This document shows positions 1 through 64,000 of a stretch of 64,000 nucleotides of DNA, one piece after another. The notes below the pieces were generated by a model. It saw only the letters and a list, made by a program, of their open reading frames with translations. It made no database searches and was not told the DNA's origin. A program made the translations under genes and the position numbers. Numbering within the stretch: the stretch's first letter is position 1; every line of letters begins with the position of its first letter. The stretch covers positions 1 through 64,000 of the IMG/VR virus record IMGVR_UViG_3300027793_000052, one strand, 5' to 3'.

Positions 1-884
1 CTTATAGAAACCCATCCGAAGATGCCACAACCAAGATACAAGAAATAAATGAAGCCTATGAAATTTTAATAGGTAAAAAACAACCACCAAGAGAAGAAAT
101 ACCTAATAAAGGTGGTTTTGGTGGTAACCCATTTAATAATCCTTTTAATAACCCTTTTGCTGGGTTTAGAATGAAATCTAGACCCATTAGTATACTGGTT
201 AATGTAACATTAGAAGATATTTTTCACGGTGTTAACAAAAATATAAAATTTAATGTTAATAAAACTTGTAAAACATGTCAGGGTAATGGTGGTAACACCA
301 CAACATGTACACATTGTAATGGAAGAGGTGGTAAAATAGAATACCACCAAGCTATGGGTATGCAAACAATGATAATGTGTAGTCATTGTGGTGGTTCTGG
401 ACAAATGAGGGTTGATACTTGTGGTACATGTCACGGTGCTGGCATTATAAACCATATAGAAAGTTTTGATTTAAAAATACCCAAAGGACTAACCGAAGGT
501 GGTAGATTAATTATACAAGGTTTGGGGGCTGAAGGTCCTAACTTGGAAAGGGGCGACGTAGTTGTCAATTTTAATATACAACCCCACCCAAAATTCCAAT
601 TGGAAGGTTTAAATTTACATAAAACAGAAGAATTACCTTTTGTTGATATGATATTAGGTAAAGAAATTGAAATAGAAAGTTTTAGTGGTAAGTTTAAAGT
701 TAATATACCTGAATATTGTGAAAGTAACAAAGTCATAAGATTAAAAGGCCAGGGTTTAATTGACGAGGATACAGGTATTACAGGAGACTTATATGTTAAA
801 TTAACACCAAAAGTACCAAAAAATATAACAGATAGAGAAAAAGAATTGTTACAAGAACTTAGGAGCTCAATCAATTTTTCGTGA
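1..884 (+). CDS. dnaJ: DnaJ-type co-chaperone, 5'-truncated by the window edge
   Basis: Frame open from nt 3: YRNPSEDATTKIQEINEAYEIL (end of J-domain), G/F-rich linker, four CxxCxGxG zinc-finger repeats, C-terminal substrate-binding domain. Confidence 0.92.
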   Translation, partial: YRNPSEDATTKIQEINEAYEILIGKKQPPREEIPNKGGFGGNPFNNPFNNPFAGFRMKSRPISILVNVTLEDIFHGVNKNIKFNVNKTCKTCQGNGGNTTTCTHCNGRGGKIEYHQAMGMQTMIMCSHCGGSGQMRVDTCGTCHGAGIINHIESFDLKIPKGLTEGGRLIIQGLGAEGPNLERGDVVVNFNIQPHPKFQLEGLNLHKTEELPFVDMILGKEIEIESFSGKFKVNIPEYCESNKVIRLKGQGLIDEDTGITGDLYVKLTPKVPKNITDREKELLQELRSSINFS

Positions 885-896
885 TATTTATAAAAT

Positions 897-2036
897 ATGA
901 AAAAGAAAGAGTTACTTAAAGAAATCATGGGTGTACCCAAAGCTTTAAATTTTTGGGTTGATTATTTTAGTATTATATTAGCTGGTATGGCCAAATCAAT
1001 TTCACAATCAGATGAGATGGAAGAAGCTGAAGTAACCTATAAAAATCCAAATAACCCTGAAGAAATTGTTGAGGATTTAGCAAATCGTGGTTATAAAACC
1101 ATGGATGGTAAAACAGTGATGGATTGGGTACAAAAAATAGGTGGTTATTCAGACTTAGGGCAATTAATAAAAAATCCAACATATAAAGAATTTCCATTAT
1201 ACAAACCAACAATTGGTTTGATGGTAACATTTGTACCTGATGAATTATATGAAAGTGAAATTAGTGGTGATTATACAAAATCGATTCATGCCTATCATAT
1301 TTGGGATCCAAATACAATAAAACTGTCTAAAATGGGTGGTGACAATTTTGTTTTTCTTGGACAAAGTTTTAATTTTGAAGTTATGGTACCATTTTCATGG
1401 ATTGAGAATTTTGATACGGATCAGTTTAGAAAAATGTTAAAACCTGTTATTGGTCATGAGTTGACACATGCTTATGAAACATATAAAAGATTTCTTGGAA
1501 CAGGTGATCCTCTAAAAGGTCGTGAAACTTTTTTAAATGTCGCTTCTGAAACGGCTAAAAAATCCGATAACCCTTATTGGGGAAAATTTTTGTATTTGAT
1601 ATATCTATCATTATCCTATGAAATAAATGCCAGAATAGTAGAATTATATTCTTTTATTAAAAACAATGACATTAAAAACCAAGAGGAATTTATGAATGTT
1701 TTACAAAAAAGTTCTATATGGGATAAGATTAAAAAATTACAATCTTTTAATGCTGAAAACTATATTAATAATTTTAGTGACGATGAAATTAAATCTTTAA
1801 TAGATAATTGGGACCGAACATTACAGGATTTAAACATAGAAATGACAAATAAATTAGGTCACATATATAAGGGAAAATTAATGGACAAGGTACCACAATC
1901 GGCCAAAGAAAACCCAATTAAATTTTTTAAATTTTTTGAAAAAATATTCCATAAAAAAGGTGAAGATTTTAGAAGAAAGGCATTAAGATTATCTTCTTTA
2001 TTAATAAATGGTGAACAAGAAAAAATAGTGAAATGA
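897..2036 (+). CDS. HExxH (zincin-like) putative metallopeptidase, late-type gene
   Basis: GHELTHAYE motif with downstream EINAR; ATATTTAT motif at 884-891. Confidence 0.6.
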   Translation: MKKKELLKEIMGVPKALNFWVDYFSIILAGMAKSISQSDEMEEAEVTYKNPNNPEEIVEDLANRGYKTMDGKTVMDWVQKIGGYSDLGQLIKNPTYKEFPLYKPTIGLMVTFVPDELYESEISGDYTKSIHAYHIWDPNTIKLSKMGGDNFVFLGQSFNFEVMVPFSWIENFDTDQFRKMLKPVIGHELTHAYETYKRFLGTGDPLKGRETFLNVASETAKKSDNPYWGKFLYLIYLSLSYEINARIVELYSFIKNNDIKNQEEFMNVLQKSSIWDKIKKLQSFNAENYINNFSDDEIKSLIDNWDRTLQDLNIEMTNKLGHIYKGKLMDKVPQSAKENPIKFFKFFEKIFHKKGEDFRRKALRLSSLLINGEQEKIVK

Positions 2037-2139
2037 TGGAAAATTATAAAATTAATAGTGATTTAATTTCACAAGAAGAGATGGCAAAAAGGTGGGAAGA
2101 AAAAATAATTGGGTTACTACCTAAATTAAAAAAAATAAT

Positions 2140-2181
2140 TTGACATTTAAATAAACTTTTGTATATTTGTATCATATTTAT
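2140..2181 (+). promoter_or_regulatory. Composite promoter of tRNA operon 1 (TTGACA / TAnnTTTG / ATATTTAT)
   Basis: TTGACA 2140, TATATTTG 2162, ATATTTAT 2174; near-identical blocks precede tRNA operons 2 and 3. Confidence 0.7.
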
Positions 2182-2212
2182 TAAACACAAAAAATTATAT
2201 AGTAAACTCACC

Positions 2213-2302
2213 ATGACAAAGGCGACAACATACATTGTTTTAACTCACAGAGAGGAGAGAGAACGTTATCTGACTAACAGTCGGAGTGGATGTCGTATAT
2301 AG
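2213..2302 (+). CDS. Leader peptide 1 (MTKATTYIVLTHREERERYLTNSRSGCRI), putative attenuator uORF
   Basis: ATG..TAG between promoter and terminator; AGA GAG GAG AGA GAA CGT run matches downstream tRNA-Glu and tRNA-Arg. Confidence 0.7.
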   Translation: MTKATTYIVLTHREERERYLTNSRSGCRI

Positions 2303-2326
2303 TCATGTCTCTATATATCAAGATAT

Positions 2327-2358
2327 AAACCCCGATTAAGAGTCGGGGTTTTTTATTT
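2327..2358 (+). terminator. Attenuator-type intrinsic terminator, tRNA operon 1
   Basis: AAACCCCGAT/GTCGGGGTTT hairpin plus T run. Confidence 0.8.
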
Positions 2359-2409
2359 TGGCCAATAAATAAAAAATTTATACTTTTGTAAAAGTTCTTT
2401 GATAAACAA

Positions 2410-2481
2410 GCTCCCGTCGTCTAAAGGCAAGGACACATCTCTTTCACAGATGAAATACGGTTTCAAGATCCGTCGGGAGTA
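2410..2481 (+). tRNA. tRNA-Glu(UUC)
   Basis: GCTCCCG/CGGGAGT acceptor; CATCT-CTTTCAC-AGATG anticodon arm. Confidence 0.85.
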
Positions 2482-2486
2482 CAAAT

Positions 2487-2560
2487 GGTTCCGTAACTCA
2501 ATAGGATAGAGTAACTACCTTCTAAGTAGTAAGTTACAGGTTCGATCCCTGTCGGAATCA
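2487..2560 (+). tRNA. tRNA-Arg(UCU)
   Basis: GGTTCCG/CGGAATC acceptor; ACTAC-CTTCTAA-GTAGT; GGTTCGA T-loop. Confidence 0.9.
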
Positions 2561-2650
2561 CAAAAAAAGTGATAAAAAATTTATAAAGCGTATTGACAGA
2601 AGAGGTTTTTATCACTAGTATTAACAAACAAAAACGATATAGTTCTTTAA

Positions 2651-2972
2651 AATACTGATACTTGAATATTTGAAGCGGTTGGAATGATTACATCAAACAA
2701 CTATGATTCAGAAAAAGGACATTTTACCTAAGTATTGTCCAAGGTTTAATTAAAAGATGGGTATTAAGTTATCGTCCTGTTAAACTTAAAAAAACAATGG
2801 GAGTTTGTTAGCAACTCTAAAATCTAACAAGTTAGGAAGGGACTTTAAAACCCCCGAGTTTATTAGTGTCTGTAAAACCTAGTCAGGGTCACTCCTGGTC
2901 TTCCCCGAGATGGGGAACACGAAAAGTAACCATTATTCTGAAACATTCTCAGATATCAAGTTATCTAGTATT
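2651..2972 (+). ncRNA. Candidate Ro60-associated (Y-like) RNA, long form
   Basis: Ends pair (AATACT-GATA-CTTGA with TCAAG-T-TATC-T-AGTATT); carries GAAGCGGT-N8-TTACATC motif; lies upstream of Ro60. Confidence 0.5.
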
Positions 2973-2974
2973 TA

Positions 2975-3063
2975 AAAATATTCTATTGAAGCGGTGAAGA
3001 AAGTTACATCATTATTATTGAAAACGAAAAACACTTTCATCTAAAATACTCAATAGGTACTTT
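2975..3063 (+). ncRNA. Candidate Ro60-associated (Y-like) RNA, short form
   Basis: TATTCTATTGA/TCAATAGGTA closing stem, GAAAG/CTTTC inner stem, same GAAGCGGT-N8-TTACATC motif. Confidence 0.5.
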
Positions 3064-3105
3064 ATTTGTCCACGTTAACTGTAAGAGTTAATTGTGAGAC
3101 CTTAC

Positions 3106-3139
3106 AGTCCCTACGAGTAAAATTGTGGGGACTTTTTTT
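3106..3139 (+). terminator. Terminator hairpin immediately upstream of the Ro60 start
   Basis: AGTCCCTAC/GTGGGGACT plus T run; overlaps alternative hairpin CTGTAAG/CTTACAG. Confidence 0.6.
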
Positions 3140-3169
3140 ATTTTATTAAACAATATTAAATTTTAAGTT

Positions 3170-4780
3170 ATGACAAAGTTCAAATCAAAAGCAGTGGAAA
3201 ATTTTGACGGTGGTATTTCTTATACCTTAAACCCATTGGATACATTACGTATCGTGGCAGCATCATCTATCTTTGGTGAACCATCTTATTACAGAGGTTC
3301 TCACGACAAACCATCTAACTTATCTACGTTAAAGACGTATGACGTGTTAGGTTTGTACAAAGACCCAAGTGATACAACTACTGATGTTTTCACTAAGGCT
3401 ATCGACGAGGCTTTAGACTATGACTTCAAGGCAACCCTTGAGTTAGCTAAGACTCTTCGTCACGAACACTTCATGAGGTTAAACCCAGCGGTTATCTTCA
3501 TTAGAGCGTCTCAACACCCAAAGAGGGTTGAATTTAACGAAGCAAACCCAGGTTTGATGAAACAATACGGTTTGGACATTGTTGGTCGTCCTGATGACAT
3601 CACCAACCAATTTGATTACTACATGTTCTTAAACGGTTCTAAGAATGGTTTACCATCTATCGTTAAGAGGACATGGGCTGAGAAGTTGGCGTCTTTCACC
3701 AAGTACCAAATCAAGAAATATAAGTCAAAGTCATTAATTGACTTGGTTCGTATTTCTCACGCACACTCTGAAGTTATCGATGAGTTAATGAAGACTGGTG
3801 ACGTGGCTGTTTCTGAAACTGAAACAACTTGGGAATCACTTAGGTCTCAAGGTAAGACTTGGAAGGAAATTCTTAACACAATTAAGGTTTCACACATGGC
3901 TTTACTTAGGAACTTAAGGGGTATTTTCACTGAGGTGAATGATACTGAAGTGGCTAAGAAGGTTTTAACTGACCTTAAGGCAGGTGTTAAGTTTGGTAAG
4001 CAATTCCCATTCCGTTACTACACAGCTTACAAGGAAATCGATAAGGTTTCTATAAACCACAAGGGTATGATACTTGACGCTTTACAAGAGTGTCTTGACA
4101 TCTCTATCGAAAACTTCCCTAAGTTAAAGGGTAAGGTGGCTTGTTTATCAGATAACTCTGGTTCAGCTTGGGGTACAATGACCTCTGAGTATGGTACAAC
4201 CCATATTGCTGAAATTGCTAACTTATCATCTATCATCACAGCTTTATGTTCTGATGAAGGATATGTCGGTGTCTTTGGTGAAAGATTGAGTTTAAAACCT
4301 GTTTCTAAAAGAGACGGTATTATTACTCAGTTGGAAGAAACTTGTAAGAGAGGTAAGTCTCAAGGACAATCTTGTGAACACGGTATTTGGTTATTCTTAC
4401 GTGAAGCAATCGACACTAAAACTCACTATGATACTATCTTTATTTATAGTGACATGCAGGCAGGACACGGTGGTCTTTACGGTACAAGTGTAAGCCGTGG
4501 TGACGTTCACTCTAGAGGTGGAAGTTATGTAGACGTACTTAAAATGGTACAAGAATACCGTAAGAAGGTTAACCCAAAGGTTAACGTATTCACAGTCCAA
4601 GTGGCTGGATACAACAACTCTGTTGTACCTGAAAACCTTTACAGGGGTTCAGTACTTGGGGGTTGGACTGGTAAGGAAGCCTTATACGCTAGTGAGGTAA
4701 TCAAGACTTGGGATGAAATTGAGTCTAACGACAAGGTTACATCTGAGGTTGAAGTTACTGAACAAGTAGTACAATCTTAA
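3170..4780 (+). CDS. Ro60/TROVE-domain RNA-binding protein (Rsr-like) with vWA domain
   Basis: MALLRNLR, KQFPFRYYTAY, vWA DNSGS and YSDMQ motifs; 536 aa; codon usage (AAC, TTC, CGT) suggests high expression. Confidence 0.9.
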   Translation: MTKFKSKAVENFDGGISYTLNPLDTLRIVAASSIFGEPSYYRGSHDKPSNLSTLKTYDVLGLYKDPSDTTTDVFTKAIDEALDYDFKATLELAKTLRHEHFMRLNPAVIFIRASQHPKRVEFNEANPGLMKQYGLDIVGRPDDITNQFDYYMFLNGSKNGLPSIVKRTWAEKLASFTKYQIKKYKSKSLIDLVRISHAHSEVIDELMKTGDVAVSETETTWESLRSQGKTWKEILNTIKVSHMALLRNLRGIFTEVNDTEVAKKVLTDLKAGVKFGKQFPFRYYTAYKEIDKVSINHKGMILDALQECLDISIENFPKLKGKVACLSDNSGSAWGTMTSEYGTTHIAEIANLSSIITALCSDEGYVGVFGERLSLKPVSKRDGIITQLEETCKRGKSQGQSCEHGIWLFLREAIDTKTHYDTIFIYSDMQAGHGGLYGTSVSRGDVHSRGGSYVDVLKMVQEYRKKVNPKVNVFTVQVAGYNNSVVPENLYRGSVLGGWTGKEALYASEVIKTWDEIESNDKVTSEVEVTEQVVQS

Positions 4781-4785
4781 AAAAT

Positions 4786-5256
4786 ATGGGGGACTTAATG
4801 TCCCCCTATTTATTTTATAGTGATATTATATTATTATTATATTCCGTGGTAAAGACGGAATATTTTTCATTTCTCAAGTACAACCGATTCAAATTTGGTA
4901 AACAGGAGGTTTCACAATTTGTAATTTTTGAGTTTAAGTGGTTGTTTTCAATAATAATTTTTTATTTTCATAAGTGTGATGATTCACAAGATAGGTTTCA
5001 TACTCACGCTTTTAATGCCCTATCATTTAAACTATTTGGTCAATATGATGAACATATATTAGATGATGAATCTAATGGTTCCTATCATACAGAACGTAGA
5101 ACACAAGTGGTAAAATATTTCCCTAGGGATTCTTATCATCGTATAGCAAACAGTAATGGTTGTTGTACTTTGTTGTTATCAGGCCCATGGAAAAAACATT
5201 GGAAGGAGTATGTTGACGGTAATGTAATACATTATACTTGGGGTAGAAAGAAATAG
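4786..5256 (+). CDS. Cupin-like hypothetical protein
   Basis: RFHTHAFNALSF ... YHRI ... TLLLSGPW pattern. Confidence 0.45.
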   Translation: MGDLMSPYLFYSDIILLLYSVVKTEYFSFLKYNRFKFGKQEVSQFVIFEFKWLFSIIIFYFHKCDDSQDRFHTHAFNALSFKLFGQYDEHILDDESNGSYHTERRTQVVKYFPRDSYHRIANSNGCCTLLLSGPWKKHWKEYVDGNVIHYTWGRKK

Positions 5257-5309
5257 TTTGATTTTAATTTTTTATACACTATATTTGTGGTTAATAAAAA
5301 CAAACAGTC

Positions 5310-5993
5310 ATGGAAAAAGTAACATTAGAAATTCGAGCCGCTGAGGGTGGTGAAGATTCGAAACTCCTTGTGGAGGACATGGCTGCAGTCTATCTGAAAG
5401 CAGCCAAGAATAAAGGTTTTACCGTAGAGTCCGAACATTGAAGAGACGGACTTGTTAGTATTTAGCTGACAGGTAAAGGGGTTAAGAAATACTTCCAAAA
5501 CGAAGTTGGTTGTCATAGATGGCAAAGAATTCCACCCACTGAAAAACGTGGTAGAGTACATACAAGTACAATTACAGTAGCTTTATTAGATTCCCAAAAT
5601 TATCAGGAGATAGACATCAATATGGATGAATTACGTATTGAAACAACTCGTGGTACAGGTAATGGTGGTCAACATAAGAACACAACAGATTCTTGTGTGG
5701 TTATAACCCATATACCAACAGGGATAAAAGTGGTTAGAGATGGTAGAAGTCAACATAAGAATAAGGACGAGGCTTTAAACGAAATAAAACAACGTCTAAA
5801 TGATTTATACCAACAAAACCATATGGATAAAGTTTCTAAAGAAAGAAAGGGTCAAATCGGTAGTGGTAATAGGGGTTCTGAAAAGAAACGTACCTACAAC
5901 CAAAAAATGGATTTGGTTATCGATCATGAAAGTGATAAGTCTACAAGTCTTAAACAATTCATGAAAGGTAAATTAGAACTATTAATGTGTTAA
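5310..5993 (+). CDS. Class I peptide release factor homolog (RF1/PrfH-like, no N-terminal domain) with in-frame UGA and UAG
   Basis: EIRAAEGGED, HRWQRIPPTEKRGRVHTS (PxT) and GGQ all in one frame; stops at 5439 (TGA) and 5463 (TAG). Confidence 0.8.
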
Positions 5994-6068
5994 TATTAAA
6001 GGTGGGAATTACCCACCTTTTTTGTTTTAAAGAATATTTATAAGTGTGAGACATTTAGTAGGTGAAAT

Positions 6069-6260
6069 ATGGAAACTTATGAAAGAGAAAAAATAGATAA
6101 AATATTAGAACTAATTAAGGAGTTAAACATTAAACACAATGATAAGGATTTTGTTATTAGAGAGGTTTTAAATAACGAATTAAGGGCTAACTTAACAATT
6201 AATGGACTATTTGTTTCAGACGAATTCATATCAAATTATATAAAATATGTTATCGATTGA
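6069..6260 (+). CDS. Hypothetical protein
   Basis: ORF track; co-directional in gene run. Confidence 0.5.
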   Translation: METYEREKIDKILELIKELNIKHNDKDFVIREVLNNELRANLTINGLFVSDEFISNYIKYVID

Positions 6261-6263
6261 AAT

Positions 6264-8063
6264 ATGAGACATTTAATCAAGAAAATATTAAAAGAAGACA
6301 TCTTTCAAATGGATAGATTAAGGCAATTGGAAGAAGGTGACTTGTTCATCATCACAAAAGTTAATCAAAATCTAGAAGATTGTGATCCAGATGCTCTTAG
6401 TGTTCTAAACCCACTTATCGGTAAAGTTTGTAAAGTTATAACCACAGATTGGGATGTTAATTTATATGACGGTATGTGTGAAGAACATTATGGTTGGGGT
6501 GCTTATATAATGTCAGAAGATATGGTTGGTGGCCACGATTTATACGAAAAGAATGGTGAATGTAAAAAGGATAAATGTTATTGGGTTAATGACTACTATA
6601 TAGATTATGATATAATAGATGATGTAAATACTGATGAATTTTTTACACAACTAGACGAACAAGAAGAAGATTTTGGATGGATGGATGATATTATAGATAT
6701 ATCTATAAAAATAGGTGATGTTTTTTATATAGTAGATTATAATTACGGTTATGACATGCAACCTATAAATTATAGACCAAATGTAGTAAGATATATTTTT
6801 TATGTTACAGATATTTTTGAAGAAGGCGGTAAACTTCATTTAAATTACAAATATTGTGAACCTGTAAATGTCACATATAACCCAAAAGACTATATTAAAT
6901 CCAAATGTCGTTCCACGCAAGATGAGGTTATTGAATATGAAAGAGCTTTAGAGTTGGTAGATAAACAATATTGGCGATTTATGGGTAATAACAATATGAG
7001 TAATAATATAAACGAACAAGAAGAAGATTTTGGTTGGGCTGAAGAATCCATCTCAGGTGATTTAAATTTGGGTAAATATTTTGAAAATTCTGATATTTGT
7101 TTTGATGATGAAGTTAATGTTGATAACAACTGTAAAATTACCGTAACAAAAGATAGTTTTGTTTTTAAACTAAATTATAGTTGGTGGTTGAATAAATTTG
7201 GTGAAGACAATTGGATGTTGGATAGACTTATCAGATATGGAAGTATGGGATATGACAGTTATTATGTTGATTATGAGTTGGATGATGAGGAGTTTAATTA
7301 TATTTATTATATGATTAATGAAGAAAATAGATATAAACTAGCTGATTGTTTAAGTGTATTAAATGAAGATGTAAGTGAAAATGATTTAAAAAATAATCTA
7401 TATGATGTTTTTGAAAATTTTAATGGTATCTTACCGGTAGAAGGAATGGCCTCAGATGTTGTTTATGAACTATCAAGAGCTTTAGAAAAAAATCGAAATC
7501 AACAAATAAATTTGGAGTTTGAAGATTTAATGTCAAAGACTGTCGCTAAATTTGAACATGTTGGAGGTTGGAAAGAAGACTACATTTTAATAAAAATACC
7601 AAAAGAATTGGTTTTAGAAGCTTTAGAGCAAAATAAGGATGAAAATTTAACTGATATTGTGAAAAAATACAGTTACGTTTTTGATATAAATTGGGATGAT
7701 TTTTATTATGGTACTTTTGATTTAAGTGGTTCTGAGGATCAAATTAACGATATTATGGCCGATTATTTGGATAAATTAATTGATATATTAAATAATGATG
7801 ATACGATACAGACATTAAATAATTTTACATCTTCATTAAAAAAATTAGGTTTTAAAAAAGAAAATAATAAATGGTATAAAACAATTAAAAAAGATAATTT
7901 AGATTATGTTTTTATTGTTAGTGATATAAATGGTGAAGACATGAATTTAATTCTAACTATAACCGTTTTTTATGATACACAAACCAAATATAAAAATTAT
8001 AAATATAAAATAAGTTTTGACGAGTTGGGTTATTACATTAATAATTATATTTTAGACATATAA
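6264..8063 (+). CDS. Modular protein with MRHLIKKILKE leader and two EQEEDFGW junctions
   Basis: Leader plus repeated junction motif. Confidence 0.7.
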   Translation: MRHLIKKILKEDIFQMDRLRQLEEGDLFIITKVNQNLEDCDPDALSVLNPLIGKVCKVITTDWDVNLYDGMCEEHYGWGAYIMSEDMVGGHDLYEKNGECKKDKCYWVNDYYIDYDIIDDVNTDEFFTQLDEQEEDFGWMDDIIDISIKIGDVFYIVDYNYGYDMQPINYRPNVVRYIFYVTDIFEEGGKLHLNYKYCEPVNVTYNPKDYIKSKCRSTQDEVIEYERALELVDKQYWRFMGNNNMSNNINEQEEDFGWAEESISGDLNLGKYFENSDICFDDEVNVDNNCKITVTKDSFVFKLNYSWWLNKFGEDNWMLDRLIRYGSMGYDSYYVDYELDDEEFNYIYYMINEENRYKLADCLSVLNEDVSENDLKNNLYDVFENFNGILPVEGMASDVVYELSRALEKNRNQQINLEFEDLMSKTVAKFEHVGGWKEDYILIKIPKELVLEALEQNKDENLTDIVKKYSYVFDINWDDFYYGTFDLSGSEDQINDIMADYLDKLIDILNNDDTIQTLNNFTSSLKKLGFKKENNKWYKTIKKDNLDYVFIVSDINGEDMNLILTITVFYDTQTKYKNYKYKISFDELGYYINNYILDI

Positions 8064-8488
8064 TGAAAAATTTAATTAAAAAGATATTAAAAGAAAACGA
8101 AGAAGATTTTGGTTGGGCCGAAAATATTATAAGTTCTGATGATTTATTTATAAAAAGAGGGGATAATTATATTATAGATATGTGTAAAGATATGGTTGAT
8201 CCCAATTTGTTTAAAAAAAAATTTTACGAATTTTATGGTGAAAAAATAGTTGATGATTTAACTTCAAGAATGGATATTAACATCTTTAACAACCCCAACA
8301 TTGATGGTTATCTCAGAGAAAAAAAACCATTTCAAATATTAGTCGAATATGATGGAATAAAAATAAGTAGGACAGGATGGAATCCTTGTTATAGTGACTA
8401 TCAAGGTGAAAAATCCAAATTTACCAAAAAATTTCCTAAATTAAAATCTTTTACACCTTCAGACTTTCTATCGCTTATAATGGTTTAA
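8063..8488 (+). CDS. Single-module protein with MKNLIKKILKENEEDFGW leader
   Basis: Same motif family. Confidence 0.7.
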   Translation: MKNLIKKILKENEEDFGWAENIISSDDLFIKRGDNYIIDMCKDMVDPNLFKKKFYEFYGEKIVDDLTSRMDINIFNNPNIDGYLREKKPFQILVEYDGIKISRTGWNPCYSDYQGEKSKFTKKFPKLKSFTPSDFLSLIMV

Positions 8489-8614
8489 ATTTTTTAACAA
8501 ACTATTGATACTAATTTACTGTTTGTTTTTTATTGGTTATATTTTAATTGTAGGTAACAAAAAATAATACATTACGTATTAAAATGTAGATATTTATTAT
8601 GAAAGGGTGTATCA

Positions 8615-10249
8615 GTGAAAATAAAATTATCCATATTATTTTTTTTATTCAGTTTAATCAATTCGGTTAAGTCACAAGTATCTACATGGTATACATTTTC
8701 TGAAACGGTTGGTACTTATACGGCCATAACAGGTGGTACTCAATTAGTTACCACAACTGCCGGTGCTATAACATATGATACTGACGGTAATAATATCGTT
8801 CTTCCTACCACATCAAGATTTGTCGTAAATGGTATTATCATTACAAATGTAAATATGACTGCGGATGGTTCACTATGGTGTAATCCAGTTACACCGACAT
8901 CTGGTTTTGGTACTACGGGTCCATTACAATCAGGTCAAGATGCGGCTGGTATAATATCAGTTATGGGAATGGATTTACGTAGTACTGCATTAGCTACACA
9001 AGTTTATGAAAGAAGATGGCAAGATGTGGGGACTGAAGTTGTATTTCAATGGCAGAATTGTGCGAGATATCTACAAAGTGGTACGGAAAGATTTTCATTT
9101 CAAATTAGAATAAACAAAACAAATAATCAGATTAGAATGGTATATGGTAATATGACAACCATAGCCAACAGTACCACTTATCAACCACAAGTTGGAATAC
9201 GAGGTCTTACCAATGCTGATTACATAGCCAGACGATTAACTAATTCAGTACCCGATGCATCTCCTAATTGGGGCGCACCTAATGGGACGACTAACGCCAC
9301 TACAAACGCACATACAGTTAGGTTTACATCTAATGGTTCTTGTTTTCCTGTTTCAGGATTAACATTTATATGGTCATATAGCGGTCCTTTATTCAATAAC
9401 GATTTGTGTGAGAATGCAACTCTTGTTACATTACCATATAATAGTGGAGTTGTAACAACGATAGGTTCAAGTACAGATGTTCCGAATGTCGCATCACCCT
9501 GTGACGATTATATTACTCAATCAAATAACTTATGGTATAGAGTAGTTGGTACGGGTAATGATATGACTTTTAATACATGTAACGCCTCTACTAATTTTGA
9601 TTCTGAAATAAGAGTTTATACAGGTGATTGTTCTTCATTAAATAGTATGGTTGAAGTTGTATGTAGTGATGATGATCCAAATTGTACTTCAGGTGGTGTG
9701 TTAGATCCTTCCGTTACGTGGTGTTCATCATTAGGTGTTAATTATTTTATATCTGTCGGATATTACACAGTTACAAGTACATTAAGTACTGGTAATTACG
9801 TATTAAGTGGTGTAGAAGGAGGTTCTTGTTCATCACTACCAGTAGAACTAATTCATTTTTCCGGTAAAGGATTTGAACATTATAATTTATTAAGGTGGAA
9901 AACCGCCACAGAAATAAATAATGACCATTTCACACTTGAAAGAAGTTTAGATGGAATTAGATTTCAAGAAATACAACAAATTGATGGTATGGGTAATTCT
10001 AATGTAATTCAAGAATACTCGACACGTGATTTTGAACTAAATACAGGGTTAATATATTACAGACTTATACAAACAGATTATGATGGTACACGTACCTATT
10101 CAGATATAATTGTAATTAATAGAGACCCTTACAAATCACTTAAGGTTGTTAGAATTACAAATGTATTAGGTCAAGACATAAATGAATGGAGTCCAGGTAT
10201 TAAACTCTATCATTATAGTGATGGTAGTATTGAAAAGAGAATAGAATAA
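8615..10249 (+). CDS. Secreted beta-rich protein with T9SS-type C-terminal region
   Basis: GTG start, signal peptide, LPVELIHF...WKTATEINNDHFTLERS...YYRLIQTDYDG and terminal NVLGQ..G..YSDG..EK typical of Bacteroidota T9SS cargo. Confidence 0.7.
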   Translation: MKIKLSILFFLFSLINSVKSQVSTWYTFSETVGTYTAITGGTQLVTTTAGAITYDTDGNNIVLPTTSRFVVNGIIITNVNMTADGSLWCNPVTPTSGFGTTGPLQSGQDAAGIISVMGMDLRSTALATQVYERRWQDVGTEVVFQWQNCARYLQSGTERFSFQIRINKTNNQIRMVYGNMTTIANSTTYQPQVGIRGLTNADYIARRLTNSVPDASPNWGAPNGTTNATTNAHTVRFTSNGSCFPVSGLTFIWSYSGPLFNNDLCENATLVTLPYNSGVVTTIGSSTDVPNVASPCDDYITQSNNLWYRVVGTGNDMTFNTCNASTNFDSEIRVYTGDCSSLNSMVEVVCSDDDPNCTSGGVLDPSVTWCSSLGVNYFISVGYYTVTSTLSTGNYVLSGVEGGSCSSLPVELIHFSGKGFEHYNLLRWKTATEINNDHFTLERSLDGIRFQEIQQIDGMGNSNVIQEYSTRDFELNTGLIYYRLIQTDYDGTRTYSDIIVINRDPYKSLKVVRITNVLGQDINEWSPGIKLYHYSDGSIEKRIE

Positions 10250-10289
10250 TTATGTTTACGTTGTTGTTTTTATTCTTTATATTTTAACT

Positions 10290-11033
10290 ATGGAAAATAG
10301 TGAGGATATACGTAAGTTTATAAACAGAGAAATTAAGGCAAATTCAATTTTTATCATCAAACAAATAGATAAAAAAGTTGCTTATGAATTTGTTAGGGTT
10401 TACCATTATTTGGGTGATGCTAAGTTCTTTGCTAAGTTTTCCTTTGGTTTATACCATAAAGAAACCGATGAATTATTAGGGATTACCGCCTTCTCAAACC
10501 CACAAGGTAATGTGGCTTTAAAAGGTTGGTTCGGATTACCTAATACAGACCAAACAGTATTAGAACTTAGTAGACTATGTGTTAAACCATACTTAAACGG
10601 AACCAACGCAACATCTTATTTATTGGGTAACAGTATAAAACTTCTTAAGAAAGAAGGGGTTAGAGCTGTTATAACATTAGCAGATGACAGTAGACACAAT
10701 GGTAGTATATACCAAGTATGTAATTTCAAATACTACGGTCTAACAGATAAAAAATCAGACTTCTTTCATTTGAACGATAAAGGCGAATGGAAAGTCAATC
10801 CAAGAGGACCCACAAAAGATAAAAACGGTGTATGGATTAATAGAACACAAAAACACAGATATGCCTACATCATAGACGAAAACCTAAAATGTCTATACGA
10901 ACAACTTTCATATCCTAAAAAAGACGATACAAAACAATATGATTGTTGTGCTGGTACTAAAATTGTAAAAGATAAACGCTTCAATATTGACTATCCGTGC
11001 CCCAAATGTACACTTTCTGTATTGGTCGAGTGA
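10290..11033 (+). CDS. Mom-like (GNAT-fold) DNA-modification protein
   Basis: HYLG, ELSRLC, LGNSIKLL, AVITLADD, HNGSIYQVCNFKYYG pattern. Confidence 0.65.
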   Translation: MENSEDIRKFINREIKANSIFIIKQIDKKVAYEFVRVYHYLGDAKFFAKFSFGLYHKETDELLGITAFSNPQGNVALKGWFGLPNTDQTVLELSRLCVKPYLNGTNATSYLLGNSIKLLKKEGVRAVITLADDSRHNGSIYQVCNFKYYGLTDKKSDFFHLNDKGEWKVNPRGPTKDKNGVWINRTQKHRYAYIIDENLKCLYEQLSYPKKDDTKQYDCCAGTKIVKDKRFNIDYPCPKCTLSVLVE

Positions 11034-11046
11034 TATTTATTAATAT

Positions 11047-11262
11047 ATGAATATCCATAAATTTATAAGAAGACATGATTTCATAAGTGGTAAACCATTT
11101 TATTCATTGTCAATGATTGAGGTTGTACCGAGAATTATATTTGATTTTGTACCAAACCGAATACCAACAAGATATTCAACAACAATGATTGATAGTAGGT
11201 ATTATTCTACGATAACATATAATAACCCAATGCCAATGGTCAACGGTACGGTACTATTTTAA
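11047..11262 (+). CDS. Hypothetical protein
   Basis: ORF track; ATATTTAT upstream. Confidence 0.45.
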   Translation: MNIHKFIRRHDFISGKPFYSLSMIEVVPRIIFDFVPNRIPTRYSTTMIDSRYYSTITYNNPMPMVNGTVLF

Positions 11263-11816
11263 TGATAACCAAATCTTTACCAATATTTTCTTTTATCAAT
11301 CCATCATTTAAATGGAGTTGTGTTCAATCTCGTATTGTAGTTGGTGAAACTAGGGCTATAAGAGCTATATGGACACCAGAACTCGCTCAAGATTTACAGG
11401 CTTTCCACAATATAGATGCTGAAGCTGAATTAACAGCTTTATTGACGGAAAATCTTAGACAAGAAATTGATACACAAATATTAAACGATTTACGTGTACG
11501 TGGTTGGGATAATTTATTTGATGTTAACAGAGGTTTAATTAATAACAGACCTGTAAATGATTTTGATAATATACAGTTACCTTTAATTAGACAAGTATCT
11601 GCAAGAACATTAGGTATGGATTTAGTAGGGGTACAATCATTGGAACTACCTGATGGGTTAATGAATTACCTAGATTATAATTATAGAACTTTACCTAATG
11701 AGGAAGGTTGGTACACAAACGATACTTGGGAATCTATATTCATTAATATGTATTTAAAACCACATAAATTTTTACCACCGAAACGTAGAAGTAGAAGGGA
11801 TATAAGAAATTTTTAA
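11262..11816 (+). CDS. Short protein built from T4 gp23-like major capsid segments
   Basis: WTPELAQDLQAFHNIDAEAELTALL..EID and LPLIRQV..DLVGVQSLELPDGLMNYLDY. Confidence 0.7.
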   Translation: MITKSLPIFSFINPSFKWSCVQSRIVVGETRAIRAIWTPELAQDLQAFHNIDAEAELTALLTENLRQEIDTQILNDLRVRGWDNLFDVNRGLINNRPVNDFDNIQLPLIRQVSARTLGMDLVGVQSLELPDGLMNYLDYNYRTLPNEEGWYTNDTWESIFINMYLKPHKFLPPKRRSRRDIRNF

Positions 11817-11852
11817 AATTTCATGGATAAATATTTATATGAAACATAGATT

Positions 11853-12524
11853 ATGAGAAACTTAATTAAAAAAATCATAAAAGAAGAAATAATTAATGAA
11901 TTTAATTTAAAAGAAACATTTACAAGACCATTGAAAAATATTTCTAAATTAGATGATTTCACCTACATTGGTTATGAAGACAATGTTAAGGCCATATATA
12001 ATTTCAGATTAGAAACTGTGGATGATAATATACCGAAAAGGTATTTTGGGGATTTGATTGATTATTTTTATGAATTTTCATGGAAATTCGACATGGAAAT
12101 GGATGTAGAATTAAAAAACGATTGGTCTTGGGTTAAAGCCACAACAACATCTATAAAAATAATAGATGATTTTATTAGAACAATAAACCCAAAACTTATA
12201 AAATTTAGTGGTAGAAGTGAAGGTACCAAATCTATGTATAATAACGACATTTTTGTTGATAAATTAAGATCAATATTTGGTCAAACACATAATATTATAT
12301 TAGATGATGACGATCCTGAAAATAGAAAAATCTACATATCAAAAAGAGAATACAATATTTTAAGTGAAGATACCATCCGTAAAAACATGGATTGTATGAC
12401 TTATGAAGAGGCTTATAGAATTGTGAAATTCCCTAAAAAAAACCAATTTAAAGGTATAGTAAGGAATAAATTTAAAAAAGAACAAATACAAAGAATATTA
12501 AACAAAGAAAAATATTTATTTTAA
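11853..12524 (+). CDS. Hypothetical protein with MRNLIKKIIKE leader
   Basis: Leader motif; ATATTTAT at 11832. Confidence 0.65.
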   Translation: MRNLIKKIIKEEIINEFNLKETFTRPLKNISKLDDFTYIGYEDNVKAIYNFRLETVDDNIPKRYFGDLIDYFYEFSWKFDMEMDVELKNDWSWVKATTTSIKIIDDFIRTINPKLIKFSGRSEGTKSMYNNDIFVDKLRSIFGQTHNIILDDDDPENRKIYISKREYNILSEDTIRKNMDCMTYEEAYRIVKFPKKNQFKGIVRNKFKKEQIQRILNKEKYLF

Positions 12525-12531
12525 AAAAAAC

Positions 12532-12578
12532 TTGACAAGTAATAAACTTTTACTATCTTTGTATCATATTTATTAACA
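12532..12578 (+). promoter_or_regulatory. Composite promoter of tRNA operon 2
   Basis: 47 nt identical to 17274-17320; TTGACA, TATCTTTG, ATATTTAT. Confidence 0.75.
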
Positions 12579-12595
12579 GTAACAGAATTAAACAA

Positions 12596-12688
12596 ATGAA
12601 GACTTTAACAAACATATTATTCGTGATGACACTAACGGTGTTATTTCAGTTTACACAAACTGAACTCGGGTTCTTATGTCTAAGTTAA
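12596..12688 (+). CDS. Leader peptide 2 (MKTLTNILFVMTLTVLFQFTQTELGFLCLS)
   Basis: 22 of 29 non-start codons are Q/F/M/T/V/L, the amino acids of the downstream tRNAs. Confidence 0.8.
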   Translation: MKTLTNILFVMTLTVLFQFTQTELGFLCLS

Positions 12689-12713
12689 TCATTTAATATA
12701 TTAACAAATTTAG

Positions 12714-12748
12714 AAGAACCCGAGAAAAACTCTCGGGTTTTTTTATTT
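12714..12748 (+). terminator. Attenuator terminator, tRNA operon 2
   Basis: AACCCGAGA/TCTCGGGTT plus T run; left arm also pairs perfectly (11 bp) with 12665-12675. Confidence 0.85.
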
Positions 12749-12753
12749 TATAT

Positions 12754-12827
12754 TATCCCGTCGCCTAATTGGCATGGCACTAGATTTTGACTCTAGCATA
12801 GTACAGGTTCGAACCCTGTCGGGATAA
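12754..12827 (+). tRNA. tRNA-Gln(UUG)
   Basis: CTAGA-TTTTGAC-TCTAG; TATCCCG/CGGGATA. Confidence 0.88.
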
Positions 12828-12857
12828 CCGAAGAAGTTATTTGACATATTATATTTT

Positions 12858-12930
12858 GTGGAAGTTACCAAGTTGGTCAAGGTGTTGGTCTGAAAAACCA
12901 ATTATATGAGTTCGATTCTCATCTTCCACA
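12858..12930 (+). tRNA. tRNA-Phe(GAA)
   Basis: TTGGT-CTGAAAA-ACCAA; GTGGAAG/CTTCCAC. Confidence 0.88.
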
Positions 12931-13061
12931 CAACAAGCCGTAGGTATGAATAAGTATATATATATATATATAATATTATTTTAATAACTTATTTAATCAT
13001 TAATTAAAATAATCATCTAAAGTTCGATAATTTTTATCGATATATAATGATATTTATTACT

Positions 13062-13895
13062 ATGAAATGGTATAAAAAAGATATTGAAACATTGATTGAA
13101 TTAATTCGTCAAGGTAACACCTATGATGAAATAGGTGTTATAATGAAAAGAAGTAGATCTTCTATTAAAGCTAAATTATTAAAATTGGGTGAGACATATA
13201 GAAAGTATTCTGAAAACAATTATTATGAAAAGGTTAATTGTAAAAATTGTGGTATAGAATTTAAATCTTTAATGTCTAATAAACAAAAATTTTGTAACCA
13301 TACATGTGCTGCAAGTTATAATAATGTAATTAGAGGTAAAAGAAGTCAAGAAACAAAAAATAAAATAAGTAAATCATTAAAAAGTAAAAAAAAGGAGAAA
13401 TATGATTTAAATCCTAAAAAATGTATGAAATGTGGTGAACATATACCATATAGTAAATGGTGTAATTATAGAAAAAATTGTGACGAATGTAACATTATTA
13501 TTCGTAAAAATATGGGTAGGATTTTAGGTCAAAAAACCTCACAAACCAAAATAAAAAGATCGAAAGACGAGATAAATTTATATGAGTTATGTAAGATGAG
13601 TTTTAACGATGTTGAACATAATAAAATAATAAGTTCTGGATGGGATGCTGATATTGTTATAAATGATTATAAAATACTTATACTATGGAATGGTCCTTGG
13701 CATTATAAACAGTTACCATTAAAAAACCATAGTTTAAATCAAGTACAAACTAGAGATAAAATAAAACAAAAATTGTTTGAAAGTTTAGGTTGGAGAGTTA
13801 TAATATTTGAAGATAGATATTACACACCATATACAGCTTTTGATTATTTAAAAAATATAATTCGGGATATATCTCCCCACTCTCATAAGGTGTAG
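13062..13895 (+). mobile_element. Putative free-standing homing endonuclease (Cys-rich DNA-binding repeats plus Vsr/PD-(D/E)xK-like C-terminus)
   Basis: CKNC...FCNHTC, WDADIV..ILILWNGPWHY, RDKIK..GWRV; inserted inside a tRNA cluster. Confidence 0.6.
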
Positions 13896-13941
13896 AAAGA
13901 GTAATTGGCAACATGTGAGTTCAACTCTCACTATCCCGACA
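13862..13941 (+). ncRNA. Atypical tRNA-like RNA with CAU anticodon loop and no normal D-arm
   Basis: 8-bp TCGGGATA/TATCCCGA stem, CTCATAA loop, GTGAG-TTCAACT-CTCAC T-arm; only ~7 nt between acceptor and anticodon arm. Confidence 0.55.
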
Positions 13942-13985
13942 AAATAATGGTTCGATCTGTTCAAATCAGATATACGGTACTATAT

Positions 13986-14059
13986 TCCGGTGATACTCTG
14001 AAGGTAAGGGTGCTCGCCTTGTAAGCGAGATTTAGTCGGTTCGATCCCGACCACCGGAT
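13986..14059 (+). tRNA. tRNA-Thr(UGU)
   Basis: CTCGC-CTTGTAA-GCGAG; TCCGGTG/CACCGGA. Confidence 0.88.
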
Positions 14060-14064
14060 CAAAA

Positions 14065-14135
14065 GCCCTGATGACGTAATGGTAGCGTACTAATTTTACA
14101 TGTTAGCAGCAAAGGTTCAATTCCTTTTCAGGGCA
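14065..14135 (+). tRNA. tRNA-Val(UAC)
   Basis: CTAAT-TTTACAT-GTTAG; GCCCTGA/TCAGGGC. Confidence 0.8.
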
Positions 14136-14141
14136 CAAAAA

Positions 14142-14218
14142 GCCTTCGTGACGTAATTGGTAACCGTGTTAGTTTTAGAAACTAAATTTTGTGAGTTCAA
14201 ATCTCACCGAAGGCACCA
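14142..14218 (+). tRNA. tRNA-Leu(UAG), short variable loop, CCA encoded
   Basis: TTAGT-TTTAGAA-ACTAA; GCCTTCG/CGAAGGC. Confidence 0.85.
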
Positions 14219-14266
14219 AAAATTTTGATAATAAATAAACTTTTACTATATTTGTATCAACAAAAT

Positions 14267-14340
14267 GTTCCCATGGCGAAATTGGTAAACGCAACGAGTT
14301 TAAGCCTCGTATGTTCTCGGTTCAAATCCGGGTGGGAATA
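14267..14340 (+). tRNA. tRNA-Leu(UAA), short variable loop
   Basis: ACGAG-TTTAAGC-CTCGT; has its own TATATTTG promoter just upstream. Confidence 0.82.
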
Positions 14341-14556
14341 CAAAACATTGACGATATGGCGTGTAGGTGTAACTCGTTATAACACCGAGGGGAACATATG
14401 GTATACGAGAAACCATTGTGGTGTGTCTGAAGGGTCAATGTTGATATGGGGTGAGAATCTTAGTTGGCCACTAAGAAAATATGGAAGGGTGTCGCGTTAC
14501 CCAATCGGCTCAAATCCGATCCACTCCACTTTGGGTTATTTTTTGACCAAAAAATA

Positions 14557-14830
14557 ATGAGTAAGAGATACTCAAGAGTTGGGCTACTGGTCTATATCGC
14601 GTGGCAGTCTAGATGAGTGATGAGACTTTAAACTTCACCCCTTGGGTTAAAGGAGAAACATCGAACTCCTCCATTGTACGGTTGACAGGTTTTTATGTGG
14701 TAAGACACTAATGTAAACTCATAGAATTACCGATTAGAGACAAAGGGCTCTTCTGCAGGTGTTATGAGATGGTTCTCGAAACAGTCAGAGAAACCCGTTA
14801 AAATCTAATCCTCAAAGTAATCTCATTTGG
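14557..14830 (+). ncRNA. Unidentified structured RNA
   Basis: Non-coding and GC-enriched; nested stems AATGAG/CTCATT, GATTAGA/TCTAATC, GGG-CTCT/AGAG-CCC. Confidence 0.4.
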
Positions 14831-14839
14831 GGTAAAAAT

Positions 14840-14941
14840 AGTCAGGTGGCGTAATTGGTAACCGCTATAGGGTTGAGGCGTGCTAACTACCTATATAAAT
14901 TGTTTTTAAACAATGCAGGTTCGAGTCCTGTCCTGACTACA
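14840..14941 (+). ncRNA. tRNA-like RNA, AGTCAGG family copy 1 (aberrant anticodon arm)
   Basis: AGTCAGG/CCTGACT acceptor, CAGGTTCGAGTCCTG T-arm, no 7-nt anticodon loop. Confidence 0.65.
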
Positions 14942-15057
14942 AAAATAAAGACATATGGAATATATATTAGGATTTTTAATTGGTATAAGTATTTTTATTA
15001 TTTTTCATAAACCTATTATTAGAGCTTTAGAAAAATTAATCGACATTATCCAAGAAT

Positions 15058-15160
15058 AGTCAGGTGGTGAAATTGGTAGCCACAGCATATAAGACCATGG
15101 GCGTTGTGTTGAAACCTACTGGGGATTAGATTTACAGGTTCGAGTCCTGTCCTGACTACA
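15058..15160 (+). ncRNA. tRNA-like RNA, AGTCAGG family copy 2
   Basis: Same acceptor and T-arm, unrelated central region. Confidence 0.65.
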
Positions 15161-15384
15161 CGAGTCGAGTTGTGTTCGACTAATGTGCTCCCGCATGATG
15201 GAAGTGGTGTCACACCCACAGGGACCTGAGCCGATTACTTGAATCTAAGTCGGTTGGTTGGTGTACCAGTAACAGGAGGAAGTTAACACACAAGTCCTAA
15301 CCCCTCACGTAAGTGGGTTGCCGCTGAAGCCTCGAGAAGCTATTCGGTATTGGGGACAGTCAGAAATGATTGGGCGAAAATTAT

Positions 15385-15461
15385 AGTCAGGTGGTAGAAT
15401 TGTGATTACACCTTGGGACGAATGTCTAGGAGATACAGGTTCGAATCCTGTCCTGACTACA
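15385..15461 (+). ncRNA. tRNA-like RNA, AGTCAGG family copy 3
   Basis: Same acceptor and T-arm; central hairpin with 4-nt loop. Confidence 0.6.
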
Positions 15462-15492
15462 AGATATTTATAAAAGAGATAGGAGGGATTAC

Positions 15493-15975
15493 ATGGTACT
15501 AATACTTAACGCTGACTACACACCATTAACTGTGGCTAACTTTAAAAGAGCCTACAGATTAGTGTATAAAGGTAAGGCAGAAATAGTGGTTTCTCATGGT
15601 AAAGTTGATGCTGGTATAATATTGGATAAGCCTTCCATAATTAGATTAATTAAATATGTTTACTTTCCATATAAAAAAGTAACCTTATCAAGGTATAACA
15701 TTTATAGAAGGGATGAACATAAGTGTTTATATTGTGGATCCAAAGATAATTTAACGTTAGACCATGTTATACCAAGAAGTAAGGGTGGGCCAAACAGTTG
15801 GACAAACTTGGTGACATGTTGTATGAGATGTAATATGTTAAAGGGTGATAGAACACCTGATGAGGCAGGAATGGTATTATCACATAAACCATTTACACCT
15901 AATTATTTATATTTTATAAACAAAATGCATAAAATACATGAAGAATGGAAACCTTATTTAATGGATGATAAATAA
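15493..15975 (+). CDS. HNH endonuclease (McrA-like)
   Basis: CLYCG..LTLDHVIPRSKGG..WTNLVTCCMRCN; AGGAGG upstream. Confidence 0.85.
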   Translation: MVLILNADYTPLTVANFKRAYRLVYKGKAEIVVSHGKVDAGIILDKPSIIRLIKYVYFPYKKVTLSRYNIYRRDEHKCLYCGSKDNLTLDHVIPRSKGGPNSWTNLVTCCMRCNMLKGDRTPDEAGMVLSHKPFTPNYLYFINKMHKIHEEWKPYLMDDK

Positions 15976-16163
15976 TGGAAGGAAAAGAATTTAAATTTGT
16001 TGAGGGTATAGATTATTACCTAGATAAAGGTAGTATTGTACTTACTGAAGAATATTTAACACGTAGAAAAAAATGCTGTGGCTCTGGTTGCCGACATTGT
16101 CCATTTTGGCCTAGACATACTAAAGGTAATACAGAGTTAAGAGAAAAACCTAAAGAAAATTAA
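15975..16163 (+). CDS. Small Cys-rich protein
   Basis: CCGSGCRHCPF motif. Confidence 0.6.
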   Translation: MEGKEFKFVEGIDYYLDKGSIVLTEEYLTRRKKCCGSGCRHCPFWPRHTKGNTELREKPKEN

Positions 16164-16213
16164 AAAATACTTGACAGGAGATAAAAATTAATATATAATT
16201 GTATCATTAATAT

Positions 16214-16285
16214 CGCGATGAGGGTGTTGGTTCCCCACCGGTCTCATAAACCAGGTCCACGGCCGTTCGATTCGGCCCGTCGCCA
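16214..16285 (+). tRNA. tRNA-Met(CAU), possibly initiator type
   Basis: CTCATAA loop; C1:C72 mismatch in acceptor stem; anticodon stem lacks the usual three G-C pairs. Confidence 0.75.
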
Positions 16286-16382
16286 CTAAGTCCCCTATAG
16301 TATTATAGGGGATTTTTTTTAACATTAAAGACAACTTGACAAATTTAACAATCATAACGATATTTATATAAAAAGATATACC

Positions 16383-16961
16383 ATGAGAAATTTTAACGAA
16401 GACGATTTTAACAATGAATTTGGTGATGACTTTTTTGGTCGTTGGGAACGATTTAATGAACGTATGAAAAACGATAGAGATTTTAGACGTGAAATTAATA
16501 GATTCCAAAAAGATTTTGAAGAAATGATGCGTATGATGTCTAAAAATAAAAAAAATGGCATAAATTTATTTGGTTTAAATGATGATATGAGGTTTATACC
16601 TTTAAACGATTTTAGGACAAATAATTTTGATGGAATGGATATTCCTGAAGATGAAATGGATATTGAAAAAGGTGAGGATGAAAATGGTGAATGGGAAAAA
16701 AGAAATTGGGCATCACCTGACGGTTCTGTTTCTTATACTTCTTTCACACGTTCATCAGGTATTGAGGATTTTGGTGATAAAATATTTGATAGAGATAAAA
16801 ACAGAAATATTTTTGACCCTGAAAAAGAAAAATATTTAAAGTTGGCTAAATTAAAAAAGGCTTTGGATTATTGTGTTGAACAAGAAAAGTATGAAAAAGC
16901 CGCTGAACTTAAAAAAGAAATTGATAAAATAACAGCTTCTTTAAAAAAGAAAGAGGAATAA
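16383..16961 (+). CDS. Hypothetical protein with C-terminal UvrB/UvrC (UVR) motif
   Basis: LKKALDYCVEQEKYEKAAELKKEI. Confidence 0.6.
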   Translation: MRNFNEDDFNNEFGDDFFGRWERFNERMKNDRDFRREINRFQKDFEEMMRMMSKNKKNGINLFGLNDDMRFIPLNDFRTNNFDGMDIPEDEMDIEKGEDENGEWEKRNWASPDGSVSYTSFTRSSGIEDFGDKIFDRDKNRNIFDPEKEKYLKLAKLKKALDYCVEQEKYEKAAELKKEIDKITASLKKKEE

Positions 16962-17030
16962 AAACTATAAGTAATATTTTTTTACTGTTTTTTCTTATAG
17001 TTAATTTTAAATAATCATACATGGACAGTA

Positions 17031-17261
17031 GTGATGAACCGTATAAACAAAGAAAGACTCGCAACCATAAGCTTAATTTTGGCAATGTTCTTCAACCCTC
17101 TAGGGTTCGACGCACTATTCAACGCTGTAATGACATTGACAGGTTCTTATTGGATTACGGATATAATATTTTACCTTATATCACTATCGTTTCTTGGGTT
17201 ATATTTCTTATTACAAGGTATTAACCCAATAAAACACGTAAAAGAAAAAATAAAAAAATAA
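17031..17261 (+). CDS. Small membrane protein
   Basis: Two hydrophobic segments. Confidence 0.5.
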   Translation: MMNRINKERLATISLILAMFFNPLGFDALFNAVMTLTGSYWITDIIFYLISLSFLGLYFLLQGINPIKHVKEKIKK

Positions 17262-17273
17262 TTTAAAAAATAG

Positions 17274-17320
17274 TTGACAAGTAATAAACTTTTACTATCT
17301 TTGTATCATATTTATTAACA
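17274..17320 (+). promoter_or_regulatory. Composite promoter of tRNA operon 3
   Basis: 47 nt identical to 12532-12578. Confidence 0.75.
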
Positions 17321-17338
17321 AACAAAACAATTAAAGAA

Positions 17339-17434
17339 ATGAAAAATTGGCATAACATATCGAGTATACATAGTAATCGAATTAATAGTTCGGTGTACAC
17401 ATGGTGTGTTTTGTCCAATCAAGATAATACTTAA
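17339..17434 (+). CDS. Leader peptide 3 (MKNWHNISSIHSNRINSSVYTWCVLSNQDNT)
   Basis: Codons 3-18 are 16 consecutive N/W/H/I/S/R, the amino acids of the downstream tRNAs. Confidence 0.82.
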   Translation: MKNWHNISSIHSNRINSSVYTWCVLSNQDNT

Positions 17435-17459
17435 TGGGAATTAAGTTTTTTGTACAAGG

Positions 17460-17496
17460 AAAACCCACCACATGAAAATGTCGGTGGGTTTTTTGT
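17460..17496 (+). terminator. Attenuator terminator, tRNA operon 3
   Basis: AAAACCCACC/GGTGGGTTTT plus T run; competing strand at 17401-17412. Confidence 0.8.
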
Positions 17497-17522
17497 TATT
17501 TGACATATTGGTAAATTAAAAT

Positions 17523-17611
17523 GGAGAGTTAAGCAGATGCATTGGAGCGTCGACCAGCTTTGAAACCTGGGTCTCGTTAAGTCGGGTGGGGGTCGGGTCC
17601 TCAGCTCTCCG
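17523..17611 (+). tRNA. tRNA-Ser(UGA)
   Basis: TTTGAAA loop, long variable arm, GGAGAGT/GCTCTCC. Confidence 0.75.
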
Positions 17612-17617
17612 CAAAAT

Positions 17618-17706
17618 GGTGTTAGAGTCGGATATTGGTTAGCCGAGCTTGTCTGTGAAACAAGTGTTCTTTAGTGAACGTGCGGGTTCAATCCCCGTCT
17701 ATCACC
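17618..17706 (+). tRNA. tRNA-His(GUG)
   Basis: CTTGT-CTGTGAA-ACAAG; G-1:C73 pair; enlarged variable region. Confidence 0.8.
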
Positions 17707-17713
17707 CAAATAC

Positions 17714-17788
17714 GGGTCTGTAGTACTAATTGGATAAAACTTTCGGCTGTTAACCGAGATGATGTGAGTTCGAGTCTCACTGGACCCG
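17714..17788 (+). tRNA. tRNA-Asn(GUU) copy 1
   Basis: TTCGG-CTGTTAA-CCGAG. Confidence 0.85.
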
Positions 17789-17795
17789 CTGATTT

Positions 17796-17871
17796 GGACT
17801 GTAAGCTGACAAGGGGTAGCTGTGGCCTGTTAAGCCAAGGGTGGTGGGTTCGATTCCCACACAGTCCGCCA
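17796..17871 (+). tRNA. tRNA-Asn(GUU) copy 2, CCA encoded
   Basis: TGGC-CTGTTAA-GCCA; GGACTGT/ACAGTCC. Confidence 0.85.
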
Positions 17872-17874
17872 AAC

Positions 17875-17946
17875 GGGGGTATAGCTCAGTGGTAGAGCAG
17901 AGAGCTGTTAACTCTAAGGTCGTAGGTTCAATCCCTTCTACCCCCG
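17875..17946 (+). tRNA. tRNA-Asn(GUU) copy 3
   Basis: AGAG-CTGTTAA-CTCT; canonical D-arm. Confidence 0.9.
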
Positions 17947-17953
17947 CAAATAT

Positions 17954-18026
17954 AGTATCGTGTCTGAACGGTTTAGGAACTATCCTGATAAGATAGGAAA
18001 AGTGGGTTCAACTCCCACCGATACTA
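17954..18026 (+). tRNA. tRNA-Ile(GAU)
   Basis: CTATC-CTGATAA-GATAG. Confidence 0.85.
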
Positions 18027-18033
18027 CTAAAAT

Positions 18034-18107
18034 ACATCTGAGACCATATAGGAATTGGTACTGGCTTCCAAACCCAGTTGTTGCAGGTTCGAATCCTGTC
18101 AGATGTG
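18034..18107 (+). tRNA. tRNA-Trp(CCA)
   Basis: TTCCAAA loop; ACATCTG/CAGATGT. Confidence 0.8.
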
Positions 18108-18112
18108 CAAAA

Positions 18113-18202
18113 GGAAGATAGGTAAATATTGGTTTGTTACAGCATCCTGCTAAGATGTCCCGGGTAATACCGGTGAGGGTTCAATTCCCTTGTCTTCCGC
18201 CA
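18113..18202 (+). tRNA. tRNA-Ser(GCU), CCA encoded
   Basis: GCATC-CTGCTAA-GATGT; long variable arm. Confidence 0.88.
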
Positions 18203-18205
18203 AAT

Positions 18206-18293
18206 GGAGAGTTAAGGAAGGGAGTGGTTCCCTCGCTTGTTTGGAAAACAAGAACCCATTAAGTTGGGCACAGTTCGACTCTGTATCTCTCCG
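18206..18293 (+). tRNA. tRNA-Ser(GGA)
   Basis: CTTGT-TTGGAAA-ACAAG; long variable arm. Confidence 0.85.
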
Positions 18294-18303
18294 CTAATAA
18301 CAT

Positions 18304-18375
18304 GGGCGTGTCATATAAGGGTTATTATGCGAAGCTTATACCTTCGTCAAGGTGGCTCAACTCCACCCACGCCTA
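18304..18375 (+). tRNA. tRNA-Ile(UAU)
   Basis: CGAAG-CTTATAC-CTTCG; GGGCGTG/CACGCCT. Confidence 0.78.
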
Positions 18376-18380
18376 CAAAT

Positions 18381-18455
18381 GGTTCCATAGTGTAATTGGA
18401 TAACACGCAAAGCTACGAACTTTGAGACTTGAGGGTTCAAATCCTTCTGGAACTA
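18381..18455 (+). tRNA. tRNA-Arg(ACG)
   Basis: CAAAG-CTACGAA-CTTTG. Confidence 0.88.
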
Positions 18456-18460
18456 CTAAC

Positions 18461-18487
18461 AAACCCACCCCATGGTGGGTTTTTTTA
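18461..18487 (+). terminator. Terminator ending tRNA operon 3
   Basis: AAACCCACC/GGTGGGTTT plus T run. Confidence 0.8.
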
Positions 18488-18522
18488 TTTACATATGCCC
18501 CTAGTTTAAGTATAATTTATAT

Positions 18523-19041
18523 ATGATTAAAAATAGTATTCCTGAACATAGAATGGGTGTACATGTTTCTGTACCGATAGAAGATATTAGACAGAACATG
18601 GATTTTGGTAATATAATCCAACCTAGATGGTTATTAACAATACCACACAATCATGGTTTATATCAGTATTTAGTAAAAACAGATGGTCCATCAGTGGTAA
18701 CAGTTGGTAATATTGATTTTGGTGTACCAAGATTGGAATGGCAACCATTAAAATTAACCGTTGTAAGATGTGATGATTATGACACCACAAATACTATAAC
18801 TTATACCAGTGGTACAATTACATTAGGTGATAGTCCTTTAGATGTAATCAGAAATTGGATGATGAGTTATGAAAAGAAAAATATTAGGTTGGAAAAAATA
18901 AACCATAATGGTTTATGGCATGAAAGGTTTGATATAAGAGGTTCATTTATAACAGAAATGAATCATGAGGTAATTATGGATAGGGAGATCAGTCAAATGG
19001 AGATAACAATAAATTTTGACCATTTACAGTATATATTATGA
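18523..19041 (+). CDS. Divergent T4 gp19-like tail tube paralog
   Basis: EWQPLKLT..VIRNWM..KKNIRLEKINHNG..ERFDIRGSFITE..EITINFD resembles the gp19-type pattern. Confidence 0.45.
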   Translation: MIKNSIPEHRMGVHVSVPIEDIRQNMDFGNIIQPRWLLTIPHNHGLYQYLVKTDGPSVVTVGNIDFGVPRLEWQPLKLTVVRCDDYDTTNTITYTSGTITLGDSPLDVIRNWMMSYEKKNIRLEKINHNGLWHERFDIRGSFITEMNHEVIMDREISQMEITINFDHLQYIL

Positions 19042-19508
19042 AAGAAAAAATTATGAGCAAGGTGTTGAAAAAGATAATAAAAGAATCGTTATTGTTAGAA
19101 TCTATAGATATTTTTGATATAAATAACATACCTTGTGAGTTTAATATACATACTGAAAATAATAATAACATAACAGTAATATTCACACCAAATTCAGAAG
19201 ACTTTTACCAATTAAGTATTGAAATAAAAGATGACGGTTGTTATTATGTTATATTCGGTGTTATTATTGATGATGTAGTTAGAACATCTTTGACTTTAAA
19301 TAGTGATTACAGACTTAAAGTTTTATCTACTGTGTTCTCTTTAATTAAATACTATACAGATAAGTATAACGTTGAATGTTTGGAAATGGATATAGATGAT
19401 GAAATGAGATTAAAATTATATAATCTTTATTTTAGTAAACATTTTAAAAATTTCCAAGTAGATAAGTTAGGTAACAAAGTGAGATTAGTAAAAAATGATA
19501 AACTTTAA
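19038..19508 (+). CDS. Hypothetical protein with KVLKKIIKE leader
   Basis: ORF track; leader motif. Confidence 0.55.
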   Translation: MKEKIMSKVLKKIIKESLLLESIDIFDINNIPCEFNIHTENNNNITVIFTPNSEDFYQLSIEIKDDGCYYVIFGVIIDDVVRTSLTLNSDYRLKVLSTVFSLIKYYTDKYNVECLEMDIDDEMRLKLYNLYFSKHFKNFQVDKLGNKVRLVKNDKL

Positions 19509-19812
19509 TCAATATTTTAAAGAAATTGTTAGACCAATAATTGGTGGGGATATGATAAAGGATGTTATATTGGTTAATAACGCTAAAATTAAAAATATAA
19601 CAATAACGGAAGAAATTGAGTTACAAAAAAATAGTGTAGGTATTGATTTAATTGAGGATTGGACTTTTGATTTTATAGACCTTATTCAAAAAATAGAAAA
19701 AGATTATGGAATCACAATAAAAGATGATGAATATTGTTGTGATAATAACGGTTATTTCACTGTTAAAACTTTTGATGAATTAAATGATATTATAAAAAAT
19801 AAAACATTATGA
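19495..19812 (+). CDS. Acyl-carrier-protein-like protein lacking the DSL serine
   Basis: WTFDFIDLIQKIEKDYGITIKDDE...TFDELNDII aligns to the ACP helix II-IV pattern. Confidence 0.4.
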   Translation: MINFNQYFKEIVRPIIGGDMIKDVILVNNAKIKNITITEEIELQKNSVGIDLIEDWTFDFIDLIQKIEKDYGITIKDDEYCCDNNGYFTVKTFDELNDIIKNKTL

Positions 19813-20081
19813 AAGAAAAAATTATGAGCAAGGTTTTTATAACCTTATTGGTTGTATGGGTGTTTTCGGCAGTTTATTTGTCGATTAATTCAATTTTTGG
19901 TATCTTTATGGATACAAATCCAAATATATCTAAAGCCATATTAGGTTTTAGTTTTTTAGGTATGGTTGGTTCTGGTATCGTTAACAAATTTATTGGTAAC
20001 GATTTAAATAAAATCGGTGAAGATTTAAAACAAAAAGGTTGTAAAACTTGTAAACAAAAGAATAAGAATGGGAATGTTTGA
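19809..20081 (+). CDS. Membrane protein
   Basis: Two TM segments; C-terminal CKTC. Confidence 0.55.
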   Translation: MKEKIMSKVFITLLVVWVFSAVYLSINSIFGIFMDTNPNISKAILGFSFLGMVGSGIVNKFIGNDLNKIGEDLKQKGCKTCKQKNKNGNV

Positions 20082-20541
20082 TTATCTTAATGTTGACATC
20101 AATATTCTACCTGATTTAACAGAAGAAGAAAGGGTTAAATTAGGTGGTAATAATATTGATTGGCAAACAAAACATTTTGAATGTGAAATGACCCATGTTT
20201 ATATTGTTGAGGATACAGAAAATAAATTTAGACATTCATTCTTAAAAAACAGAACACCTTATAAATTACAAATAAAAAGATTTGATTGGGAAGAGGTACC
20301 AAAAGAAGAAAGACCGTACCCAAATGCTGATGAAAATTCTTTTGAACACCTTCTAGGTTCTTTTAGGGAAATTAATGTAAGAGTTGAAGATTTAGATTAT
20401 ACAGGAACTTTTACTTTCTATACTTATATAAAACCAGAAGATGAGGGGATTGGTGATGTTAAAAAGTTAAAATGGGTTGAGTTTATTTGTGAAGTTGAAA
20501 ATGGTAAAATAATTTCAATAAAGCGGTTGACAGATGAATAA
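20068..20541 (+). CDS. Hypothetical phage protein
   Basis: ORF track. Confidence 0.55.
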   Translation: MGMFDYLNVDINILPDLTEEERVKLGGNNIDWQTKHFECEMTHVYIVEDTENKFRHSFLKNRTPYKLQIKRFDWEEVPKEERPYPNADENSFEHLLGSFREINVRVEDLDYTGTFTFYTYIKPEDEGIGDVKKLKWVEFICEVENGKIISIKRLTDE

Positions 20542-20760
20542 TAATCCTTATATTTGTATAAGAAATAAAAATACATAACATAAATTTAACATAAGCGTTG
20601 ACAAATAAATAAAACTTTATTAATTTTGTCCATATTTATTTATAGAAGTTGTGGTTCTGATGGGTTTCAGGAACCACCCCAAAAAAGACAGATACAGAAC
20701 GGGGACTGTTTACAACGAAAACCCCACAAAAAAAACTATAAACAAATTAAAACTAAAAAA

Positions 20761-20868
20761 ATGAGAAAGAATTACACATATCAACCGAGTACACCGAAAG
20801 CAGGGAAAGTAGCCGATAAAGGCTGTGATACCTTGAATGGTTGTGGTATGTACAATTCTGTCTCATAA
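20761..20868 (+). CDS. Leader peptide 4 (MRKNYTYQPSTPKAGKVADKGCDTLNGCGMYNSVS)
   Basis: 11 of 12 codons in PKAGKVADKGCD are from the Y/P/D/G/A/C/K set of downstream tRNAs. Confidence 0.78.
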   Translation: MRKNYTYQPSTPKAGKVADKGCDTLNGCGMYNSVS

Positions 20869-20892
20869 GAATATATAGAGAAGAGTTTAAAT

Positions 20893-20930
20893 AACCCCCA
20901 CAACCGATAAAAAAGTTGTGGGGGTTTTTG
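20893..20930 (+). terminator. Attenuator terminator, tRNA operon 4
   Basis: AACCCCCACAAC/GTTGTGGGGGTT plus T run; competing GGTTGTGG at 20839-20846. Confidence 0.85.
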
Positions 20931-20943
20931 TTTATAGTTATAC

Positions 20944-21025
20944 CCGTAAGTTGAACAGGTGGTGAGTTCCGTTGACTGTAGATCAACCGTTTTAAACTGT
21001 GGGGGTTCGATTCCCTCCTTACGGA
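20944..21025 (+). tRNA. tRNA-Tyr(GUA)
   Basis: GTTGA-CTGTAGA-TCAAC; variable arm. Confidence 0.85.
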
Positions 21026-21045
21026 CAAAAACGTTCATTGAAAAT

Positions 21046-21169
21046 AAAAAGAATAGAAGCGGTGGTATTGGTTACATCGATAATGGATATCAATTTGACA
21101 GCAAATCAAACGTTGTGGGTTCGAGTCCCATGATAAAAAACACCGATATTTTTATTCTCTGTTCTTTTT
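21046..21169 (+). ncRNA. tRNA-Cys-like body closed by a Y-like stem
   Basis: GAAGCGGT-N8-TTACATC motif, D-like hairpin, TTTGA-CAGCAAA-TCAAA, GTGGG-TTCGAGT-CCCAT; no normal acceptor stem. Confidence 0.55.
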
Positions 21170-21175
21170 AAATAT

Positions 21176-21254
21176 ATGGGGTTGGAGGAGTCAGGTTTTC
21201 CTCGCTTGGTTTGGGACCAAGAGACTTGCGTGGGTTCAAATCCCACACCCCATA
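21176..21254 (+). tRNA. tRNA-Pro(UGG)
   Basis: CTTGG-TTTGGGA-CCAAG. Confidence 0.82.
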
Positions 21255-21260
21255 CAAAAC

Positions 21261-21338
21261 GGATACGGCGCATAACGGCTGGTGTACCTGACTGTCTATC
21301 AGGTTTTAAGAGGGTTCGACTCCCTTCGTATCCGCCAA
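21261..21338 (+). tRNA. tRNA-Asp(GUC), CCA encoded
   Basis: CCTGA-CTGTCTA-TCAGG. Confidence 0.88.
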
Positions 21339-21340
21339 TG

Positions 21341-21410
21341 CGGGATTAGCATAAAGTTAATGTACTAGTCTTCCAAACTAGTGAAGTCGGATAGTTACCG
21401 GCATCCCGCT
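21341..21410 (+). tRNA. tRNA-Gly(UCC)
   Basis: CTAGT-CTTCCAA-ACTAG; GCGGGAT/ATCCCGC, U73; non-canonical T-loop. Confidence 0.78.
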
Positions 21411-21420
21411 CTAAAATTAT

Positions 21421-21495
21421 GGGCTACATCCCGAAGGCAGGGCACTTGATTTGCACTCAAGTGAAAACGGTAGGGTTCGATTCCCTCGTGGTCCA
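21421..21495 (+). tRNA. tRNA-Ala(UGC)
   Basis: CTTGA-TTTGCAC-TCAAG; G3-U70. Confidence 0.85.
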
Positions 21496-21509
21496 CAAAT
21501 ATAATAAAA

Positions 21510-21600
21510 GGGTCTGTGGTGTGAGTGGTTTAAACCACCTGTCTGCAAAACAGGGATGACAATTAATTTTGTTACGTCAGTTCGAATCTGACCAGACCCT
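21510..21600 (+). tRNA. tRNA-Cys(GCA) with long variable arm
   Basis: CCTGT-CTGCAAA-ACAGG; U73. Confidence 0.82.
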
Positions 21601-21612
21601 CTAAAAAATAAA

Positions 21613-21687
21613 GACCTCGTAACTTAGTTGGTTTAAAGTGCTAATCTTTTAAATTAGAAATCGTGAGTTCGAATCTCACCGGGGTCA
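21613..21687 (+). tRNA. tRNA-Lys(UUU)
   Basis: CTAAT-CTTTTAA-ATTAG. Confidence 0.88.
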
Positions 21688-21688
21688 C

Positions 21689-22141
21689 TTAACCACCATA
21701 ACAATCAATACCTTTTATGGTTATTGTTGTATCGTTTTTAATTGTAATTTCTGTTTTTTCAGGGAAATATTCCTCATGGGTTAAATCATTACTACACTCA
21801 ACCCTAGGATTGTCCAATTTTATAATAAGTTTATCATCTGATATCACACCTCTAATTGGTGTGTCTAACTTATAATAAACATTACCACCATCATAATCTT
21901 TATGTACTGTTCTTTCGTAAAATATTGAACCAAATATTGAATCTGAAAATACTGATTTTGTGTAATCTATAGTACAATAATAAGAAGTGTTACCACTCAT
22001 AGTACTACGAATTTGACCTTCATATCTATAACTCGAACTAAACAATCCACAAATCAAGGCAATTATAATCACCAAAAATACTAATCCACCGCCTCCACCA
22101 CTAGGTGTTGATGGTACCCATACCCAAAAACCTTTTGACAT
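21689..22141 (-). CDS. Membrane-anchored hypothetical protein
   Basis: N-terminal hydrophobic segment. Confidence 0.5.
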   Translation of the reverse strand: MSKGFWVWVPSTPSGGGGGLVFLVIIIALICGLFSSSYRYEGQIRSTMSGNTSYYCTIDYTKSVFSDSIFGSIFYERTVHKDYDGGNVYYKLDTPIRGVISDDKLIIKLDNPRVECSNDLTHEEYFPEKTEITIKNDTTITIKGIDCYGG

Positions 22142-22152
22142 AATCTTTATTT

Positions 22153-22341
22153 TTAATTAAAAACCTCACTACTTAATTTTAAATATTTAATATGTTTTAT
22201 TGGTAATAAATTACCCTCGTAACGTAATTCCAAACAAAGTTCACCTTTGTTATTTGTTACAACAATCCCTGTTGAAAATACATCCATTGGTACATCCAGT
22301 TCATCACCAATTTTAATTTCGTTACCGTTTAAATCTTTCAT
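22153..22341 (-). CDS. Small hypothetical protein
   Basis: MKDLNGNEIKIGD start pattern. Confidence 0.5.
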   Translation of the reverse strand: MKDLNGNEIKIGDELDVPMDVFSTGIVVTNNKGELCLELRYEGNLLPIKHIKYLKLSSEVFN

Positions 22342-22342
22342 T

Positions 22343-23311
22343 TTAAGTTGTTTTTGGAAAATAAAAATTTGAGTTTGTTATTCTAACACCTTCTAACATT
22401 AATTTTATATTTAAATCATTAATGATAGCCTGTGCTTCTTTTTCATCATACAAGTCTAAATCTACGGTAAAAGAATTATATTTTCCACCGCCACCTTTAA
22501 CTGAATTGTATTTTACGTTCATGGAATCTAGTCTATCCATTAGTCTAAATTTATTGTAAGTTGGTTCCGAAACCTCAAAACTCATAATACAATTTACGTC
22601 TGGTTTTTTATACCTAAAACCCATAACTCTTTGACTATCTTCGTTTAAATTTTCAATCACGTTATTATCTACAATATAACCCCATTTTCTATATGGTGTT
22701 TGTATTAAATGTCTTTTAGCATAATCTCGCCAAGTATTTAAAACAGTTTTAATTTCATCAGGGTGTATGTTAATACTTTCCAAATAATTACCAAACTCAT
22801 CAATTAAAATATTTAATGGTTCTTTCATAGTTTTAGCCTTTTTATATAAACCTCTAACATACGCTTCAACCTCATAAGGTTCCGTAAGGTATTCATAATA
22901 TTCTAAATCCTCTGGATATCTTCTTTTTGTTGAAAAAAAGCTTCCACGTTCTTTTACTTTAAATCTATCTTGTGCTATGTGTTCAATTTCGTGCCTAATT
23001 ATATTTTTTAGTTCAGCAACCAATTTATTTAAATCGGTATAAAAATCTTGTTCATTACTAGATACGGTTATATCTAATATCATTTTTTTATATTTACCTC
23101 TATTTGGAGACAATTCCATATGGCCACCAACCAAAGGTTCTTTTAAATTATCCATTTCTTTTATCTTAACGATTACGTCAATAAAAGTTCTACTAAATAA
23201 CCTTATTCTTGTTCTATATTTTTTTACACCTTTTTTAACAGCATAGATAATTTCTTTTGTTAATTCATTAGTTACATTATCGTACCTACCTTCGTTTAAT
23301 AAATTACTCAT
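22343..23311 (-). CDS. HExxH putative metallopeptidase
   Basis: IRHEIEHIAQ...EVEAYVRG; paralog of the C-terminal module of 40204-42819. Confidence 0.6.
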   Translation of the reverse strand: MSNLLNEGRYDNVTNELTKEIIYAVKKGVKKYRTRIRLFSRTFIDVIVKIKEMDNLKEPLVGGHMELSPNRGKYKKMILDITVSSNEQDFYTDLNKLVAELKNIIRHEIEHIAQDRFKVKERGSFFSTKRRYPEDLEYYEYLTEPYEVEAYVRGLYKKAKTMKEPLNILIDEFGNYLESINIHPDEIKTVLNTWRDYAKRHLIQTPYRKWGYIVDNNVIENLNEDSQRVMGFRYKKPDVNCIMSFEVSEPTYNKFRLMDRLDSMNVKYNSVKGGGGKYNSFTVDLDLYDEKEAQAIINDLNIKLMLEGVRITNSNFYFPKTT

Positions 23312-23381
23312 TGATTTTGCTATATGATATAAATATCATATATTTGGTGTTATGAATATATTATTTTATAAAAATTGATGT

Positions 23382-24170
23382 ATGCCAGAAATTAGTGAAG
23401 TTAGAATAATGTCAGAATACATTAATGAAGTTAGTCAGGATAAAACTTTTATTAACATTAAAAAATCTGAGGTAAGTAAGATAAAAACTAACTTGGATTA
23501 TGACTGGTCTGTTGGTTTTAAGTTAAAATCAGAAAGCAGGGGTAAAGAATTAATTTTAAAGTTAGAAAGTTTAAATAAATCTTTATTAACCAACATGGGA
23601 ATGTCTGGTAATTGGGTTTTTATTAAAAATAAAATAACCCCAAAACACGCACATTTGATATTTGAAACCACAGATGGTGGGTTATTGTGTTTGGTTGATG
23701 TTAGAAGGTTTGCCAAATGGAAATGGTCAGAAACTTGGTCTGAAAATAGGGGACCTGATCCTATAAAAGAACATTTAAAATTTAAAGAAAATATTCTTGA
23801 TAACTTAAATAAAAAAGATTTTCAAAAACCAATTTATGAACTGATGATGAACCAAAAATATTTTAATGGTATTGGGAATTATTTAAGGTCGGAAATAATC
23901 AACAGAATAAACGATAACCCTTTTTTAACTTCAAAAGAATTTATCACAAAAAACCCAAATTTTTTTGATGTTTGTAAAGACGTTATATTGGAATCTTATG
24001 TTTTAGGTGGGGGTCAACTTAAAGAATGGGTAAATCCTTTTAATGAGGATAAAATAACATTTTCAGAATGGTTAAAATGTTATGGCAAAAAAAATATGTC
24101 CACAATTATAGATAAAAATGGTAGAAAGTTTTGGTATAACCCAAAATTTGATTTATCTTTGGTTAGTTAA
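23382..24170 (+). CDS. Fpg/Nei-family DNA glycosylase
   Basis: N-terminal MPE, GMSG, H2TH GIGNYLRSEI. Confidence 0.85.
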   Translation: MPEISEVRIMSEYINEVSQDKTFINIKKSEVSKIKTNLDYDWSVGFKLKSESRGKELILKLESLNKSLLTNMGMSGNWVFIKNKITPKHAHLIFETTDGGLLCLVDVRRFAKWKWSETWSENRGPDPIKEHLKFKENILDNLNKKDFQKPIYELMMNQKYFNGIGNYLRSEIINRINDNPFLTSKEFITKNPNFFDVCKDVILESYVLGGGQLKEWVNPFNEDKITFSEWLKCYGKKNMSTIIDKNGRKFWYNPKFDLSLVS

Positions 24171-24186
24171 TTTTAAAAGAAAAAAT

Positions 24187-24384
24187 ATGAGTAAGATTAA
24201 AGATGAAAATTTTGACGAAATAATTTTTCGTAAAGAATTACTTAAAGTTTATAAAGAATTGGAAAATCATCCAACATTTGAAGAATTTAGTCCTATAGTT
24301 TTGGCTAAAAGTCTTTATGGTAAGTTTCATTTAAATGATGAAGATGTTTTGATGGCTGTTAAAATGTATTATAATTTTGAGTAA
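24187..24384 (+). CDS. Hypothetical protein
   Basis: ORF track (ATG at 24187). Confidence 0.45.
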   Translation: MSKIKDENFDEIIFRKELLKVYKELENHPTFEEFSPIVLAKSLYGKFHLNDEDVLMAVKMYYNFE

Positions 24385-24661
24385 GTTTAGTAAATATAGG
24401 GAAAAACCTAATTGGAAACCTAAGGAAGGTAACCTTATTCTAATAAATACTAATGGTTGTTTGATGGAGGTTGGTGGTACTGAAGATATTGACGGGGAAA
24501 GAAAAGTTTCTTTAAATATGGATTGTGGTGATTATAACTTAGGGGTTGAAATGGTGCCTATCAGAGATTTAATTCAAAAAGTTAGAAATGGTGAATGGAA
24601 AATTGTTAAAGATGGACCGATAGAACCCGAAAAAATATTAAAGCAATATAAATTTATTTGA
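24377..24661 (+). CDS. Hypothetical protein
   Basis: ORF track. Confidence 0.45.
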   Translation: MSKFSKYREKPNWKPKEGNLILINTNGCLMEVGGTEDIDGERKVSLNMDCGDYNLGVEMVPIRDLIQKVRNGEWKIVKDGPIEPEKILKQYKFI

Positions 24662-24704
24662 TATTTTCTTGACTGTTAATAATTTTTTTTGTAATTTTAC
24701 TTTG

Positions 24705-24836
24705 TGACGAGTGGCGGAGGGTATACGCGGTTCATCGACGGATGGATTGGTTCAAAACACTAAGGTTACATATTGGTACCTTTAAATATTTGACACGAAA
24801 TAGAACATCGAAAGGTTTAAATCCTTTCCTCGTCAA
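24705..24836 (+). ncRNA. tRNA-like RNA with expanded anticodon region
   Basis: TGACGAG/CTCGTCA acceptor, GTGGCGGA-type D-arm, GAAAGG-TTTAAAT-CCTTTC T-arm; followed by a terminator. Confidence 0.5.
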
Positions 24837-25068
24837 AAAATTCCCCCGATTGATTGAGATTTATCTCTCTCGGGGGGTTTTTAATTTAAAAACTTTTTAC
24901 TATATTTGTAATAAACCTTAGAATAATGAAAGAATATAAATTAGTGTCTAAAGGGGGTGAAAAAATTTCTAAATACTCCACATATAGTTTAGAATTAGCT
25001 ATTGAGTATTTTGCTAAAGTCAAAAAGTTAAAAGTTTCACAATTATTAAAAATTTATAACGTAGAAGA

Positions 25069-25842
25069 ATGTTAATCACACTGGGCGATATACACGGTAA
25101 TTTTAACTACGTTAAGTGGTATATAAAGGCACACAAGATTAAAGATTGTACTATATATCAGGTAGGTGACTTTGGTATTGGGTTTACCAATGAATTCAAC
25201 GATATGAATACATTGGGTGATTTGAATAAGTTTTTAAACGAATATAACATTCAAATGTATGCTATACGTGGTAACCACGATAACCCAAAATACTTTGACG
25301 GGCATTTAAGAAACTACTTTACCAACTTACATTTACTACCTGATTATACAGTAATAAACGTAGATGGTGTTAACATATTAGGTGTTGGTGGTGCTGTGAG
25401 TGTTGACCGTAGACCACATATGAGAGAACAACTTCAATATGCCAGAAATGGTGTTGAGAGAGAGTTATATTGGTACGATGAGGTTTTCGTGTTGGATGAG
25501 GAAAAACTAAAAGGTTTTAGGGATATAGATATTGTTGTAACACATACAGCACCTGATTTCTGTCACCCTGTAAATACAAACGGGTTTGGATATTTGGTTA
25601 ATCAATTTGCCATGGATGATGAAAAACTAAAAGATGACCTTTTAGAAGAGAGAAAATTGGTTACTAAGATGTGGGAGATATTAAAAGAGAATAATAAACC
25701 TTTTATGTATTTTTATGGCCATTTTCACAATGTATGGCTTGAAGATATTGATGGATGTGAATTCAGATTATTAGGTATTAACGAATTCTACGACCCAAAA
25801 ATCGATTACATGAATTATTTAAACAAAAAATATGGGGATTAA
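25069..25842 (+). CDS. Calcineurin-like metallophosphoesterase
   Basis: GDIHG, GDFG, RGNHD, THTAP, GHFH. Confidence 0.88.
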   Translation: MLITLGDIHGNFNYVKWYIKAHKIKDCTIYQVGDFGIGFTNEFNDMNTLGDLNKFLNEYNIQMYAIRGNHDNPKYFDGHLRNYFTNLHLLPDYTVINVDGVNILGVGGAVSVDRRPHMREQLQYARNGVERELYWYDEVFVLDEEKLKGFRDIDIVVTHTAPDFCHPVNTNGFGYLVNQFAMDDEKLKDDLLEERKLVTKMWEILKENNKPFMYFYGHFHNVWLEDIDGCEFRLLGINEFYDPKIDYMNYLNKKYGD

Positions 25843-25887
25843 TGGTTTTCAGTCCCTTTACATATATTTATATGTAAAGGGGTTTTT

Positions 25888-26697
25888 ATGCAAAAATGGT
25901 CAACATATGAAATAAATTATTTAAAAGAAAATTATGAAAATAAAGGTAGTGAATATTGTTCAAAACAATTAAATAGAAGTTTAAACTCTGTTAGGAATAA
26001 AGTTAGAAAACTTAAACTATCCATTAATAAAGAACTTAAATCTGAAATACAATCTAAAAACGGGTCAAAATATGAAAAAATGGTATTCTCCTTTGAAAAC
26101 CCCCAAGATTTATATATAATGGGATTTTTATGGGCGGACGGTTATCTTCACGATACATTTAATAGATTGGAGTTATATACCACTACTGAAGATTTTAAAA
26201 CCATAGAATGGTTATTTGATGATAATAAATGGTCTATTTCACATAGAGAAAGGGTGAATAAAAAACCATCAACAACATTAGGATTGTATCAAAAAAATGT
26301 TTGTGAAAATTTTAGAGAGTATGGTTATACAGGGAAAAGTTTATATTCCCCTAATTTTTTACACAAAATACCAGAAAACATAATACATTATTTTTTTAGG
26401 GGTTTTTTTGACGGTGATGGATGTTTTTATGTTAGTAAAGATAATAAACAAAAACAATGTTATTTGGCCGGTAGTTATGAACAAGATTGGTCATGGGTTG
26501 AAGATAGGCTTAAAAAATTGAATATTGATTATACCATAAAAAGAAAAACACAAAAAGGTGGTAAGGAAAAATATTCTATTGTTTACATTAAAAAATCATA
26601 TATAAAGAATTTCGGTTTTTTTATATATGAAAATTATGATATAGATAATATTGGTTTACCTAGAAAATATAATAAATTTTTACAAATAATAAATTAA
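25888..26697 (+). mobile_element. Free-standing LAGLIDADG homing endonuclease
   Basis: YIMGFLWADG and FFRGFFDGDG motifs. Confidence 0.85.
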
Positions 26698-26701
26698 TTT
26701 T

Positions 26702-26797
26702 GAAGGTACTAACTTTAGATTGTTAGGGATAAACGAACATTATATGTATCAAAACCATAATGATTATACACCTGAATGGGAGAAGGAATTAAAATAA
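26702..26797 (+). pseudogene. Orphan alternative 3' end of the phosphoesterase gene
   Basis: EGTNFRLLGINEHY... versus DGCEFRLLGINEFY at the end of 25069-25842. Confidence 0.7.
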
Positions 26798-26842
26798 AAA
26801 AGGGACAATTAAGTCCCTTTTTTTATTATTTGTTATTTTAAT

Positions 26843-27751
26843 TTATTTTAAAGCTGGTACGGCATCCTTAGTATAACCCAAGAACTCACAAATAACTTGA
26901 CCGCCTTGTCCTTGTCGGTTAGTTTGTGATGTATTTATTTGACCATATTTTGTAGAACACTCCACTGGGTAAGATGGGTCAGAACATGGTGTAGGTGGCT
27001 CAAACTGTTTATAACCCCAATCACAACCGTAAGGAAAAACACCTGGAATATCTACACAACTTTTAAATGATACACCATTAGTTGCTGTAGTAAATTTGGC
27101 TAATTGACCAGTACTGTCAGTATATCCAAAATCCCAAAACGCACCGAAGTTAGGGTTTAATCCGTTAGTGTTTCTAGGCCCAAAAGAAGTAACACTTTCT
27201 CTAAGTACGGAATGTAAACCATCAACACAAGAAATATCGAAAGATTCGACATCACCTAATACTTTACCGTTTTGCCACCAAGTATTTACTGAAAATTCAA
27301 ATATATTTAAACCATACGGATAAACTTGTTTTTCATTTGAATCCAATATACTTTGAGCTGCAGTGCAAGCTTGATTATCAATACCCCAAGTAATAACAAC
27401 TGAATTTATAGCTAAAGTATCACCCAAATGATATTGTACACCTTTTTTTGCCCAAAATATACCTTTACATTTTACTGGTGTACCATCAGGGTTTTTAGCT
27501 TCAGGGTTAAAGTTAGTAGAATCCATACCAAACTTACCTACAATTGATTGTGTACTTGGTAATGTAACAAATACTTGTACGGAATCCAAATTTGAATTAT
27601 TTATTAATACAACATCAGTGTATTTAGTTGTATCTACCGTGTTAGTTGATGGTGGAGTTACGGGTTTAGAATTTTTCCAATTCCAAAGAACACCACCCGC
27701 AATTATAGAACCTATTCCTATTGCGATTAAAATTTTAGCGATTTTTTTCAT
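26843..27751 (-). CDS. Membrane-anchored Cys-rich protein, possibly thaumatin/GH64-like
   Basis: N-terminal TM; IFEFSVN...ESFDISCVDG resembles thaumatin DFYDVSLVDG. Confidence 0.4.
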   Translation of the reverse strand: MKKIAKILIAIGIGSIIAGGVLWNWKNSKPVTPPSTNTVDTTKYTDVVLINNSNLDSVQVFVTLPSTQSIVGKFGMDSTNFNPEAKNPDGTPVKCKGIFWAKKGVQYHLGDTLAINSVVITWGIDNQACTAAQSILDSNEKQVYPYGLNIFEFSVNTWWQNGKVLGDVESFDISCVDGLHSVLRESVTSFGPRNTNGLNPNFGAFWDFGYTDSTGQLAKFTTATNGVSFKSCVDIPGVFPYGCDWGYKQFEPPTPCSDPSYPVECSTKYGQINTSQTNRQGQGGQVICEFLGYTKDAVPALK

Positions 27752-27860
27752 TTTGTTTATTGTTTATTACTAAATATCTCTTAATAATAAAAAAATGTCA
27801 CATTAAAAAAAGCGTTAACTATTTAAATATTTTTCTTATTTTTATATTAAATAATTAATT

Positions 27861-28328
27861 ATGTACTTTTCAGCAATAGTAGCTCACGATAAAAACAAAT
27901 TAATAGGTGGTAACAATAAACTTTTGTGGCACATACCTGAAGATTTAAAAAGGTTTAAGAAAATAACCACCAATTCGGTTGTGGTTATGGGTAGAAAAAC
28001 TTATGAAAGTATAGGAAAACCATTGTCAAATAGGATAAATGTTATATTGACTAAAAATAAAAACTATAAGGTAGATGGTTGTATTGTGTTAAATTCTGTT
28101 GATGAGATTATTATGGAATTTAAAAACACACCAGAAGTTTTTATCATAGGCGGTGGTGAAATTTATAAACAATTTTTATCATATATTGATAGAATTTATG
28201 TAACTTTGGTGGAAGGAAATTATGAAGGTGATTCTTATTTCCCTGAATATTCAGAATATGATTGGAAATGTTTTTATGAAGAAAAGGGCGAAGGTTTTAC
28301 GTATAAAACTTATATTAGAAAAAAATGA
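27861..28328 (+). CDS. folA: Dihydrofolate reductase
   Basis: LLWHIPEDLKRFK, VVMGRKTYESIGKPL, FIIGGGEIY. Confidence 0.95.
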   Translation: MYFSAIVAHDKNKLIGGNNKLLWHIPEDLKRFKKITTNSVVVMGRKTYESIGKPLSNRINVILTKNKNYKVDGCIVLNSVDEIIMEFKNTPEVFIIGGGEIYKQFLSYIDRIYVTLVEGNYEGDSYFPEYSEYDWKCFYEEKGEGFTYKTYIRKK

Positions 28329-28705
28329 AACTATTCTTAGATGATGTACGTACTTTAGATATGATATACCCTAAGGAAAACCATAAAGATTGGGTTATCG
28401 TTAGAAGTTACCATGAATTTGTTAACTACATTAAAAAATTTGGGTTGCCAACTTTTATTAGTTTCGACCATGATTTAGGTTTTGAACATACTAGATGGTA
28501 TTTTGAAAACGGTGGTCATGAAAATCCACCCGATCCTTTTGATACTGATTTTAAAGAAAAAACTGGTTATGATTGTGCAAAATTTTTAGTTGATTATTGT
28601 CTTAGTAATAAAAAATCATTACCTATTTGGCAAGTACATTCACATAACCCTGTAGGGTCAAAAAACATTAGAAGTTACTTAAAAAATTTTGAAAAATTTT
28701 ATTAA
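28325..28705 (+). CDS. Cyclic-phosphate-processing receiver-like domain protein
   Basis: LFLDDVR, ISFDHDLG, TGYDCAKFL, VHSHNPVG. Confidence 0.7.
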   Translation: MKLFLDDVRTLDMIYPKENHKDWVIVRSYHEFVNYIKKFGLPTFISFDHDLGFEHTRWYFENGGHENPPDPFDTDFKEKTGYDCAKFLVDYCLSNKKSLPIWQVHSHNPVGSKNIRSYLKNFEKFY

Positions 28706-28724
28706 ACAATATAAATTTATAAAC

Positions 28725-28955
28725 ATGAGAATTAATATCCAAAACCTATTGGTACAACAAGACTTATTTGAAATACTAAACTCTAATTCTATGGAGTTGG
28801 GGGTTCAGGAAGATGACAACAAAGTATATTTAATCAAAACAATTACAGACGGAGAATATTGGTTGGGTGAATCCAGATATATTTACGACAACAAAGAAGA
28901 AGCTTTAAAAGATTTAGAAACCTTAAAAAACATCATGAAAAGTATTGATGTCTAA
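28725..28955 (+). CDS. Hypothetical protein
   Basis: ORF track. Confidence 0.45.
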   Translation: MRINIQNLLVQQDLFEILNSNSMELGVQEDDNKVYLIKTITDGEYWLGESRYIYDNKEEALKDLETLKNIMKSIDV

Positions 28956-28957
28956 AT

Positions 28958-29557
28958 ATGAAATACGAAAAACAAAATATATTTTTTATTAGTGATTTAC
29001 ACATAGGACACACCAACGTAATAAGATACGATGGTAGACCTTTTGCGGATGTAAATGAAATGCATATAGAATTAATTAAACGATGGAACAATGTTGTGGG
29101 TGAAAACGATATTGTCTATTATTTAGGTGATTTGTCTTTTACTAGAGATGATATCACTAAATGGTTTATAAACTCTATTAAGGGTAAAATACATTTTATT
29201 ATGGGTAATCACGATAAAATGAAACATATTATAAAATTTAATAGATGGGAAAATATCTATGAATATGGTACTGAAATTTTTGTTAAAGATGAAAATAACA
29301 ATAAAACAAGAGGTTCAAACGGTTACCAACAAATTATTCTATCACATTACCCCATATTAAGTTGGAATAAAGCACATTACGGGAGTGTACATTTGCATGG
29401 CCATTGCCACGGTAGTTTGTTAAAATCAAACCAAGAATATTACAAAAGGAGAGTAATGGATGTAGGTGCTAATTGTATTGACTATACACCTATATCGTAC
29501 CCACAAGTTATGGATGTTATGAGTAAAAAAATTATATCTAGTGTTGACCATCATTGA
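28958..29557 (+). CDS. Calcineurin-like metallophosphoesterase
   Basis: SDLHIGH, YYLGD, GNHD, LSHYP, LHGHCH. Confidence 0.88.
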   Translation: MKYEKQNIFFISDLHIGHTNVIRYDGRPFADVNEMHIELIKRWNNVVGENDIVYYLGDLSFTRDDITKWFINSIKGKIHFIMGNHDKMKHIIKFNRWENIYEYGTEIFVKDENNNKTRGSNGYQQIILSHYPILSWNKAHYGSVHLHGHCHGSLLKSNQEYYKRRVMDVGANCIDYTPISYPQVMDVMSKKIISSVDHH

Positions 29558-29563
29558 TAGTGA

Positions 29564-30199
29564 TTATTTAAAAAACATTTTATTATTATATTTTTTTAAT
29601 ATTTCATTTAAGTAAATAATATTAATGTTTATAACACTCCCATTTAAATTAGAACCTAACCAAACAAAGGTTTTATTTTTTATTGAAACTATCTTATAAT
29701 AATAAATCGGTATTTTTATCCTAGATTTACCTAAGTAAGTTTTTTTATTGTTATCATAAACAACACCAGTTATTATTCTAACATCAGACTTGTATTTTGA
29801 TATGGTGTCTTCAACACCCAACTCCATCATTTTCCATTTACCTCTGTTAAAATCTGCCAACTGTGGTGCTTGGTTAAACATTGAGAACGAATGATATTGT
29901 AATGTGTCATCATATGATGTTATGTGTGCCGGAGTTAAATGACCCAAATCATAACCTGAATTATGATAATATTCTTTTTTGTAAGGCCCATTCGGTTTTT
30001 CATTATGCCACCTATCTTTCCTATCAGAATCCAATTTCTGAAAATCAGCCCATTTTATATTATGTTCTGATATAAAAGTACACGTATCATTATCTAGTGA
30101 TAGTTTTATATCACCATGATTTATAGTAAATTTAGTTTTTTGATATGTAATTGGTTTAACTAATAAAACAATTAAAATAATGTAAGATATGATTTTCAT
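29564..30199 (-). CDS. DNA/RNA non-specific endonuclease (NucA/EndA-like), signal peptide
   Basis: YDLGHLTPA, FNQAPQLADFNRGKW, IPIYYYKI. Confidence 0.85.
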   Translation of the reverse strand: MKIISYIILIVLLVKPITYQKTKFTINHGDIKLSLDNDTCTFISEHNIKWADFQKLDSDRKDRWHNEKPNGPYKKEYYHNSGYDLGHLTPAHITSYDDTLQYHSFSMFNQAPQLADFNRGKWKMMELGVEDTISKYKSDVRIITGVVYDNNKKTYLGKSRIKIPIYYYKIVSIKNKTFVWLGSNLNGSVININIIYLNEILKKYNNKMFFK

Positions 30200-30585
30200 T
30201 TTTTTCTTTTGATTTTTCTTAAAACTTTATGTGATTCCGTTGTTAACTTATGACCCTTCCTCATGTTAATTGTGGACCTAATAAATCTTAAATTAGATAT
30301 ATGCCCTATTTTTTCTGGTGGTATGTTGTTATAAAATCCGTAAGAAATAGGTACGATGTGGTCTAAATGCCAGCAATTAACCCCTCTAAAACAACGGCGT
30401 TCGTGATTTTTTAATAAATGTAATGGTTGAGATTCGGTAATAGACCACACCTTTAAGTAGAAAAGGCGCCTATCCAAATCCTTTATTGTATTTAACTTAC
30501 GTTTTTTAAGGTTTGGGTGTTCTTTTAATATCTTCTTACACTCTGTTATTAATAATTTTTCTCTTTCTGTTAAAACTTTCTTCAT
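30196..30585 (-). CDS. Small HNH-like protein
   Basis: WHLDHIVPI...NLRFI...N. Confidence 0.55.
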   Translation of the reverse strand: MKKVLTEREKLLITECKKILKEHPNLKKRKLNTIKDLDRRLFYLKVWSITESQPLHLLKNHERRCFRGVNCWHLDHIVPISYGFYNNIPPEKIGHISNLRFIRSTINMRKGHKLTTESHKVLRKIKRKK

Positions 30586-30624
30586 TTCTATAAATATTAG
30601 ATTATATTTATAAAAAATAAAATT

Positions 30625-30810
30625 ATGACAAGAGAAGAAAAAGCTAAAAAATTTGATGCATTATTACTTGAACACGATAAACTAAGTCGTGAAGTTAGTG
30701 TAATACAATCTAAATTTGATTTAACAGTTGAGGATAATAAAAAAATCAAGGAGTTAAAGATAAAAATGGATGATTTACAAAGACAGGCAACAAGTTTAGG
30801 TAGTTATTAA
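30625..30810 (+). CDS. Small coiled-coil protein
   Basis: ORF track. Confidence 0.45.
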   Translation: MTREEKAKKFDALLLEHDKLSREVSVIQSKFDLTVEDNKKIKELKIKMDDLQRQATSLGSY

Positions 30811-30868
30811 TTTTTATATTGACAGAATACTAATTATTACCTATCTTTATATTGTTCTTTGAAATTAT

Positions 30869-31259
30869 GGGGGTGACTTGGAATTGATTGGCTACATTAG
30901 TTATTGTAAAAGCATGTCGAGACTTGTTTGTAGGCTCGTTAAACCAACAATCAAAATTTTAAATGGCGACATTTTCGCAGACGCTACTGTAGGTCACTTT
31001 GTGACTGAAGGTGCAGAGGTTGTAGCCTAATTAGATTAGGGTACACAACGGGGTTGGATTACCTAGGAACAGAAGTCCAAAAAAGGGTGTTACCACTACC
31101 ACAAAAGGGTAAAGTCAAACATGGAATGTGTCAACTAAGTCCATGGGAGAACTAAAAGATGAAGTTGTATATTTTGGGTGGTTAGAAAACCACATCCTAA
31201 ACATGTAGAAGACTTTAATTCATTAGAACAAGACGGCGGTTCGACCCCGCTCACCTCCA
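30869..31259 (+). ncRNA. ssrA: tmRNA
   Basis: GGGGGTG/CACCTCC-A acceptor with G3-U70, GCATGTCGAG after helix 2, GACGGCGGTTCGACCCCGC T-arm; tag ORF 30965-31030. Confidence 0.92.
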
Positions 31260-31292
31260 CTTTAGAAATTTATTAACCTAAAAATCGAAAAA

Positions 31293-31586
31293 ATGGACAT
31301 TACTAAAAAGAAAGAGAAATTCTTAAAAAGACTGAGAAATGCTAAATCTGGTGAAACAGTTAAAGTTGTTGAATTTAAAAGAAAACATTTTAAATCAGAA
31401 CTTTCTACTGAGTTTGGTTTTGGAATTCAAGATATGAAAAAGAAGTCTAGAGAGTTTTATAATTGGTTAATTACCAGTGGTTATGATATTAACGTAACAC
31501 CTACAAGTATGGAACCATCTAATTTTGGTGTCTTAGTTACAGTTAAGAAGGAAAAAATTGATGAGGTTTATTTTGTTGGTGACTAA
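31293..31586 (+). CDS. Hypothetical protein
   Basis: ORF track. Confidence 0.5.
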   Translation: MDITKKKEKFLKRLRNAKSGETVKVVEFKRKHFKSELSTEFGFGIQDMKKKSREFYNWLITSGYDINVTPTSMEPSNFGVLVTVKKEKIDEVYFVGD

Positions 31587-31744
31587 ACATTTGTTTCTTG
31601 GTTCGTAAACCAAGTGGTGGATTCCGAAAAAGATAAAATCTTGTCGGCCCTAACCTCTGATTTTCAGGGGTTTTTTATTGCCTAAAAATTTGATAAATTA
31701 GTATTTACTTTTTATATTTGTACGTGGTATTAAATTTAATCACT

Positions 31745-33655
31745 ATGAAAATAACGGATTTTTTAAACTCAAAAGAAACATTAAATAAAGTTTTGGATGT
31801 ATTGGTTGAGAGAGGTTTGGATTTTGCCAAACTACCCCAAGATTGCTTTATCGCAGGTGGTTCAGTTTCTAATGTACTAATATCAATGTTACACGGTGGT
31901 GAACCTATCGTTAATGATATTGATGTGTATGTTAAAACCGACGATAAAAATGCTAAGGTTGGTAATAGTTGGTACCCTTCTATGTACACAACTGAAGACT
32001 CTATTGAGGTGTTGGATGATGATTATGGTCGTATATACATTTCAGAAGGTGGTGATAGAATGAGAGTAGTTGCACATCGTAGAGACGGTGTTTTAAATAT
32101 TATACAATATGCATACGAAAAAGGTTACCAAAGAATGAACGGTAAACCTAGTACTAAGACTGAATGTGAATTAACCATTGAGGGTTTTGATTTGAATTGT
32201 TGTATGGCAGGTATTGACCTATCCAATCGTAAGATAGTTTATAACGAAAACTTTGTGGATTTTTTGAAAACCAAACAATTAAAGGTTGTGAATCCAATGG
32301 CACCAATTCAGACAACCATCCGTATCTATAAAAAATTAAAAGATTTGGATTGTTACTGTAATGTAGAACATGAAATACGTTTTTTAACTGTTGCTTTTAG
32401 AAAGTTAACCAATAATCAGTTATGTAAGTATATAGGACCTGAAACTGAGGCTAAGTATAGAAAGTATTTTGACTTTGTTTCTAAGTATTTTACAATTCGT
32501 GAACCAAAAAATTCTGATGAAATACCCCATAATATGAAGGATAAATATTTCATCGATACTCCCATAAATCCTAACTGTAAAATTTGGTTATATGAACCTG
32601 TGATGGATTTTGATATAATAGAAGAGGTTACTTCGGCCATAAGACTAAAACGTATTTGGTATTTGAATTACACGCCAAAGAAAAAATCTGAACAAGATAA
32701 GATTAATAAAGTTTTTTATAAAAATGTATTCACAGGTAATCTTAGTGAAGATGCTTGGGAATACAAAGAGGGTTGGCCTGTATCTGTCGTAAAACCCATT
32801 TACGCGTCAAGTAGATATAGTTATATGATGGTATTAGCTAAGAAAGATTACCACAAGTGTGATTTTACTATTAAACATTTAAATGTTATAGACGAGTTTA
32901 CAAAGAAACATTACTACATTAGAAGGGTTTTATCTAAACTTGATACTGTTAGTGAACAGTATAAAATGGTTAAATTTATAAAATCTTTAGCTAAAAAAGA
33001 GGGTGAATGGATTATTGGTTTGTTGGAAAATGTTGACAATAAAGAACTACCTAATAATTTTACAAATGAACAATTAGTAAAGTTTATTGAAGAGGAAAAA
33101 TCTAAGGATAGTCAAGCACTTGTTGAACCTTTAAATTTGAATGATTTTATATTTAATAAAAACATCAAAGAGTTAATATCAAACCTTCAATTAAAAATGG
33201 AAGGTACTATGATGGGTCATTGTGTAGGTGGTTACGGTTCTCAAGTGGAAAGAGGGTACTCACGTATTTTTCACGTTGAACATAATGGCATCGGGTCTAC
33301 TTTAGAACTATCCTTACCTAATCTTGTTAAACCTAATTATAATGTTTTCATAGACCGTGGTGACGGACCAAAAATAGAGGAGATTATTAGGTCTACAAAA
33401 TATGAAGATAAATTTATTGTTAGATATAGTGATGATAGCACAGCTGTGTTATCAGAAAAGGACCTAGGTTATAAAGTTAGACAACATCAAGGAAGATACC
33501 CTGAAAAAGGTAATCTTACACCAACAGAAAGAAATACTTATGTTGCTACAGAATTAGTTAAATTTTTAAACCAAAAATACTTTTTGGAAAAGTTCAATAT
33601 TGATTTAACAGAAAATTTTGCCATCAAAAAAAATAATCTTACATTTGTTGAGTGA
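31745..33655 (+). CDS. Nucleotidyltransferase-like N-terminal domain fused to a PcfJ-like C-terminal domain
   Basis: FIAGGSV...NDIDVY, FDLNCC; EGTMMGHCVGGY. Confidence 0.55.
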   Translation: MKITDFLNSKETLNKVLDVLVERGLDFAKLPQDCFIAGGSVSNVLISMLHGGEPIVNDIDVYVKTDDKNAKVGNSWYPSMYTTEDSIEVLDDDYGRIYISEGGDRMRVVAHRRDGVLNIIQYAYEKGYQRMNGKPSTKTECELTIEGFDLNCCMAGIDLSNRKIVYNENFVDFLKTKQLKVVNPMAPIQTTIRIYKKLKDLDCYCNVEHEIRFLTVAFRKLTNNQLCKYIGPETEAKYRKYFDFVSKYFTIREPKNSDEIPHNMKDKYFIDTPINPNCKIWLYEPVMDFDIIEEVTSAIRLKRIWYLNYTPKKKSEQDKINKVFYKNVFTGNLSEDAWEYKEGWPVSVVKPIYASSRYSYMMVLAKKDYHKCDFTIKHLNVIDEFTKKHYYIRRVLSKLDTVSEQYKMVKFIKSLAKKEGEWIIGLLENVDNKELPNNFTNEQLVKFIEEEKSKDSQALVEPLNLNDFIFNKNIKELISNLQLKMEGTMMGHCVGGYGSQVERGYSRIFHVEHNGIGSTLELSLPNLVKPNYNVFIDRGDGPKIEEIIRSTKYEDKFIVRYSDDSTAVLSEKDLGYKVRQHQGRYPEKGNLTPTERNTYVATELVKFLNQKYFLEKFNIDLTENFAIKKNNLTFVE

Positions 33656-34176
33656 TGACTAAAATATTAATAAATTTTTTTCTAATTATAACTTTGTTTG
33701 TAGGTGTAACTTCTTGTAAGAAAGAAAAACCACAAGCAAAGTATAATTTTATTGTCGGTAAATGGTCATACAGTCCTTTATACCCGATACCTGGTAGACC
33801 TAAAAGTAAAGAAGAAAGTTTAGAACAATGTACATTACTTTTCAATGAAAAAGGTATTGTAACAATCACAATTGGTGACGACTATTCAAGTGATAATCCA
33901 ATCAAAAATTATAAAGCAAGGTATTACATTACAGAAAGTAAGGATACTTTTTTTACATACCAAATAAAAATTGATTTTAAATTAAATTTTGACCATAACC
34001 AAAAATACGGTGACATTATAAGAAAAGATTTTTCCCTTTTTCAAAACAAAACCATAAATTTTAAACACTATTTAAAGGGTGATTATATCGTTGATTTTGG
34101 TGAAGGACCAAAGGATAATAATGAATTGATAATATTTAATGAGGTAAGTGATAGAACTTTTGTCAGAAATTTTTAA
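33652..34176 (+). CDS. Lipoprotein
   Basis: Lipobox VTSC followed by KK. Confidence 0.65.
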   Translation: MMTKILINFFLIITLFVGVTSCKKEKPQAKYNFIVGKWSYSPLYPIPGRPKSKEESLEQCTLLFNEKGIVTITIGDDYSSDNPIKNYKARYYITESKDTFFTYQIKIDFKLNFDHNQKYGDIIRKDFSLFQNKTINFKHYLKGDYIVDFGEGPKDNNELIIFNEVSDRTFVRNF

Positions 34177-34235
34177 ATAAAAATATTTTGTAAAGTCAAG
34201 TTTATTTATTACTTTTACATAGTCAAAAAAATCAT

Positions 34236-35195
34236 ATGAAAAATATTTTATACCTTTTATTTTTATTTAACATATTTCTTACTTCTTGTGAGAAAGAAGA
34301 AAAATATATACCCAGTACACTTACTGTGGTAGAAAAAGACCCTTACGTAAATCCTATTGGGTATAAATGGGAGTTGATTGATGCTAAAGTTTTTGTTACC
34401 AAAAGTTTATCAGGTGGTAATGGACAAGTTGTGAGTAAAAAATATTACGACCATTTTGATGTGAATAAAAATACATCCAACATGGACATATTTGTACCAT
34501 CTTGGTTACCAATTGATAATGTAATTAAAAATGTAACTACCTTTCAATTAAGTACTTCAGGTTTTTTCACTCTAAATGATAATCAACAATATGATTATAC
34601 TTACACCGAAGTTAAAGGTTTAAACCCCACTATAAGGGTAAACGGTTTAGAAAATGGTAGTGCTAGGGTTTTTAGTATATTAAAAGCCACCGAAAGTTAC
34701 ATGCATGTTGAGGCTTATCTTAGTCACGCTAGTGATAGTCAATATGATTATGACTATTACTCTATTTTAGAGTTTGTTAAGGTTGGGGGTAGTGGAAATT
34801 ATGAAAATTATAAAACACCATATGATTTTGTTTATAGTGGTGTTTGGAACGTAACGCCACAACCAAATACAAACGATATGACAGGTCAGAAGTGGGTTGT
34901 AACTAGATACAATAACGGTTTAAGTGGTAACGTATACCCAAATGACACTTTAGAGTTTACCTCTCAAACTGAATATAAAATAAATAATGGTTTATTAAGA
35001 AATTATACATTAAGTAATGTTACAGGTAATAATATGAAAAGTTTAAGTTTGTATTCATTTACAACTTTGGGTGGTGATTACAGTGGTCAGGTAATATCTA
35101 CATTCATAACTGACGGTGTTATAAACAATAATAATTTTGTGGATATATTCAACGTTAATAACACTGTGACAGTTTGGATGAAACGTGTACAATAA
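34236..35195 (+). CDS. Lipoprotein with two lipocalin-like beta domains
   Basis: Lipobox LTSC-EKE; GYKWELI and GQKWVVT starts. Confidence 0.65.
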   Translation: MKNILYLLFLFNIFLTSCEKEEKYIPSTLTVVEKDPYVNPIGYKWELIDAKVFVTKSLSGGNGQVVSKKYYDHFDVNKNTSNMDIFVPSWLPIDNVIKNVTTFQLSTSGFFTLNDNQQYDYTYTEVKGLNPTIRVNGLENGSARVFSILKATESYMHVEAYLSHASDSQYDYDYYSILEFVKVGGSGNYENYKTPYDFVYSGVWNVTPQPNTNDMTGQKWVVTRYNNGLSGNVYPNDTLEFTSQTEYKINNGLLRNYTLSNVTGNNMKSLSLYSFTTLGGDYSGQVISTFITDGVINNNNFVDIFNVNNTVTVWMKRVQ

Positions 35196-35221
35196 AAAAA
35201 TGGGGGTCATGACCCCCATTT

Positions 35222-35419
35222 TTATTCGTTATTATTTTTATATTTTTTATTAACGTAAATAGCTTTCTTTTTTTGTTTTCTTCTTTTAACTGAACCTTTT
35301 TCGTATACACGACGATCGTTCAATTCAGACATTTGACGCGTCTTAATCACTTTGGAACGATAGTTTTTTAAGGCTTTTTCGATACTACCTTTACCTTCTT
35401 TTACCTTTACTTTTAACAT
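35222..35419 (-). CDS. rpsU: Ribosomal protein bS21
   Basis: SIEKALKNYRSKV..ELNDRRVYEKGSVKRRKQKKKA. Confidence 0.85.
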   Translation of the reverse strand: MLKVKVKEGKGSIEKALKNYRSKVIKTRQMSELNDRRVYEKGSVKRRKQKKKAIYVNKKYKNNNE

Positions 35420-35546
35420 ATATTAATAAATATATCTTTTTTAATTAAAATTAAAGATTATGTTAAAAAATAGTGTGGAGGATATATAGTACAGATGTTA
35501 CAAGATATTTATTGAAACAATAAGTCTCAATTAAAACTGATTGATT

Positions 35547-36149
35547 ATGGATATCGTAAAAATTATGTTACTTGGTAGCGGTTACGATGTAACGAGAGGC
35601 ATTGTCACAAAGAAGAATTACAAAAAAATTAAAAATTCTTCAACTCTCGATAATGTATGGATTAAAAAGTTAGGAAAAAAAATAGAAAAAAATTTTACAG
35701 GATTTAAAACAGAATTTAATGATTATGGAATATCAAAAGGTGATTTAATAATAGAAGTAAACGGCGAAGAATTTGTAAATATACCAATAAGTGTTTTAGA
35801 AGATTATACATTTAATAATGTTGAACTAATGGAATTGGAAGGGTATCAATATCCTTCAACAGATGGTGTTGTTGTAACGTCTGTACAAGAATTATATGGT
35901 GTTTTTATGGATGTAATATTTGTAACTTCTGAAAAATTTGATGTCACAAAGTTTAAATTTATTAAAAAAGAAATACAAGACGAAAAAGAAGAAACTTTAT
36001 TTAATTTAATTTCTGAAGTTTACTATGATGAAGAGTTAATTAAATTTGAGGGTGATAACACAGATTTACGTATGTCAAATGTTAACTTTGATATAGGTAA
36101 AAAAGAAAAAGTTTCAAAAAATGAAAAAGACGATAATAGACAACTTTAG
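35547..36149 (+). CDS. Hypothetical protein
   Basis: ORF track. Confidence 0.5.
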   Translation: MDIVKIMLLGSGYDVTRGIVTKKNYKKIKNSSTLDNVWIKKLGKKIEKNFTGFKTEFNDYGISKGDLIIEVNGEEFVNIPISVLEDYTFNNVELMELEGYQYPSTDGVVVTSVQELYGVFMDVIFVTSEKFDVTKFKFIKKEIQDEKEETLFNLISEVYYDEELIKFEGDNTDLRMSNVNFDIGKKEKVSKNEKDDNRQL

Positions 36150-36348
36150 GATTAACGATAACGTTTTAATAACAAGTTTTAACCCACCTTTGGAGGGTAG
36201 AATAGCTGACATGTATGAAATGGAACCAAATATGATTGGTGATCCTACTTTAACAAAAATGTATCCTAAAATGGTACCAATTATTGAGGTGATATTGAAA
36301 GACGGTAAGTTACGTTCTTTTGTGAAAGATGTTGTAAAAAAGGTTTAA
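36121..36348 (+). CDS. Hypothetical protein
   Basis: ORF track. Confidence 0.45.
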   Translation: MKKTIIDNFRINDNVLITSFNPPLEGRIADMYEMEPNMIGDPTLTKMYPKMVPIIEVILKDGKLRSFVKDVVKKV

Positions 36349-36350
36349 AT

Positions 36351-36442
36351 CTTTCGTTTATGGGTTTCATACAACTTCAATATATTCGTTTAGTGTTACT
36401 TTAACCGCTGTAGATACCTTTCGTTTATGGGTTTCATACAAC
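36351..36442. CRISPR. CRISPR-like mini-array A (1 full and 1 truncated 36-nt repeat, 31-nt spacer) overlapping an ORF 3' end
   Basis: GCTGTAGATACCTTTCGTTTATGGGTTTCATACAAC at 36407-36442; identical 25-nt part at 36351-36375; 32/36 identical to the array B repeat. Confidence 0.5.
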
Positions 36443-37347
36443 ATACGCACGCAGATTTTCTGAAATTCTGGGTATTCTACCCCCATTTCTTTACATTTTA
36501 ACCATATTTTATCATAATCTGCATATAAAACCGGTTTCTGATCACCAGTATCTATGTTATCTAAAAATAAAAAATCCCCATTTTTATCAATATATTTTGT
36601 CCATCCTGGTTGTTTTTCTGATTCTACCAATTCACAATCCATTAATTTTTCCATAATAAACCCCTCACATGGGGATAATTCCGGAACATCATTAACCCAA
36701 TCAAATTCTTCTTCGTTTTCTTTTAACCCTTTTTTACTTTTCATTAAGTTCTTTAAAACGTAAGAACCGGCTGATAATGATATACCCATCATAAGTTCAT
36801 CTAAGTTATCAACACTAAAACCTTTTTCTGATGCAATATCTTTTAAAGTATTTAAAATCGGAACTGACATAAAAGTAAAAGACAACACATCAATTAAAGT
36901 TGTTATAGTAACACCAATCTTCATACCTATAGTTTTAAATAAATTAATACTGGCATTCATAAATTTGACAACGCCCTTTAACTCTTCATTTAGTTTACGT
37001 TTTTTTAATTCAGAAATTAATTTTTTTAAATCTTCTTTGGACTTAGATGTCAAAATGTAAACTGCTGTCATAACCAAAAGTGTTGCATCATATTCGGTTA
37101 TGTTTATGTTTTTATTATGTAATAATTCTATAACAGGCCCAGAAAAAGCACTAATACCTAAACCATAAGTTAACATAAAGTCAGCATTGATTTTCATATC
37201 GTTAATAACTTTTTTAATTATAGGTTTACTACTTGGTATACCACCACTACCTTCATTAATTATTTTTTCATACATCATGTGAACTTGACCTTCCATGTAC
37301 ACACGTTCAGTTAATAAGTTTAACGATAATTTTGATAAGTTACTCAT
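36367..37347 (-). CDS. Two-module protein: membrane module plus array-associated module ending in repeat/spacer-coded peptide
   Basis: LKENEEEFDW junction; C-terminal module paralogous to 48217-48675. Confidence 0.65.
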   Translation of the reverse strand: MSNLSKLSLNLLTERVYMEGQVHMMYEKIINEGSGGIPSSKPIIKKVINDMKINADFMLTYGLGISAFSGPVIELLHNKNINITEYDATLLVMTAVYILTSKSKEDLKKLISELKKRKLNEELKGVVKFMNASINLFKTIGMKIGVTITTLIDVLSFTFMSVPILNTLKDIASEKGFSVDNLDELMMGISLSAGSYVLKNLMKSKKGLKENEEEFDWVNDVPELSPCEGFIMEKLMDCELVESEKQPGWTKYIDKNGDFLFLDNIDTGDQKPVLYADYDKIWLKCKEMGVEYPEFQKICVRMLYETHKRKVSTAVKVTLNEYIEVV

Positions 37348-37415
37348 ACAATAATAAATATGCTTTACCTTTCTTTAAAGATAATTTAGAATATTTATAT
37401 AATAAAATATTTAAC

Positions 37416-38078
37416 ATGAAAAAAGTCATAAGATTAAATGAAAATGATATTGAAAAATTGGTTAAAAAAATCATCAGAGAAGGTGAAACCAGTTACATGA
37501 ATGATCACGAAGCTAATACATATATGTTTTGGCAAAACCTTGAAACCATTAAACATGCCGCAGAGGAAATTTTGGAGATGGACAGGGAAAAAATAAATGA
37601 AATTTTAGCAGATGGTCATGCTTGGGCCATGGACCATATTGCGACTTCAGCTGATGATGTTGAAGAAGTATATCATTTTTTGGAAGGTCGTGAAGATGAT
37701 TATGAAAAACATGAACACAAGGAAGAAGAAGAGGAGGAGGAAGAATATGGGCAATATATGGAATCCATCAAAGGTAGAATAATTCATGCTGACGAATTTG
37801 GCTTCACAGAGTTATTACCAATAAATGAAGGTAAAGGTAAAGGGGCTTGTGCAAACAGAGATTTAAATAAACCTTGGTTAACACCTGATGGACCTAAAAA
37901 ACGTTCTGTTTGTGTTAAAAACGCTTCAGGAAATGTGGTTAAAGTTAATTTTGGTGACCCTAATATGAGAATTAAAAAATCAAACCCTGAAAGAAGAAAA
38001 TCTTTTAGAGCTAGACATAAATGTGAGAATCCAGGACCAAAGTGGCGTGCACGCTATTGGTCGTGTAAGTTTTGGTGA
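37416..38078 (+). CDS. Conserved phage protein with leader motif
   Basis: LVKKIIRE; VNFGDPNMRIKKSNPERRKSFRARHKC..RYWSC. Confidence 0.6.
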   Translation: MKKVIRLNENDIEKLVKKIIREGETSYMNDHEANTYMFWQNLETIKHAAEEILEMDREKINEILADGHAWAMDHIATSADDVEEVYHFLEGREDDYEKHEHKEEEEEEEEYGQYMESIKGRIIHADEFGFTELLPINEGKGKGACANRDLNKPWLTPDGPKKRSVCVKNASGNVVKVNFGDPNMRIKKSNPERRKSFRARHKCENPGPKWRARYWSCKFW

Positions 38079-38959
38079 TACAACCCAATACCCCTATAAG
38101 ATTTTAACTTACCCTTAATAACTTTAGTTATATTTGACCTATCTAGATTATTTTCTTTACAAAATTTAGATAGGTCATTTTTTAATATATCTATGACTAA
38201 TTTTTTACCCATATCATAAAGTTTCACCATTTCAACATTTAAAACATCGTATTCTTGACATTTTGTTAAAATTTCATCATCAGTTTGTTGGGTGTCTAAA
38301 AAACAATAATAACCATTATGTCTTTTAATATTTTTAGTATGACCTCTTAGTGTGTTAACAAAAAAATGTATTTTCAAATTATTTTGTTGACAAAAATCCC
38401 CCAAATTTTTAATCCTCAAAATATTATTTTTTCCATCAACTAAAATCCAACTTTTTGATTTGTTTTTATTTTGTTCAATTAATCTGGGCCCGTTTTTTTG
38501 ACTTATCTTATTTTTATGTTCTTCGGTAAATTTTTTACCTTTGTTGTATCCTATGAATTTGACTTTAATTTTTTCCTTATAATCATTACTGTTTAAAGTT
38601 TTTTGCCATTTTTCAGATTTTTTTAAACCTTCAGAAATTCTATTAGATAAATCTTCAGATATTATTCTATTTTTCTGACCACCTCCTAAAACATTATACC
38701 CATTAGGTGTTAGTGAGTTATGTTCATTTATCCAATAGATTTCCTTTTTATCTAACTCATCAATCGATGAAGCCTCATCAATCACTTCCCATTCAAAATT
38801 ATCTATACCATATTTTTTTATTGCATTTAAAAATGGTCTATCATTTTTATCATTTTTCGATTCTTTTAGGTGTCCACTAATTCTTTTATCTAAACCCCTT
38901 ATGGTCTGACCTATGTAAACTTTCCCATTTATTTTATTTTTAACCATATAAATTACCAT
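38054..38959 (-). mobile_element. GIY-YIG homing endonuclease with NUMOD-like repeats
   Basis: VIYMVKNKINGKVYIGQT...GYNV; KGKKFTEEHKNKIS. Confidence 0.88.
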
Positions 38960-39024
38960 AACTACTGACTATTTATTATATAAATATCTATAACTTTTAA
39001 TGGAGTTGTAAATTTTGGTAAAAT

Positions 39025-39471
39025 ATGAAACATATAATCAAAGAAGTTCTCTTACAAGAGGCTAAAAAAAAGAAATCGAATGACCGTTGTACACGTATTG
39101 CTAAACGTAAATACGACGTATGGCCATCTGCTTACGCATCAGGTGCTGTAGTTAAGTGCCGTCAAGGTAAAATTTGGAAAAATGAAGATTTGGAATATGA
39201 TTTGGATACTTTGATGGAAAATACTGAGTATGAAGATTTACTTAGTGAAGAACCTAAGAGAGATTTTTCAAAAGAAAAAGAAAAGGGGTTACACGGATGG
39301 TTTGAACGTAGAGGTGGAACAGGTAAGGCTAAAGGATGGGTAGATTGTAACACTTGTCGTGACGGTAAATGTAAACCGTGCGGTAGACAAGAGGGTGAGA
39401 AAAGAAAGAAACCTAGATGTAGGCCAACACCATCACAATGTAAGGGGTATAAAAGACCGGATCAAAGATAA
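39025..39471 (+). CDS. Cys/basic-rich phage protein
   Basis: WPSAYASGAVVKCR, GLHGWF, WVDC, PRCRP. Confidence 0.6.
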   Translation: MKHIIKEVLLQEAKKKKSNDRCTRIAKRKYDVWPSAYASGAVVKCRQGKIWKNEDLEYDLDTLMENTEYEDLLSEEPKRDFSKEKEKGLHGWFERRGGTGKAKGWVDCNTCRDGKCKPCGRQEGEKRKKPRCRPTPSQCKGYKRPDQR

Positions 39472-40197
39472 ATGAAAAATTTAATTCGTAAAATATTAAA
39501 AGAAGAATTAAAGACTAAAAAATATAAGTCTTTAAAACCTGGCGTTGCTGAACTACATGGTAAAAAGATTGTTGTGGTTTTAGATGAGAACGATAGAATA
39601 GTTGCACATGGACCTTACATAACTGACACTACAGATAAAAGGTATATATGTCATATTGCTGAAGGTTTAATAGAAGAACTATTCGATGAAGGTGAAATAC
39701 AAATGGAAAGTTTGTTAAAAGAACTAGATACAAAAGATTTTACTAATATTCAAAAAATAAACTATTGTGACAACATTAGAGAATCCGAAGAAATAGATTC
39801 TGAAAATGTTTTATTAAGTGGTCATAAAGGTCACACAGGTAAAGTGTTTGTACATAGAAATTTAAATAAACCACCTTATTGGACAATAAAGGCTAGAAGT
39901 GGTGAAAACGCTGGGATTGTTATTGGTTATGATAAAACAGTTTGTTTAACAAATGTTGTATTCTCAGTTAGTGAAAAATCACGTCAAAGGGTTTTAGTGA
40001 CAAAACAAAAAAACGTACATGCTGGGGTGGTTGGGTATTTAAAAGAAAATTGTTCTACGAACACAAGCGGTTGGATTCCTGTCACATATAATCCTTACAA
40101 ATATAGTACTTTTATTAGATTAGATAATGGTCAACCTATATATGAAGCTAGTGAGGCCATATTAAAAAATGAAAAAGAAATTTGGGTAAAAATTTAA
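39472..40197 (+). CDS. Hypothetical protein with MKNLIRKILKE leader
   Basis: Leader; C-terminal HRNLN..KNVHAGVVG..VTYNPYKY domain. Confidence 0.6.
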   Translation: MKNLIRKILKEELKTKKYKSLKPGVAELHGKKIVVVLDENDRIVAHGPYITDTTDKRYICHIAEGLIEELFDEGEIQMESLLKELDTKDFTNIQKINYCDNIRESEEIDSENVLLSGHKGHTGKVFVHRNLNKPPYWTIKARSGENAGIVIGYDKTVCLTNVVFSVSEKSRQRVLVTKQKNVHAGVVGYLKENCSTNTSGWIPVTYNPYKYSTFIRLDNGQPIYEASEAILKNEKEIWVKI

Positions 40198-40203
40198 TTT
40201 ATT

Positions 40204-42819
40204 ATGCCTTACGAAATAGATCCTAAAAATAAAAAATGTGTCAGAAAGGCCGATAGCAAAAAACGTGTCGGTTGTACAAAAGGTTCTGTAAAGAAGTACC
40301 TTACAGCATTACGTATGAATGTTAGTGAATCTGAAATGGGTGATTTTGAATGGGCGGAAGAAACTATAAGTGGTGGAGTGGATTTAAACAACCCTGAAGT
40401 TTTATTTACAGTTTTAGAAGATACATTTAAAAACAGTAATTTTAAAATAGTAAAAAACGGTGGTATCTATCATATCGAAGACCAATACGGTGATATATAT
40501 TCCTACATAAGTAAAAATGACTTCAACCTACCTTTTATTTATCATGATATTAAAGATAATATAACATTTTTAACTGGTGAAGGTGATAATGATTTATTAC
40601 CTTATTATAGGAGATTACTTAACTTAATAAGACATTTATATAAAAACAACATAAACCAATTATTCAAACCCATCAATGAAACAGAAGATGATTTTAGTTG
40701 GTTTGATTTGGATAGTGGGGTAAGATTAGGTGACTTATGGCAAAGTGGTACCTTAAAAGTTGGTGATGTTATTTTTATCTCTGGTGATGTTTATGATGGT
40801 GAAGGTAAGTTATTAACAACATTTAATAAAGAATTATTCGAAGTCACTCAAATAATCGTACATGGTGATGACCATAGAATGAAATTTAAATGGGTTGATA
40901 ACACAAAAGAAAAACCTAATGATTGGAAGGATGTTTTGAGTTATGAAAATACTATAATAGTAGACGGTTTAATTGATTCTGATTTTAAATGGATAATAGA
41001 ACCTGTAACAAAATCAATTAATGAATCTGAAGAAGGTGAATTTGGTTGGGTTGAAGATATCTTAGATAACCCAATTAATATGTTAGTAAAGGGTGGTGTT
41101 TATTTAGTTAATCACAGAGATAAGGATGAATGGGGGTTAAATGTTAAAGTTTTAGATTTTACAAGTGATACTGTGTCTTACATAAGAAGAGTAACTGATA
41201 ATGGTGATCAAACCTTAAATAATAGTGAAAACATAATAGGTAGAAGTAGGGTTGATAAGTTAATAACCCGTAATTATTGGCAATTAATACCAACCAAAAC
41301 CTCTTTATTTAGTGATACTATAAAAGAATCCGAAGATAATTTTGGATGGGCTGAAGATATAATTGAAAAACCATTTTTAGATTTTACAGGTAAGGAACTT
41401 TTAATAGATGTTAGAGGTTTTACAGAGGAAGAACGTGAAGAATTGTACCAAGTCTTAAAAGGTTATATAGATTTTGATTATGGTAGAGAACATAGAGGTG
41501 ATTGGAACCCCAAATGTATTATAGATAATTATAATCTTAAATCGGTTTGTCTTCATTGTGGTACTGAGGATTTTGATTATGAACCACAAAGAGGTCATAT
41601 ATGTTGTTTATCTAACACATATGACGAACAACCGGCTTACACCAAAGCAAATATCATACCAATTGACGGTAAAATTTTATTGGGTAAAAATAATTTAAAT
41701 GAGGCTGAAAAAATTAGTTCTGATGATTTTGGATGGGCTGAAGATATAATACACGGTGAAGCTATCGGAATTAACATACAAGGTAAAGACGATTTTATAA
41801 GAAACCTAAAACCAGGTTCCGTTTTAAAGATAAGTGGTGACCAAGACGGATTGTTTTTTTATGATGAAATGGTTGAGGTTGTGTCTAATTTTCCTAGTTC
41901 CGATGATAGAGCGACAAATTTAAAATTAATAAAATTTAGTGGTTTTTTAGCAACTGATGATGCTGATGCTGATATGGAAGGTACACATTGTGGTGGTATT
42001 TCAACTAATGATGAAATTAAATCTAAATGTGGGTGTGAAAATTATGGTGAAGGTATAAATCAAGATATGGGTATTGGTAGATGCTGGTGGGTTGATTTGA
42101 AAAACTCAGTAGACGAAATATCTTTCTATCCATCCAAAAGTAATATAATGGAAAATAAAAATAAAAAACCTTTATTAAAAGAAGGTCGTTATGACCGTAT
42201 AACAAGTAGTGTTGTAAGGGACATTATGGAATTGGTGAAAACTAATAAAGAAGGTTATTTTCATTTACCCGATGATGTTAGGGATGAATTATATTATGAA
42301 CAAGAAGGTTTATCTTTTAGTGTTGAAATAACGATAAAAAAAACAGAAGATCCTATAACATTTGAAGTTGGTACTATTACGGTTGGTGATGAAGAATATG
42401 ATGAAGAATACGATGAAAACGTGTTAGAAATGTCAATCTTATTGGGTACAAATTTTAATAGACAAAATTTTGAAAGTTTATTTTATAAACTACAAGAAGA
42501 TGTGAGACATGAAATAGAACACTTTACTCAAGAAGGTCCTGATAGAATAAAAGATAAACCTAAATCTAAAGAAAAAACATCAGAATTACCACCATTCGAA
42601 CATCATACACATATAACTGAAATACCAGCTTTGGTACATGGTTTTTATCGTCGAGCTAAATTGGAAAGAAGACCATTAGATGAAATAATGGTTGAAGATT
42701 TAGATGAAGATATATCCAAAGGTAATTTAACCAAAGAACAGGCTAGTCAAATACTCACATTATGGATTGATTACGCCAAAAAACATTTACCACATGCTCA
42801 ATATAGTGGTGAATATTAA
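40204..42819 (+). CDS. Large modular polyprotein-like protein: five E-x-DFGW-type junctions plus C-terminal HExxH module
   Basis: VSESEMGDFEW, INETEDDFSW, INESEEGEFGW, IKESEDNFGW, LNEAEKISSDDFGW; VRHEIEHFTQ. Confidence 0.7.
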   Translation: MPYEIDPKNKKCVRKADSKKRVGCTKGSVKKYLTALRMNVSESEMGDFEWAEETISGGVDLNNPEVLFTVLEDTFKNSNFKIVKNGGIYHIEDQYGDIYSYISKNDFNLPFIYHDIKDNITFLTGEGDNDLLPYYRRLLNLIRHLYKNNINQLFKPINETEDDFSWFDLDSGVRLGDLWQSGTLKVGDVIFISGDVYDGEGKLLTTFNKELFEVTQIIVHGDDHRMKFKWVDNTKEKPNDWKDVLSYENTIIVDGLIDSDFKWIIEPVTKSINESEEGEFGWVEDILDNPINMLVKGGVYLVNHRDKDEWGLNVKVLDFTSDTVSYIRRVTDNGDQTLNNSENIIGRSRVDKLITRNYWQLIPTKTSLFSDTIKESEDNFGWAEDIIEKPFLDFTGKELLIDVRGFTEEEREELYQVLKGYIDFDYGREHRGDWNPKCIIDNYNLKSVCLHCGTEDFDYEPQRGHICCLSNTYDEQPAYTKANIIPIDGKILLGKNNLNEAEKISSDDFGWAEDIIHGEAIGINIQGKDDFIRNLKPGSVLKISGDQDGLFFYDEMVEVVSNFPSSDDRATNLKLIKFSGFLATDDADADMEGTHCGGISTNDEIKSKCGCENYGEGINQDMGIGRCWWVDLKNSVDEISFYPSKSNIMENKNKKPLLKEGRYDRITSSVVRDIMELVKTNKEGYFHLPDDVRDELYYEQEGLSFSVEITIKKTEDPITFEVGTITVGDEEYDEEYDENVLEMSILLGTNFNRQNFESLFYKLQEDVRHEIEHFTQEGPDRIKDKPKSKEKTSELPPFEHHTHITEIPALVHGFYRRAKLERRPLDEIMVEDLDEDISKGNLTKEQASQILTLWIDYAKKHLPHAQYSGEY

Positions 42820-42894
42820 TTTACTGTACCAATTATTTAACCTATATTTGTAATAATAAAGAATTTAATTAAATAAATTTTAAGTTTACAAAAA

Positions 42895-43149
42895 ATGGGT
42901 AAAGCAAAAAAAGAACACAGAAAAAGAGTTGAAGCACGTAATCGTAGAATTGAACAGGCTAGAAAAAGTTTTAGAGACAAGTTCAGAGAAGAACTTTTAA
43001 AAGAAATTGAATTGGAAAAGGCAAGAAGAATTGCTGAAAACCCTGAACTAATGGCAGAATTAGAAAAGAAAGTTAGGGAAGAAGGGGAAAAAATTGTCGA
43101 GACAAACCCGAATGACACTGAAACTATTATAACAAAATCTATAGAATAA
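42895..43149 (+). CDS. Charged helical hypothetical protein
   Basis: ORF track. Confidence 0.5.
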   Translation: MGKAKKEHRKRVEARNRRIEQARKSFRDKFREELLKEIELEKARRIAENPELMAELEKKVREEGEKIVETNPNDTETIITKSIE

Positions 43150-43153
43150 CCAT

Positions 43154-43777
43154 ATGAACAGTGAAGTTTTAGAATACGAAATTATAAACCGCGAAACCAA
43201 GTACAAAGGATTTTCCAAATTAGAAGAAGTTACAGTAAAACACGGTGATACTGAATTTAAACGTGAAGTTTTTGATAGAGGTAATGCTGCGGCAGCTTTA
43301 GTTTATAACACAGAAACTAATAAATTTCTTTTTGTGGAACAGTATCGTCCAGGTGCCGACGGAGTAACAGTTGAAATTGTGGCCGGTGGTATTGATGACG
43401 GTGAAAAACCACAAGATACGGTTAAAAGAGAAATTGCTGAAGAGTTGGGGTATAAAGTTGATAAGTTGACCCATATTACAGATTGTTACGTATCACCTGG
43501 AGCTAACACAGAAGTTACCGCTATATTCTACGCTGAAGTAAGTGAAAAAATAGGTGAAGGTGGTGGTATTGATAATGAAAATATTAAAATAGTTGAAGTG
43601 GACGAGTTGGGTTTAAACGGGAATTTATTTTTTAGTATACCTGAAGATGGTAATATAGTTCCACCATATAAACTTATTGATGCTAAATCCATAATTGCGG
43701 TTAGTTGGTTTATGACTTCTAAATTGATGAAATCCCTTTGGGAAACTATTTCTGATTATAAAATGAAATCTTTATAA
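43154..43777 (+). CDS. NUDIX hydrolase (ADP-ribose pyrophosphatase/NudK-like)
   Basis: EIVAGGIDDGEKPQDTVKREIAEELG; SPGANTE. Confidence 0.88.
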   Translation: MNSEVLEYEIINRETKYKGFSKLEEVTVKHGDTEFKREVFDRGNAAAALVYNTETNKFLFVEQYRPGADGVTVEIVAGGIDDGEKPQDTVKREIAEELGYKVDKLTHITDCYVSPGANTEVTAIFYAEVSEKIGEGGGIDNENIKIVEVDELGLNGNLFFSIPEDGNIVPPYKLIDAKSIIAVSWFMTSKLMKSLWETISDYKMKSL

Positions 43778-44394
43778 TGAAAACAATATTCGTAAACGTA
43801 AACACACAAGAAGATTTCTTTGGTGAGGATAGTAAAGTTAAAGTTCCAAATGTGGAATCAATACGTCCTAAATTAAAAGCTTTAACATCATTCGCTAAAG
43901 AAAATAAAATAAAGGTGGTCAATGTTATTAGTTGGTATGATCCTAAAAATGAAATGTTTAAACCACCACATGATTTTAATAAAACATTTCCTGAACACTG
44001 TGTCGCAAACACAAATGGAACCAACTTTATCAAAGAAACTTTACCTGAAGATGATTATTTTTTAATCAAATGGGATGCACCTTATATTGTCTTTCCTGAA
44101 ATACATAAACATCGTAATTTGATTGTTTTCAAAAACAACATCAACCTTATTGAAGGTAACAAATTTGCTGACAGTGTATTAAACAATTTAGGTACCGTAT
44201 TAATGGATAGACCTTTGTATGTTGTTTACGGTGTTGGTGCGGGATTGGTCGCCAAAGATTTAACACGTAGAGGTTACAATGTTAAAGTTATAACTGATGC
44301 TACCATAGAATTTAATAACATACCTTTAAGTTACGAAGAGGTAGGTGTTGAACCAATAACTACTGAGTATTTATTTTCTTCTGAATTGGCATAA
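43777..44394 (+). CDS. Isochorismatase/nicotinamidase-fold protein, catalytic residues degenerate
   Basis: VNTQEDF, FPEHCV retained; catalytic Asp and Cys not evident. Confidence 0.6.
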   Translation: MKTIFVNVNTQEDFFGEDSKVKVPNVESIRPKLKALTSFAKENKIKVVNVISWYDPKNEMFKPPHDFNKTFPEHCVANTNGTNFIKETLPEDDYFLIKWDAPYIVFPEIHKHRNLIVFKNNINLIEGNKFADSVLNNLGTVLMDRPLYVVYGVGAGLVAKDLTRRGYNVKVITDATIEFNNIPLSYEEVGVEPITTEYLFSSELA

Positions 44395-44415
44395 TATTTA
44401 ATAAAATAATTTAAA

Positions 44416-45033
44416 ATGGAATATACTGAAGATGAAATATTAGAAGTTGTATCTCGTTGGGAAAATTCGGGATTATTATACGGTTTACCTTTATATGAAA
44501 AACAAGAGTTAGCACCAATATACGATAACGTTGCCAGACTTGCCATCTCTAAATTAGACAAAGGTTTAATAAGTCGTGAAGTATCAGACTTATTGGATAA
44601 CGTAATGTTTCCTATATGTAGAAGACTTTATCGTAGGGTTGGTTCAGACTTTGAAATAGAAAGAATGATAGAAAATCTAATCAAAGAAGTTAATGAAAAT
44701 AAAGATAAATTAAACAGTTTTGTGGTTGACAAAACTACAAATCCTATTGTTGAATTTTGTGTTACATTCGCGGACGGGTATGAAGATGAAACAATAAGTA
44801 ATAAGCAATTTAGTGATGAAGAATATATAGAAAGAGTTGATAAAGTATTAGATACACTACGTCACATACTCCTCAACAAAGATATGGTATCATTTGTGGA
44901 TAGAACAAATTCTGATTGGAAGATTATGTTATCTGACGCTAAAAAATCTTCCAAACAAGTAAGATATTGGAACCAAAAAATATGTAAAGAATTTCTTAGT
45001 CAAATTATGTCAGATACAAACAAAGCTATATAA
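44416..45033 (+). CDS. Protein whose N-terminus resembles the N-terminal region of T4-like major capsid proteins
   Basis: RWENSGLLYGL..LAPIYDN..VMFPICRRL. Confidence 0.45.
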   Translation: MEYTEDEILEVVSRWENSGLLYGLPLYEKQELAPIYDNVARLAISKLDKGLISREVSDLLDNVMFPICRRLYRRVGSDFEIERMIENLIKEVNENKDKLNSFVVDKTTNPIVEFCVTFADGYEDETISNKQFSDEEYIERVDKVLDTLRHILLNKDMVSFVDRTNSDWKIMLSDAKKSSKQVRYWNQKICKEFLSQIMSDTNKAI

Positions 45034-45089
45034 GTATATTAAACCATTTTTTCAAACTAATTAATATTTATTGTTAGTAAATAATTTTA

Positions 45090-45614
45090 ATGAGTAAATA
45101 CAACAAATCCTATCTTATTAATTATGAGATAAAAGCAAATAAAGTTCGTATTATAGGTGACAATATAGAACCAAGAATATGTAACATCAAAGAAGCTATC
45201 AGTATAGCGGAATCCATGGAAATGGATTTGGTTGAAATAAATTCAAATTCAGAACCACCAATATGTAGAATTGTCAGGTATGACAAATTTTTATATGAGG
45301 AAAAACGTAAACAAAGGGATGTAGAAAAAAGAAACCGTGAAAATCGTATAGAAGTTAAAGAAATACAATTATCACCAAACATTGATATTCATGATGTGGA
45401 ATTTAAATCAAAACATGCCATCAAATTTTTAAAAGAAAATAACAAAGTAAAGTTAGTGGTCAAGTTCGGCGGTCGTGAAATTATGTTTAAAGAGCGGGGT
45501 GAAAAACTTTTATTAGAATTTGTTCAAAATTTGGAATCCTTTGGGGTACCTGAGTATTTACCAAAATTAGAAGGTAAAAGAATGCATTTAATTTTAAAAC
45601 CTAAAAAACAATAA
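45090..45614 (+). CDS. infC: Translation initiation factor IF3
   Basis: INYEIKANKVRII, DLVEI, PPICRIVRYDKFLYE, KVKLVVKFGGRE. Confidence 0.95.
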   Translation: MSKYNKSYLINYEIKANKVRIIGDNIEPRICNIKEAISIAESMEMDLVEINSNSEPPICRIVRYDKFLYEEKRKQRDVEKRNRENRIEVKEIQLSPNIDIHDVEFKSKHAIKFLKENNKVKLVVKFGGREIMFKERGEKLLLEFVQNLESFGVPEYLPKLEGKRMHLILKPKKQ

Positions 45615-45624
45615 AAAAAGGGAC

Positions 45625-45819
45625 TTATGTCCCTTTTTCTGTATTTTGTATTTTTTTATGTGTTTCCATCAGTTCCCTCATGTCAGCATATATTTGTTCA
45701 ACAGCTAATTTGAGGTATCCGGTTTTTTCTTCATCATTAGATTTATCCATTTCAGACTTTAACCCTTTTACCTTATCAACCAAATTTTGTAATTTTATAT
45801 AATATATTTCCTTATCCAT
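45625..45819 (-). CDS. Small helical protein
   Basis: ORF track. Confidence 0.45.
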   Translation of the reverse strand: MDKEIYYIKLQNLVDKVKGLKSEMDKSNDEEKTGYLKLAVEQIYADMRELMETHKKIQNTEKGT

Positions 45820-47282
45820 CTTTGTTCTCTTATTCTATCATCCACAAGTTTTGGTGGGGGTAGTATTTTAAGCATTGTATTTTTTTCATTTCTAGCTGTT
45901 TTTTTATCGTTACTTAAAAAAACAAACTTATCTGTTAATCTTACCACTGTTACATTAGTACCTGGACCCCACTTTCTACCCCTTTCTTTATACACAACAG
46001 TATCACCAATAGATAAATTTTTGGTGGATTGATTTATTTTGGTACCTTCTTCACCCATTATTTTATAAAAATTTAAAACTAATCTATACGCAATTTCTTC
46101 TTTTGCCTCACTATTTAAATCCTTAGTTACCCCATCTTCATCTAGTGATTTAATAATTTCTGATAATTTAACAATTTGATTTTTATCTTTTAAATTATTT
46201 AAAAAATAATAACCAAAATCATCTTGACTAAAATAATCCGACATATCTTCAAAGTTAGAGGTCAAAAGTAAAGAAATATCTAATGTTAAAAAAGGTATAT
46301 CGTAACCGTTATAGTTATTAAAATAACTATTCATCGGTAAACCCCTATAATTTATTATTATATCATTTAAAAAAGGAACATCTTGAATGACACCATTTAA
46401 CATTTTAGGGAAAATATGTATGTAACCACGGTTAGTTGTAATACCTGCGACATAAGGTTTTAATTTATCAAGAAAGGTATTAATTTTATTTTTTTTATTT
46501 TTTACAATATCACCTACATATTTTTTACAAGCCTCGATACCATCTTTAGGTAAGATAGTTATCATAAAAGAAGATTCCATTCTTTGGTCCTCCATCGAAT
46601 ACCATTCCCAATCAATTGGTTTTTCAAAAAAAGGAAACTTTATATGGACGGCTATTTTGTAATTTCCAACTTCCTGACCTCTAGTTGGGTGTAATTCTTT
46701 TTTATCTAACCAAAATATCAAAGAACCTTCTTTAGAGTATCTATTCCAATAATTTGAATTAGATGTTGACACACACCAACTTGAGTGTATTCCGTATTTA
46801 CATGAAGCCTCATGTGTTAAAGGTGAAATAAGTAACCATCTATCATCCTCCCAAATTTTAACCCTATTAGCTGTGGCCGGTTTTAATTCTTCAAAGTACT
46901 CACACATTGGTTTTATCCAAAGGTGTGAAACATAAGAGTTAATATCTTTTGGTGCTTTTTTAATCCTATCAAATTCTTTTTTTTGTTCTTCACTTGGATT
47001 TTGGAAGTTTTGTTCACTATATATTGCGGCAACAGTTTTGTCATTTAAACGATTAGTATTTGTATGAAAACATTTAACCGCATCAATTATTTCATTACCA
47101 CTTTCCGGTGAAATAATAATATTTTTAACCATCCACTCAAGGTATTTGTTATTACCTGAGGGGTCGTTTCCAGATAAAGAACGTATGGTTTCTTCATCTA
47201 CATTATTATATTTTTTAATGACATCCTCTAAACGCCCTTCATTTATAATCTGCTCTAATATAATGTATTTAATATTTGTCAT
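45795..47282 (-). CDS. DPSGNNKYL-family protein
   Basis: DPSGNNKYLEW and PLTHEASCKYG..WCV shared with 50324 and 55049 ORFs. Confidence 0.6.
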   Translation of the reverse strand: MTNIKYIILEQIINEGRLEDVIKKYNNVDEETIRSLSGNDPSGNNKYLEWMVKNIIISPESGNEIIDAVKCFHTNTNRLNDKTVAAIYSEQNFQNPSEEQKKEFDRIKKAPKDINSYVSHLWIKPMCEYFEELKPATANRVKIWEDDRWLLISPLTHEASCKYGIHSSWCVSTSNSNYWNRYSKEGSLIFWLDKKELHPTRGQEVGNYKIAVHIKFPFFEKPIDWEWYSMEDQRMESSFMITILPKDGIEACKKYVGDIVKNKKNKINTFLDKLKPYVAGITTNRGYIHIFPKMLNGVIQDVPFLNDIIINYRGLPMNSYFNNYNGYDIPFLTLDISLLLTSNFEDMSDYFSQDDFGYYFLNNLKDKNQIVKLSEIIKSLDEDGVTKDLNSEAKEEIAYRLVLNFYKIMGEEGTKINQSTKNLSIGDTVVYKERGRKWGPGTNVTVVRLTDKFVFLSNDKKTARNEKNTMLKILPPPKLVDDRIREQRWIRKYII

Positions 47283-47521
47283 GGTATTAATTTAATTATT
47301 TATTCTAATAAATAAATATCAATTTATTTGTAATAATATCTTGACAGTAATATAAAAAATAAGTAATATTAACTTGTAATCGAAACGGTGAGACCGACAA
47401 CAAAACTCAGACAGTAAGGTTAAGGAAAGATTCGAGTGAATCATGGAAATAATCGAGGACTGTAATTATAAGAAAGGGTCTCTATTGATTAATAGGAGGT
47501 AACCCGAAAGTTACCACATAC

Positions 47522-47594
47522 GCGGAAGTAGTTTAACTATTAGAACACAACACATCCTGTGTTGGGGTAACAGTGAAAATCTGATTCTTCTGCT
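47522..47594 (+). ncRNA. tRNA-Gly-like RNA with non-canonical loop, copy 1
   Basis: GCGGAAG/CTTCTGC, U73; CAACA-CATCCTG-TGTTG; T-loop TGAAAAT. Confidence 0.55.
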
Positions 47595-47603
47595 CTAATA
47601 AAC

Positions 47604-47673
47604 GCGGAGGTCGTATAATGTTAATATGTCGTACATCCTGTATGAAGATTGTGGACGAACCCACACTTCCGCT
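47604..47673 (+). ncRNA. tRNA-Gly-like RNA with non-canonical loop, copy 2
   Basis: GCGGAGG/CTTCCGC, U73; TCGTA-CATCCTG-TATGA; T-loop ACGAAC. Confidence 0.55.
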
Positions 47674-47715
47674 CAACCCATAACCCGATAATAAAATATC
47701 GGGTTTTTTTATACG

Positions 47716-48138
47716 ATGGAAAAATTAAAAGTAGGTGATTTCGTTTCTTGTTTCTATAGTTTTAGAACTGGTACCGCTTACGGTAAAGTTTTAAAAATAC
47801 ATGATTTAAAAAATAATATAGATTGTGATGAATACGGTCCTATTATTACAGGTATGGGTGATGAGAATAGTAAACTTAAAGTAACCGTAAAAATATTAGG
47901 TTATGATATGGGTGAAGATTACGGTATTAACAGTTTAGGTGAAATTGTTGAAGATGTTGAAGAGACTAGGGAGTTGGATGTACATAAAATTTTCTACATT
48001 ATAGATGAGAAACTAATTCGTGAAATGAGAATTGAGTGGGAGAATTTAATGAAAAAGAAGTTAGATTTCTTATATAAAAACATTAATAGGGATGTTTTGT
48101 CAGGCAGAAAAACCATCAAAGGGTTAAATATGACTTAA
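47716..48138 (+). CDS. Hypothetical protein
   Basis: ORF track. Confidence 0.5.
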   Translation: MEKLKVGDFVSCFYSFRTGTAYGKVLKIHDLKNNIDCDEYGPIITGMGDENSKLKVTVKILGYDMGEDYGINSLGEIVEDVEETRELDVHKIFYIIDEKLIREMRIEWENLMKKKLDFLYKNINRDVLSGRKTIKGLNMT

Positions 48139-48141
48139 TAA

Positions 48142-48367
48142 ACCTTTCGTTTATGGGTCTCCCACAACCAAGGTTTAAAAAGGGATCTTAAAAAATGGAC
48201 TGTAGACACCTTTCGTTTATGGGTCTCCCACAACAAACTTGCGGTGGAGTGGGGAGTTAAATTTAGCTGTAGACACCTTTCGTTTATGGGTCTCCCACAA
48301 CAGTTCATCAACCGTACCGTCAATTGGTGAAGCTGTAGACACCTTTCGTTTATGGGTCTCCCACAAC
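48142..48367. CRISPR. CRISPR-like mini-array B: 3 full and 1 truncated 36-nt repeats, spacers of 30/31/30 nt
   Basis: GCTGTAGACACCTTTCGTTTATGGGTCTCCCACAAC at 48199, 48266, 48332 and partial at 48142; unique spacers; repeat can fold into a hairpin; no cas gene seen. Confidence 0.65.
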
Positions 48368-48675
48368 ATATTAACACATATTTTCTGAAATTCTGGGTAA
48401 GAAACCCCCATTTTTTGACATTTTTTCCAGATTTTACCATAATCAACATATAAAACCGGTTTCTGATCACCAGTATCTATATTATCTAAAAATAAAAAAT
48501 CCCCATTTTTATCAATATATTTTGTCCATCCTGGTTGTTTTTTTGATCCTACCAAGTTACATTCTGATAATTTATCATAAATAAATTTTTCTGCCTCAGA
48601 TAATTCTGGAATATCATCAAACCAATCTAAATTTTCTATGGATTCTTTTAATATTTTTTTAATTAAATTCCTCAT
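48217..48675 (-). CDS. Leader-bearing protein reading in frame into array B
   Basis: MRNLIKKILKE; LWETHKRKVSTA occurs twice, encoded by the repeats. Confidence 0.65.
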   Translation of the reverse strand: MRNLIKKILKESIENLDWFDDIPELSEAEKFIYDKLSECNLVGSKKQPGWTKYIDKNGDFLFLDNIDTGDQKPVLYVDYGKIWKKCQKMGVSYPEFQKICVNMLWETHKRKVSTASPIDGTVDELLWETHKRKVSTAKFNSPLHRKFVVGDP

Positions 48676-48732
48676 ATCATATAAATATTTTGTATATTTG
48701 TAAAAATTAAAATAAATAGACCTCTCTAAGAG

Positions 48733-49251
48733 ATGGAAAATTTAGTATTAAAAGGTAAAATAATATTTGATCCTGAAAACAGAACCAGGAAACACAACCG
48801 TCAGGCTGATTGGAAACGTATTGCCATGGTTCATTTTGATGGTGAGATGTGTGATTATTATGCTTGGTTTATTGAACGTAGATATAATATAAAACTAAAT
48901 AAACCACTTAGAGGTTCACACATTACCTTTATTAATGATAGTACTAAGGACCTGACTAAGAATTTTACAATACCCGTCAAAGTTATTAATGACAATTGGT
49001 CTAAACTTAAAGATAAGTGGGATGGTAAAGAAATAGAAGTTACTTTAAACCTAGATTTACGTTCCAACGGGGAACATTGGTGGATGAAAGTTCATTCACA
49101 ATCATTCGAGGATATTAGAACCGAAATAGAATTAGGTAGACCTTTCTTTAACTATCACATGACTATTGGTTATGCTAATGAACGTAATATAGAACATTCT
49201 GAATATATTGTTGGTCTCATAGATAAATTTGGTAATAATTATGGTATATAA
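48733..49251 (+). CDS. 2H phosphoesterase-family protein
   Basis: Two HxT motifs: SHITF and YHMTI. Confidence 0.65.
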   Translation: MENLVLKGKIIFDPENRTRKHNRQADWKRIAMVHFDGEMCDYYAWFIERRYNIKLNKPLRGSHITFINDSTKDLTKNFTIPVKVINDNWSKLKDKWDGKEIEVTLNLDLRSNGEHWWMKVHSQSFEDIRTEIELGRPFFNYHMTIGYANERNIEHSEYIVGLIDKFGNNYGI

Positions 49252-49278
49252 TACCAACAAATTGATTATAATTGTAAA

Positions 49279-49830
49279 ATGAAAATTATAGAAACTAAAA
49301 TAAAAGATTTGGTTATCATTAAACCAAAAGTTTTTAAAGATGACAGAGGTCATTTTCTTGAAACTTATAATCAAACCGTGTTTGAAAAATTGGGCATAAA
49401 TTTCGGTGACTTTCACCAAGACAATCAATCTTTATCTAAAAAAGGTGTATTAAGAGGTTTACACTTTCAAAAGGGTGAACACGCCCAAGCCAAATTGGTT
49501 AGAGTTATAAAAGGTTCAGTTTTAGATGTGGCGGTTGACCTGAGAGAAGGTTCACCAACTTACGGTGAATGGAAATCTGTTTTGTTAACTAGTGATAATA
49601 ATGTTATGTTTTTTATACCGGAAGGTTTTGCACATGGATTTATTACACTAGAAGATGATACAATATTTAGTTACAAATGTAATAAACCTTACAACAAAGA
49701 ATTTGAATCCGGTATTTTGTGGAATGATCCTGATTTAAACATAGATTGGATGTTATACGGTGATGAACCAATAATGTCAGGAAAAGACCTAACTTTACCA
49801 ACCCTTGAGGAATTAAATCAAAACTTATAA
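49279..49830 (+). CDS. rfbC: dTDP-4-dehydrorhamnose 3,5-epimerase
   Basis: VFKDDRGHF, QDNQSLS..GVLRGLHFQ, QAKLVRV, PEGFAHGF. Confidence 0.95.
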   Translation: MKIIETKIKDLVIIKPKVFKDDRGHFLETYNQTVFEKLGINFGDFHQDNQSLSKKGVLRGLHFQKGEHAQAKLVRVIKGSVLDVAVDLREGSPTYGEWKSVLLTSDNNVMFFIPEGFAHGFITLEDDTIFSYKCNKPYNKEFESGILWNDPDLNIDWMLYGDEPIMSGKDLTLPTLEELNQNL

Positions 49831-49844
49831 AATTTTAAAATTGA

Positions 49845-50249
49845 ATGGAAAAATTTAAAGTGGGTGATGTCGTTAGATTGACCAATGGTTTGACTGCAAA
49901 GGTTTTAAATAAACCTGGTACTTTTATGTCAAACGGTTCTTATGAAATAATGTTGGTGGAGTATACTATGAACGGTAGGATTTTACCTATAAAAGACAGT
50001 AAAAAATGGATTAAACCTGACGAAATTGCCTATAGTTTAACACAAACTGACACACATGAACCTCTTGAAAATTACATGGAAATTATCTATAACGGTCAAG
50101 AAATAGTCTTCATACCAAAAGATATTAGTAAAGTAGAATTGGTTAAAGATGAAAACGGTTTTCAAACAATCAGACTCCATTATGAAGGTCACATACATGG
50201 TAGTATAAACATTCTAATTGGTGATAATAAAATAGAAAATAATGGGTAA
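49845..50249 (+). CDS. Hypothetical protein
   Basis: ORF track. Confidence 0.5.
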   Translation: MEKFKVGDVVRLTNGLTAKVLNKPGTFMSNGSYEIMLVEYTMNGRILPIKDSKKWIKPDEIAYSLTQTDTHEPLENYMEIIYNGQEIVFIPKDISKVELVKDENGFQTIRLHYEGHIHGSINILIGDNKIENNG

Positions 50250-50323
50250 GATTTTGTCAAAATGACCAAACAAACATGGAAAATCTAAGTTTAATTTATT
50301 AATGTTAGATAAAAGTTTTAAAT

Positions 50324-51265
50324 ATGAATAAGAAAGAATTAAAAAACCTAAATAAAGATTTGGAAATACATTTGGTTGACATAATCAACATGTTTGACCC
50401 TTCTAAGACAAATAAATACACTAAATTCTTAGTTGATATGTTTAAAAATTATATTTCTGAAAAAAATGAAAAAATTTCAAATAGGGACATACCATTAATT
50501 GGTAAAATAACTGGGGTGAAAGATGATAATGAGTTTTTATATAAAATACCACAATCTAAAAATGAACTAGAAGAAGTATTAGTTGATTATATTCACGATG
50601 TTTTTAGTTATGAAAGATTAGAATCCTTACACAAATTTGACTACCATTTAAAGTTTGGTAGAATACCTCTTGAATATCGTGATATAAACAAATGTAATAG
50701 TTGGGACGATATTGTTCGTCTTAGTTCTTTAGCTACAATTAAAGAAAAAGAAAAATCACTAGAAAAAGAAATTTTAAAAGTTTACGAAGATAATTCTTGG
50801 CTCGCAATTAAACCATTAACTTTTAAAGCTTCATTGGCATATGGTTCTGGCACAAAATGGTGTACAGCCTCAAAAAACAACAAAGATTATTTTTATAGAT
50901 ATTCTAGAAATGGTGTTTTGATTTATGTAATTAGTAAGGAAAGTGGTAGAAAATTTGGTGTGTATTATACTGATTATGATGTGTTAACACCAGAATTTTC
51001 TGTATGGAATGAAATTGATAATAGAATTGACACTATTCAAACGGGTATACCTTCTGATGTGATGTCTGAAATTTATAAAAATTGTGTATCAGATATGAAA
51101 AACGTAAAATATTTTTCTGAAGAAGAATACCTAAAAAGTGAAAAGTATTATATACCAGAAGTAGTACCGATACAACAAATTGACGAAGAAGAAGCTAATA
51201 TCATATATAATTATGGTGTTGATTACGAGACACCAGACACACCCCCAAGAGAAACCGATTTTTAA
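50324..51265 (+). CDS. DPS-family protein (PLT..AS..YG..WC motif)
   Basis: FDPSKTNKY, KPLTFKASLAYGSGTKWCTAS. Confidence 0.6.
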   Translation: MNKKELKNLNKDLEIHLVDIINMFDPSKTNKYTKFLVDMFKNYISEKNEKISNRDIPLIGKITGVKDDNEFLYKIPQSKNELEEVLVDYIHDVFSYERLESLHKFDYHLKFGRIPLEYRDINKCNSWDDIVRLSSLATIKEKEKSLEKEILKVYEDNSWLAIKPLTFKASLAYGSGTKWCTASKNNKDYFYRYSRNGVLIYVISKESGRKFGVYYTDYDVLTPEFSVWNEIDNRIDTIQTGIPSDVMSEIYKNCVSDMKNVKYFSEEEYLKSEKYYIPEVVPIQQIDEEEANIIYNYGVDYETPDTPPRETDF

Positions 51266-51290
51266 TAATTAAAAAAATAAAAAATATAAT

Positions 51291-51527
51291 ATGTTATTTG
51301 TAATTGAAGAAAATAAAACAAAAATGGCTCCACTAAAAAGCGGAGCTTTGATTGAATTAGACACATTTGGAAATGTGTGGTATAAATCTGATATAGATGT
51401 TGTGTTAGGTAAAGTTGTCAAGGATAAGTTTATACCTTTAACCAATAAAGAATTTAATTCAGATATGTTATTAGCGATAGCTAAAGTAGTCAACCAAGAA
51501 AGTATTGTTGATGAAATAAAAAAGTAA
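51291..51527 (+). CDS. Hypothetical protein
   Basis: ORF track. Confidence 0.45.
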   Translation: MLFVIEENKTKMAPLKSGALIELDTFGNVWYKSDIDVVLGKVVKDKFIPLTNKEFNSDMLLAIAKVVNQESIVDEIKK

Positions 51528-51582
51528 TTCTTTATGAAACCCCTTTACCGAGGGGTTTTTTATTTTAAGATGATATTTATTA

Positions 51583-52779
51583 ATGATGAATACTATCCGT
51601 AAAATTATTAAAGAACAATTACTCACTGAAAAGGCTGGAATATCGGAAATTGTTAGAAAATGGGCTACAATATTAAAAAATGAAGTAGACGAAAATTTAA
51701 AAATTCATAGAGAAGAACAACACAAAAAATATTCCCAAAAAACAAAGGGTATTTCATACCCATCCATGAGTGATATTTTTGATGTAAATTTAGATAAGCC
51801 TGTAAACCCTGAAGATGATCCTTTTTATTGGGAGGATGACACTAGTAAAGGAAAAAATTATTATAAGAAAGGTTATGATGATTATATGAGAGAGGATTAT
51901 AGGTCTAGACAGAGTTACAGTCAAATGTACGAACCTTTAGCCGAGGTTGTGGTATACGGTGAGGATTACCCCAAAGAATACGAAGAATTTTCAGTAGATG
52001 TTTGGGTTCTAACAAATAGTAATCGTATTGAGTATGACCATTATGAATCTGGTTATGATGAAGATGGTTATTATATTGTTTACCTTAATATACCTTTAGC
52101 TGCCATGAGTATGTCCACTTTTATTCATGAAATTAAACATGCTTACGATGATTGGAATAGGATGCGAACCGGTGGTAAACCAATAAGAGATAGTTGGGAA
52201 ATTAAAAATATATACACAAAAGATTTTGAAAAGTTAATACTAGGTGCTTCGGTAAACTTTCCACAATTGGGTCCTATAATTCGTAATTATTATATGGGTT
52301 CTAAATTGGAAACACCTGCTTACTTGGAAAACGAATATGACAACGCAATGGTAAACTATCAAGATATTGGTAAAAAATTGATGAATTTTAAAGCATCTAC
52401 TTTTATGACCAAGGAAGGTGAACCGGCTAGAGGTTTGGGGGATGAGTTTAAAAAACTACAAAGTTACGATATACCTTTATTCAAAAAATTTGATAATGTT
52501 TTAGATTTTTTAAGGTATACAGAAAAATATTTCAACCAAAGAGGTGAAGACATTTTTAGACGAGTTAACAAAATGAGATACGTTCACGGTTTACCGGCTA
52601 AACAAGAACCTAAAAAATGGGAACCAAGTACAAAAACACAAAAAACAACAAGTACGAAGGGTACACAACAAGACCTTTTTAGTTCAAGTGAAGATTTTGA
52701 TGATTGGAAATATTCTAGAGAAAGGGGTTGGTATTATGCTGGTAAAGGTGGTGAAGATTTTAATGATTATTATTACTAA
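51583..52779 (+). CDS. HExxH putative metallopeptidase with leader motif
   Basis: MNTIRKIIKE; FIHEIKHAYDDW. Confidence 0.62.
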   Translation: MMNTIRKIIKEQLLTEKAGISEIVRKWATILKNEVDENLKIHREEQHKKYSQKTKGISYPSMSDIFDVNLDKPVNPEDDPFYWEDDTSKGKNYYKKGYDDYMREDYRSRQSYSQMYEPLAEVVVYGEDYPKEYEEFSVDVWVLTNSNRIEYDHYESGYDEDGYYIVYLNIPLAAMSMSTFIHEIKHAYDDWNRMRTGGKPIRDSWEIKNIYTKDFEKLILGASVNFPQLGPIIRNYYMGSKLETPAYLENEYDNAMVNYQDIGKKLMNFKASTFMTKEGEPARGLGDEFKKLQSYDIPLFKKFDNVLDFLRYTEKYFNQRGEDIFRRVNKMRYVHGLPAKQEPKKWEPSTKTQKTTSTKGTQQDLFSSSEDFDDWKYSRERGWYYAGKGGEDFNDYYY

Positions 52780-52789
52780 ATTAAATTAA

Positions 52790-53419
52790 ATGAACATTAG
52801 AAAAATAATAAAAGAAACTTTATTATTGGAAATAGGTGAAGCCAATGTAGAACCATTCATGTGGAAGTTGGCTAACAAGACAGACGATTTTTATATCTAT
52901 GAATTTAAAACGGCTGGAGGTTCAAACTTAAACATAAATGTTACGTTTTATAAATTAAGTCCCAAGATGATGTCTAACTTAGTTGATAGAGACAGAAGAT
53001 TACCAGAGGAGGCAATTAATTTAATTAAAAAAAATCCTACGGGTTATTGGGATGTTGAGTTTACTGTTGAAGAAGACAGAGGTAGTGCACTTGATAATCC
53101 TTATCTTACAATTAGTAAATCAGAGTTTAAATCAGATAAAATAGAGTTATTTAAAATATTATCCACCTTAAACAAAATTGTTAATGATTTTTTGTATAAA
53201 GAAAAAAATGTCAGAGGACTTACTTTTAAACCAGTAAATAGAAAAAGGGGGATGTTGTTTTTAACTTATTTTAAAAAACTTTTACCTGATGCACAAAAAA
53301 TGGTAACACATTATGGTGTTCATATTATTGTTTTGGATAAAAATTTAAATAAAGTGGATACAAGATTAAAAAAACAATCTTATCTGGATAGAAAAACGTT
53401 TGGTGATGATGAATATTAA
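52790..53419 (+). CDS. Hypothetical protein with MNIRKIIKE leader
   Basis: Leader motif. Confidence 0.6.
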   Translation: MNIRKIIKETLLLEIGEANVEPFMWKLANKTDDFYIYEFKTAGGSNLNINVTFYKLSPKMMSNLVDRDRRLPEEAINLIKKNPTGYWDVEFTVEEDRGSALDNPYLTISKSEFKSDKIELFKILSTLNKIVNDFLYKEKNVRGLTFKPVNRKRGMLFLTYFKKLLPDAQKMVTHYGVHIIVLDKNLNKVDTRLKKQSYLDRKTFGDDEY

Positions 53420-54191
53420 AAAAATAATAAAAAATATTCTAACAGAAAGTGCTGGTATCTCTTTTGAAGTAAGAGCTTGGTCTGATATTATTTATAACCT
53501 GTTGATAAATAACTCTGGTGATGAATTAATAGTTGATGGTCAAGAATATCCAGAAATATTTGAAAAATTTTCTGTTGATTATTTTGTTATTGATTTTAAT
53601 AAAAGATTAAATGGTTATTTAAATGAAACTTCTGGTTATGATAAAGACGGTAATTATGTGGTTCATATTTTAATTTTAGACAAACTTAAAGGTCACCCTT
53701 ATTTAAAAACCGTTTTAAATCACGAAATCAAACACGCATACCAAGATTGGCAAAGAATAAGTAAAGGTTATCCAAACATTAATTCAACAAAGGAATCCAT
53801 AAACATGTATACTCGTGATTTTATCAAAGTTTTAAATAATGAAACCCAAGTTAGTCAGATTTTTAAAGATGTATTAAAAGGTTATTACTTATTGTCAGAC
53901 TTAGAGTTAGACGCTTTTATGGAAAATGTTTATGACCGAGACATGATGAATGATTACAGAGGAATGGTTTCGGAGTTAAAAAATTTATATGTGTTCAAAG
54001 ACCTTCGTCATATAAGCCCAAAAATTTTAAAAAACGATTGGTCTCTTTTGATAAACATGGACATACCTTTTTTAAAAAAATATAAAAATTACAATTCATT
54101 TTTGAAAAAATCTAACGAATATTTTAAAACAAGAAGTGAGGAAATAATTCGTAAATTAAATAAAATGGAATATGTTCACAGAGGAAGATAA
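53409..54191 (+). CDS. HExxH putative metallopeptidase, paralog of 51583-52779
   Basis: LTESAGISFEVRAW versus LTEKAGISEIVRKW; LNHEIKHAYQDW. Confidence 0.62.
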   Translation: MNIKKIIKNILTESAGISFEVRAWSDIIYNLLINNSGDELIVDGQEYPEIFEKFSVDYFVIDFNKRLNGYLNETSGYDKDGNYVVHILILDKLKGHPYLKTVLNHEIKHAYQDWQRISKGYPNINSTKESINMYTRDFIKVLNNETQVSQIFKDVLKGYYLLSDLELDAFMENVYDRDMMNDYRGMVSELKNLYVFKDLRHISPKILKNDWSLLINMDIPFLKKYKNYNSFLKKSNEYFKTRSEEIIRKLNKMEYVHRGR

Positions 54192-54301
54192 ACATCCCGA
54201 TATTATTTTATTAGAAAATAAATTAATTAAAGTTGTTGGTGAAGAAGAGTATGAAAGAGCTGCTATATTGAAAAAGTGGATTGACTTGTTAGAAGAATAC
54301 C

Positions 54302-54598
54302 ATGAAAAGAAAAATATTAAGAAAAATAATAAAAGAAGAACTTCTTAGAGAACAAATTGTTTGTCACTTAGTAGCACCCAAAGGTAAAGGTAAGGGTGGT
54401 TACATGAGTAATGAAGAGGCTTTGGATTTAATAGATAAAATACAAATAGGGGGTCGAAAAGAAATTCATGACCCACAACTTTGGGCAAAATTTGTTGAGA
54501 CATTATCCGAATTTAGACAAAACATTAAAAATATTGACACCAACAACGATACTGTAGACACTTATTTACACAAATTGAGAGATTTGATTGGTTGTTAG
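54302..54598 (+). CDS. Small protein with ILRKIIKE leader
   Basis: Leader motif. Confidence 0.55.
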   Translation: MKRKILRKIIKEELLREQIVCHLVAPKGKGKGGYMSNEEALDLIDKIQIGGRKEIHDPQLWAKFVETLSEFRQNIKNIDTNNDTVDTYLHKLRDLIGC

Positions 54599-54635
54599 TC
54601 TTTTTAATTTCACAAATTTTTCATACTATTGTTTT

Positions 54636-54995
54636 ATGAAACTATTAGATAAATTTTATTACGAACCTATTTTGGGTTTATTTCACCTATCAGGTATTGA
54701 AAGAATTATTAATGTATTTGTTATTTTATCGATTGGGGCTTTTGTTGGTGCCAACAATGTAGATTTACTAAATAAAGTTAACCCCATTGAACAAATTGGT
54801 ATTTGGTATATAGTACCTTTTTTAGTTTTAAGTTATATAATAATGGAACCTATGATAAACTTAACACCAAAAACAGAAAAAAAAAGTTTTTCTTATTTTG
54901 TGATAAATGTTTTATCAATTTTGGTTACCATGTTAGTATTTGAGTTTATTTACAAATTGTTGTTAATCGTTTTTTTAGACTATTTTTTCAAATAA
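54636..54995 (+). CDS. Membrane protein
   Basis: Three hydrophobic segments. Confidence 0.5.
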   Translation: MKLLDKFYYEPILGLFHLSGIERIINVFVILSIGAFVGANNVDLLNKVNPIEQIGIWYIVPFLVLSYIIMEPMINLTPKTEKKSFSYFVINVLSILVTMLVFEFIYKLLLIVFLDYFFK

Positions 54996-55048
54996 CATGT
55001 GACTTTTTATGAATTTTTAATATTTATATAAAGATAAATTATATTAAT

Positions 55049-56590
55049 ATGAATTCATTATATAAACTACTAGAAGAAACAGTACTACTAGAAGGTCGTA
55101 AAGAACAAGTTATGGCCAAATACCCTGATGTGGATAAAGAAGTTATAGAATTTATTTCACAAAATGACCCTTCAGGTAATAATAAATATTTAGATTGGGC
55201 TGTCAAACAAGTTAAAGAAGGTGGAGACAAAGCTGATGTGGTATATTTGGTAAACAAATATCACCAAAACTTAAGTCTGATAAACACTGACCTAATAAAA
55301 GATTATCTTGAAACTTATGACACACCTATTGAAGACAAATTAAAAAAATCAGCAAAAGATATTAATATATTTCCGGATCTTGATGAATTAAGGGTTTTTG
55401 CCGAATTTTTAGGAAGATACTCTGCCAAATCCAAAGAAGAAAAAGAAATAAAAAGTGAAGGTGATAAAGTTTTTGAAAATAAAGATTTAACTGTTGTATC
55501 ACCAAGAACTCACAGAGCTTCTTGTAAATATGGTGTACACAGTGCATGGTGTGTTGCTACAGCAAACACAAGTCATTTTGCTAATTATACAAAAGACGGT
55601 ACTTTATATTTCTTCATTAGTAGAAAAGATTACCCTTATACGGAATATTGGAAGGATAAAGACGGTGGTAACCCACCTTACAAAACAGCTTTATTATTGA
55701 AAGACAATGGTCAGGCTTCATGGTGGTCCAAGGGTGATAGTAATTACGCTAATGGTTTAGACACTAATGATCCTAAATTATCACCTTTTTTCACTGAAAA
55801 AATTAAAAATGCGGTATTAGCTCACAACAGAGACGCGATAAAAAATCGTAAACAAAGACAAATAGAAGATACTTTAAAAGCTAAAGGCTTTTATAAACCA
55901 GGTTATGGAGATAATAGTTTGAAGGACAATTTTGGTGGATTTGTTCAATCTGGGATTTATTCAAAAGAACAATTGGTTTCAATAATAAAAAATGATAATT
56001 GGTTGGCTTTATATGAGAACTCAAATACTGGTAAAATCGTTCGTGAACAATTAGGTGGTGAAACTGTGTTTGGTTTGATAATTGAAATGTTAAGTTCTTT
56101 GGGTGTAGAAGATGTTCGTACAAAACTTAAAGACATGGAGGCACAAGATTTTTTCAGATCGGCAGTAACAAAACTAAGTGATGATGAAAATCGTCAAATA
56201 GCAAAACTTATTATCCAAAAACTTGGTGCAAAACCAACATCAAAAGACGTTGGTAATGATATTAAAATTTATGTTGACAAATGGACATTATCACCTGAAG
56301 GTTGGCGTACATATAACACAACTTCTAACTATTTTGTGGTAGGTGATATTGTTGGTGAAACAATAAAACCAATTCAAATGATAAAAGTTGATAGATTTAA
56401 TCCAGCAGACCACAGTCAATTACAAGTTTCTTCTTGGGTAGCTAAAAACTCTAATTCTAAAATGTACGCTGTCACAACAGAAAAAGATTTATTAGACGAT
56501 TATATTGGTAAAAACGTAGAATTACCTCCAGCAATACAAAAACTAGTATCCCAAAAAGCTAGTCAGGTGTGGCCAAAGGTAGATAAATAA
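55049..56590 (+). CDS. DPSGNNKYL-family protein
   Basis: LEGRKEQV..DPSGNNKYLDW; PRTHRASCKYGVHSAWCV. Confidence 0.6.
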   Translation: MNSLYKLLEETVLLEGRKEQVMAKYPDVDKEVIEFISQNDPSGNNKYLDWAVKQVKEGGDKADVVYLVNKYHQNLSLINTDLIKDYLETYDTPIEDKLKKSAKDINIFPDLDELRVFAEFLGRYSAKSKEEKEIKSEGDKVFENKDLTVVSPRTHRASCKYGVHSAWCVATANTSHFANYTKDGTLYFFISRKDYPYTEYWKDKDGGNPPYKTALLLKDNGQASWWSKGDSNYANGLDTNDPKLSPFFTEKIKNAVLAHNRDAIKNRKQRQIEDTLKAKGFYKPGYGDNSLKDNFGGFVQSGIYSKEQLVSIIKNDNWLALYENSNTGKIVREQLGGETVFGLIIEMLSSLGVEDVRTKLKDMEAQDFFRSAVTKLSDDENRQIAKLIIQKLGAKPTSKDVGNDIKIYVDKWTLSPEGWRTYNTTSNYFVVGDIVGETIKPIQMIKVDRFNPADHSQLQVSSWVAKNSNSKMYAVTTEKDLLDDYIGKNVELPPAIQKLVSQKASQVWPKVDK

Positions 56591-56664
56591 TTGAGGGGGG
56601 TTGTAAAACCCCTTTTTTATTTTTATATTTGTTATAATTAAAAAATTAATATAACATTGTAAAA

Positions 56665-57150
56665 ATGAAAATTGTAGAAGTCATTCTGTTATTGTCTTTA
56701 TTACACGTTTTAATTTCGATGTTTTGTTGTATATCTACAATTGAGATTGGAAAAAAATGGTATGAAAAAATATATTTGTTAATACCAGGTCTTAATTTTA
56801 TTTGGACCTTATACACCTTAGATAGTGAAATTTCATTATTAAAATTGGACAAATCTTATTTTGAATTAAAGTCTCAAATACACCAAAGACAAATAGTAGA
56901 ATTACGTAATATCAACAAATCACCTAGAAAAATAAAGATTGGTGATGGTATTGTTTACCCAAATAACGAAACTGTAAAAAATGAGGTCAGAGGTAAAATT
57001 GGTGTCATAGTGGAAATAAATGATGAAGGTGTTGTAGCTGAGATAGTTGATAGTGATACATATTGGACTACAAGTTGGGATGTTATATACGGTGATAACA
57101 TTGTAATTATAGGTAATGATGTTTTAAAACCTTTTAAATTTGTAAATTAA
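56665..57150 (+). CDS. Membrane-anchored hypothetical protein
   Basis: N-terminal hydrophobic segments. Confidence 0.5.
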   Translation: MKIVEVILLLSLLHVLISMFCCISTIEIGKKWYEKIYLLIPGLNFIWTLYTLDSEISLLKLDKSYFELKSQIHQRQIVELRNINKSPRKIKIGDGIVYPNNETVKNEVRGKIGVIVEINDEGVVAEIVDSDTYWTTSWDVIYGDNIVIIGNDVLKPFKFVN

Positions 57151-57269
57151 ATGAACCCAAAAACAACTTTAAATCTTAAATTAACTTTTAAAATCATCAA
57201 AAAATTTTTAAAATTTGTTTGTAAACCTTTTTATTCTTATATTTGTAACCGTATAGAAAAAAGGAAGTC

Positions 57270-57692
57270 ATGGTGAACAGGAAAGTTAGGTTTAATTACG
57301 ATATATTAGAAGAATATAAGGCAGGTATTGTTTTAATAGGTTCTGAGGTTAAGTCTATTAAATCGGGTGATGTCAGTGTCGACGGGTCTTATTGCTTCTT
57401 CAAGGACGGTGAGTTGTTTATTAAAAATATGTACGTCAAACCATATGAAAGTTCAAGAAATGATTTAGACCCAAGACGTGATAGAAAATTACTTCTTAAA
57501 AAAAAAGAAATTAAAAAGTTACAAATAGCTCTTAGTGAAAAAGGTTTAACTATAATACCTTTGGCTTTAAAAAATGAAGGTAGAATAAAAGTTATAATTG
57601 GTGTTGGTAGAGGTAAAAAAATATACGATAAAAAAGAAACAATAAAAGAACGTGATATAAAAAAACAATTAAAGAAAAATTATGAAATTTAA
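57270..57692 (+). CDS. smpB: SsrA-binding protein SmpB
   Basis: NRKVRFNY..AGIVLIGSEVKSI, DPRRDRKLLL, GRGKKIYDKKETIKERD. Confidence 0.95.
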   Translation: MVNRKVRFNYDILEEYKAGIVLIGSEVKSIKSGDVSVDGSYCFFKDGELFIKNMYVKPYESSRNDLDPRRDRKLLLKKKEIKKLQIALSEKGLTIIPLALKNEGRIKVIIGVGRGKKIYDKKETIKERDIKKQLKKNYEI

Positions 57693-57990
57693 CTTTACCG
57701 AAAAAAAATCAAAAGTAATACCTTTAGAAATGGTACCTAACATCACTTCAGTCTATAGTGAAGAAAATGAAAATGGTGATTTTTATGATTTTAGTGATGG
57801 TGCTTATATATCTGATAATGAAAAACAAAAATGGATTGAAGAAGTTATTGATTACTTAAATGAAAATCCTGATGAGGCATACTGTAACATATCTTGTGGT
57901 GGTTCTATGGTTATAGGTCTTAGAAGTATTGATAGTATAGAAATAATTGTTATAAATTCTTATATGACAGCAACAATTGTAGAGGATTAA
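57682..57990 (+). CDS. Hypothetical protein
   Basis: ORF track. Confidence 0.45.
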   Translation: MKFNFTEKKSKVIPLEMVPNITSVYSEENENGDFYDFSDGAYISDNEKQKWIEEVIDYLNENPDEAYCNISCGGSMVIGLRSIDSIEIIVINSYMTATIVED

Positions 57991-58000
57991 AACTATTTAT

Positions 58001-58219
58001 ATGGAAAAAAGTAAAATGGAAAATTATAAAATTAAAGTTCAAATAACTTCTTTGGGTGATGATGTTGTTGGTGAATTTGAGGTCACAACCAAAGAATATG
58101 AAATGGTCAAAGAAACCACAGGTAGGGATTTGGTTAGTCAAGGAGTGGATTTGGTTTTAAATGATTTTAGAGAAATGAGAAAATCTAATCCACATCACCA
58201 CACAAATAGGTTAGATTGA
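58001..58219 (+). CDS. Hypothetical protein
   Basis: ORF track. Confidence 0.45.
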   Translation: MEKSKMENYKIKVQITSLGDDVVGEFEVTTKEYEMVKETTGRDLVSQGVDLVLNDFREMRKSNPHHHTNRLD

Positions 58220-58256
58220 AATTTATAAAAATTTTATTTACAATTAATAATAAAAA

Positions 58257-58478
58257 ATGTATACAATAAAATATGAAAAAGGTAATTTTTATCTTTACAT
58301 TGACAACCTTAAAATGTATAGGGTAAAATACGATGAAAGATTAATAAGTATGTTGGAGGGTACATACGACAATTCTTTTCCAATTAAAAAAGATATGGTT
58401 GAGTTGAATACATTTGCTTTTGGTGATAAAAATTGGTTTGGTACGGAAAAAAGAGAAACACTTTATATATTAAAATAA
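58257..58478 (+). CDS. Hypothetical protein
   Basis: ORF track. Confidence 0.4.
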   Translation: MYTIKYEKGNFYLYIDNLKMYRVKYDERLISMLEGTYDNSFPIKKDMVELNTFAFGDKNWFGTEKRETLYILK

Positions 58479-58780
58479 TGGAAAAACAAGTTGAAATCAG
58501 GTTGAAAAAATCTACAAGAAAAAAAGCCAAATGGGTGGTTATTTTTTTAAACAGTTTATTGACCATAGTTGGTGCATTCACTGGTAGTGTAGCATTACTA
58601 GTATTACCCGCGTTATTATTTTGGGTGTACGTTTTGTTAGATAAATTTAACCCACTAACAAAAAATACTGATATCAGTAAGATAGTAAGAAAAGATGTAA
58701 AAGTTAAAAACAAAAAAACAAAGCTGGTTGAAACAAAAGAAAATAATTTTTATGATAATTCACACGAAAGTGGGTATTAA
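58478..58780 (+). CDS. Membrane protein
   Basis: Two TM segments. Confidence 0.5.
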   Translation: MEKQVEIRLKKSTRKKAKWVVIFLNSLLTIVGAFTGSVALLVLPALLFWVYVLLDKFNPLTKNTDISKIVRKDVKVKNKKTKLVETKENNFYDNSHESGY

Positions 58781-58796
58781 TTAGTATATTTGTGAT

Positions 58797-59429
58797 ATGA
58801 AATTAAGTATAACAAACAAATTTATCAAATCATTTGCTGAAATGATTAATCGTCAAACAGTTTTATGGAAAACTTGGGATTTTTTACGTTATGAAATGCC
58901 AAACTTTTTCAAAAACGTTTGGTTATTTAGAAAAGCATTATTCCAATATCGTTGGTATGGATATAATGGTGTTCTTATGTTTATGGAAACATCAATTGGT
59001 GACATGGCAAAAAACATAGACATAAAAGGTAATGAAGTTGATAGTTCCAGAAAGAAAAAAGTGGACAAAATGATTACCGCTCAATATATTTTAGATAGAT
59101 TTATCAAAGATGATTTTGTTGAGTTGGCAGAAAAAGAATTAGGGGTTTTACCTGATAGACCTTTACAATTTAAACCTTGTGAAGATAGACCTGGTTATTA
59201 CGAAATGGTTGATGATGATACTCCTGAAGAAAAAGAACTTAGAAAAAAAGTTTATGAAAGGTCACGTCAAATTGAAAAACAAATGTGGGAACAACTATGG
59301 GAAATTTTTAAAGGACAGGATTTTGATAAGTTTAAAGATGCACCCGAAAATATCACCGATTGGGATGAACAATACAAATATTGGGATGAACAATTTGATG
59401 GTTCTGGTCTAAAAGGATGGTGGGATTAA
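58797..59429 (+). CDS. Conserved phage hypothetical protein
   Basis: Ends FDGSGLKGWWD. Confidence 0.55.
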   Translation: MKLSITNKFIKSFAEMINRQTVLWKTWDFLRYEMPNFFKNVWLFRKALFQYRWYGYNGVLMFMETSIGDMAKNIDIKGNEVDSSRKKKVDKMITAQYILDRFIKDDFVELAEKELGVLPDRPLQFKPCEDRPGYYEMVDDDTPEEKELRKKVYERSRQIEKQMWEQLWEIFKGQDFDKFKDAPENITDWDEQYKYWDEQFDGSGLKGWWD

Positions 59430-59477
59430 TGGTGATTTTTATCACCATTAATTTTTTAAAATTTTTAATTTTGTGAT

Positions 59478-60020
59478 ATGAAAAAATTATTATTATCTTT
59501 ATTATTACCCCTGAATTTATTCGCCACTGATTTTGTATATTTAGTCGGACAAGAATGGCCCAATAATAATATATCCGGAAATTACAGTTCAGATACAGTT
59601 CAGATAAGTGTTACAAATTTTGACAAATTAATTGTACGTAATGTCGCCACGTATGGTATTGGGTGTAGTATAAATGGGTTTATAGTAGATGGTATGGCAC
59701 AGTCAGAGGCAAGATTATTTGATTTTACTAATGATAACCTAAGTGACACCAAACAATTTGTATTTTTTGATGGTAATAATGTATTTGTTGTAAACGTATT
59801 AATTATTGACGTTATTACAAACGTTAGATATGTAAGATTATTTAACCATCCAAACTTTAAGTCAGAACTACAAAACTCAAATGTATATGTCGTTGATATA
59901 TTTGGTAATATTATCTACATGGGTGATGGAAATAAATTAGATATCATCAACATATCTGACTATGGTATTGGTATGTATATATTGATGATTAACAATAAAA
60001 AAATTAAAATTATAAAATAA
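59478..60020 (+). CDS. Secreted protein with T9SS type-A-like CTD
   Basis: Signal peptide; VYVVDIFGNII..ISDYGIGMYILMI..KIKIIK. Confidence 0.55.
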   Translation: MKKLLLSLLLPLNLFATDFVYLVGQEWPNNNISGNYSSDTVQISVTNFDKLIVRNVATYGIGCSINGFIVDGMAQSEARLFDFTNDNLSDTKQFVFFDGNNVFVVNVLIIDVITNVRYVRLFNHPNFKSELQNSNVYVVDIFGNIIYMGDGNKLDIINISDYGIGMYILMINNKKIKIIK

Positions 60021-60102
60021 CGGTTGATGATAAACAATCGTTTTAATGTTGTTTATCATTTGTTATATTCAGTTTTTATTAGTATATTTGTAAAAAAATA
60101 AA

Positions 60103-60402
60103 ATGATTAAAGAAATTAAAAAATGGGTATTGTTTAATATTTTGAAAGGTAAAGCACATCTTTTAAGATTCAAACATTTTTTAAAAACAGGAAGAGACAT
60201 TGAAATGTTACCACCACCACAAAAAGATTATGCTAGAGCTTATTTTTTTGAAATAGAAAATGGTGATTATGTTTTAAAACATCATGAAATTCCGTCAAAT
60301 TTCATAGAAAAGTTCCACGAAGACTTCAATAACAAAAATGGTAAGTTAATGGGTTTAACAAGGGAACAAGTGGTTAGATGGGTTGTAGAAAATAAAAATT
60401 GA
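60103..60402 (+). CDS. Cassette ORF 1, hypothetical
   Basis: Bounded by GTTATATTC (60062) and GAATATAAC (60401). Confidence 0.55.
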   Translation: MIKEIKKWVLFNILKGKAHLLRFKHFLKTGRDIEMLPPPQKDYARAYFFEIENGDYVLKHHEIPSNFIEKFHEDFNNKNGKLMGLTREQVVRWVVENKN

Positions 60403-60459
60403 ATATAACGATACTCAGATATATTTCAGGTTTCTGATATTTATATATAAAACAAAATT

Positions 60460-60708
60460 ATGAGCAAAGAAATGAGAAAATACATAGACACTTTCAAACA
60501 GAGACTAACTGAATCAGAAAACTTGAATATATCTGATGTTAGTGATAGTGAGTTATTCACTTTACAAGATATAAAAGACGCTATTACAATAGCGTTCAGA
60601 TGGGGAAAACCTATTGGTTGGGGCGAAGGTCCTGAAAAATTTGATGAGGAGGAAAAGAATGTCTTTAACGAGATTATCAAGGAATTAAGAATTAGGAAAA
60701 GTGAATAA
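60460..60708 (+). CDS. Cassette ORF 2, hypothetical; start lies inside the attC-like site
   Basis: GTTAGTGATA (60538) with TATCACTAAC (60715). Confidence 0.5.
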   Translation: MSKEMRKYIDTFKQRLTESENLNISDVSDSELFTLQDIKDAITIAFRWGKPIGWGEGPEKFDEEEKNVFNEIIKELRIRKSE

Positions 60709-60962
60709 ACTAATTATCACTAACGTTTGCAAATATGAGAAGTAAATTTTTCCTCTAAGATTTGGTAATCTAAAATTTATTTCTTATATTTGTTGTTATA
60801 AGTAGTGTGTGGGTGATTAACCCCGCATCGGAAGATTAACTAATAGTGGTGAAAATCCACAGCGGGGTCAATGTCATCTACACACATTACTTATAACGGT
60901 TTCGGGCTTTGCGTTCGGCAGGGCTTATGGAAACGGATTTATCAACTTAAAAATAAATAACA

Positions 60963-61250
60963 ATGGAAAACGAAAACTTAAATTTGAACGAAACCCCTGC
61001 TGACGCAAAACCCGTGTTAGGCGATGTTTTCCCTTCGGGTGGAATTGACCTTGTTGGGTACAATGTAGAATATTGGGTAAGAAGTCCAAAAGCAACTTTT
61101 TTAGCTAAAGGCTTAATTGTGTCTTACAGCAAAAAGGGCAAACATGGGAAAGGGTCTTATTCGGGTGGTGTTTATGTAATTAGATGCGGTAAAAGGACGT
61201 TTTCAAAGAGAAGATGTGAATTTACGGTGGTGTCTAAAAATATCGCCTAA
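60963..61250 (+). CDS. Cassette ORF 4, hypothetical; start lies inside the attC-like site
   Basis: GTTAGGCGAT (61016) with ATCGCCTAAC (61242). Confidence 0.5.
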   Translation: MENENLNLNETPADAKPVLGDVFPSGGIDLVGYNVEYWVRSPKATFLAKGLIVSYSKKGKHGKGSYSGGVYVIRCGKRTFSKRRCEFTVVSKNIA

Positions 61251-61297
61251 CTATTATATATAAACAAGTATAGGTTAAACCATTTAAAATCAATTAA

Positions 61298-62099
61298 ATG
61301 AACCAAAAAATTATAAAGATTTGCGAAGAAAAGTTTATATACTTAAATTACTCTCCTCGAACAAAAGATAATTATTTAAGTCACATTAAAGACTTCCTAA
61401 AATCTCTGGGAGATAAACAAGTCATTCATTGTAATTCAAAAGATTTCCAATCTTACTTAGATAACTACAAATTTACCTCTATTTCACAACAAAACCAAGT
61501 TATTAACTCAATCAGATTTCTCTACAAATTCGGTCTAAATAAGAAATACGATAAAGTATCTTTCAAACGACCCAAGTCAGAAAAGAAGTTACCAAAAGTA
61601 ATTGATAATGATTACATTATAGAGTGTCTATCGAAGATAAATAATTTGAAGCATAAATCAATATTATCTTTGTCGTATTCGGTTGGTTTGAGGGTTTTCA
61701 GAAGTTGTTAATCTTAAGATAGAAGACATTGATTCTAAAAGAATGATAATCCATATCAAAAACGCTAAAGGTAGAAAAGATAGGGTAGTCCCCCTTTCTC
61801 AGAACATCTTAGAATTATTAAGAAGTTATTACAAAGAGTTTAGGCCAATTGATTTTTTATTTAATGGTCAAAATAACTTAAAATATAGTACTGGCAGTTG
61901 TAACCAAATTGTTAAAAAATACTTAGGTGAAAAATATCACATTCACCAATTAAGACATAGTTGTGCAACAAACCTATTGGAGAATGGTACAGACCTAAAA
62001 TTAATTCAAAAAATATTAGGTCATTATTCAGTTAAAACTACAGAAATATATACACATGTCTCAAATCAATTATTGTCAAAGGTAAATCTTCCTATTTAA
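61298..62099 (+). pseudogene. Tyrosine recombinase (IntI/XerD-like) split by a 1-nt frameshift
   Basis: YSVGLRV then, after an extra T at about 61694-61697, SEVVNLKIEDID..KGRKDR..HQLRHSCAT..LGHYSVKTTEIYTHV. Confidence 0.85.
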
Positions 62100-62135
62100 T
62101 TTTGCCACCAAATAGATAATCACTATATTTGTTAT

Positions 62136-62384
62136 ATGAAAAATACATTATTAGTTTTATTAGGTTTATTTCTGATGTCAACCACGGTTGTGACTGTAAA
62201 TAAAATGTCAGACAGAAGTAAGGAACAAAAGGTTATTCTAGGAAGAAATCTTAACCAATTAAAGGTTGAAATACAAGATAACTTTAAATTAGGTTATCGT
62301 GTTGTGGCTATGGTTAATCAAAACCAAGACACTTATAGCAATTCATCACCAAACGATGAGATAATGGTTGTAATGGAAAAATAA
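62136..62384 (+). CDS. Secreted small protein
   Basis: Signal peptide. Confidence 0.45.
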   Translation: MKNTLLVLLGLFLMSTTVVTVNKMSDRSKEQKVILGRNLNQLKVEIQDNFKLGYRVVAMVNQNQDTYSNSSPNDEIMVVMEK

Positions 62385-62389
62385 TTATC

Positions 62390-62701
62390 ATGTCAACAAA
62401 ATTCAAATTCAATAACGGTAATATGGCATTAGTATGTTCTTCTTGTGGGAGGATACTAAAAACAGGCGGTGAGTTTACAGAACAAGAATGGAGGTGTTTA
62501 AACGGTGAGGTAGATTTAGGTGATAAGTATTGTTCTGATTGTGAAGATAATGTTAAACCTGAAGATAAAACTGGTGATAACATGATGTCAAATTTAGAAC
62601 ATATAAAAAATATTTTACCACATATTAGGAATGATGAAAATTTTCAGTTAAATTTGTTAAATAGTTTAATGAAAAAAATCAAAAATGATAAACAATCGTA
62701 A
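62390..62701 (+). CDS. Zn-ribbon hypothetical protein
   Basis: CSSC...CSDC. Confidence 0.5.
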   Translation: MSTKFKFNNGNMALVCSSCGRILKTGGEFTEQEWRCLNGEVDLGDKYCSDCEDNVKPEDKTGDNMMSNLEHIKNILPHIRNDENFQLNLLNSLMKKIKNDKQS

Positions 62702-63098
62702 ATTTAAAACAAACTTATTAATAACAATTTTTAATTTCTTATTTGGAATAAGTTTGTTTGGTCAAAATAGTTATGTTGTACTAAAATATAGTAATATTAA
62801 AATAGTAACTCCTACCGATACAACAATACACAAGATACAAAATTATTTTTATTTTAACGAATGTTCTTTTGTTATATCTTCACAATCAACAAGGGTTTAT
62901 GATATTCTAATACCTTCTGTAAATGAATTTGATGTTACAGGTGTTAGGGTATTACAAGATACTGGTGTGAAGTTGGAGGATGGTGGTGTGATTTATGAGG
63001 CACCAATGCATAAGAGACAAGTTGCAGTTTATTTTAGTGAAGGTTTAACCGAATTAAAAATAATGAGAAAAGATAAAACAGGTGTTATATTTTATTAA
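62685..63098 (+). CDS. Secreted hypothetical protein
   Basis: Hydrophobic N-terminus. Confidence 0.45.
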   Translation: MINNRKFKTNLLITIFNFLFGISLFGQNSYVVLKYSNIKIVTPTDTTIHKIQNYFYFNECSFVISSQSTRVYDILIPSVNEFDVTGVRVLQDTGVKLEDGGVIYEAPMHKRQVAVYFSEGLTELKIMRKDKTGVIFY

Positions 63099-63100
63099 TT

Positions 63101-63370
63101 ATGACGTTAGAGGCACAATACAAAGAATTTAAAACAAAAAACCCAGATTCTGCTTTGACATTTGAAGAATGGTATGAAAGTAAGTTTTACAGGATTAATG
63201 AATTAATTGTTGAAAAATTAAAAGAGAAAAAACATGGTTTTAACATAGAACATATGTATCATTTTTTTTGTGGTGATTGTAAAGAATTATGGTCATTAAG
63301 TGAGTATAAACCAAGTAAAGATAAAATGTTAACTTGTCCACATTGTGGGTTTAAATCAAATATTATTTAA
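63101..63370 (+). CDS. Zn-ribbon hypothetical protein
   Basis: CGDC...CPHC. Confidence 0.5.
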   Translation: MTLEAQYKEFKTKNPDSALTFEEWYESKFYRINELIVEKLKEKKHGFNIEHMYHFFCGDCKELWSLSEYKPSKDKMLTCPHCGFKSNII

Positions 63371-63520
63371 ATTTATGAAAGAAGTTATTGGAAAATCAAA
63401 GGTTAGTACTGCCTTAATATTAATGGGACCTATAGCTAAGGGATATAATCTTAGACTTAATCGTGTCAAAGAATTTAAAAAGGTACGTGAAATTGTGGAA
63501 AGTAAGTATAAAATCATAAA

Positions 63521-63808
63521 ATGGAATTAAAAAAGAATATATTACCTATAATTTTTAAGACCAAAGTTGGTGAGTTATACAAACCAATAGATAATTCTTG
63601 GGCTTATTGTTTAGATGATGGTTATAATCACTTTTTGGCCGGTACAGGATTTCCTAATGATGAACCACCACAAACTGTTATTATAGTTAAAGGTCCTTAT
63701 TATTTAAAAAAGAAATGGATAGGCGATGTAATTTATGATTTAAAATTTGTTACAGTTAAATGTCAAAAAGGATTATTACACGAAGTATTATATCATGGAG
63801 AAGATTAG
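63521..63808 (+). CDS. Hypothetical protein
   Basis: ORF track. Confidence 0.4.
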   Translation: MELKKNILPIIFKTKVGELYKPIDNSWAYCLDDGYNHFLAGTGFPNDEPPQTVIIVKGPYYLKKKWIGDVIYDLKFVTVKCQKGLLHEVLYHGED

Positions 63809-64000
63809 AAAAGGTGATTATGTTTTTATCACAGACGGACAAACTTGGATATCAAAAAACTTATTCGATAGAAAATTTTTATGTATGAAACCCAATAAGT
63901 TTTATAGGGTTCTAGGTTTGAATGATAAATCTGTTTTTTTAACTTGTGAACCAAATGCGGGTAAATTCACTAGAATTAAACTAGAAAGTCCAATACTTGA
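63795..64000 (+). CDS. Hypothetical protein, 3'-truncated by window edge
   Basis: ATG at 63795; frame open to the end of the window. Confidence 0.35.
   Translation, partial: MEKIRKGDYVFITDGQTWISKNLFDRKFLCMKPNKFYRVLGLNDKSVFLTCEPNAGKFTRIKLESPIL

What the first reader, a model, noticed from the sequence alone, without database searches (positions are those of the whole stretch)
17339..18487. Attenuator 3: 16 consecutive codons drawn only from the six amino acids of the 11 downstream tRNAs
Seen: NWHNISSIHSNRINSS uses ATA (cluster has Ile-UAU), ATT (Ile-GAU), AGT (Ser-GCU), TCG (Ser-UGA) and CGA (Arg-ACG), so the match extends to isoacceptor level. ATGGTGTGTTTT (17401-17412) can pair with the terminator left arm.
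Basis: partly seen in the sequence, partly recalled or inferred. Interest (0 to 1): 0.8.

Follow-up and report, generated by a model that had tools for sequence, protein, structure and literature searches.

The report
Leader-peptide attenuators controlling phage tRNA operons
A giant freshwater phage puts a tiny test gene and a stop signal in front of each block of its own tRNA genes, and the test gene is written in exactly the codons those tRNAs read, so the phage apparently makes more tRNAs only when ribosomes run short of them, a use of attenuation I found described nowhere.

Summary
A 31-codon ORF (17339-17434) has 16 consecutive codons (17345-17392) for only N, W, H, I, S and R, the six amino acids served by the tRNA genes that follow (10 firm, 1 doubtful). 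This is the longest such run in all six frames of the window (next longest 9-10; P about 5e-10 per position). An intrinsic terminator (17459-17494) lies between the ORF and the tRNAs.

The unit is one of four in the window. Each has the same promoter type, a small ORF, a terminator and a tRNA operon, and each leader is enriched only in its own operon's amino acids.

Relatives that split their tRNAs into different operons have leaders that follow the split, down to isoacceptor codons (ATA vs ATY, AGR vs CGN, TCN vs AGY). Nine distinct homologous peptides vary only within the six-residue set. The antiterminator pairing is kept in 93.7% of cells across 11 homologues, with two compensatory changes. 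Metatranscriptome contigs run from leader through terminator into the tRNAs.

Best explanation: classical ribosome-mediated attenuation, redeployed so that tRNA supply controls tRNA gene transcription. Ten full-text searches found no prior description. No experiment has been done. I rate it a new variant of a known kind, of high interest.

The parts
17274..17310 (+). Promoter of the unit: TTGACA (17274-17279), 16-nt spacer, TATCTT (17296-17301). The second hexamer also reads as TAnnTTTG (17296-17303). It is followed by the conserved TGTATCAT, and the likely transcription start is about 17306-17310.
   Evidence: Consensus scan gives 10 of 12 matches. The same promoter type precedes L1, L2 and L4, the putative tRNA-Met 16214 and tRNA-Leu 14267. 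It is conserved in homologues. The start site is inferred from the two tRNAs that begin 8-12 nt after TGTATCA.
17339..17434 (+). Leader ORF L3, 31 codons plus TAA. There is no Shine-Dalgarno motif and the 5' UTR is A-rich.
   Evidence: The ORF is kept in 11 distinct homologues, and indels inside the codon run are multiples of 3. Only 3 of 60 long ORFs in the window have a Shine-Dalgarno motif.
17345..17392 (+). Regulatory run: 16 codons for N, W, H, I, S and R only (N x4, S x5, I x3, H x2, W x1, R x1).
17346..17419 (+). Hairpin 1:2. Region 1 (17346-17371, inside the codon run) pairs with region 2 (17393-17419). It is capped by a small conserved hairpin at 17378-17392.
   Evidence: Minimum-free-energy and centroid folds, z = -5.6. 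Pair counts: helix 1 is 78% paired and the apical helix 98% paired.
17398..17474 (+). Antiterminator 2:3. 17398-17414 pairs with 17458-17474, which is the terminator's left arm.
   Evidence: It forms in truncated transcripts when a ribosome footprint sits on codons 2-14. It is 93.7% paired in 11 homologues with 2 compensatory pairs, against at most 60% in slid controls. Its energy is not above chance in this copy.
17459..17496 (+). Attenuator terminator: stem 17459-17473 / 17478-17493 with one bulged C, then TTTTTTGTT.
   Evidence: dG -17.3 kcal/mol. Helix 88% paired with 3 compensatory pairs. The simple scan misses it because of the bulge.
17523..17612 (+). tRNA-like element with a UGA (Ser) anticodon. 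Doubtful or degenerate.
   Evidence: Not called by ARAGORN or Rfam. Degenerate T-loop compared with the orthologues in L004 and L062. No cloverleaf fold.
17620..18456 (+). Ten tRNA genes: His-GUG 17620-17708, Asn-GUU 17714-17789, 17796-17871 and 17875-17947, Ile-GAU 17954-18027, Trp-CCA 18034-18108, Ser-GCU 18113-18202, Ser-GGA 18206-18294, Ile-UAU 18304-18376, Arg-ACG 18381-18456.
18461..18490 (+). Terminator at the end of the operon.
   Evidence: 9 pairs followed by a T-run. RNA contigs have a hole at 18415-18540 in all four runs.
2142..2561 (+). Sister unit 1: promoter, leader L1 (2213-2302, core REERE = AGA GAG GAG AGA GAA), terminator 2321-2358, then tRNA-Glu(UUC) and tRNA-Arg(UCU).
   Evidence: Antiterminator duplex beaten by 0 of 1000 shuffles.
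12532..14341 (+). Sister unit 2: promoter, leader L2 (12596-12688, 21 of 29 residues from Q, F, T, V, L), terminator 12711-12745, then tRNAs Gln, Phe, (inserted ORF), Thr, Val, Leu-UAG and Leu-UAA.
   Evidence: An 11-bp perfect antiterminator, beaten by 0 of 1000 shuffles.
20597..21688 (+). Sister unit 4: promoter, long 5' UTR, leader L4 (20761-20868, 19 of 34 residues from Y, P, D, G, A, C, K, all seven present), terminator 20893-20926, then tRNAs Tyr, Pro, Asp, Gly, Ala, Cys and Lys.

Best explanation
The region 17274-18490 is a tRNA operon governed by a ribosome-mediated (leader-peptide) transcription attenuator.

**Proposed sequence of events.**
- Transcription starts about 30 nt before a 31-codon ORF. 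Codons 3-18 of that ORF are read by the tRNA isoacceptors encoded downstream.
- If those charged tRNAs are plentiful, the ribosome runs through the ORF. Region 2 is then either covered by the ribosome or re-captured by region 1 behind it. The terminator (17459-17494) forms and the tRNA genes are not transcribed.
- If any of those tRNAs is scarce, the ribosome stalls on region 1. Region 2 (17398-17414) is left free and pairs with the terminator's left arm. RNA polymerase then reads through into the tRNA genes.
- With no translation at all, hairpin 1:2 forms and termination is the default.

**Net effect.** This is negative feedback: the phage makes a block of tRNAs on demand and stops when supply is restored.

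**System level.** The window holds four such operons plus a leaderless putative tRNA-Met. Together they cover all 20 amino acids, and each operon has its own matched sensor.

**Shown here by computation:** the anatomy, the statistics, conservation, co-variation of leader and tRNA set, alternative pairings with compensatory changes, and the existence of read-through RNA.

**Inferred:** that the ORF is translated, that stalling occurs, that read-through responds to tRNA supply, and the biological purpose.
For: 1. **Enrichment in L3.** A run of 16 cognate codons, the longest in six frames; P = 4.6e-10 per position; 20 of 30 residues in set, binomial p = 2e-5.
2. **Internal replication.** In the 4 leaders x 4 tRNA sets matrix, only the diagonal is enriched (-log10 p of 2.0, 6.5, 4.7 and 2.0; off-diagonal at most 0.8). 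Every amino acid of every set appears in its own leader.
3. **Co-variation across lineages**.
   - L018/L020 operon [Ser-UGA, Arg-UCU, Pro, Ile-UAU, Met, Leu-UAA]: the leader contains ILNILPSILRPSIRRS.
   - L018/L020 operon [Glu, Asp, Met, Leu-UAG]: the leader has a core rich in E, D and L.
   - L020 16-tRNA operon: the leader (L020:15897-16004) opens with 29 straight in-set residues covering all 16 amino acids.
   - L055 operon [Ala, Phe, Lys, Met, Cys, Gly, Trp, His]: the leader contains KKCWHMFGFAGK.
4. **Isoacceptor resolution**.
   - Arg codons are 14 AGR to 2 CGN in leaders of Arg-UCU operons, and 0 to 4 in leaders of Arg-ACG/GCG operons (Fisher p = 0.003).
   - In L020, Ile is ATA 4/4 in one leader and ATY 3/3 in the other; Ser is TCN 4/4 against AGY 3/3 (p = 0.029 each).
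   - CGA is 3% of Arg codons and TCG 4% of Ser codons in the phage's own genes.
5. **L3 homologues.** Nine distinct peptides in 17 metagenome loci have substitutions and 3-nt indels confined to the set. 14 of the 17 loci are followed by the same kind of tRNA cluster.
6. **Switch logic.** In 15 units from at least 6 lineages, a footprint on the early codons gives 2:3 pairing and a footprint on the late codons frees the left arm. Antiterminator duplexes beat shuffles at p < 0.05 in 9 of 15 units. For L3, 2:3 is 93.7% paired with 2 compensatory pairs and a covariation score above all 500 shuffles.
7. **Folding.** All four leaders fold far better than shuffles, z = -5.1 to -6.2.
8. **RNA.** In 4 metatranscriptomes, single contigs span leader, terminator and tRNAs (17291 or 17340 to 18414). 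Their depth differs from flanking genes by up to about 14-fold (2-fold to 14-fold across the four runs), and there is a hole at the operon end.
Against: - No experiment exists. Translation of the ORF and any response to tRNA supply are unproven.
- The window's own L3 antiterminator is no stronger than chance in energy (p = 0.44). In full-length transcripts the terminator is always the minimum-free-energy state, so the switch must be kinetic.
- The codon choices CGA and TCG are confounded with the stem of a conserved small hairpin.
- Some units are only weakly enriched over the whole peptide: L020 D2 p = 0.13, L006 p = 0.18, L055 F2 p = 0.66.
- Several leaders carry a single codon for some of their amino acids (W and R in L3). 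That is less than the tandem runs of classical attenuators and may give low sensitivity.
- The RNA contigs carry only a contig-wide mean depth, so the termination ratio cannot be read from them, and some DNA carry-over cannot be excluded.
- Close relatives of the same module lack the units: Bacillus phage G, L026 and L034-L051.
Confidence: 0.8

Rival explanations
1. This is a true ribosome-mediated attenuator, but what it reports is amino-acid starvation or general slowing of translation in the host, not the level of the phage's own tRNAs. On this view the tRNA operons are simply switched on under translational stress, and the codon match has no feedback meaning.
For: A stalled ribosome cannot tell a missing tRNA from an uncharged one (established knowledge of trp and his attenuation). 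An inducible tRNA array that responds to translational stress is known in Anabaena (PMC8421152).
Against: A general stress sensor would not need leaders whose composition follows each operon's tRNA set and isoacceptors, nor leaders that are re-written when tRNAs move between operons. Making more tRNA does not relieve amino-acid starvation.
Confidence: 0.1
2. The codon triplets are read directly by tRNA anticodons on naked leader RNA, without a ribosome, in the manner of a T-box with many specifiers. The ORF would be incidental.
For: Codon-anticodon complementarity is all that the composition data strictly show.
Against: - There is no T-box or other riboswitch match in Rfam at gathering level in the window, or at E <= 1 on the leader.
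- ATG and stop are conserved, there is an in-frame stop just upstream, and indels occur only in multiples of 3.
- The footprint model reproduces the switch in 15 units.
- No Stem-I-like platform is present, and no NCCA-binding bulge was seen.
Confidence: 0.04
3. The hairpin and terminator are a constitutive partial terminator or an RNA-processing or stability element of the tRNA precursor. The small ORFs would be untranslated and their composition chance or base-composition bias.
For: The genome is AT-rich (30% G+C), so N, I and S are common. Terminators before tRNA genes could simply insulate them from upstream transcription.
Against: - The run is the longest in all six frames and far beyond shuffles.
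- Only the diagonal of the matrix is enriched.
- Rare residues (W, H, C, M) appear exactly where their tRNAs are downstream.
- 47 chance ORFs with the same first 7 residues show 35% in-set residues against 96% in the true homologues.
Confidence: 0.03
4. The small ORFs encode functional micro-proteins, for example membrane or regulatory peptides, and their position before tRNA genes is coincidental.
For: L2 is hydrophobic and could look like a membrane peptide.
Against: The four peptides share no sequence. Their only common property is the match to the downstream tRNAs. The conserved part of L3 (CVLS, encoded by GTGTGTTTTGTC) is conserved as RNA pairing with compensatory changes, while the codon run varies freely within the set.
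Confidence: 0.03

Closest known systems
Ribosome-mediated attenuators of amino-acid biosynthetic operons (trpL, hisL, leuL, pheL; the multivalent thrL and ilvL/ivbL) in Proteobacteria
   Same: A short leader ORF with regulatory codons, a 1:2 hairpin, a mutually exclusive 2:3 antiterminator and 3:4 intrinsic terminator, and termination as the default without translation. Multivalent sensing of several amino acids, as in thrL (Thr + Ile) and ilvL (Leu, Val, Ile). This description of the classical systems is from my own knowledge.
   Different: - The regulated genes are tRNAs, not enzymes, so the molecule sensed at the ribosome is the operon's own product.
- Up to 16 amino acids are sensed by one leader (L020:15897-16004).
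- Codons are chosen at isoacceptor level.
- There are few or single codons per amino acid rather than tandem runs.
- The leader stop codon lies beyond region 2.
- The elements are encoded by a phage.
- There is no sequence or Rfam relationship.
Leader-peptide attenuation of aminoacyl-tRNA synthetase genes (pheM-pheST in E. coli; the His leader before hisS paralogues in bacilli, PMC2965389)
   Same: A component of the translation apparatus is regulated by a leader peptide rich in the cognate codon.
   Different: One amino acid and one protein gene are involved there. Here whole tRNA operons with 2-16 specificities are regulated. PMC2965389 contains no occurrence of 'tRNA gene', 'tRNA operon' or 'rRNA operon'.
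T-box riboswitches
   Same: They also read tRNA status through codon-anticodon pairing and choose between terminator and antiterminator.
   Different: T-boxes are ribosome-independent, use one specifier codon, have a conserved Stem I and T-box sequence, and sense the uncharged tRNA. None of these features is present here, and there is no Rfam hit.
Inducible tRNA L-array (trn operon) of Anabaena sp. PCC 7120 (PMC8421152)
   Same: A supernumerary, horizontally mobile tRNA operon that is silent by default and induced when translation is impaired.
   Different: The terms attenuat-, leader, terminator and small ORF do not occur in that paper's main text. There is one operon and no codon-matched sensor.
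tRNA gene clusters of other large phages (Bacillus phage G, T4-like phages)
   Same: Bacillus phage G has the same neighbourhood of a TROVE/Ro-like protein, tRNAs and tmRNA.
   Different: No leader-terminator units stand before the phage G tRNAs. Phage G gp554, an 18-aa ORF before tRNA-Gly, has one Gly and no terminator.

Membership tests
Ribosome-mediated (leader-peptide) transcription attenuator | A short translatable ORF in the 5' leader of the regulated transcript | tested here: met
   The ORF is at 17339-17434 with an in-frame stop two codons upstream. It is kept in 11 distinct homologues, with indels only in multiples of 3. Translation itself was not tested.
Ribosome-mediated (leader-peptide) transcription attenuator | Regulatory codons cognate to what the operon supplies, enriched beyond chance | tested here: met
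   A run of 16, P = 4.6e-10 per position, the longest in six frames. The 4x4 matrix is enriched on the diagonal only. Co-variation with the tRNA set is seen in other lineages.
Ribosome-mediated (leader-peptide) transcription attenuator | An intrinsic terminator between the leader ORF and the first regulated gene | tested here: met
   Hairpin 17459-17493 plus a T-run, dG -17.3 kcal/mol, 88% paired in homologues. The first tRNA-like gene starts at 17523.
Ribosome-mediated (leader-peptide) transcription attenuator | A mutually exclusive antiterminator whose 5' strand is held by the codon region or masked by a translating ribosome | tested here: met
   Footprint-constrained folds. 93.7% of cells paired, with 2 compensatory pairs. 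Weak point: the duplex energy in this copy is not above chance.
Ribosome-mediated (leader-peptide) transcription attenuator | Read-through rises when the cognate charged tRNA is limiting | not testable with these tools
   Only the existence of read-through RNA is shown.
Classical amino-acid-operon leader families of Rfam (Trp, His, Leu, Phe, Thr leaders) | A match to the family's covariance model, with regulated genes that are biosynthetic enzymes | tested here: not met
   No match on the leader at E <= 1. Only sub-threshold Phe_leader and Leu_leader hits fall on the operon-end terminator at 18409-18488. The regulated genes are tRNAs.
T-box riboswitch | Stem I with a specifier loop and a conserved T-box sequence (Rfam model) | tested here: not met
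   No T-box hit at gathering level in the window or at E <= 1 in 17250-18520.

The most novel reading that the evidence does not exclude
A jumbo phage carries tRNAs for all 20 amino acids, split into four operons plus a leaderless putative tRNA-Met. Each operon would be closed-loop regulated by its own leader peptide, which samples exactly the isoacceptors that operon makes. That would be the first case of tRNA genes as the output of ribosome-mediated attenuation. It would give the phage tRNA homeostasis independent of its host. It could also act as a built-in alarm that raises phage tRNA output when host tRNAs are degraded, whether by host shut-off or by tRNA-cleaving defence systems. The leaders are re-written in evolution whenever tRNA genes move between operons.
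Probability: 0.55. Interest if true: 0.9.

Novelty: new variant of a known kind. Interest (0 to 1): 0.86.

Why it matters
**Regulation of tRNA genes.** tRNA transcription in bacteria and phages is usually treated as promoter-level or constitutive. Here the ribosome itself would measure tRNA supply and set tRNA gene transcription, isoacceptor by isoacceptor.

**An open question about phage tRNAs.** Why do large phages carry tRNAs, and when do they need them? This finding suggests the tRNAs are made on demand. It would also make the question testable, because the leaders state which codons the phage treats as limiting.

**Scope of attenuation.** The finding extends leader-peptide attenuation to a new class of regulated genes, to sensing of up to 16 amino acids by one leader, and to phages whose host probably lacks Shine-Dalgarno-led initiation. 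The host is inferred to be Bacteroidota.

**Practical uses.** The units are compact, natural, codon-specific sensors of tRNA availability. They could serve as reporters for tRNA depletion by anticodon nucleases or for codon-specific translation speed.

Tried and rejected
1. **DNA search of GenBank phages.** Only generic tRNA-level similarity turned up, with no relatives.
2. **PHROG and Pfam on 19 ORFs.** Almost nothing was annotated. The hits were a TROVE/Ro-like protein and an HNH endonuclease. No help came for taxonomy.
3. **Plain minimum-free-energy folding with a ribosome footprint on full-length leaders.** The terminator is always present, so thermodynamics alone does not show a switch. 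I replaced this with transcripts truncated before the terminator's 3' arm.
4. **Simple terminator scan.** It misses the L3 attenuator terminator because of a bulge, so I relied on folding instead.
5. **A remembered precedent.** I recalled that E. coli tRNA-Phe genes pheU and pheV have an attenuator-like leader.
   - The old paper could not be fetched.
   - The K-12 pheV upstream region shows only a promoter directly before the tRNA and no leader ORF.
   - I make no claim of a precedent.
6. **Promoter-motif scan of viral contigs.** It returned mostly unrelated AT-rich hits and only relatives I already had.
7. **Degenerate leader pattern in metagenomes.** The hits were mostly chance. I kept them as a negative control, and 17 were true homologues.
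8. **Search for the system in more distant relatives.** L026, L034-L051 and Bacillus phage G have none.
9. **L055 units F2 and F3 and a far-upstream ORF in L036.** They are not convincing leaders.
10. **RNA contigs.**
    - They cannot give the ratio of terminated to read-through transcripts.
    - The contig breaks at 17291-17320 are assembly forks at the repeated promoter, not transcription starts.
11. **Ten literature searches.** None found a description of leader-peptide control of tRNA genes. The library lacks most subscription journals.
Full report
**What is there**

The window is part of IMGVR_UViG_3300027793_000052, a 318-kb phage contig with 30% G+C. At 17339-17434 there is a 31-codon ORF (ATG to TAA). 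An in-frame TAA lies two codons upstream, so the ORF cannot start earlier.

Codons 3-18 (17345-17392) read NWHNISSIHSNRINSS. The ORF is preceded by a promoter-like site: TTGACA, 16 nt, TATCTT at 17274-17301. It is followed by a strong hairpin plus T-run at 17459-17496.

A row of tRNA genes follows:
- His-GUG
- three Asn-GUU
- Ile-GAU
- Trp-CCA
- Ser-GCU
- Ser-GGA
- Ile-UAU
- Arg-ACG

A second terminator closes the operon at 18461-18490.

It is not called by ARAGORN or Rfam, its T-loop is degenerate and it does not fold as a cloverleaf. Relatives have a good tRNA-Ser(UGA) at that position.

**Is it more than chance?**

The six residues make up 29.0% of the residues in the window's long ORFs. 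Codons readable by the cluster's tRNAs make up 26.1% of codons.

| Measure | Value |
|---|---|
| P(16 in a row), residue level | 2.5e-9 |
| P(16 in a row), codon level | 4.6e-10 |
| Codon-level P times all 128,000 six-frame positions | about 6e-5 |
| Next longest run in six frames | 10 (residues), 9 (codons) |
| Longest run inside the 60 long ORFs | 6 |
| 300 codon-shuffled proteomes | mean 7, maximum 11 |

The run of 16 is the longest in all six frames of the 64 kb.

**Four units, not one**

Every tRNA cluster in the window has the same layout: a promoter of the same type, a small ORF, a terminator, then the tRNAs.

| Leader | Coordinates | Downstream tRNAs |
|---|---|---|
| L1 | 2213-2302 | Glu-UUC, Arg-UCU |
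| L2 | 12596-12688 | Gln, Phe, Thr, Val, Leu-UAG, Leu-UAA |
| L3 | 17339-17434 | this finding |
| L4 | 20761-20868 | Tyr, Pro, Asp, Gly, Ala, Cys, Lys |

I scored each leader against each operon's amino-acid set. Only the diagonal is enriched (-log10 binomial p of 2.0, 6.5, 4.7 and 2.0), and every off-diagonal cell is at most 0.8. Every amino acid of every set occurs in its own leader, including rare ones such as W, H and C.

With the putative leaderless tRNA-Met at 16214-16286, the four operons cover all 20 amino acids.

I fetched relatives in three ways: through a neighbouring TROVE/Ro-like protein, through the upstream ORF, and through a leader DNA pattern in metagenomes.

*Same tRNA set, homologous leader.* Nine distinct peptides occur in 17 metagenome loci, plus further ones in L004, L061 and L062.
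- All keep a run of 15-17 in-set residues.
- Their differences are substitutions among S, N, I and H, and 3-nt indels, so they stay inside the set.
- 14 of the 17 loci are followed by the same kind of tRNA cluster.
- The same scan also returned 47 unrelated ORFs that share the first seven residues by construction. These have 35% in-set residues at positions 8-18 against 96% in the homologues, and none has a tRNA downstream.

*Different tRNA grouping.* Leaders follow the grouping.

| Locus | Operon | Leader |
|---|---|---|
| L018/L020 (61% identity in the marker protein) | Ser-UGA, Arg-UCU, Pro, Ile-UAU, Met, Leu-UAA | contains ILNILPSILRPSIRRS |
| L018/L020 | Glu, Asp, Met, Leu-UAG | core rich in E, D and L |
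| L020 | 16 tRNAs | L020:15897-16004; first 29 residues after Met all in the set, all 16 amino acids covered; E, P and D (served by the other operons) appear only at the 3' end |
| L055 | Ala, Phe, Lys, Met, Cys, Gly, Trp, His | contains KKCWHMFGFAGK |

An unbiased detector (a terminator at most 130 nt before a tRNA, with a small ORF ending at most 90 nt before the terminator) recovers these units.

**Isoacceptor level**

- Leaders of Arg-UCU operons use 14 AGR and 2 CGN codons. Leaders of Arg-ACG/GCG operons use 0 AGR and 4 CGN (Fisher p = 0.003).
- In L020 the operon with Ile-UAU, Ser-UGA and Leu-UAA has ATA 4/4, TCN 4/4 and TTA. The operon with Ile-GAU and Ser-GCU has ATY 3/3 and AGY 3/3 (p = 0.029 each).
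- CGA is 3% of Arg codons and TCG 4% of Ser codons in the phage's genes.

One caveat applies to L3. CGA and TCG also form the stem of a small, nearly invariant hairpin (17378-17392), so in L3 itself codon choice and RNA structure cannot be separated.

**The RNA switch**

All four leaders fold much better than shuffles, with z = -5.1 to -6.2. Each folds as a long hairpin over the ORF (1:2) plus the terminator (3:4).

With the whole transcript present, the terminator is always the most stable state. Any switch must therefore be kinetic, as in classical attenuators.

I folded transcripts cut just before the terminator's 3' arm, with a 29-nt ribosome footprint held unpaired.
- With the footprint on codons 2-14 of L3, 9-10 of the 13 left-arm bases pair with 17399-17411.
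- With the footprint further along, or with no ribosome, the left arm is free.
- The same pattern holds for 15 units from at least six lineages, although their sequences are unrelated.

The antiterminator duplex beats dinucleotide shuffles in most units: 0 of 1000 shuffles for L1 and L2, and p < 0.05 in 9 of 15 units overall. It does not in the window's L3 (p = 0.44).

For L3 the support is comparative. On 11 distinct homologues:
- the 2:3 helix is paired in 93.7% of cells, against 38-60% when partners are slid by 1-3 columns;
- two pairs change on both sides (A-U to U-A, G-C to A-U);
- the covariation score exceeds all 500 shuffles.

Hairpin 1:2 and the terminator also show compensatory pairs. 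These counts use a structure derived from the window sequence and related sequences, which inflates them somewhat.

**Expression**

The phage is present in many freshwater metagenomes and in seven metatranscriptome runs. In four RNA runs:
- single contigs run from 17291 or 17340 through the ORF and the terminator to 18414;
- their depth differs from the flanking genes by up to about 14-fold (2-fold to 14-fold across the four runs);
- all four runs have a hole at 18415-18540, where the operon terminator and the next promoter lie.

This pattern looks like RNA rather than DNA carry-over, and it shows that read-through transcripts exist. The contigs carry one mean depth each, so the fraction terminated at 17494 cannot be read.

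**How it most likely works**

This is ribosome-mediated attenuation with tRNA genes as the output.
- Plentiful cognate charged tRNA: the ribosome clears the codon run. Region 2 is masked or recaptured by region 1, the terminator forms, and no tRNA is made.
- Shortage of any one of the operon's isoacceptors: the ribosome stalls on region 1. Region 2 pairs with the terminator's left arm, and the operon is transcribed.
- No translation: termination.

*Shown here (computationally):* the anatomy, the statistics, conservation, leader/tRNA co-variation, alternative pairings with compensatory changes, and read-through RNA.

*Inferred:* translation of the ORF, stalling, the response itself, and the purpose.

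The leaders lack Shine-Dalgarno motifs, but so do 57 of the 60 long ORFs. Together with a TAnnTTTG-like -10 region, this suggests a Bacteroidota host. That host assignment is an inference.

**Comparison with what is known**

The mechanism is that of the trp, his, leu, thr and ilv leaders (my knowledge of those systems). It is not a member of any Rfam leader family or of the T-box family.

It differs from the classical cases in these ways:
- what is regulated (tRNAs);
- the loop it closes (the product is the molecule sensed);
- the number of specificities per leader (2 to 16);
- its isoacceptor resolution;
- its being phage-encoded.

The nearest analogue in logic is the stress-inducible tRNA array of Anabaena. 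The terms attenuat-, leader, terminator and small ORF do not occur in that paper's main text (PMC8421152).

The cultured Bacillus phage G shares the TROVE-tRNA-tmRNA neighbourhood but has no such units. More distant metagenomic relatives also lack them. The design therefore looks like an innovation of one clade of uncultured freshwater jumbo phages.

Ten full-text searches found no description of leader-peptide control of tRNA genes. The library lacks most subscription journals, so an older report cannot be excluded. A precedent I half-remembered for E. coli pheV was not borne out by the K-12 sequence.

**Verdict**

I rate it a new variant of a known kind, of high interest. My confidence that it works as a tRNA-supply attenuator is about 0.8, pending any experiment.

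Noticed in passing
window 30869-31262 (+): A full-length tmRNA gene (Rfam RF00023, 82 bits) is encoded by the phage. Bacillus phage G has a tmRNA in the equivalent tRNA neighbourhood.
   Followed up: no
window 14840-14939, 15058-15158, 15385-15459 (+): Three tRNA-like genes share the same acceptor stem (AGTCAGG...CCTGACTA). Two have insertions of about 25-30 nt and one has an 8-nt anticodon loop (ARAGORN gives a four-base anticodon, cgaa). They are separated by G+C-richer non-coding stretches (14345-14835 and 15160-15384) with no Rfam match. A TROVE/Ro-like protein is encoded nearby (3170-4780), so Y-RNA-like partners are one idea. I did not test it.
   Followed up: partly
window 17620-17708 and 21510-21601 (+): tRNA-His(GUG) is 89 nt and tRNA-Cys(GCA) is 92 nt, both with long variable arms. 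That is unusual for these specificities. The His gene scores only 22 bits with the Rfam tRNA model.
   Followed up: no
window 16171-16315 and 14222-14341 (+): A putative tRNA-Met(CAU) has a perfect TTGACA-17-TATAAT promoter and its own terminator. tRNA-Leu(UAA) has a copy of the leader-type promoter directly in front of it. Neither has a leader ORF, so not all tRNAs are under attenuator control.
   Followed up: partly
window 13047-13895 and 15493-15975 (+); L011, L012, L061: ORFs sit between tRNA genes inside the operons. One is an HNH endonuclease by Pfam. Relatives carry similar insertions at different places, which suggests mobile endonuclease genes invading the tRNA arrays. A tRNA-like sequence with a CAU anticodon (about 13868-13945) overlaps the end of the first ORF.
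   Followed up: no
window 17495-17510, 12842-12856; L018 about 8716-8745: The motif TTTGACATATTGG-like recurs just after attenuator terminators and between two tRNA genes. Its function is unknown; it could be an internal promoter -35 element or a processing signal.
   Followed up: no
window 20620-20760 (+): Unlike L1-L3, leader L4 has a 5' UTR of about 140 nt. It has G+C-rich segments that resemble the L4 terminator arms, which may be an extra layer of alternative pairing.
   Followed up: no
whole window: Only 3 of 60 long ORFs have a Shine-Dalgarno-like motif, and the promoter -10 regions read TAnnTTTG. Together these point to a Bacteroidota host for this freshwater jumbo phage. The phage occurs in many freshwater metagenomes and also in runs labelled fungus and sediment metagenomes.
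   Followed up: partly
window 17345-17392 vs 17523-18456: The number of codons per amino acid in the L3 run (S 5, N 4, I 3, H 2, W 1, R 1) follows the number of tRNA genes for it downstream (Ser 3 including the doubtful one, Asn 3, Ile 2, His 1, Trp 1, Arg 1). With six points this is suggestive only.
   Followed up: no

What the first reader, a model, noticed from the sequence alone, without database searches (positions are those of the whole stretch)
20597..21687. Attenuator 4, with an extra structured 5' element
Seen: the leader is rich in K, G, A, D, C, P and Y; GGTTGTGG (20839-20846) pairs 8 bp with the terminator left arm. Unlike the other three, ~120 nt of GC-rich hairpins (GTGGTTCTGA/TCAGGAACCAC; CCCC/GGGG) lie between promoter and uORF. 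Inference: these could be a second regulatory layer or a separate sRNA.
Basis: partly seen in the sequence, partly recalled or inferred. Interest (0 to 1): 0.65.

Follow-up and report, generated by a model that had tools for sequence, protein, structure and literature searches.

The report
Phage tRNA attenuator with pseudoknot leader
A 318-kb phage appears to switch on a block of its own tRNA genes through a tiny test reading frame rich in the codons those tRNAs read, and this fourth copy of the device also carries a conserved, doubly knotted RNA fold that matches no catalogued RNA family.

Summary
Window 20598-20935 contains a promoter, a structured 5' element, a 35-codon leader ORF (20761-20868), an 8-bp antiterminator and an intrinsic terminator. 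Nine bases later a tRNA array begins: Tyr, Pro, Asp, Gly, Ala, Cys, Lys.

All four leaders in the window are enriched for the amino acids of their own downstream tRNAs. The true leader-to-operon pairing scores best of 24 permutations.

The 5' element is more than GC-rich hairpins. In 14 sequence variants from related phage contigs it keeps five helices: a closing stem, two hairpins and two pseudoknots. Compensatory changes occur in every helix.

It is present once per genome, always at this operon. It matches no Rfam family and was not found in 302 sampled Bacteroidota genomes.

Most likely the unit is a ribosome-mediated attenuator that feeds back on tRNA supply. The 5' domain is probably a cis-acting second module in the same transcript, either a sensor or a stabiliser. 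Its ligand and output are unknown, and a separate sRNA is less likely.

No expression data could be obtained. I found no paper describing leader-peptide attenuators in front of phage tRNA genes.

The parts
20527..20556 (+). Upstream promoter-like site (TTGACA, then TAnnTTTG), overlapping the end of the preceding ORF
   Evidence: Found by the regex scan and the sigma-70 scan, 11 of 12 matches. An equivalent site is present in relatives.
20598..20628 (+). Proximal promoter: TTGACA at 20598-20603 and a -7 type box TAATTTTG at 20621-20628. The start of transcription is inferred near 20633-20637.
   Evidence: The same motif precedes all four leaders. It is conserved in relatives. TTG-N18-20-TAnnTTTG occurs 47 times on the + strand against 21 expected.
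20648..20724 (+). Conserved 5' RNA domain, 77 nt. Helices: P0 20648-52/20712-16; P1 20653-58/20670-75; PK1 (P1 loop with 3' tail) 20662-67/20719-24; PK2 20677-80/20701-04; P2 20686-91/20706-11. A-rich linker 20681-85. Loop L2 20692-20700 with an invariant U-A-Y-A.
   Evidence: Structural parse of 11 variants. Official pair count. Own-versus-foreign pseudoknot test. Covariance model hits.
20725..20760 (+). A-rich unstructured spacer before the start codon, with no Shine-Dalgarno sequence
   Evidence: Sequence. Only 3.7% of 272 ORFs in the genome have an SD-like 4-mer upstream.
20761..20868 (+). Leader ORF, 35 codons plus stop. Tyr codons sit at positions 5 and 7 inside region 1.
   Evidence: The ORF is kept in every variant whose leader was translated (14 variants), and the peptides differ in length by whole codons. 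5' UTR lengths differ by non-multiples of 3.
20761..20866 (+). ORF-spanning hairpin (region 1 with region 2, the anti-antiterminator). Examples: 20776-83 with 20844-51, 20769-73 with 20854-58. Apical hairpin 20811-14/20821-24.
   Evidence: RNAalifold consensus on 11 sequences. Pairs are kept through one-sided changes only; there is no double compensation.
20839..20846 (+). Region 2 core GGUUGUGG (codons Gly-Cys-Gly), which pairs with 20898-20905 as the antiterminator
   Evidence: Both strands are invariant in all relatives.
20895..20933 (+). Intrinsic terminator: arms 20895-20904 and 20915-20924, a 10-nt loop, then the T run
   Evidence: One stem pair changes from CG to AU on both sides in 4 sequences. 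The scan missed it because it allows loops of at most 8.
20944..21026 (+). tRNA-Tyr (GTA), first gene of the array in all relatives
21042..21172 (+). Conserved hairpin cassette carrying a mini tRNA-like insert (anticodon-like loop plus T arm). Not a called tRNA.
   Evidence: ARAGORN at low stringency calls 21072-21139 as Cys-like.
21176..21688 (+). tRNAs Pro(TGG) 21176-21255, Asp(GTC) 21261-21337, Gly(TCC) 21340-21411, Ala(TGC) 21421-21496, Cys(GCA) 21510-21601, Lys(TTT) 21613-21688
2140..2351 (+). Context: attenuator 1 (ORF 2213-2302, terminator 2327-2351), ahead of tRNA Glu and Arg
12532..12745 (+). Context: attenuator 2 (ORF 12596-12688, terminator 12711-12745), ahead of tRNA Gln, Phe ... 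Thr, Val, Leu
17274..17494 (+). Context: attenuator 3 (ORF 17339-17434, terminator about 17458-17494), ahead of tRNA Ser, His, Asn x3, Ile, Trp, Ser, Ser, Ile, Arg
   Evidence: Homologues in relatives.

Best explanation
The region is one transcription unit of a large phage whose host is probably a member of the Bacteroidota.

1. Host RNA polymerase starts just upstream of 20640.
2. The first 77 nt of structured RNA (20648-20724) fold into a compact domain. A 5-bp closing stem encloses two hairpins. The loop of the first hairpin pairs with the 3' tail. A C run in the junction pairs with a G run in the loop of the second hairpin.
3. After a 36-nt A-rich spacer, ribosomes translate a 35-codon leader. 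More than half of its codons are read by the tRNAs encoded downstream.
4. If those tRNAs are scarce, the ribosome stalls in the first two thirds of the ORF. Region 1 then cannot sequester region 2. GGUUGUGG pairs with CCACAACC, the terminator cannot form, and the polymerase reads into the tRNA genes.
5. If the tRNAs are plentiful, or the leader is not translated, the ORF-spanning hairpin and the terminator form and transcription stops at 20933.

The operon therefore makes its tRNAs on demand, which is negative feedback.

The 5' domain most likely acts in cis on this same transcript as a second module. My leading guess is a binding site for a small molecule, protein or tRNA that sets how efficiently the leader is loaded with ribosomes or how long the leader RNA survives. 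That would gate the attenuator.

Shown: the sequence parts, their conservation, the covariation in the domain, and the codon-to-tRNA match. Inferred: the transcription start, translation of the leader, stalling-dependent read-through, and any regulatory output of the domain.
For: Codon match:
- The leader-versus-operon matrix is diagonal: 8/28, 21/29, 20/30 and 19/34 cognate residues, with P = 4e-3, 9e-7, 1e-5 and 1e-2.
- The true assignment scores 68. The next best of 24 permutations scores 52.
- Runs of cognate residues of 6, 11, 16 and 6.
- Leader 3 homologues in three relatives keep the same composition.

Attenuator parts:
- ORF, 8-bp antiterminator, and a terminator 9 nt before tRNA-Tyr.
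- The consensus fold gives an ORF-spanning hairpin plus the terminator.
- The ORF is kept and its length differs only by whole codons in every variant whose leader was translated (14 variants).
- No promoter-like site lies between the terminator and the tRNAs.

5' domain:
- 14 variants come from independent metagenomes.
- Compensatory changes occur in P1 (5 of 6 pairs), P2 (4 of 6), P0 (GC/AU/GU), PK1 (two positions) and PK2 (two positions).
- The L009 loop pairs 7 bp with its own tail but only 4-5 bp with foreign tails.
- G-U pairs show that the + strand is the folded strand.
- It is present once per genome, always here.

Host type:
- No SD usage.
- TTG-N19-TAnnTTTG promoters.
- The nearest bacterial thyA is in a Flavobacteriaceae MAG.
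Against: - The start site, termination and read-through are therefore untested.
- The antiterminator and region 1:2 pairs are nearly invariant, so they have no compensatory support.
- The leader 4 composition alone is only P = 0.01.
- Some cognate codons (Gly-Cys-Gly, Tyr) lie inside region 2, where a stall would favour termination.
- I found no conserved alternative pairing that links the 5' domain to the start codon or to the attenuator, so there is no visible expression platform.
- A natural variant (L017 = L025) has lost the 5' strands of P0 and P1 but keeps the leader and tRNAs. The domain may therefore be dispensable.
- The other three operons manage without it.
Confidence: 0.5

Rival explanations
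1. The 5' domain is a passive structural module. It would be a compact 5'-terminal fold that protects the leader and tRNA precursor from 5'-end-dependent or 5'-to-3' RNases, or insulates leader folding. It would not sense anything.
For: It sits within about 15 nt of the inferred 5' end. It is a closed three-way junction with a loop-to-3'-tail pseudoknot. From my own knowledge, that layout recalls exonuclease-resistant viral RNAs. No expression platform was found. A variant lacking part of it still keeps the operon.
Against: Simple hairpins suffice for 5' protection, and the other three operons have none. Invariant unpaired nucleotides in L2 and the linker suggest a specific binding surface.
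Confidence: 0.27
2. The domain is a separate small RNA, released by processing. It would act in trans, for example as a decoy for a host tRNA-directed nuclease or as a partner of the phage Ro60-like protein.
For: The domain folds on its own. The phage encodes a TROVE-domain protein and several odd tRNA-like RNAs. In L045 the domain persists although the leader ORF and tRNAs are gone.
Against: It has no terminator or promoter of its own. It is always fused to this leader. In L045 the PK1 pseudoknot is lost and the terminator is mutated, which looks like decay rather than independent selection.
Confidence: 0.1
3. The domain is a cis-acting processive antitermination RNA, like put of phage HK022. 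It would make the polymerase resistant to pauses and terminators across the structured tRNA array.
For: Promoter-proximal position upstream of a terminator and of a long run of hairpin-rich genes.
Against: It would override the conserved attenuator directly downstream. No Rfam family of that kind matched. The other tRNA operons lack it.
Confidence: 0.07
4. The short ORFs are not regulatory leaders but small proteins or chance ORFs, and the hairpins are ordinary terminators of upstream genes.
For: None beyond the absence of experimental data.
Against: The diagonal codon-to-tRNA matrix. Each unit has its own promoter. The ORF and structure are conserved in relatives. The terminator lies 9 nt before the first tRNA.
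Confidence: 0.03

Closest known systems
Leader-peptide (ribosome-mediated) transcription attenuators: trp, his, thr, leu and pheST in Proteobacteria, and the Bacteroid-trp leader
   Same: A short ORF with control codons, a mutually exclusive anti-antiterminator, antiterminator and terminator, and a read-out of how fast specific codons are translated.
   Different: The regulated genes are tRNA genes, not biosynthetic or synthetase genes, so the product feeds back directly on the sensed step. Each leader mixes 2-7 amino acids that match a multi-tRNA operon. It lies in a phage. Rfam leader models give only chance-level hits (His_leader 20 bits against a cut-off of 49).
T-box riboswitches
   Same: Both adjust genes of the tRNA-charging system according to the state of a specific tRNA, through a terminator/antiterminator choice.
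   Different: A T-box binds the tRNA directly and needs no translation. It has Stem I, a specifier loop and a T-box bulge. None of these is present, and no Rfam T-box hit appeared. Only a U-A-Y-A motif in loop L2 resembles a Tyr specifier.
Pseudoknotted small riboswitch aptamers (preQ1-I, SAM-II)
   Same: Small size, an A-rich linker next to a short GC helix, pseudoknot topology, and a 5' UTR location.
   Different: Scores are at chance level and fall on a different stretch: PreQ1 14 bits and SAM-II 16 bits at 20695-20751. No expression platform was found. The phage has no queuosine genes. The architecture, a three-way junction with two pseudoknots, is different.
Compact viral 5'/3' RNA folds that join a hairpin loop to a 3' tail (exonuclease-resistant RNAs; pistol ribozyme topology)
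   Same: A hairpin loop pairs with the sequence just 3' of the closing stem, giving a knotted fold.
   Different: This is resemblance from memory only. The helix order differs and there is no Rfam match. No cleavage or resistance was tested.

Membership tests
Ribosome-mediated leader-peptide attenuator | Short conserved ORF between promoter and regulated genes | tested here: met
   ORF 20761-20868. It is kept in every variant whose leader was translated (14), and its length differs only by whole codons.
Ribosome-mediated leader-peptide attenuator | Control codons that match the regulated pathway | tested here: met
   19 of 34 cognate residues (P = 0.01). Across the four leaders the true pairing is best of 24 permutations, 68 against 52.
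Ribosome-mediated leader-peptide attenuator | Intrinsic terminator before the regulated genes | tested here: met
   10-bp stem plus T run at 20895-20933. It is conserved, with one compensatory pair.
Ribosome-mediated leader-peptide attenuator | Antiterminator exclusive with the terminator, and anti-antiterminator overlapping the ORF | tested here: inconclusive
   The 8-bp pairing 20839-46/20898-905 and the ORF-spanning hairpin are present in all sequences. They are invariant or changed on one side only, so they lack covariation support.
Ribosome-mediated leader-peptide attenuator | Read-through rises when the cognate codons are read slowly | not testable with these tools
   No RNA data were available.
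Riboswitch (5' domain) | Conserved structured aptamer supported by covariation | tested here: met
   Five helices, 97.7% paired, 10 pairs with double changes.
Riboswitch (5' domain) | Membership of a described class | tested here: not met
   No Rfam 15 family at E <= 10 covers the element in the window, L018 or L028.
Riboswitch (5' domain) | Expression platform sharing nucleotides with the aptamer | tested here: inconclusive
   I found no conserved alternative pairing. Candidate pairings seen in the window are not kept in relatives.
Riboswitch (5' domain) | Recurrence upstream of functionally related genes in many genomes | tested here: not met
   It is single-copy and found only at this operon in one phage lineage. 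It was not found in 302 sampled Bacteroidota genomes.
Riboswitch (5' domain) | Ligand binding | not testable with these tools
   Needs in-line probing or ITC.
T-box | Stem I with specifier loop, and T-box bulge pairing with the tRNA 3' end | tested here: not met
   No Rfam T-box hit. No conserved UGGN site. Only U-A-Y-A in L2.
Independent sRNA gene | Own promoter and own terminator | tested here: not met
   The promoters are shared with the leader, and there is no terminator in 20725-20760.

The most novel reading that the evidence does not exclude
The 5' domain is a direct tRNA sensor. Loop L2 would display a Tyr codon followed by a purine (U-A-Y-A, with only the wobble position varying among variants). 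The transcript would then combine a translation-independent, T-box-like sensor with a ribosome-mediated attenuator. That would be a two-input control of tRNA synthesis in a phage of Bacteroidota, a phylum in which I know of no T-boxes.
Probability: 0.06. Interest if true: 0.95.

Novelty: new variant of a known kind. Interest (0 to 1): 0.78.

Why it matters
Phage tRNA genes are usually treated as constitutively expressed supplements for codon usage, or as replacements for host tRNAs destroyed by defence nucleases. Here four operons, together covering nearly all amino acids, each appear to be switched on only when ribosomes slow down at the codons that operon serves. That would be a self-correcting supply loop. 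It would be directly relevant to how large phages survive depletion of the host's tRNAs. It also extends a textbook mechanism to a new class of targets.

The 5' domain is a well-supported candidate for a new structured RNA class. It has a defined genetic context, which makes it an attractive object for probing and ligand screens. It may also show how two RNA-based sensors are wired in series.

Tried and rejected
- Megablast, blastn and tblastn against GenBank phages found no relative of the locus.
- IMG/VR held only an identical contig when searched with the flanking proteins and the promoter pattern.
- Distant homologues of the upstream gene (35-39% identity) sit in unrelated contexts without tRNAs.
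- A leader peptide is too short a query for the search for related loci.
- A first genome-contig scan with the Fpg/Nei alignment found nothing.
- A queuosine link is rejected. There is no TGT or QueC in the genome, and the PreQ1 model scores 14 bits on the wrong stretch.
- The single-sequence fold pairs GGGG with the downstream CCCC. This is rejected because that CCCC is not conserved, while the upstream C run covaries with the G run.
- Pairing of the P1 5' strand with L2 in the window is rejected as not conserved.
- A possible pairing of the 3' tail with the terminator's G and U run exists in all variants. It cannot be separated from PK1 by covariation and is kinetically unlikely.
- One 26-bit model hit in a Flavobacteriaceae-family genome is an AT-rich chance match.
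- The in-frame TTG ORF 20626-20868 that runs through the element is rejected as coding. The element's length varies by non-multiples of 3.
It was redone from references with segment lengths only.

Full report
**Setting.**
The window is the first 64 kb of a single 317,983-bp virus record with 30% G+C. All of its tRNA genes lie in the window, together with a tmRNA. ARAGORN tRNAs and Rfam adds five more.
- GenBank phages hold no relative of the locus.
- The genes have almost no Shine-Dalgarno sequences. SD-like 4-mers occur upstream of 3.7% of 272 ORFs, against 10% in random 16-mers.
- The promoters in front of the tRNA operons fit TTG-N19-TAnnTTTG. From my own knowledge, this is the Bacteroidota type.
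- The closest bona fide bacterial thyA lies on a 248-kb contig of a Flavobacteriaceae MAG (52% identity).
- A Bacteroidota host is therefore inferred, not shown.

**The observation.**
- The leader ORF is 20761-20868.
- GGTTGTGG at 20839-20846 is complementary over 8 bp to 20898-20905, part of the left arm of the terminator. The terminator has arms 20895-20904 and 20915-20924, then a T run to 20933.
- tRNA-Tyr starts 9 nt after the T run. It is followed by Pro, Asp, Gly, Ala, Cys and Lys.
- The other three leaders have short A-rich 5' UTRs without GC-rich structure.

**The four leaders as a set.**
I translated the four short ORFs and compared each with the amino acids served by each of the four downstream tRNA groups. 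The phage's own long ORFs supplied the background.

| Leader | Cognate residues | Binomial P |
|---|---|---|
| 1 | 8/28 | 4e-3 |
| 2 | 21/29 | 9e-7 |
| 3 | 20/30 | 1e-5 |
| 4 | 19/34 | 1e-2 |

- All off-diagonal cells are at or below expectation, except leader 1 against the set of operon 3, which also contains Arg.
- The true assignment scores 68 and is the best of 24 permutations. The next best scores 52.
- Leader 1 has a run of six Arg/Glu codons. Leader 3 has a run of 16 cognate residues.
- Homologues of leader 3 in three related contigs keep this composition.
- This is the signature of leader-peptide attenuation, but the regulated genes are the tRNAs themselves.

**Relatives.**
Homologues of the upstream gene and two DNA pattern scans led to syntenic contigs from many metagenomes. 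Two of these contigs are 312 kb and 201 kb long. Together they give 14 different versions of the attenuator 4 region.
- Thirteen of the 14 have promoter, 5' element, leader ORF, terminator and tRNA-Tyr in the same order. The exception is the decayed locus L045, described below.
- The leader peptides differ in length only by whole codons.
- The 5' UTR differs by 1-12 nt with no such constraint.
- RNAalifold on 11 sequences gives a hairpin spanning the whole ORF, plus the terminator.
- The hairpin pairs are kept through one-sided changes only. The antiterminator strands are invariant. These pairings are therefore conserved but not proven by covariation.

**The 5' element.**
I aligned by structure, using a script that reads the references and takes segment lengths only. 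All versions share five helices, in this order along the RNA: P0 5' strand; P1 hairpin, whose loop holds the PK1 5' strand; PK2 5' strand (a C run); A-rich linker; P2 5' strand; loop L2; PK2 3' strand (a G run); P2 3' strand; P0 3' strand; PK1 3' strand.
- Window coordinates: P0 20648-52/20712-16; P1 20653-58/20670-75; PK1 20662-67/20719-24; PK2 20677-80/20701-04; P2 20686-91/20706-11.
- Compensatory changes occur in 5 of 6 pairs of P1 and 4 of 6 pairs of P2.
- The outer pair of P0 appears as GC, GU and AU. The AU form also occurs in L052, where P1 is again different.
- PK1 changes at two positions (GC to AU) and PK2 at two positions (CG to GC, CG to AU).
- The official count on the MAFFT alignment, covering the nested helices plus three PK2 pairs, gives 97.7% paired cells. 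It finds 10 pairs with changes on both sides against 3.9 in shuffles (0 of 500 reach the observed value). Partners slid by 1-3 columns pair only 33-52%.
- The PK1 register differs between rows of that alignment, so I tested it separately. Each loop pairs with its own tail at least as well as with nearly every foreign tail. The loop of L009 pairs 7 bp with its own tail and 4-5 bp with foreign tails. Foreign loops pair only 3-5 bp with the L009 tail.
- G-U pairs show that the + strand is the folded one.
- The single-sequence fold misses this architecture and is not exceptional in energy.

**Distribution.**
- A covariance model of the nested helices finds exactly one copy in the phage genome (91 bits). 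It finds one copy in each related contig held.
- It found nothing credible in 151 genomes of the family, or 151 genomes of the phylum, of a Flavobacteriaceae MAG. These are samples, so the result is 'not found in those searched'.
- Permissive Rfam scans of the window region and of two divergent relatives give no family on the element.
- Five full-text searches found no paper on leader-peptide attenuators in front of phage tRNA genes, or on this motif.

**Natural variants.**
- In L045 the leader ORF and the tRNAs are deleted, the terminator is mutated and PK1 is lost, while the rest of the element remains. It looks like a decaying locus.
- In L016, a GC-rich repeat of about 165 nt, found elsewhere in that lineage, is inserted between the promoter and the element.
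- In L017 the same insert also removes the 5' strands of P0 and P1, yet the leader and tRNAs are intact. The element may therefore be dispensable in at least one genome.

**How it most likely works.**
- The attenuator part follows the classical logic (inferred). A ribosome stalled on the Tyr codons in region 1, or on the following Pro, Lys, Ala, Gly, Asp or Cys codons, keeps region 1 from pairing with region 2. Region 2 then pairs with the terminator's left arm, and the tRNA genes are transcribed.
- With fast translation or none, the ORF hairpin and the terminator form.
- For the 5' domain I can show structure and conservation but not output.
- No conserved alternative pairing links it to the start codon or to the attenuator. 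It ends 36 nt before the AUG, at the upstream edge of the stretch a 30S subunit would cover.
- My ranking is given below, with the confidence values from the corresponding report sections. The 0.5 covers the whole account (attenuator plus cis-acting 5' domain), so the values are separate judgements and do not sum to 1.
  - A cis-acting binding site that gates leader translation or RNA fate: 0.5 for the whole account. The attenuator part alone would be about 0.8.
  - A passive 5' protective fold: 0.27.
  - A processed trans-acting RNA: 0.1.
  - A put-like antitermination RNA: 0.07.
- One observation is worth testing. Loop L2 always reads U-A-Y-A, a Tyr codon plus a purine, and in most variants U-A-Y-A-G. 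That is complementary to positions 32-36 of the tRNA-Tyr encoded just downstream. This is the basis of the novel reading (probability about 0.06).

**Limits.**
- The host is not identified.
- The variants form about seven lineages, so each compensatory change is one or a few events.
- The pseudoknot alignment is my own.

Noticed in passing
window 21042-21172; second copy at 2974-3060; L004 5915, L005 5975 and about 6075, L008 4290, L009 1057, L010 10653 and 10931, L024 4663: A conserved hairpin cassette sits inside the tRNA arrays, with fixed flanks and a variable insert at the apex. The insert is 14-17 nt in some copies. In others, including the window, it is an anticodon-arm plus T-arm mini-tRNA. 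In others again it is 80-86 nt that read as a circularly permuted tRNA: 3' half ending in ACCA, a linker, then the 5' half. Rfam gives only a weak 'permuted tmRNA' hit in L028 (E = 5e-4, below cut-off).
   Followed up: partly
window 3170-4780 (+); 14340-15460 (+): A Ro60-like (TROVE) protein is 52% identical to gp540 of Bacillus phage G. There are also three tRNA-like RNAs with the same acceptor stem (14840-14940, 15058-15160, 15385-15460), separated by GC-rich structured stretches. Together they may form a Y-RNA/YrlA-like system.
   Followed up: partly
window 30869-31262 (+): A full-length tmRNA gene (82 bits). The phage thus carries tRNAs for nearly all amino acids plus its own ribosome-rescue RNA.
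   Followed up: no
window 2358-2388 and 14225-14254 (+): Further promoter-like sites of the same type lie after the terminator of attenuator 1 (just before tRNA-Glu) and before tRNA-Leu(TAA). Parts of the arrays may therefore bypass attenuation.
   Followed up: no
L016 6053-6216; L017 585-748; related copies at L016 2572-2614 and L009 3888-4013: A GC-rich, strongly folded repeat of about 165 nt is inserted between the promoter and the 5' domain in one lineage. It looks like a small mobile structured element. It is absent from the window's genome.
   Followed up: partly
window 13047-13895 (+): A 282-aa ORF with only a weak RAP-domain hit interrupts the tRNA array of operon 2, between tRNA-Phe and the Leu/Thr/Val/Leu genes. 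It may be a homing-endonuclease-like insertion.
   Followed up: no
L045 3057-3554: A relative in which the whole Tyr-to-Lys tRNA array and the leader ORF have been deleted. Promoter, most of the 5' domain and a mutated terminator remain.
   Followed up: partly
G000 115018-116157 (+), outside the window: The thymidylate synthase gene is closest to thyA of Flavobacteriaceae MAGs (52% and 48% identity). This is a hint to the host.
   Followed up: partly

Follow-up and report, generated by a model that had tools for sequence, protein, structure and literature searches.

A candidate Y-type RNA with tRNA-like arms in native order, encoded in a tRNA array of a Ro60-carrying phage

Introduction

Y RNAs follow a common design in which the paired ends of the molecule form a long stem with a conserved loop and a variable module occupies the distal part (PMC4201824; 10.1101/312249). 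YrlA, known from S. Typhimurium and M. smegmatis (Chen 2014, PMC4201824; Wang 2018, PDB 6CU1), is a circularly permuted tRNA mimic (PMC4201824; preprint 10.1101/312249). Two sequences are conserved in it, GNCGAAN0-1G close to the 5′ end and, some twelve bases further on, YUAY, and Chen 2014 took as a criterion for YrlA a position on the same strand as Ro60 and within 4 kb of it (PMC4201824). In M. smegmatis, RNase P cleaves YrlA, to which CCA is also added (PMC4201824). For Yrn1 of D. radiodurans, the T- and D-like elements have been modelled in the orientation opposite to that in YrlA, with a stem-loop between them, at the position of an anticodon arm, that has a 5-bp stem and a 6-nt loop (PMC4201824). 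Yrn1 tethers Rsr to PNPase.

Phages also carry such RNAs. YrlA is known from mycobacteriophages (PMC4201824), and one in Bacillus phage G was reported by Chen et al., as cited in PMC12135203. Thermus phage phiLo encodes a Ro60 with the Y-like RNAs Yrl1 and Yrl2, and this phage Ro60 binds the phage Y-like RNAs and host PNPase (PMC12135203). For phage Bas63, a 2024 preprint offered the guess that Y RNAs might be among the "tRNAs" beside a Ro60-like gene (PMC11482910). The pairing of phage Ro60 with Y-like RNAs (PMC4201824, PMC12135203), tRNA mimicry by Y RNAs and the arm orientation of Yrn1 are thus already known. The published phage Y RNAs are of the stem-bulge-stem or YrlA type and adjoin Ro60; none has been described with arms in native order or within a tRNA array. 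In the literature we found no description of a conserved family with complete native-order D, anticodon and T arms on a Ro60 scaffold, of C-U-NNN-A-A loops with diversified triplets on Y RNAs, or of Y RNAs residing inside tRNA arrays. Here we describe a candidate RNA that combines these features.

Results

A third motif copy lies between two tRNA genes

We analyzed the first 64 kb (hereafter the window) of a 317,983-bp viral record whose completeness is judged to be 96%. The source is a giant freshwater phage. Within the window, GAAGCGGT-N8-TTACATC matches perfectly at three plus-strand positions (2672, 2988 and 21056); in 100 shuffled versions of the window the average was 0.01 matches, and three were never reached. 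The match at 21056 is the third copy claimed in the original prediction, and with up to one mismatch allowed the complete genome of 317,983 bp contains no fourth.

Copies 1 and 2 sit just upstream of the Ro60 (TROVE) gene (3170-4780, plus strand), whose product is the presumed protein partner. This ORF matches Pfam PF05731 (TROVE; E 5e-9), phrog_850 "RNA-binding protein" (E 1e-43) and the Ro60 structures 9L5Y/9KOP of Thermus phage phiLo (E 1.4e-8), and its product is 52% identical to gp540 of Bacillus phage G. Each of the two copies belongs to a plus-strand paralogue of the candidate built on the same scaffold: a long Y-like RNA with a 243-nt module (2667-2955; scaffold score 16/16), which is kept upstream of Ro60 in relatives, and a short hairpin-type, YrlB-like RNA (2983-3056; scaffold score 15/16).

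The third copy lies between genes for tRNA-Tyr and tRNA-Pro. The candidate RNA that contains it spans 124 nt on the plus strand (21046-21169), and both of its ends, as placed in the original prediction, are exactly the ends of a 12-bp outer stem. Upstream, a 19-nt spacer separates it from tRNA-Tyr(GUA) (20944-21026, plus strand); downstream, 6 nt separate it from tRNA-Pro(UGG) (21176-21255, plus strand), and a canonical tRNA-Cys(GCA) follows 340 nt downstream. The distance to the Ro60 stop codon, on the same strand, is 16.3 kb, and that to the first motif copy is 18.4 kb; the original prediction gave 18 kb from Ro60. At 16.3 kb the candidate falls outside the 4-kb same-strand limit of Chen 2014, within which both paralogues (2667-2955 and 2983-3056) lie.

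The motif is one strand of a conserved scaffold

The scaffold to which the motif contributes the 5′ strand is conserved and consists of an outer stem, an internal loop, a 9-bp inner stem and the linker UAC[A/U]UC. In the candidate, the 5′ strand of the outer stem (21046-21057, 12 nt, ending in the GA of the motif) pairs with the 3′ strand (21158-21169) at 12 of 12 positions, one of them G-U, and this stem is present in the MFE fold; tRNA-Pro begins 7 nt beyond it. The internal loop is asymmetric, with 5′ AGCGGN opposite 3′ [A/U]UAUUC in the family, and is represented here by AGCGGU (21058-21063) and UUUAUUC (21151-21157). Inside it, the 5′ strand of the inner stem (21064-21072), consisting of N8 plus U, pairs at nine of nine positions with 21142-21150, which received a partner search score of 16/16. 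The linker UACAUC (21073-21078) completes the 5′ side, and its last three nucleotides can pair with GAU at 21132-21134.

These elements are maintained in homologues. The corresponding 7-bp core of the outer stem is 97-98% paired, with five of seven pairs changed on both sides, and the sequence of the inner stem is free but complementary: N8 co-varies with the 3′ strand, and eight of nine pairs show two-sided changes. GAAGCGG and TATTCTC are invariant in all rows of an alignment of class A RNAs, defined below (A1), GAAGCGG is kept in most motif instances from Ro60 phage records, and the linker is kept across all module types. Given its conservation, AGCGGU (21058-21063) is the putative Ro60 contact site.

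We searched for the scaffold by taking as query every GAAGCGG-N9-TTACNTC instance in the fetched loci and looking downstream for the 9-nt complement of N8 plus U, and then, 3-10 nt further on, for 7 nt complementary to the bases up to and including the motif's GA. Scores of at least 15/16 were reached by 44 motif instances compared with three in reversed-sequence controls, and the full 16/16 by 24 compared with none; a 3′ loop ending in A/U-A/U-N-C and then UC accompanied 56 scaffold instances and two controls. All three window copies scored 15-16. The kinship with the Ro60-proximal RNAs that the original prediction drew from the 5′ motif hence extends to the entire stem scaffold, which is common to the three copies and to dozens of Ro60-adjacent RNAs in related phages. 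The relatives retain the outer stem, and the contrary outcome that had been envisaged, a decayed tRNA-Cys with relatives devoid of this stem, was not encountered. The scaffold encloses hairpins of 21-46 nt, inserts of 150-243 nt or tRNA-like modules. Two other interpretations, a separate D-arm-like hairpin made of N8 and TTAC and a promoter role of the motif at the DNA level, were dropped because N8 consistently pairs with the 3′ strand.

The scaffold of the candidate encloses tRNA-like arms in native order

Between the scaffold strands, the candidate carries a D arm, an anticodon arm, a V loop and a T arm, which is the native order of a tRNA. The D-arm mimic (21079-21091) has a stem of 3-4 bp and a GG in its loop, and is nearly identical in homologues L215 and L226. 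The anticodon-arm mimic (21094-21110) consists of a 5-bp stem (21094-21098 with 21106-21110) and the 7-nt loop CAGCAAA (21099-21105), with A at position 33 (21100) and GCA at positions 34-36 (21101-21103). A V loop of 4 nt (21111-21114) leads to the T-arm mimic (21115-21131), which has a G-C-rich 5-bp stem and the loop UUCGAGU; the Rfam tRNA alignment covers both. An A-rich linker of 10 nt (21132-21141) then connects to the inner stem; across class A members this linker measures 3-13 nt. Arms and loop at 21079-21131 are thus as originally described, and so is the replacement of the acceptor stem, since the Y scaffold sits at the acceptor position.

The candidate is not a decoding tRNA. Its only acceptor remnant is AUC/GAU (3 bp) beside the T arm, linkers of 6 nt (conserved) and 10 nt (A-rich) part the module from the inner stem, the strands run on into the Y scaffold so that there is no 7-bp acceptor, discriminator, CCA context or free 3′ end, and U33 is missing. 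Its score against the Rfam tRNA model RF00005, 21.4 bits, is below the gathering score of 29, and ARAGORN did not call a tRNA here. At a permissive threshold, Rfam returned sub-threshold tRNA and Vault RNA matches for the candidate and no Y_RNA or YrlA.

The origin from tRNA-Cys that had been proposed did not hold up. The core does not particularly resemble the tRNA-Cys of the phage or the rest of the 22 tRNAs that ARAGORN calls in it. Instead, the anticodon stem and D arm are almost identical to those of L215 (loop CUCAAAA) and L226 (loop CUUAAAA), and the whole module differs from that of L226 at nine positions, three of which are loop positions 33-35. Because the core is unlike the phage tRNAs and the nearest relatives carry CAA and UAA loops, the label "tRNA-Cys chimera" is, on sequence grounds, a misnomer for a tRNA-shaped module with a varying triplet. 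The outer stem and flanks resemble those of L011a and G002 while the module resembles L215 and L226, and this mixed resemblance suggests that modules are exchanged between scaffolds.

Class A RNAs form a family with covarying structure and variable triplets

About 17 homologues share the layout of a native-order tRNA-like module on the Y scaffold, which we term class A, and the composite unit is found again in no fewer than 10 phage records. Their cores score up to 58.9 bits against the Rfam tRNA model (G024a), followed by G043b (50.9), G030a (48.4), G043a (38.8), G024b (37.8), L226 (36.8), and G024c and L215 (36.4 each). ARAGORN calls several of them tRNAs (Lys, Thr, Leu), and standard finders label one as a "suppressor" tRNA with anticodon UUA. 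An acceptor remnant is absent in G024c and G043b, has 3 bp in G043a and 5 bp in G030a, and amounts to 7 bp in G024a.

We assessed the structure in two alignments. Nine class A RNAs aligned with MAFFT (A1) had 87.6% of cells in the outer, inner, anticodon and T stems paired, compared with 69.1% in shuffled versions, none of 500 of which was as high. The figure of 87.6% under-counts the inner stem, mis-registered for three sequences with a 7-nt 3′ loop, and leaves out the D stem, whose copies are not in one register. Nineteen of 26 pairs had changed on both sides, and sliding the partners reduced pairing to 34-50%. The anticodon stem is 93-96% paired in homologues (95.6% in A1), with compensatory changes in all five pairs, and the T stem is 98-100% paired. 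A second, covariance-model-based alignment of 21 sequences (A2) corrects the inner stem of A1 but is itself fitted to the model; 91.6% of its cells were paired versus 63.3% when shuffled and 37-48% with partners slid, with two-sided changes in 151 cells versus 48. This covariation indicates that the class A structure is under selection, and although A2 leans towards the model, the MAFFT alignment agrees.

A covariance model built from A1 (R1) was used to search whole records. In addition to matches in G030c/G026c (87.6 bits), G040 (78.3 and 52.6 bits), G002 (73.9 bits), G044 (71.7 bits), G023 (56.2 bits), G016 (46.1 bits) and G041/G042 (42-46 bits), in the genome of the window phage it matched the candidate (97.5 bits) and, with a weak score, copy 2 (2983-3056, 31 bits), and nothing else. 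On Bacillus phage G, R1 gave stem-only matches of at most 40 bits and no class A RNA.

Among the 18 members with a 7-nt anticodon-type loop, the consensus is C32 U33 NNN A37 A38: C32 and U33 each occur in 16, A37 and A38 in all 18, and positions 34-36 vary. The search for variants with other anticodons that had been suggested at the outset was therefore productive. UUU occurs in several lineages, GUA in G024c, G002 and G044, and GUU in two; CAA, UAA, GGU, GCU, UGA and UUA are also found, and the candidate has GCA. Its A33 is shared by one other member (G016:156435, loop CAGUUAA).

BLAST searches of GenBank phages with the candidate and with the three-RNA cluster of G024 returned matches the size of a T arm or none. 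Scanning 596 Gb of prokaryote genomes for the motif plus T loop yielded 28 matches, mostly in GC-rich coding sequence, against a chance estimate of about 30 (20 specified bases, 31 gap lengths); four of the 28 are real scaffold RNAs, located in tRNA arrays of Mogibacterium and Lachnospiraceae MAGs.

Scaffold RNAs accompany Ro60 in related phages

With up to two mismatches allowed, the motif occurs in 33 of 40 viral records that encode relatives of the window Ro60, a sample drawn mainly from records chosen for encoding Ro60, and the pattern read backwards in close to none. Records with the motif usually have several copies, on the Ro60 strand and typically adjoining Ro60. Close relatives (Ro60 identity 77-86%) keep copies 1 and 2 upstream of the gene, and Bacillus phage G carries the same GAAGCGG...TTACTTC scaffold around gp540.

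In four lineages (G024, G026, G030 and G043), class A RNAs begin 50-90 nt past the Ro60 gene. G024 is a complete 154.7-kb genome with terminal repeats, in which Ro60 (103740-102169, minus strand) is followed by class A RNAs at 102119-101989, 101970-101859 and 101840-101733. In G043, a 566-aa ORF ending at 1747 is Ro60 (53% identity), and class A RNAs lie at 1802-1924 and 1937-2045; in G030 and G026 they start about 90 nt after Ro60. Unlike these Ro60-adjacent RNAs, the class A RNA of the window lineage resides in a tRNA array. Syntenic candidate orthologues with the same outer stem and 5′ flank follow tRNA-Tyr in G002, whose Ro60 is 86% identical, and in G044.

The candidate is transcribed with the neighboring tRNAs

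Six freshwater metatranscriptome runs cover the region, in the form of assembled contigs with flat depth along each. In two runs, contigs start at 20579 and extend to 21880 and 22036 at depths of 36-66, compared with 3-10 in flanking ORFs, and depth rises 5- to 10-fold at 20579; in one run, library adapter sequence precedes this start. The contigs begin downstream of a strong sigma-70-type promoter match, TTGACA-16-TATATT (20527-20554, plus strand, 11/12), which heads the tRNA operon of the candidate. A third run contains a contig of depth 83 (20654-21145), compared with 5.7 for contigs further downstream, and its end at 21145 falls inside the 3′ strand of the inner stem. The candidate is thus transcribed together with the tRNAs, as had been anticipated, and the two share the same contigs. 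For the Ro60/Y operon, contigs start at 2678 or 2685, within the first Y-like RNA (depth 128-196), and run to about 4790 at depths of 128-255, compared with 0-5 outside; this contrast argues against DNA carry-over.

Discussion

Relation to YrlA, Yrn1 and tRNAs

The candidate shares with YrlA a long stem formed from its paired ends, a ..GAAG.. sequence followed about 12 nt later by YUAY, and tRNA-like arms with conserved features (GG in the D loop, a GUUCGA-type T loop). The ..GAAG.. and UUAC of the scaffold correspond to GNCGAAN0-1G and YUAY, with the AGCGGU strand overlapping the position of the former and the linker UAC[A/U]UC matching the place of the latter (PMC4201824). The AUAGAAG of the candidate agrees with GNCGAAN0-1G only in part, at four of six specified positions, the mismatches falling in the co-varying outer stem, and homologues G024a, G030a and G043a have a perfect GGCGAAG. 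The arms, however, are arranged differently. YrlA has the order V, T, closed acceptor hairpin, D, without an anticodon loop, and its Ro-binding stem continues from the position of the anticodon stem; the candidate has the order D, anticodon arm, V, T, displays a complete 7-nt anticodon-type loop and carries its scaffold at the place of the acceptor stem. It also differs in its location in a tRNA operon 16 kb from Ro60. The YrlA model RF02553 (gathering score 69 bits) had no match on 21040-21175 up to an E value of 10.

The permuted arrangement occurs on the same scaffold as well. Sister RNAs that we term class B (L221, L224, four in L056, L217, which is phage G, L067, L080, L220 and others) consist of a small hairpin, a T arm, a closed acceptor-like hairpin and a D arm, which is the YrlA order, and match the Rfam YrlA model over its full length with 30-39 bits (gathering 69) and E values of 2e-5 to 7e-3.

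The claim of a different architecture accordingly stands against the permuted YrlA; it is weakened by Yrn1, which had already been modelled in this way (PMC4201824). The topology that Chen 2014 proposed for Yrn1 is that of the candidate, a likeness drawn from the published description. Yrn1 lacks both a full D arm and a V region, its "anticodon" loop measures 6 nt, and its resemblance to tRNA has been called less evident. In the phage class A RNAs, by contrast, the D, anticodon and T arms are all complete, the C-U-NNN-A-A loop is canonical and tRNA scores reach up to 59 bits. With the described phage Ro60 systems, the locus shares a phage-encoded Ro60 and several Y-like RNAs on the same strand. 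With phage tRNAs, the candidate shares the normal order of the D, anticodon and T arms and residence in a tRNA array, and some homologues receive ARAGORN calls; against a canonical tRNA it has A33, no 7-bp acceptor or free 3′ end, and a score of just 21.4 bits. Genuine tRNAs in the same arrays lack the Y scaffold by which the candidate is flanked.

Alternative explanations

We favor the interpretation, with a probability of about 0.7, that the candidate is a Y-type noncoding RNA and a partner of the phage Ro60, with a native-order tRNA mimic as its effector module. One alternative is a decayed tRNA gene, for example of tRNA-Cys, whose flanks resemble the Y-RNA motif trivially. The low tRNA score, A33, the 3-bp acceptor remnant and the missing ARAGORN call would all fit decay, as would the presence of a canonical tRNA-Cys(GCA) nearby. 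However, the scaffold is entirely intact (partner score 16/16), the core is dissimilar to tRNA-Cys and the remaining phage tRNAs, the composite unit is recurrent among phage records, and compensatory changes preserve all four helices in homologues. The covariation largely refutes decay, which we regard as highly improbable. A somewhat more likely but still quite improbable alternative is a functional tRNA precursor, in which the leader-trailer stem serves as a handle for processing, folding or quality control, possibly read by Ro60, and the core is used in translation. Same-scaffold relatives that score 48-59 bits and are called as tRNAs for Lys, Thr and Leu point in this direction, as do the 7-bp and 5-bp acceptor stems of G024a and G030a and the fact that the M. 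smegmatis YrlA is cut by RNase P and has CCA added (PMC4201824), and in the most complete class A relatives the module might be released as a real tRNA. The candidate itself departs from such a precursor in its 3-bp acceptor, its 10-nt and 6-nt linkers, A in place of U33, the lack of a discriminator or CCA context, a score below the tRNA threshold and the presence of a normal tRNA-Cys. Moreover, most class A RNAs have 3-13 unpaired nucleotides between T arm and stem, so the 12-bp acceptor/T minihelix measured by RNase P is absent from them.

The conserved stem could also act independently of Ro60, by offering a site to a double-strand-specific or phage-encoded RNase or by stabilizing tRNA-operon transcripts, in which case the adjacency to Ro60 would merely reflect the position of Ro60 at the head of tRNA arrays. 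Many instances do directly follow tRNA 3′ ends in such arrays. Nonetheless, the scaffold has the generic design of a Y RNA, in which the ends pair and a long stem bears a conserved asymmetric internal loop; GGCGAAG, a perfect match to the published Ro-binding motif, is present in some members; the permuted members match the YrlA model; and the occurrence of hairpin, long, permuted and native-order modules on one scaffold is what a common protein handle would lead one to expect. We consider Ro60 independence to have little probability, for the stem and for the adjacency alike.

A model for the function of the candidate

If the candidate is a Y-type partner of Ro60, as we favor, it would be transcribed within tRNA operon 4 from the promoter at 20527, a step with partial direct support from the RNA-library contigs. 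It may be released by the RNase P and 3′-processing cuts that free the flanking tRNA-Tyr and tRNA-Pro, because the spacers to these tRNAs are only 19 nt and 6 nt. The paired ends would present AGCGGU opposite the UUUAUUC loop to Ro60, as suggested by the conservation of the scaffold and its location next to Ro60 genes. With the scaffold at the acceptor end of the L-shape, both the elbow and the whole anticodon stem-loop would face away from the protein. Known Y RNAs act as tethers and gates; by analogy, these exposed parts may then bind or sequester a host protein that reads tRNA anticodon arms, for example an anticodon nuclease, a synthetase domain or a modification enzyme.

A more specific version of this idea, which we offer as speculation and think unlikely as a whole, is that Ro60 phages carry Ro60-tethered anticodon-arm decoys, each combining the common handle with an exchangeable module that tracks the tRNA species attacked by the host. 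The attackers would be host anticodon nucleases or other tRNA-directed defenses, the triplets (UUU, GUA, GUU, CAA/UAA, GCU, GGU, UUA and GCA) would mirror their targets, and variants with A33 would act as uncleavable traps. Such decoys could soak up the nuclease, or deliver the nuclease or damaged tRNA to the Ro60/exonuclease machinery. The frequent UUU, GUA and GUU loops recall tRNAs targeted by known anticodon nucleases; in a small and AT-biased sample, this is a lead only.

Implications

These RNAs are of interest for the Y-RNA and phage-defense fields. Phage tRNA inventories beside Ro60 genes are probably inflated, as standard finders call several class A RNAs tRNAs. With the class A scaffold attached at the acceptor end rather than the anticodon end, an anticodon loop that YrlA lacks is exposed. 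Natural variants are at hand, with many anticodons on one scaffold, U33 or A33, and acceptor remnants of 0-7 bp, and they offer a handle on the partners of tRNA mimics and on the role of phage Ro60 in conflicts over tRNA cleavage.

Surroundings of the candidate RNA

The candidate, a class A RNA in which the Y-RNA scaffold encloses a tRNA-like module in native order, lies among tRNA genes. The window's tRNA-Cys(GCA) (21510-21601; 46.2 bits with the Rfam tRNA model) is 92 nt in length because of its class II-like variable arm of ~21 nt, a feature that is unusual in tRNA-Cys. Four further matches to the tRNA model, at 40-48 bits, are not called by ARAGORN (14840-14939, 15385-15459, 18304-18375 and 21261-21334). 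The first of these spans 100 nt and may contain an insertion or intron, and the second is adjoined by an HNH endonuclease open reading frame (15493-15975).

The -35 boxes upstream of tRNA operon 4, which holds the candidate, and of Y-like RNA 1, a scaffold paralogue near the phage Ro60 gene, have the extended context AAGCG(G/T)(A)TTGACA in common (2590-2602, 20520-20532 and 20593-20603), possibly defining a phage-specific promoter class. Directly upstream of tRNA-Tyr, the transcribed leader contains a terminator-like element (20897-20933), in which a run of T comes after a strong G-C hairpin; RNA contigs nevertheless read through it. The 243-nt module of Y-like RNA 1 (2667-2955) has no T loop and belongs to no recognizable family, and parts of it are kept in relatives (L012, L025, L041 and L004).

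A cluster of translation-rescue functions is also encoded in the Ro60/tRNA region (171-884, 5622-5993 and 30869-31262). It consists of a DnaJ-like protein, which has a Zn-finger and a C-terminal domain, an RF-1-domain protein of 123 aa resembling the peptidyl-tRNA hydrolase ArfB, and a tmRNA (82 bits).

Likeness to vault RNA

Part of the candidate (21069-21130) gives a weak alignment to Rfam's model of Vault RNA, which runs over GGUUAC-UCGA and the T-loop-like box and scores 18.1 bits (E 0.08). The vault RNA consensus cGGUUACuUCga is matched by the phage scaffold linker GUUAC[U/A]UCG. TROVE domains are common to Ro60 and the vault/telomerase protein TEP1. The likeness to vault RNA may be a coincidence.

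Scaffold composites and apparent suppressor tRNAs

At two other loci, L218:5429 (G016:88998) and L222, the 5' motif of the scaffold runs directly into a hairpin of anticodon type (CUUCUAA) with a T arm, and there is neither a D arm nor a recognizable 3' scaffold strand. ARAGORN labels this arrangement a 68-nt tRNA-Arg, and after it comes a tRNA-His whose insert contains GGAAGCGGGA. The arrangement may represent a decayed or different composite. RNAs on the same scaffold as the candidate, of permuted and anticodon-hairpin types, occur within dense tRNA arrays on Mogibacterium and Lachnospiraceae contigs (L264, L265, L277 and L282); these were binned as gut Clostridia metagenome-assembled genomes and are probably phage or prophage DNA.

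A class A RNA in viral record G043 (L227:1802-1924), with the loop CUUUAAA, is labeled "tRNA-Stop" by ARAGORN (anticodon UUA), and positions 411932-412006 of Bacillus phage G are annotated as "tRNA-other (tta)". Y-RNA modules may lie behind some of the apparent suppressor tRNAs of phages like these.
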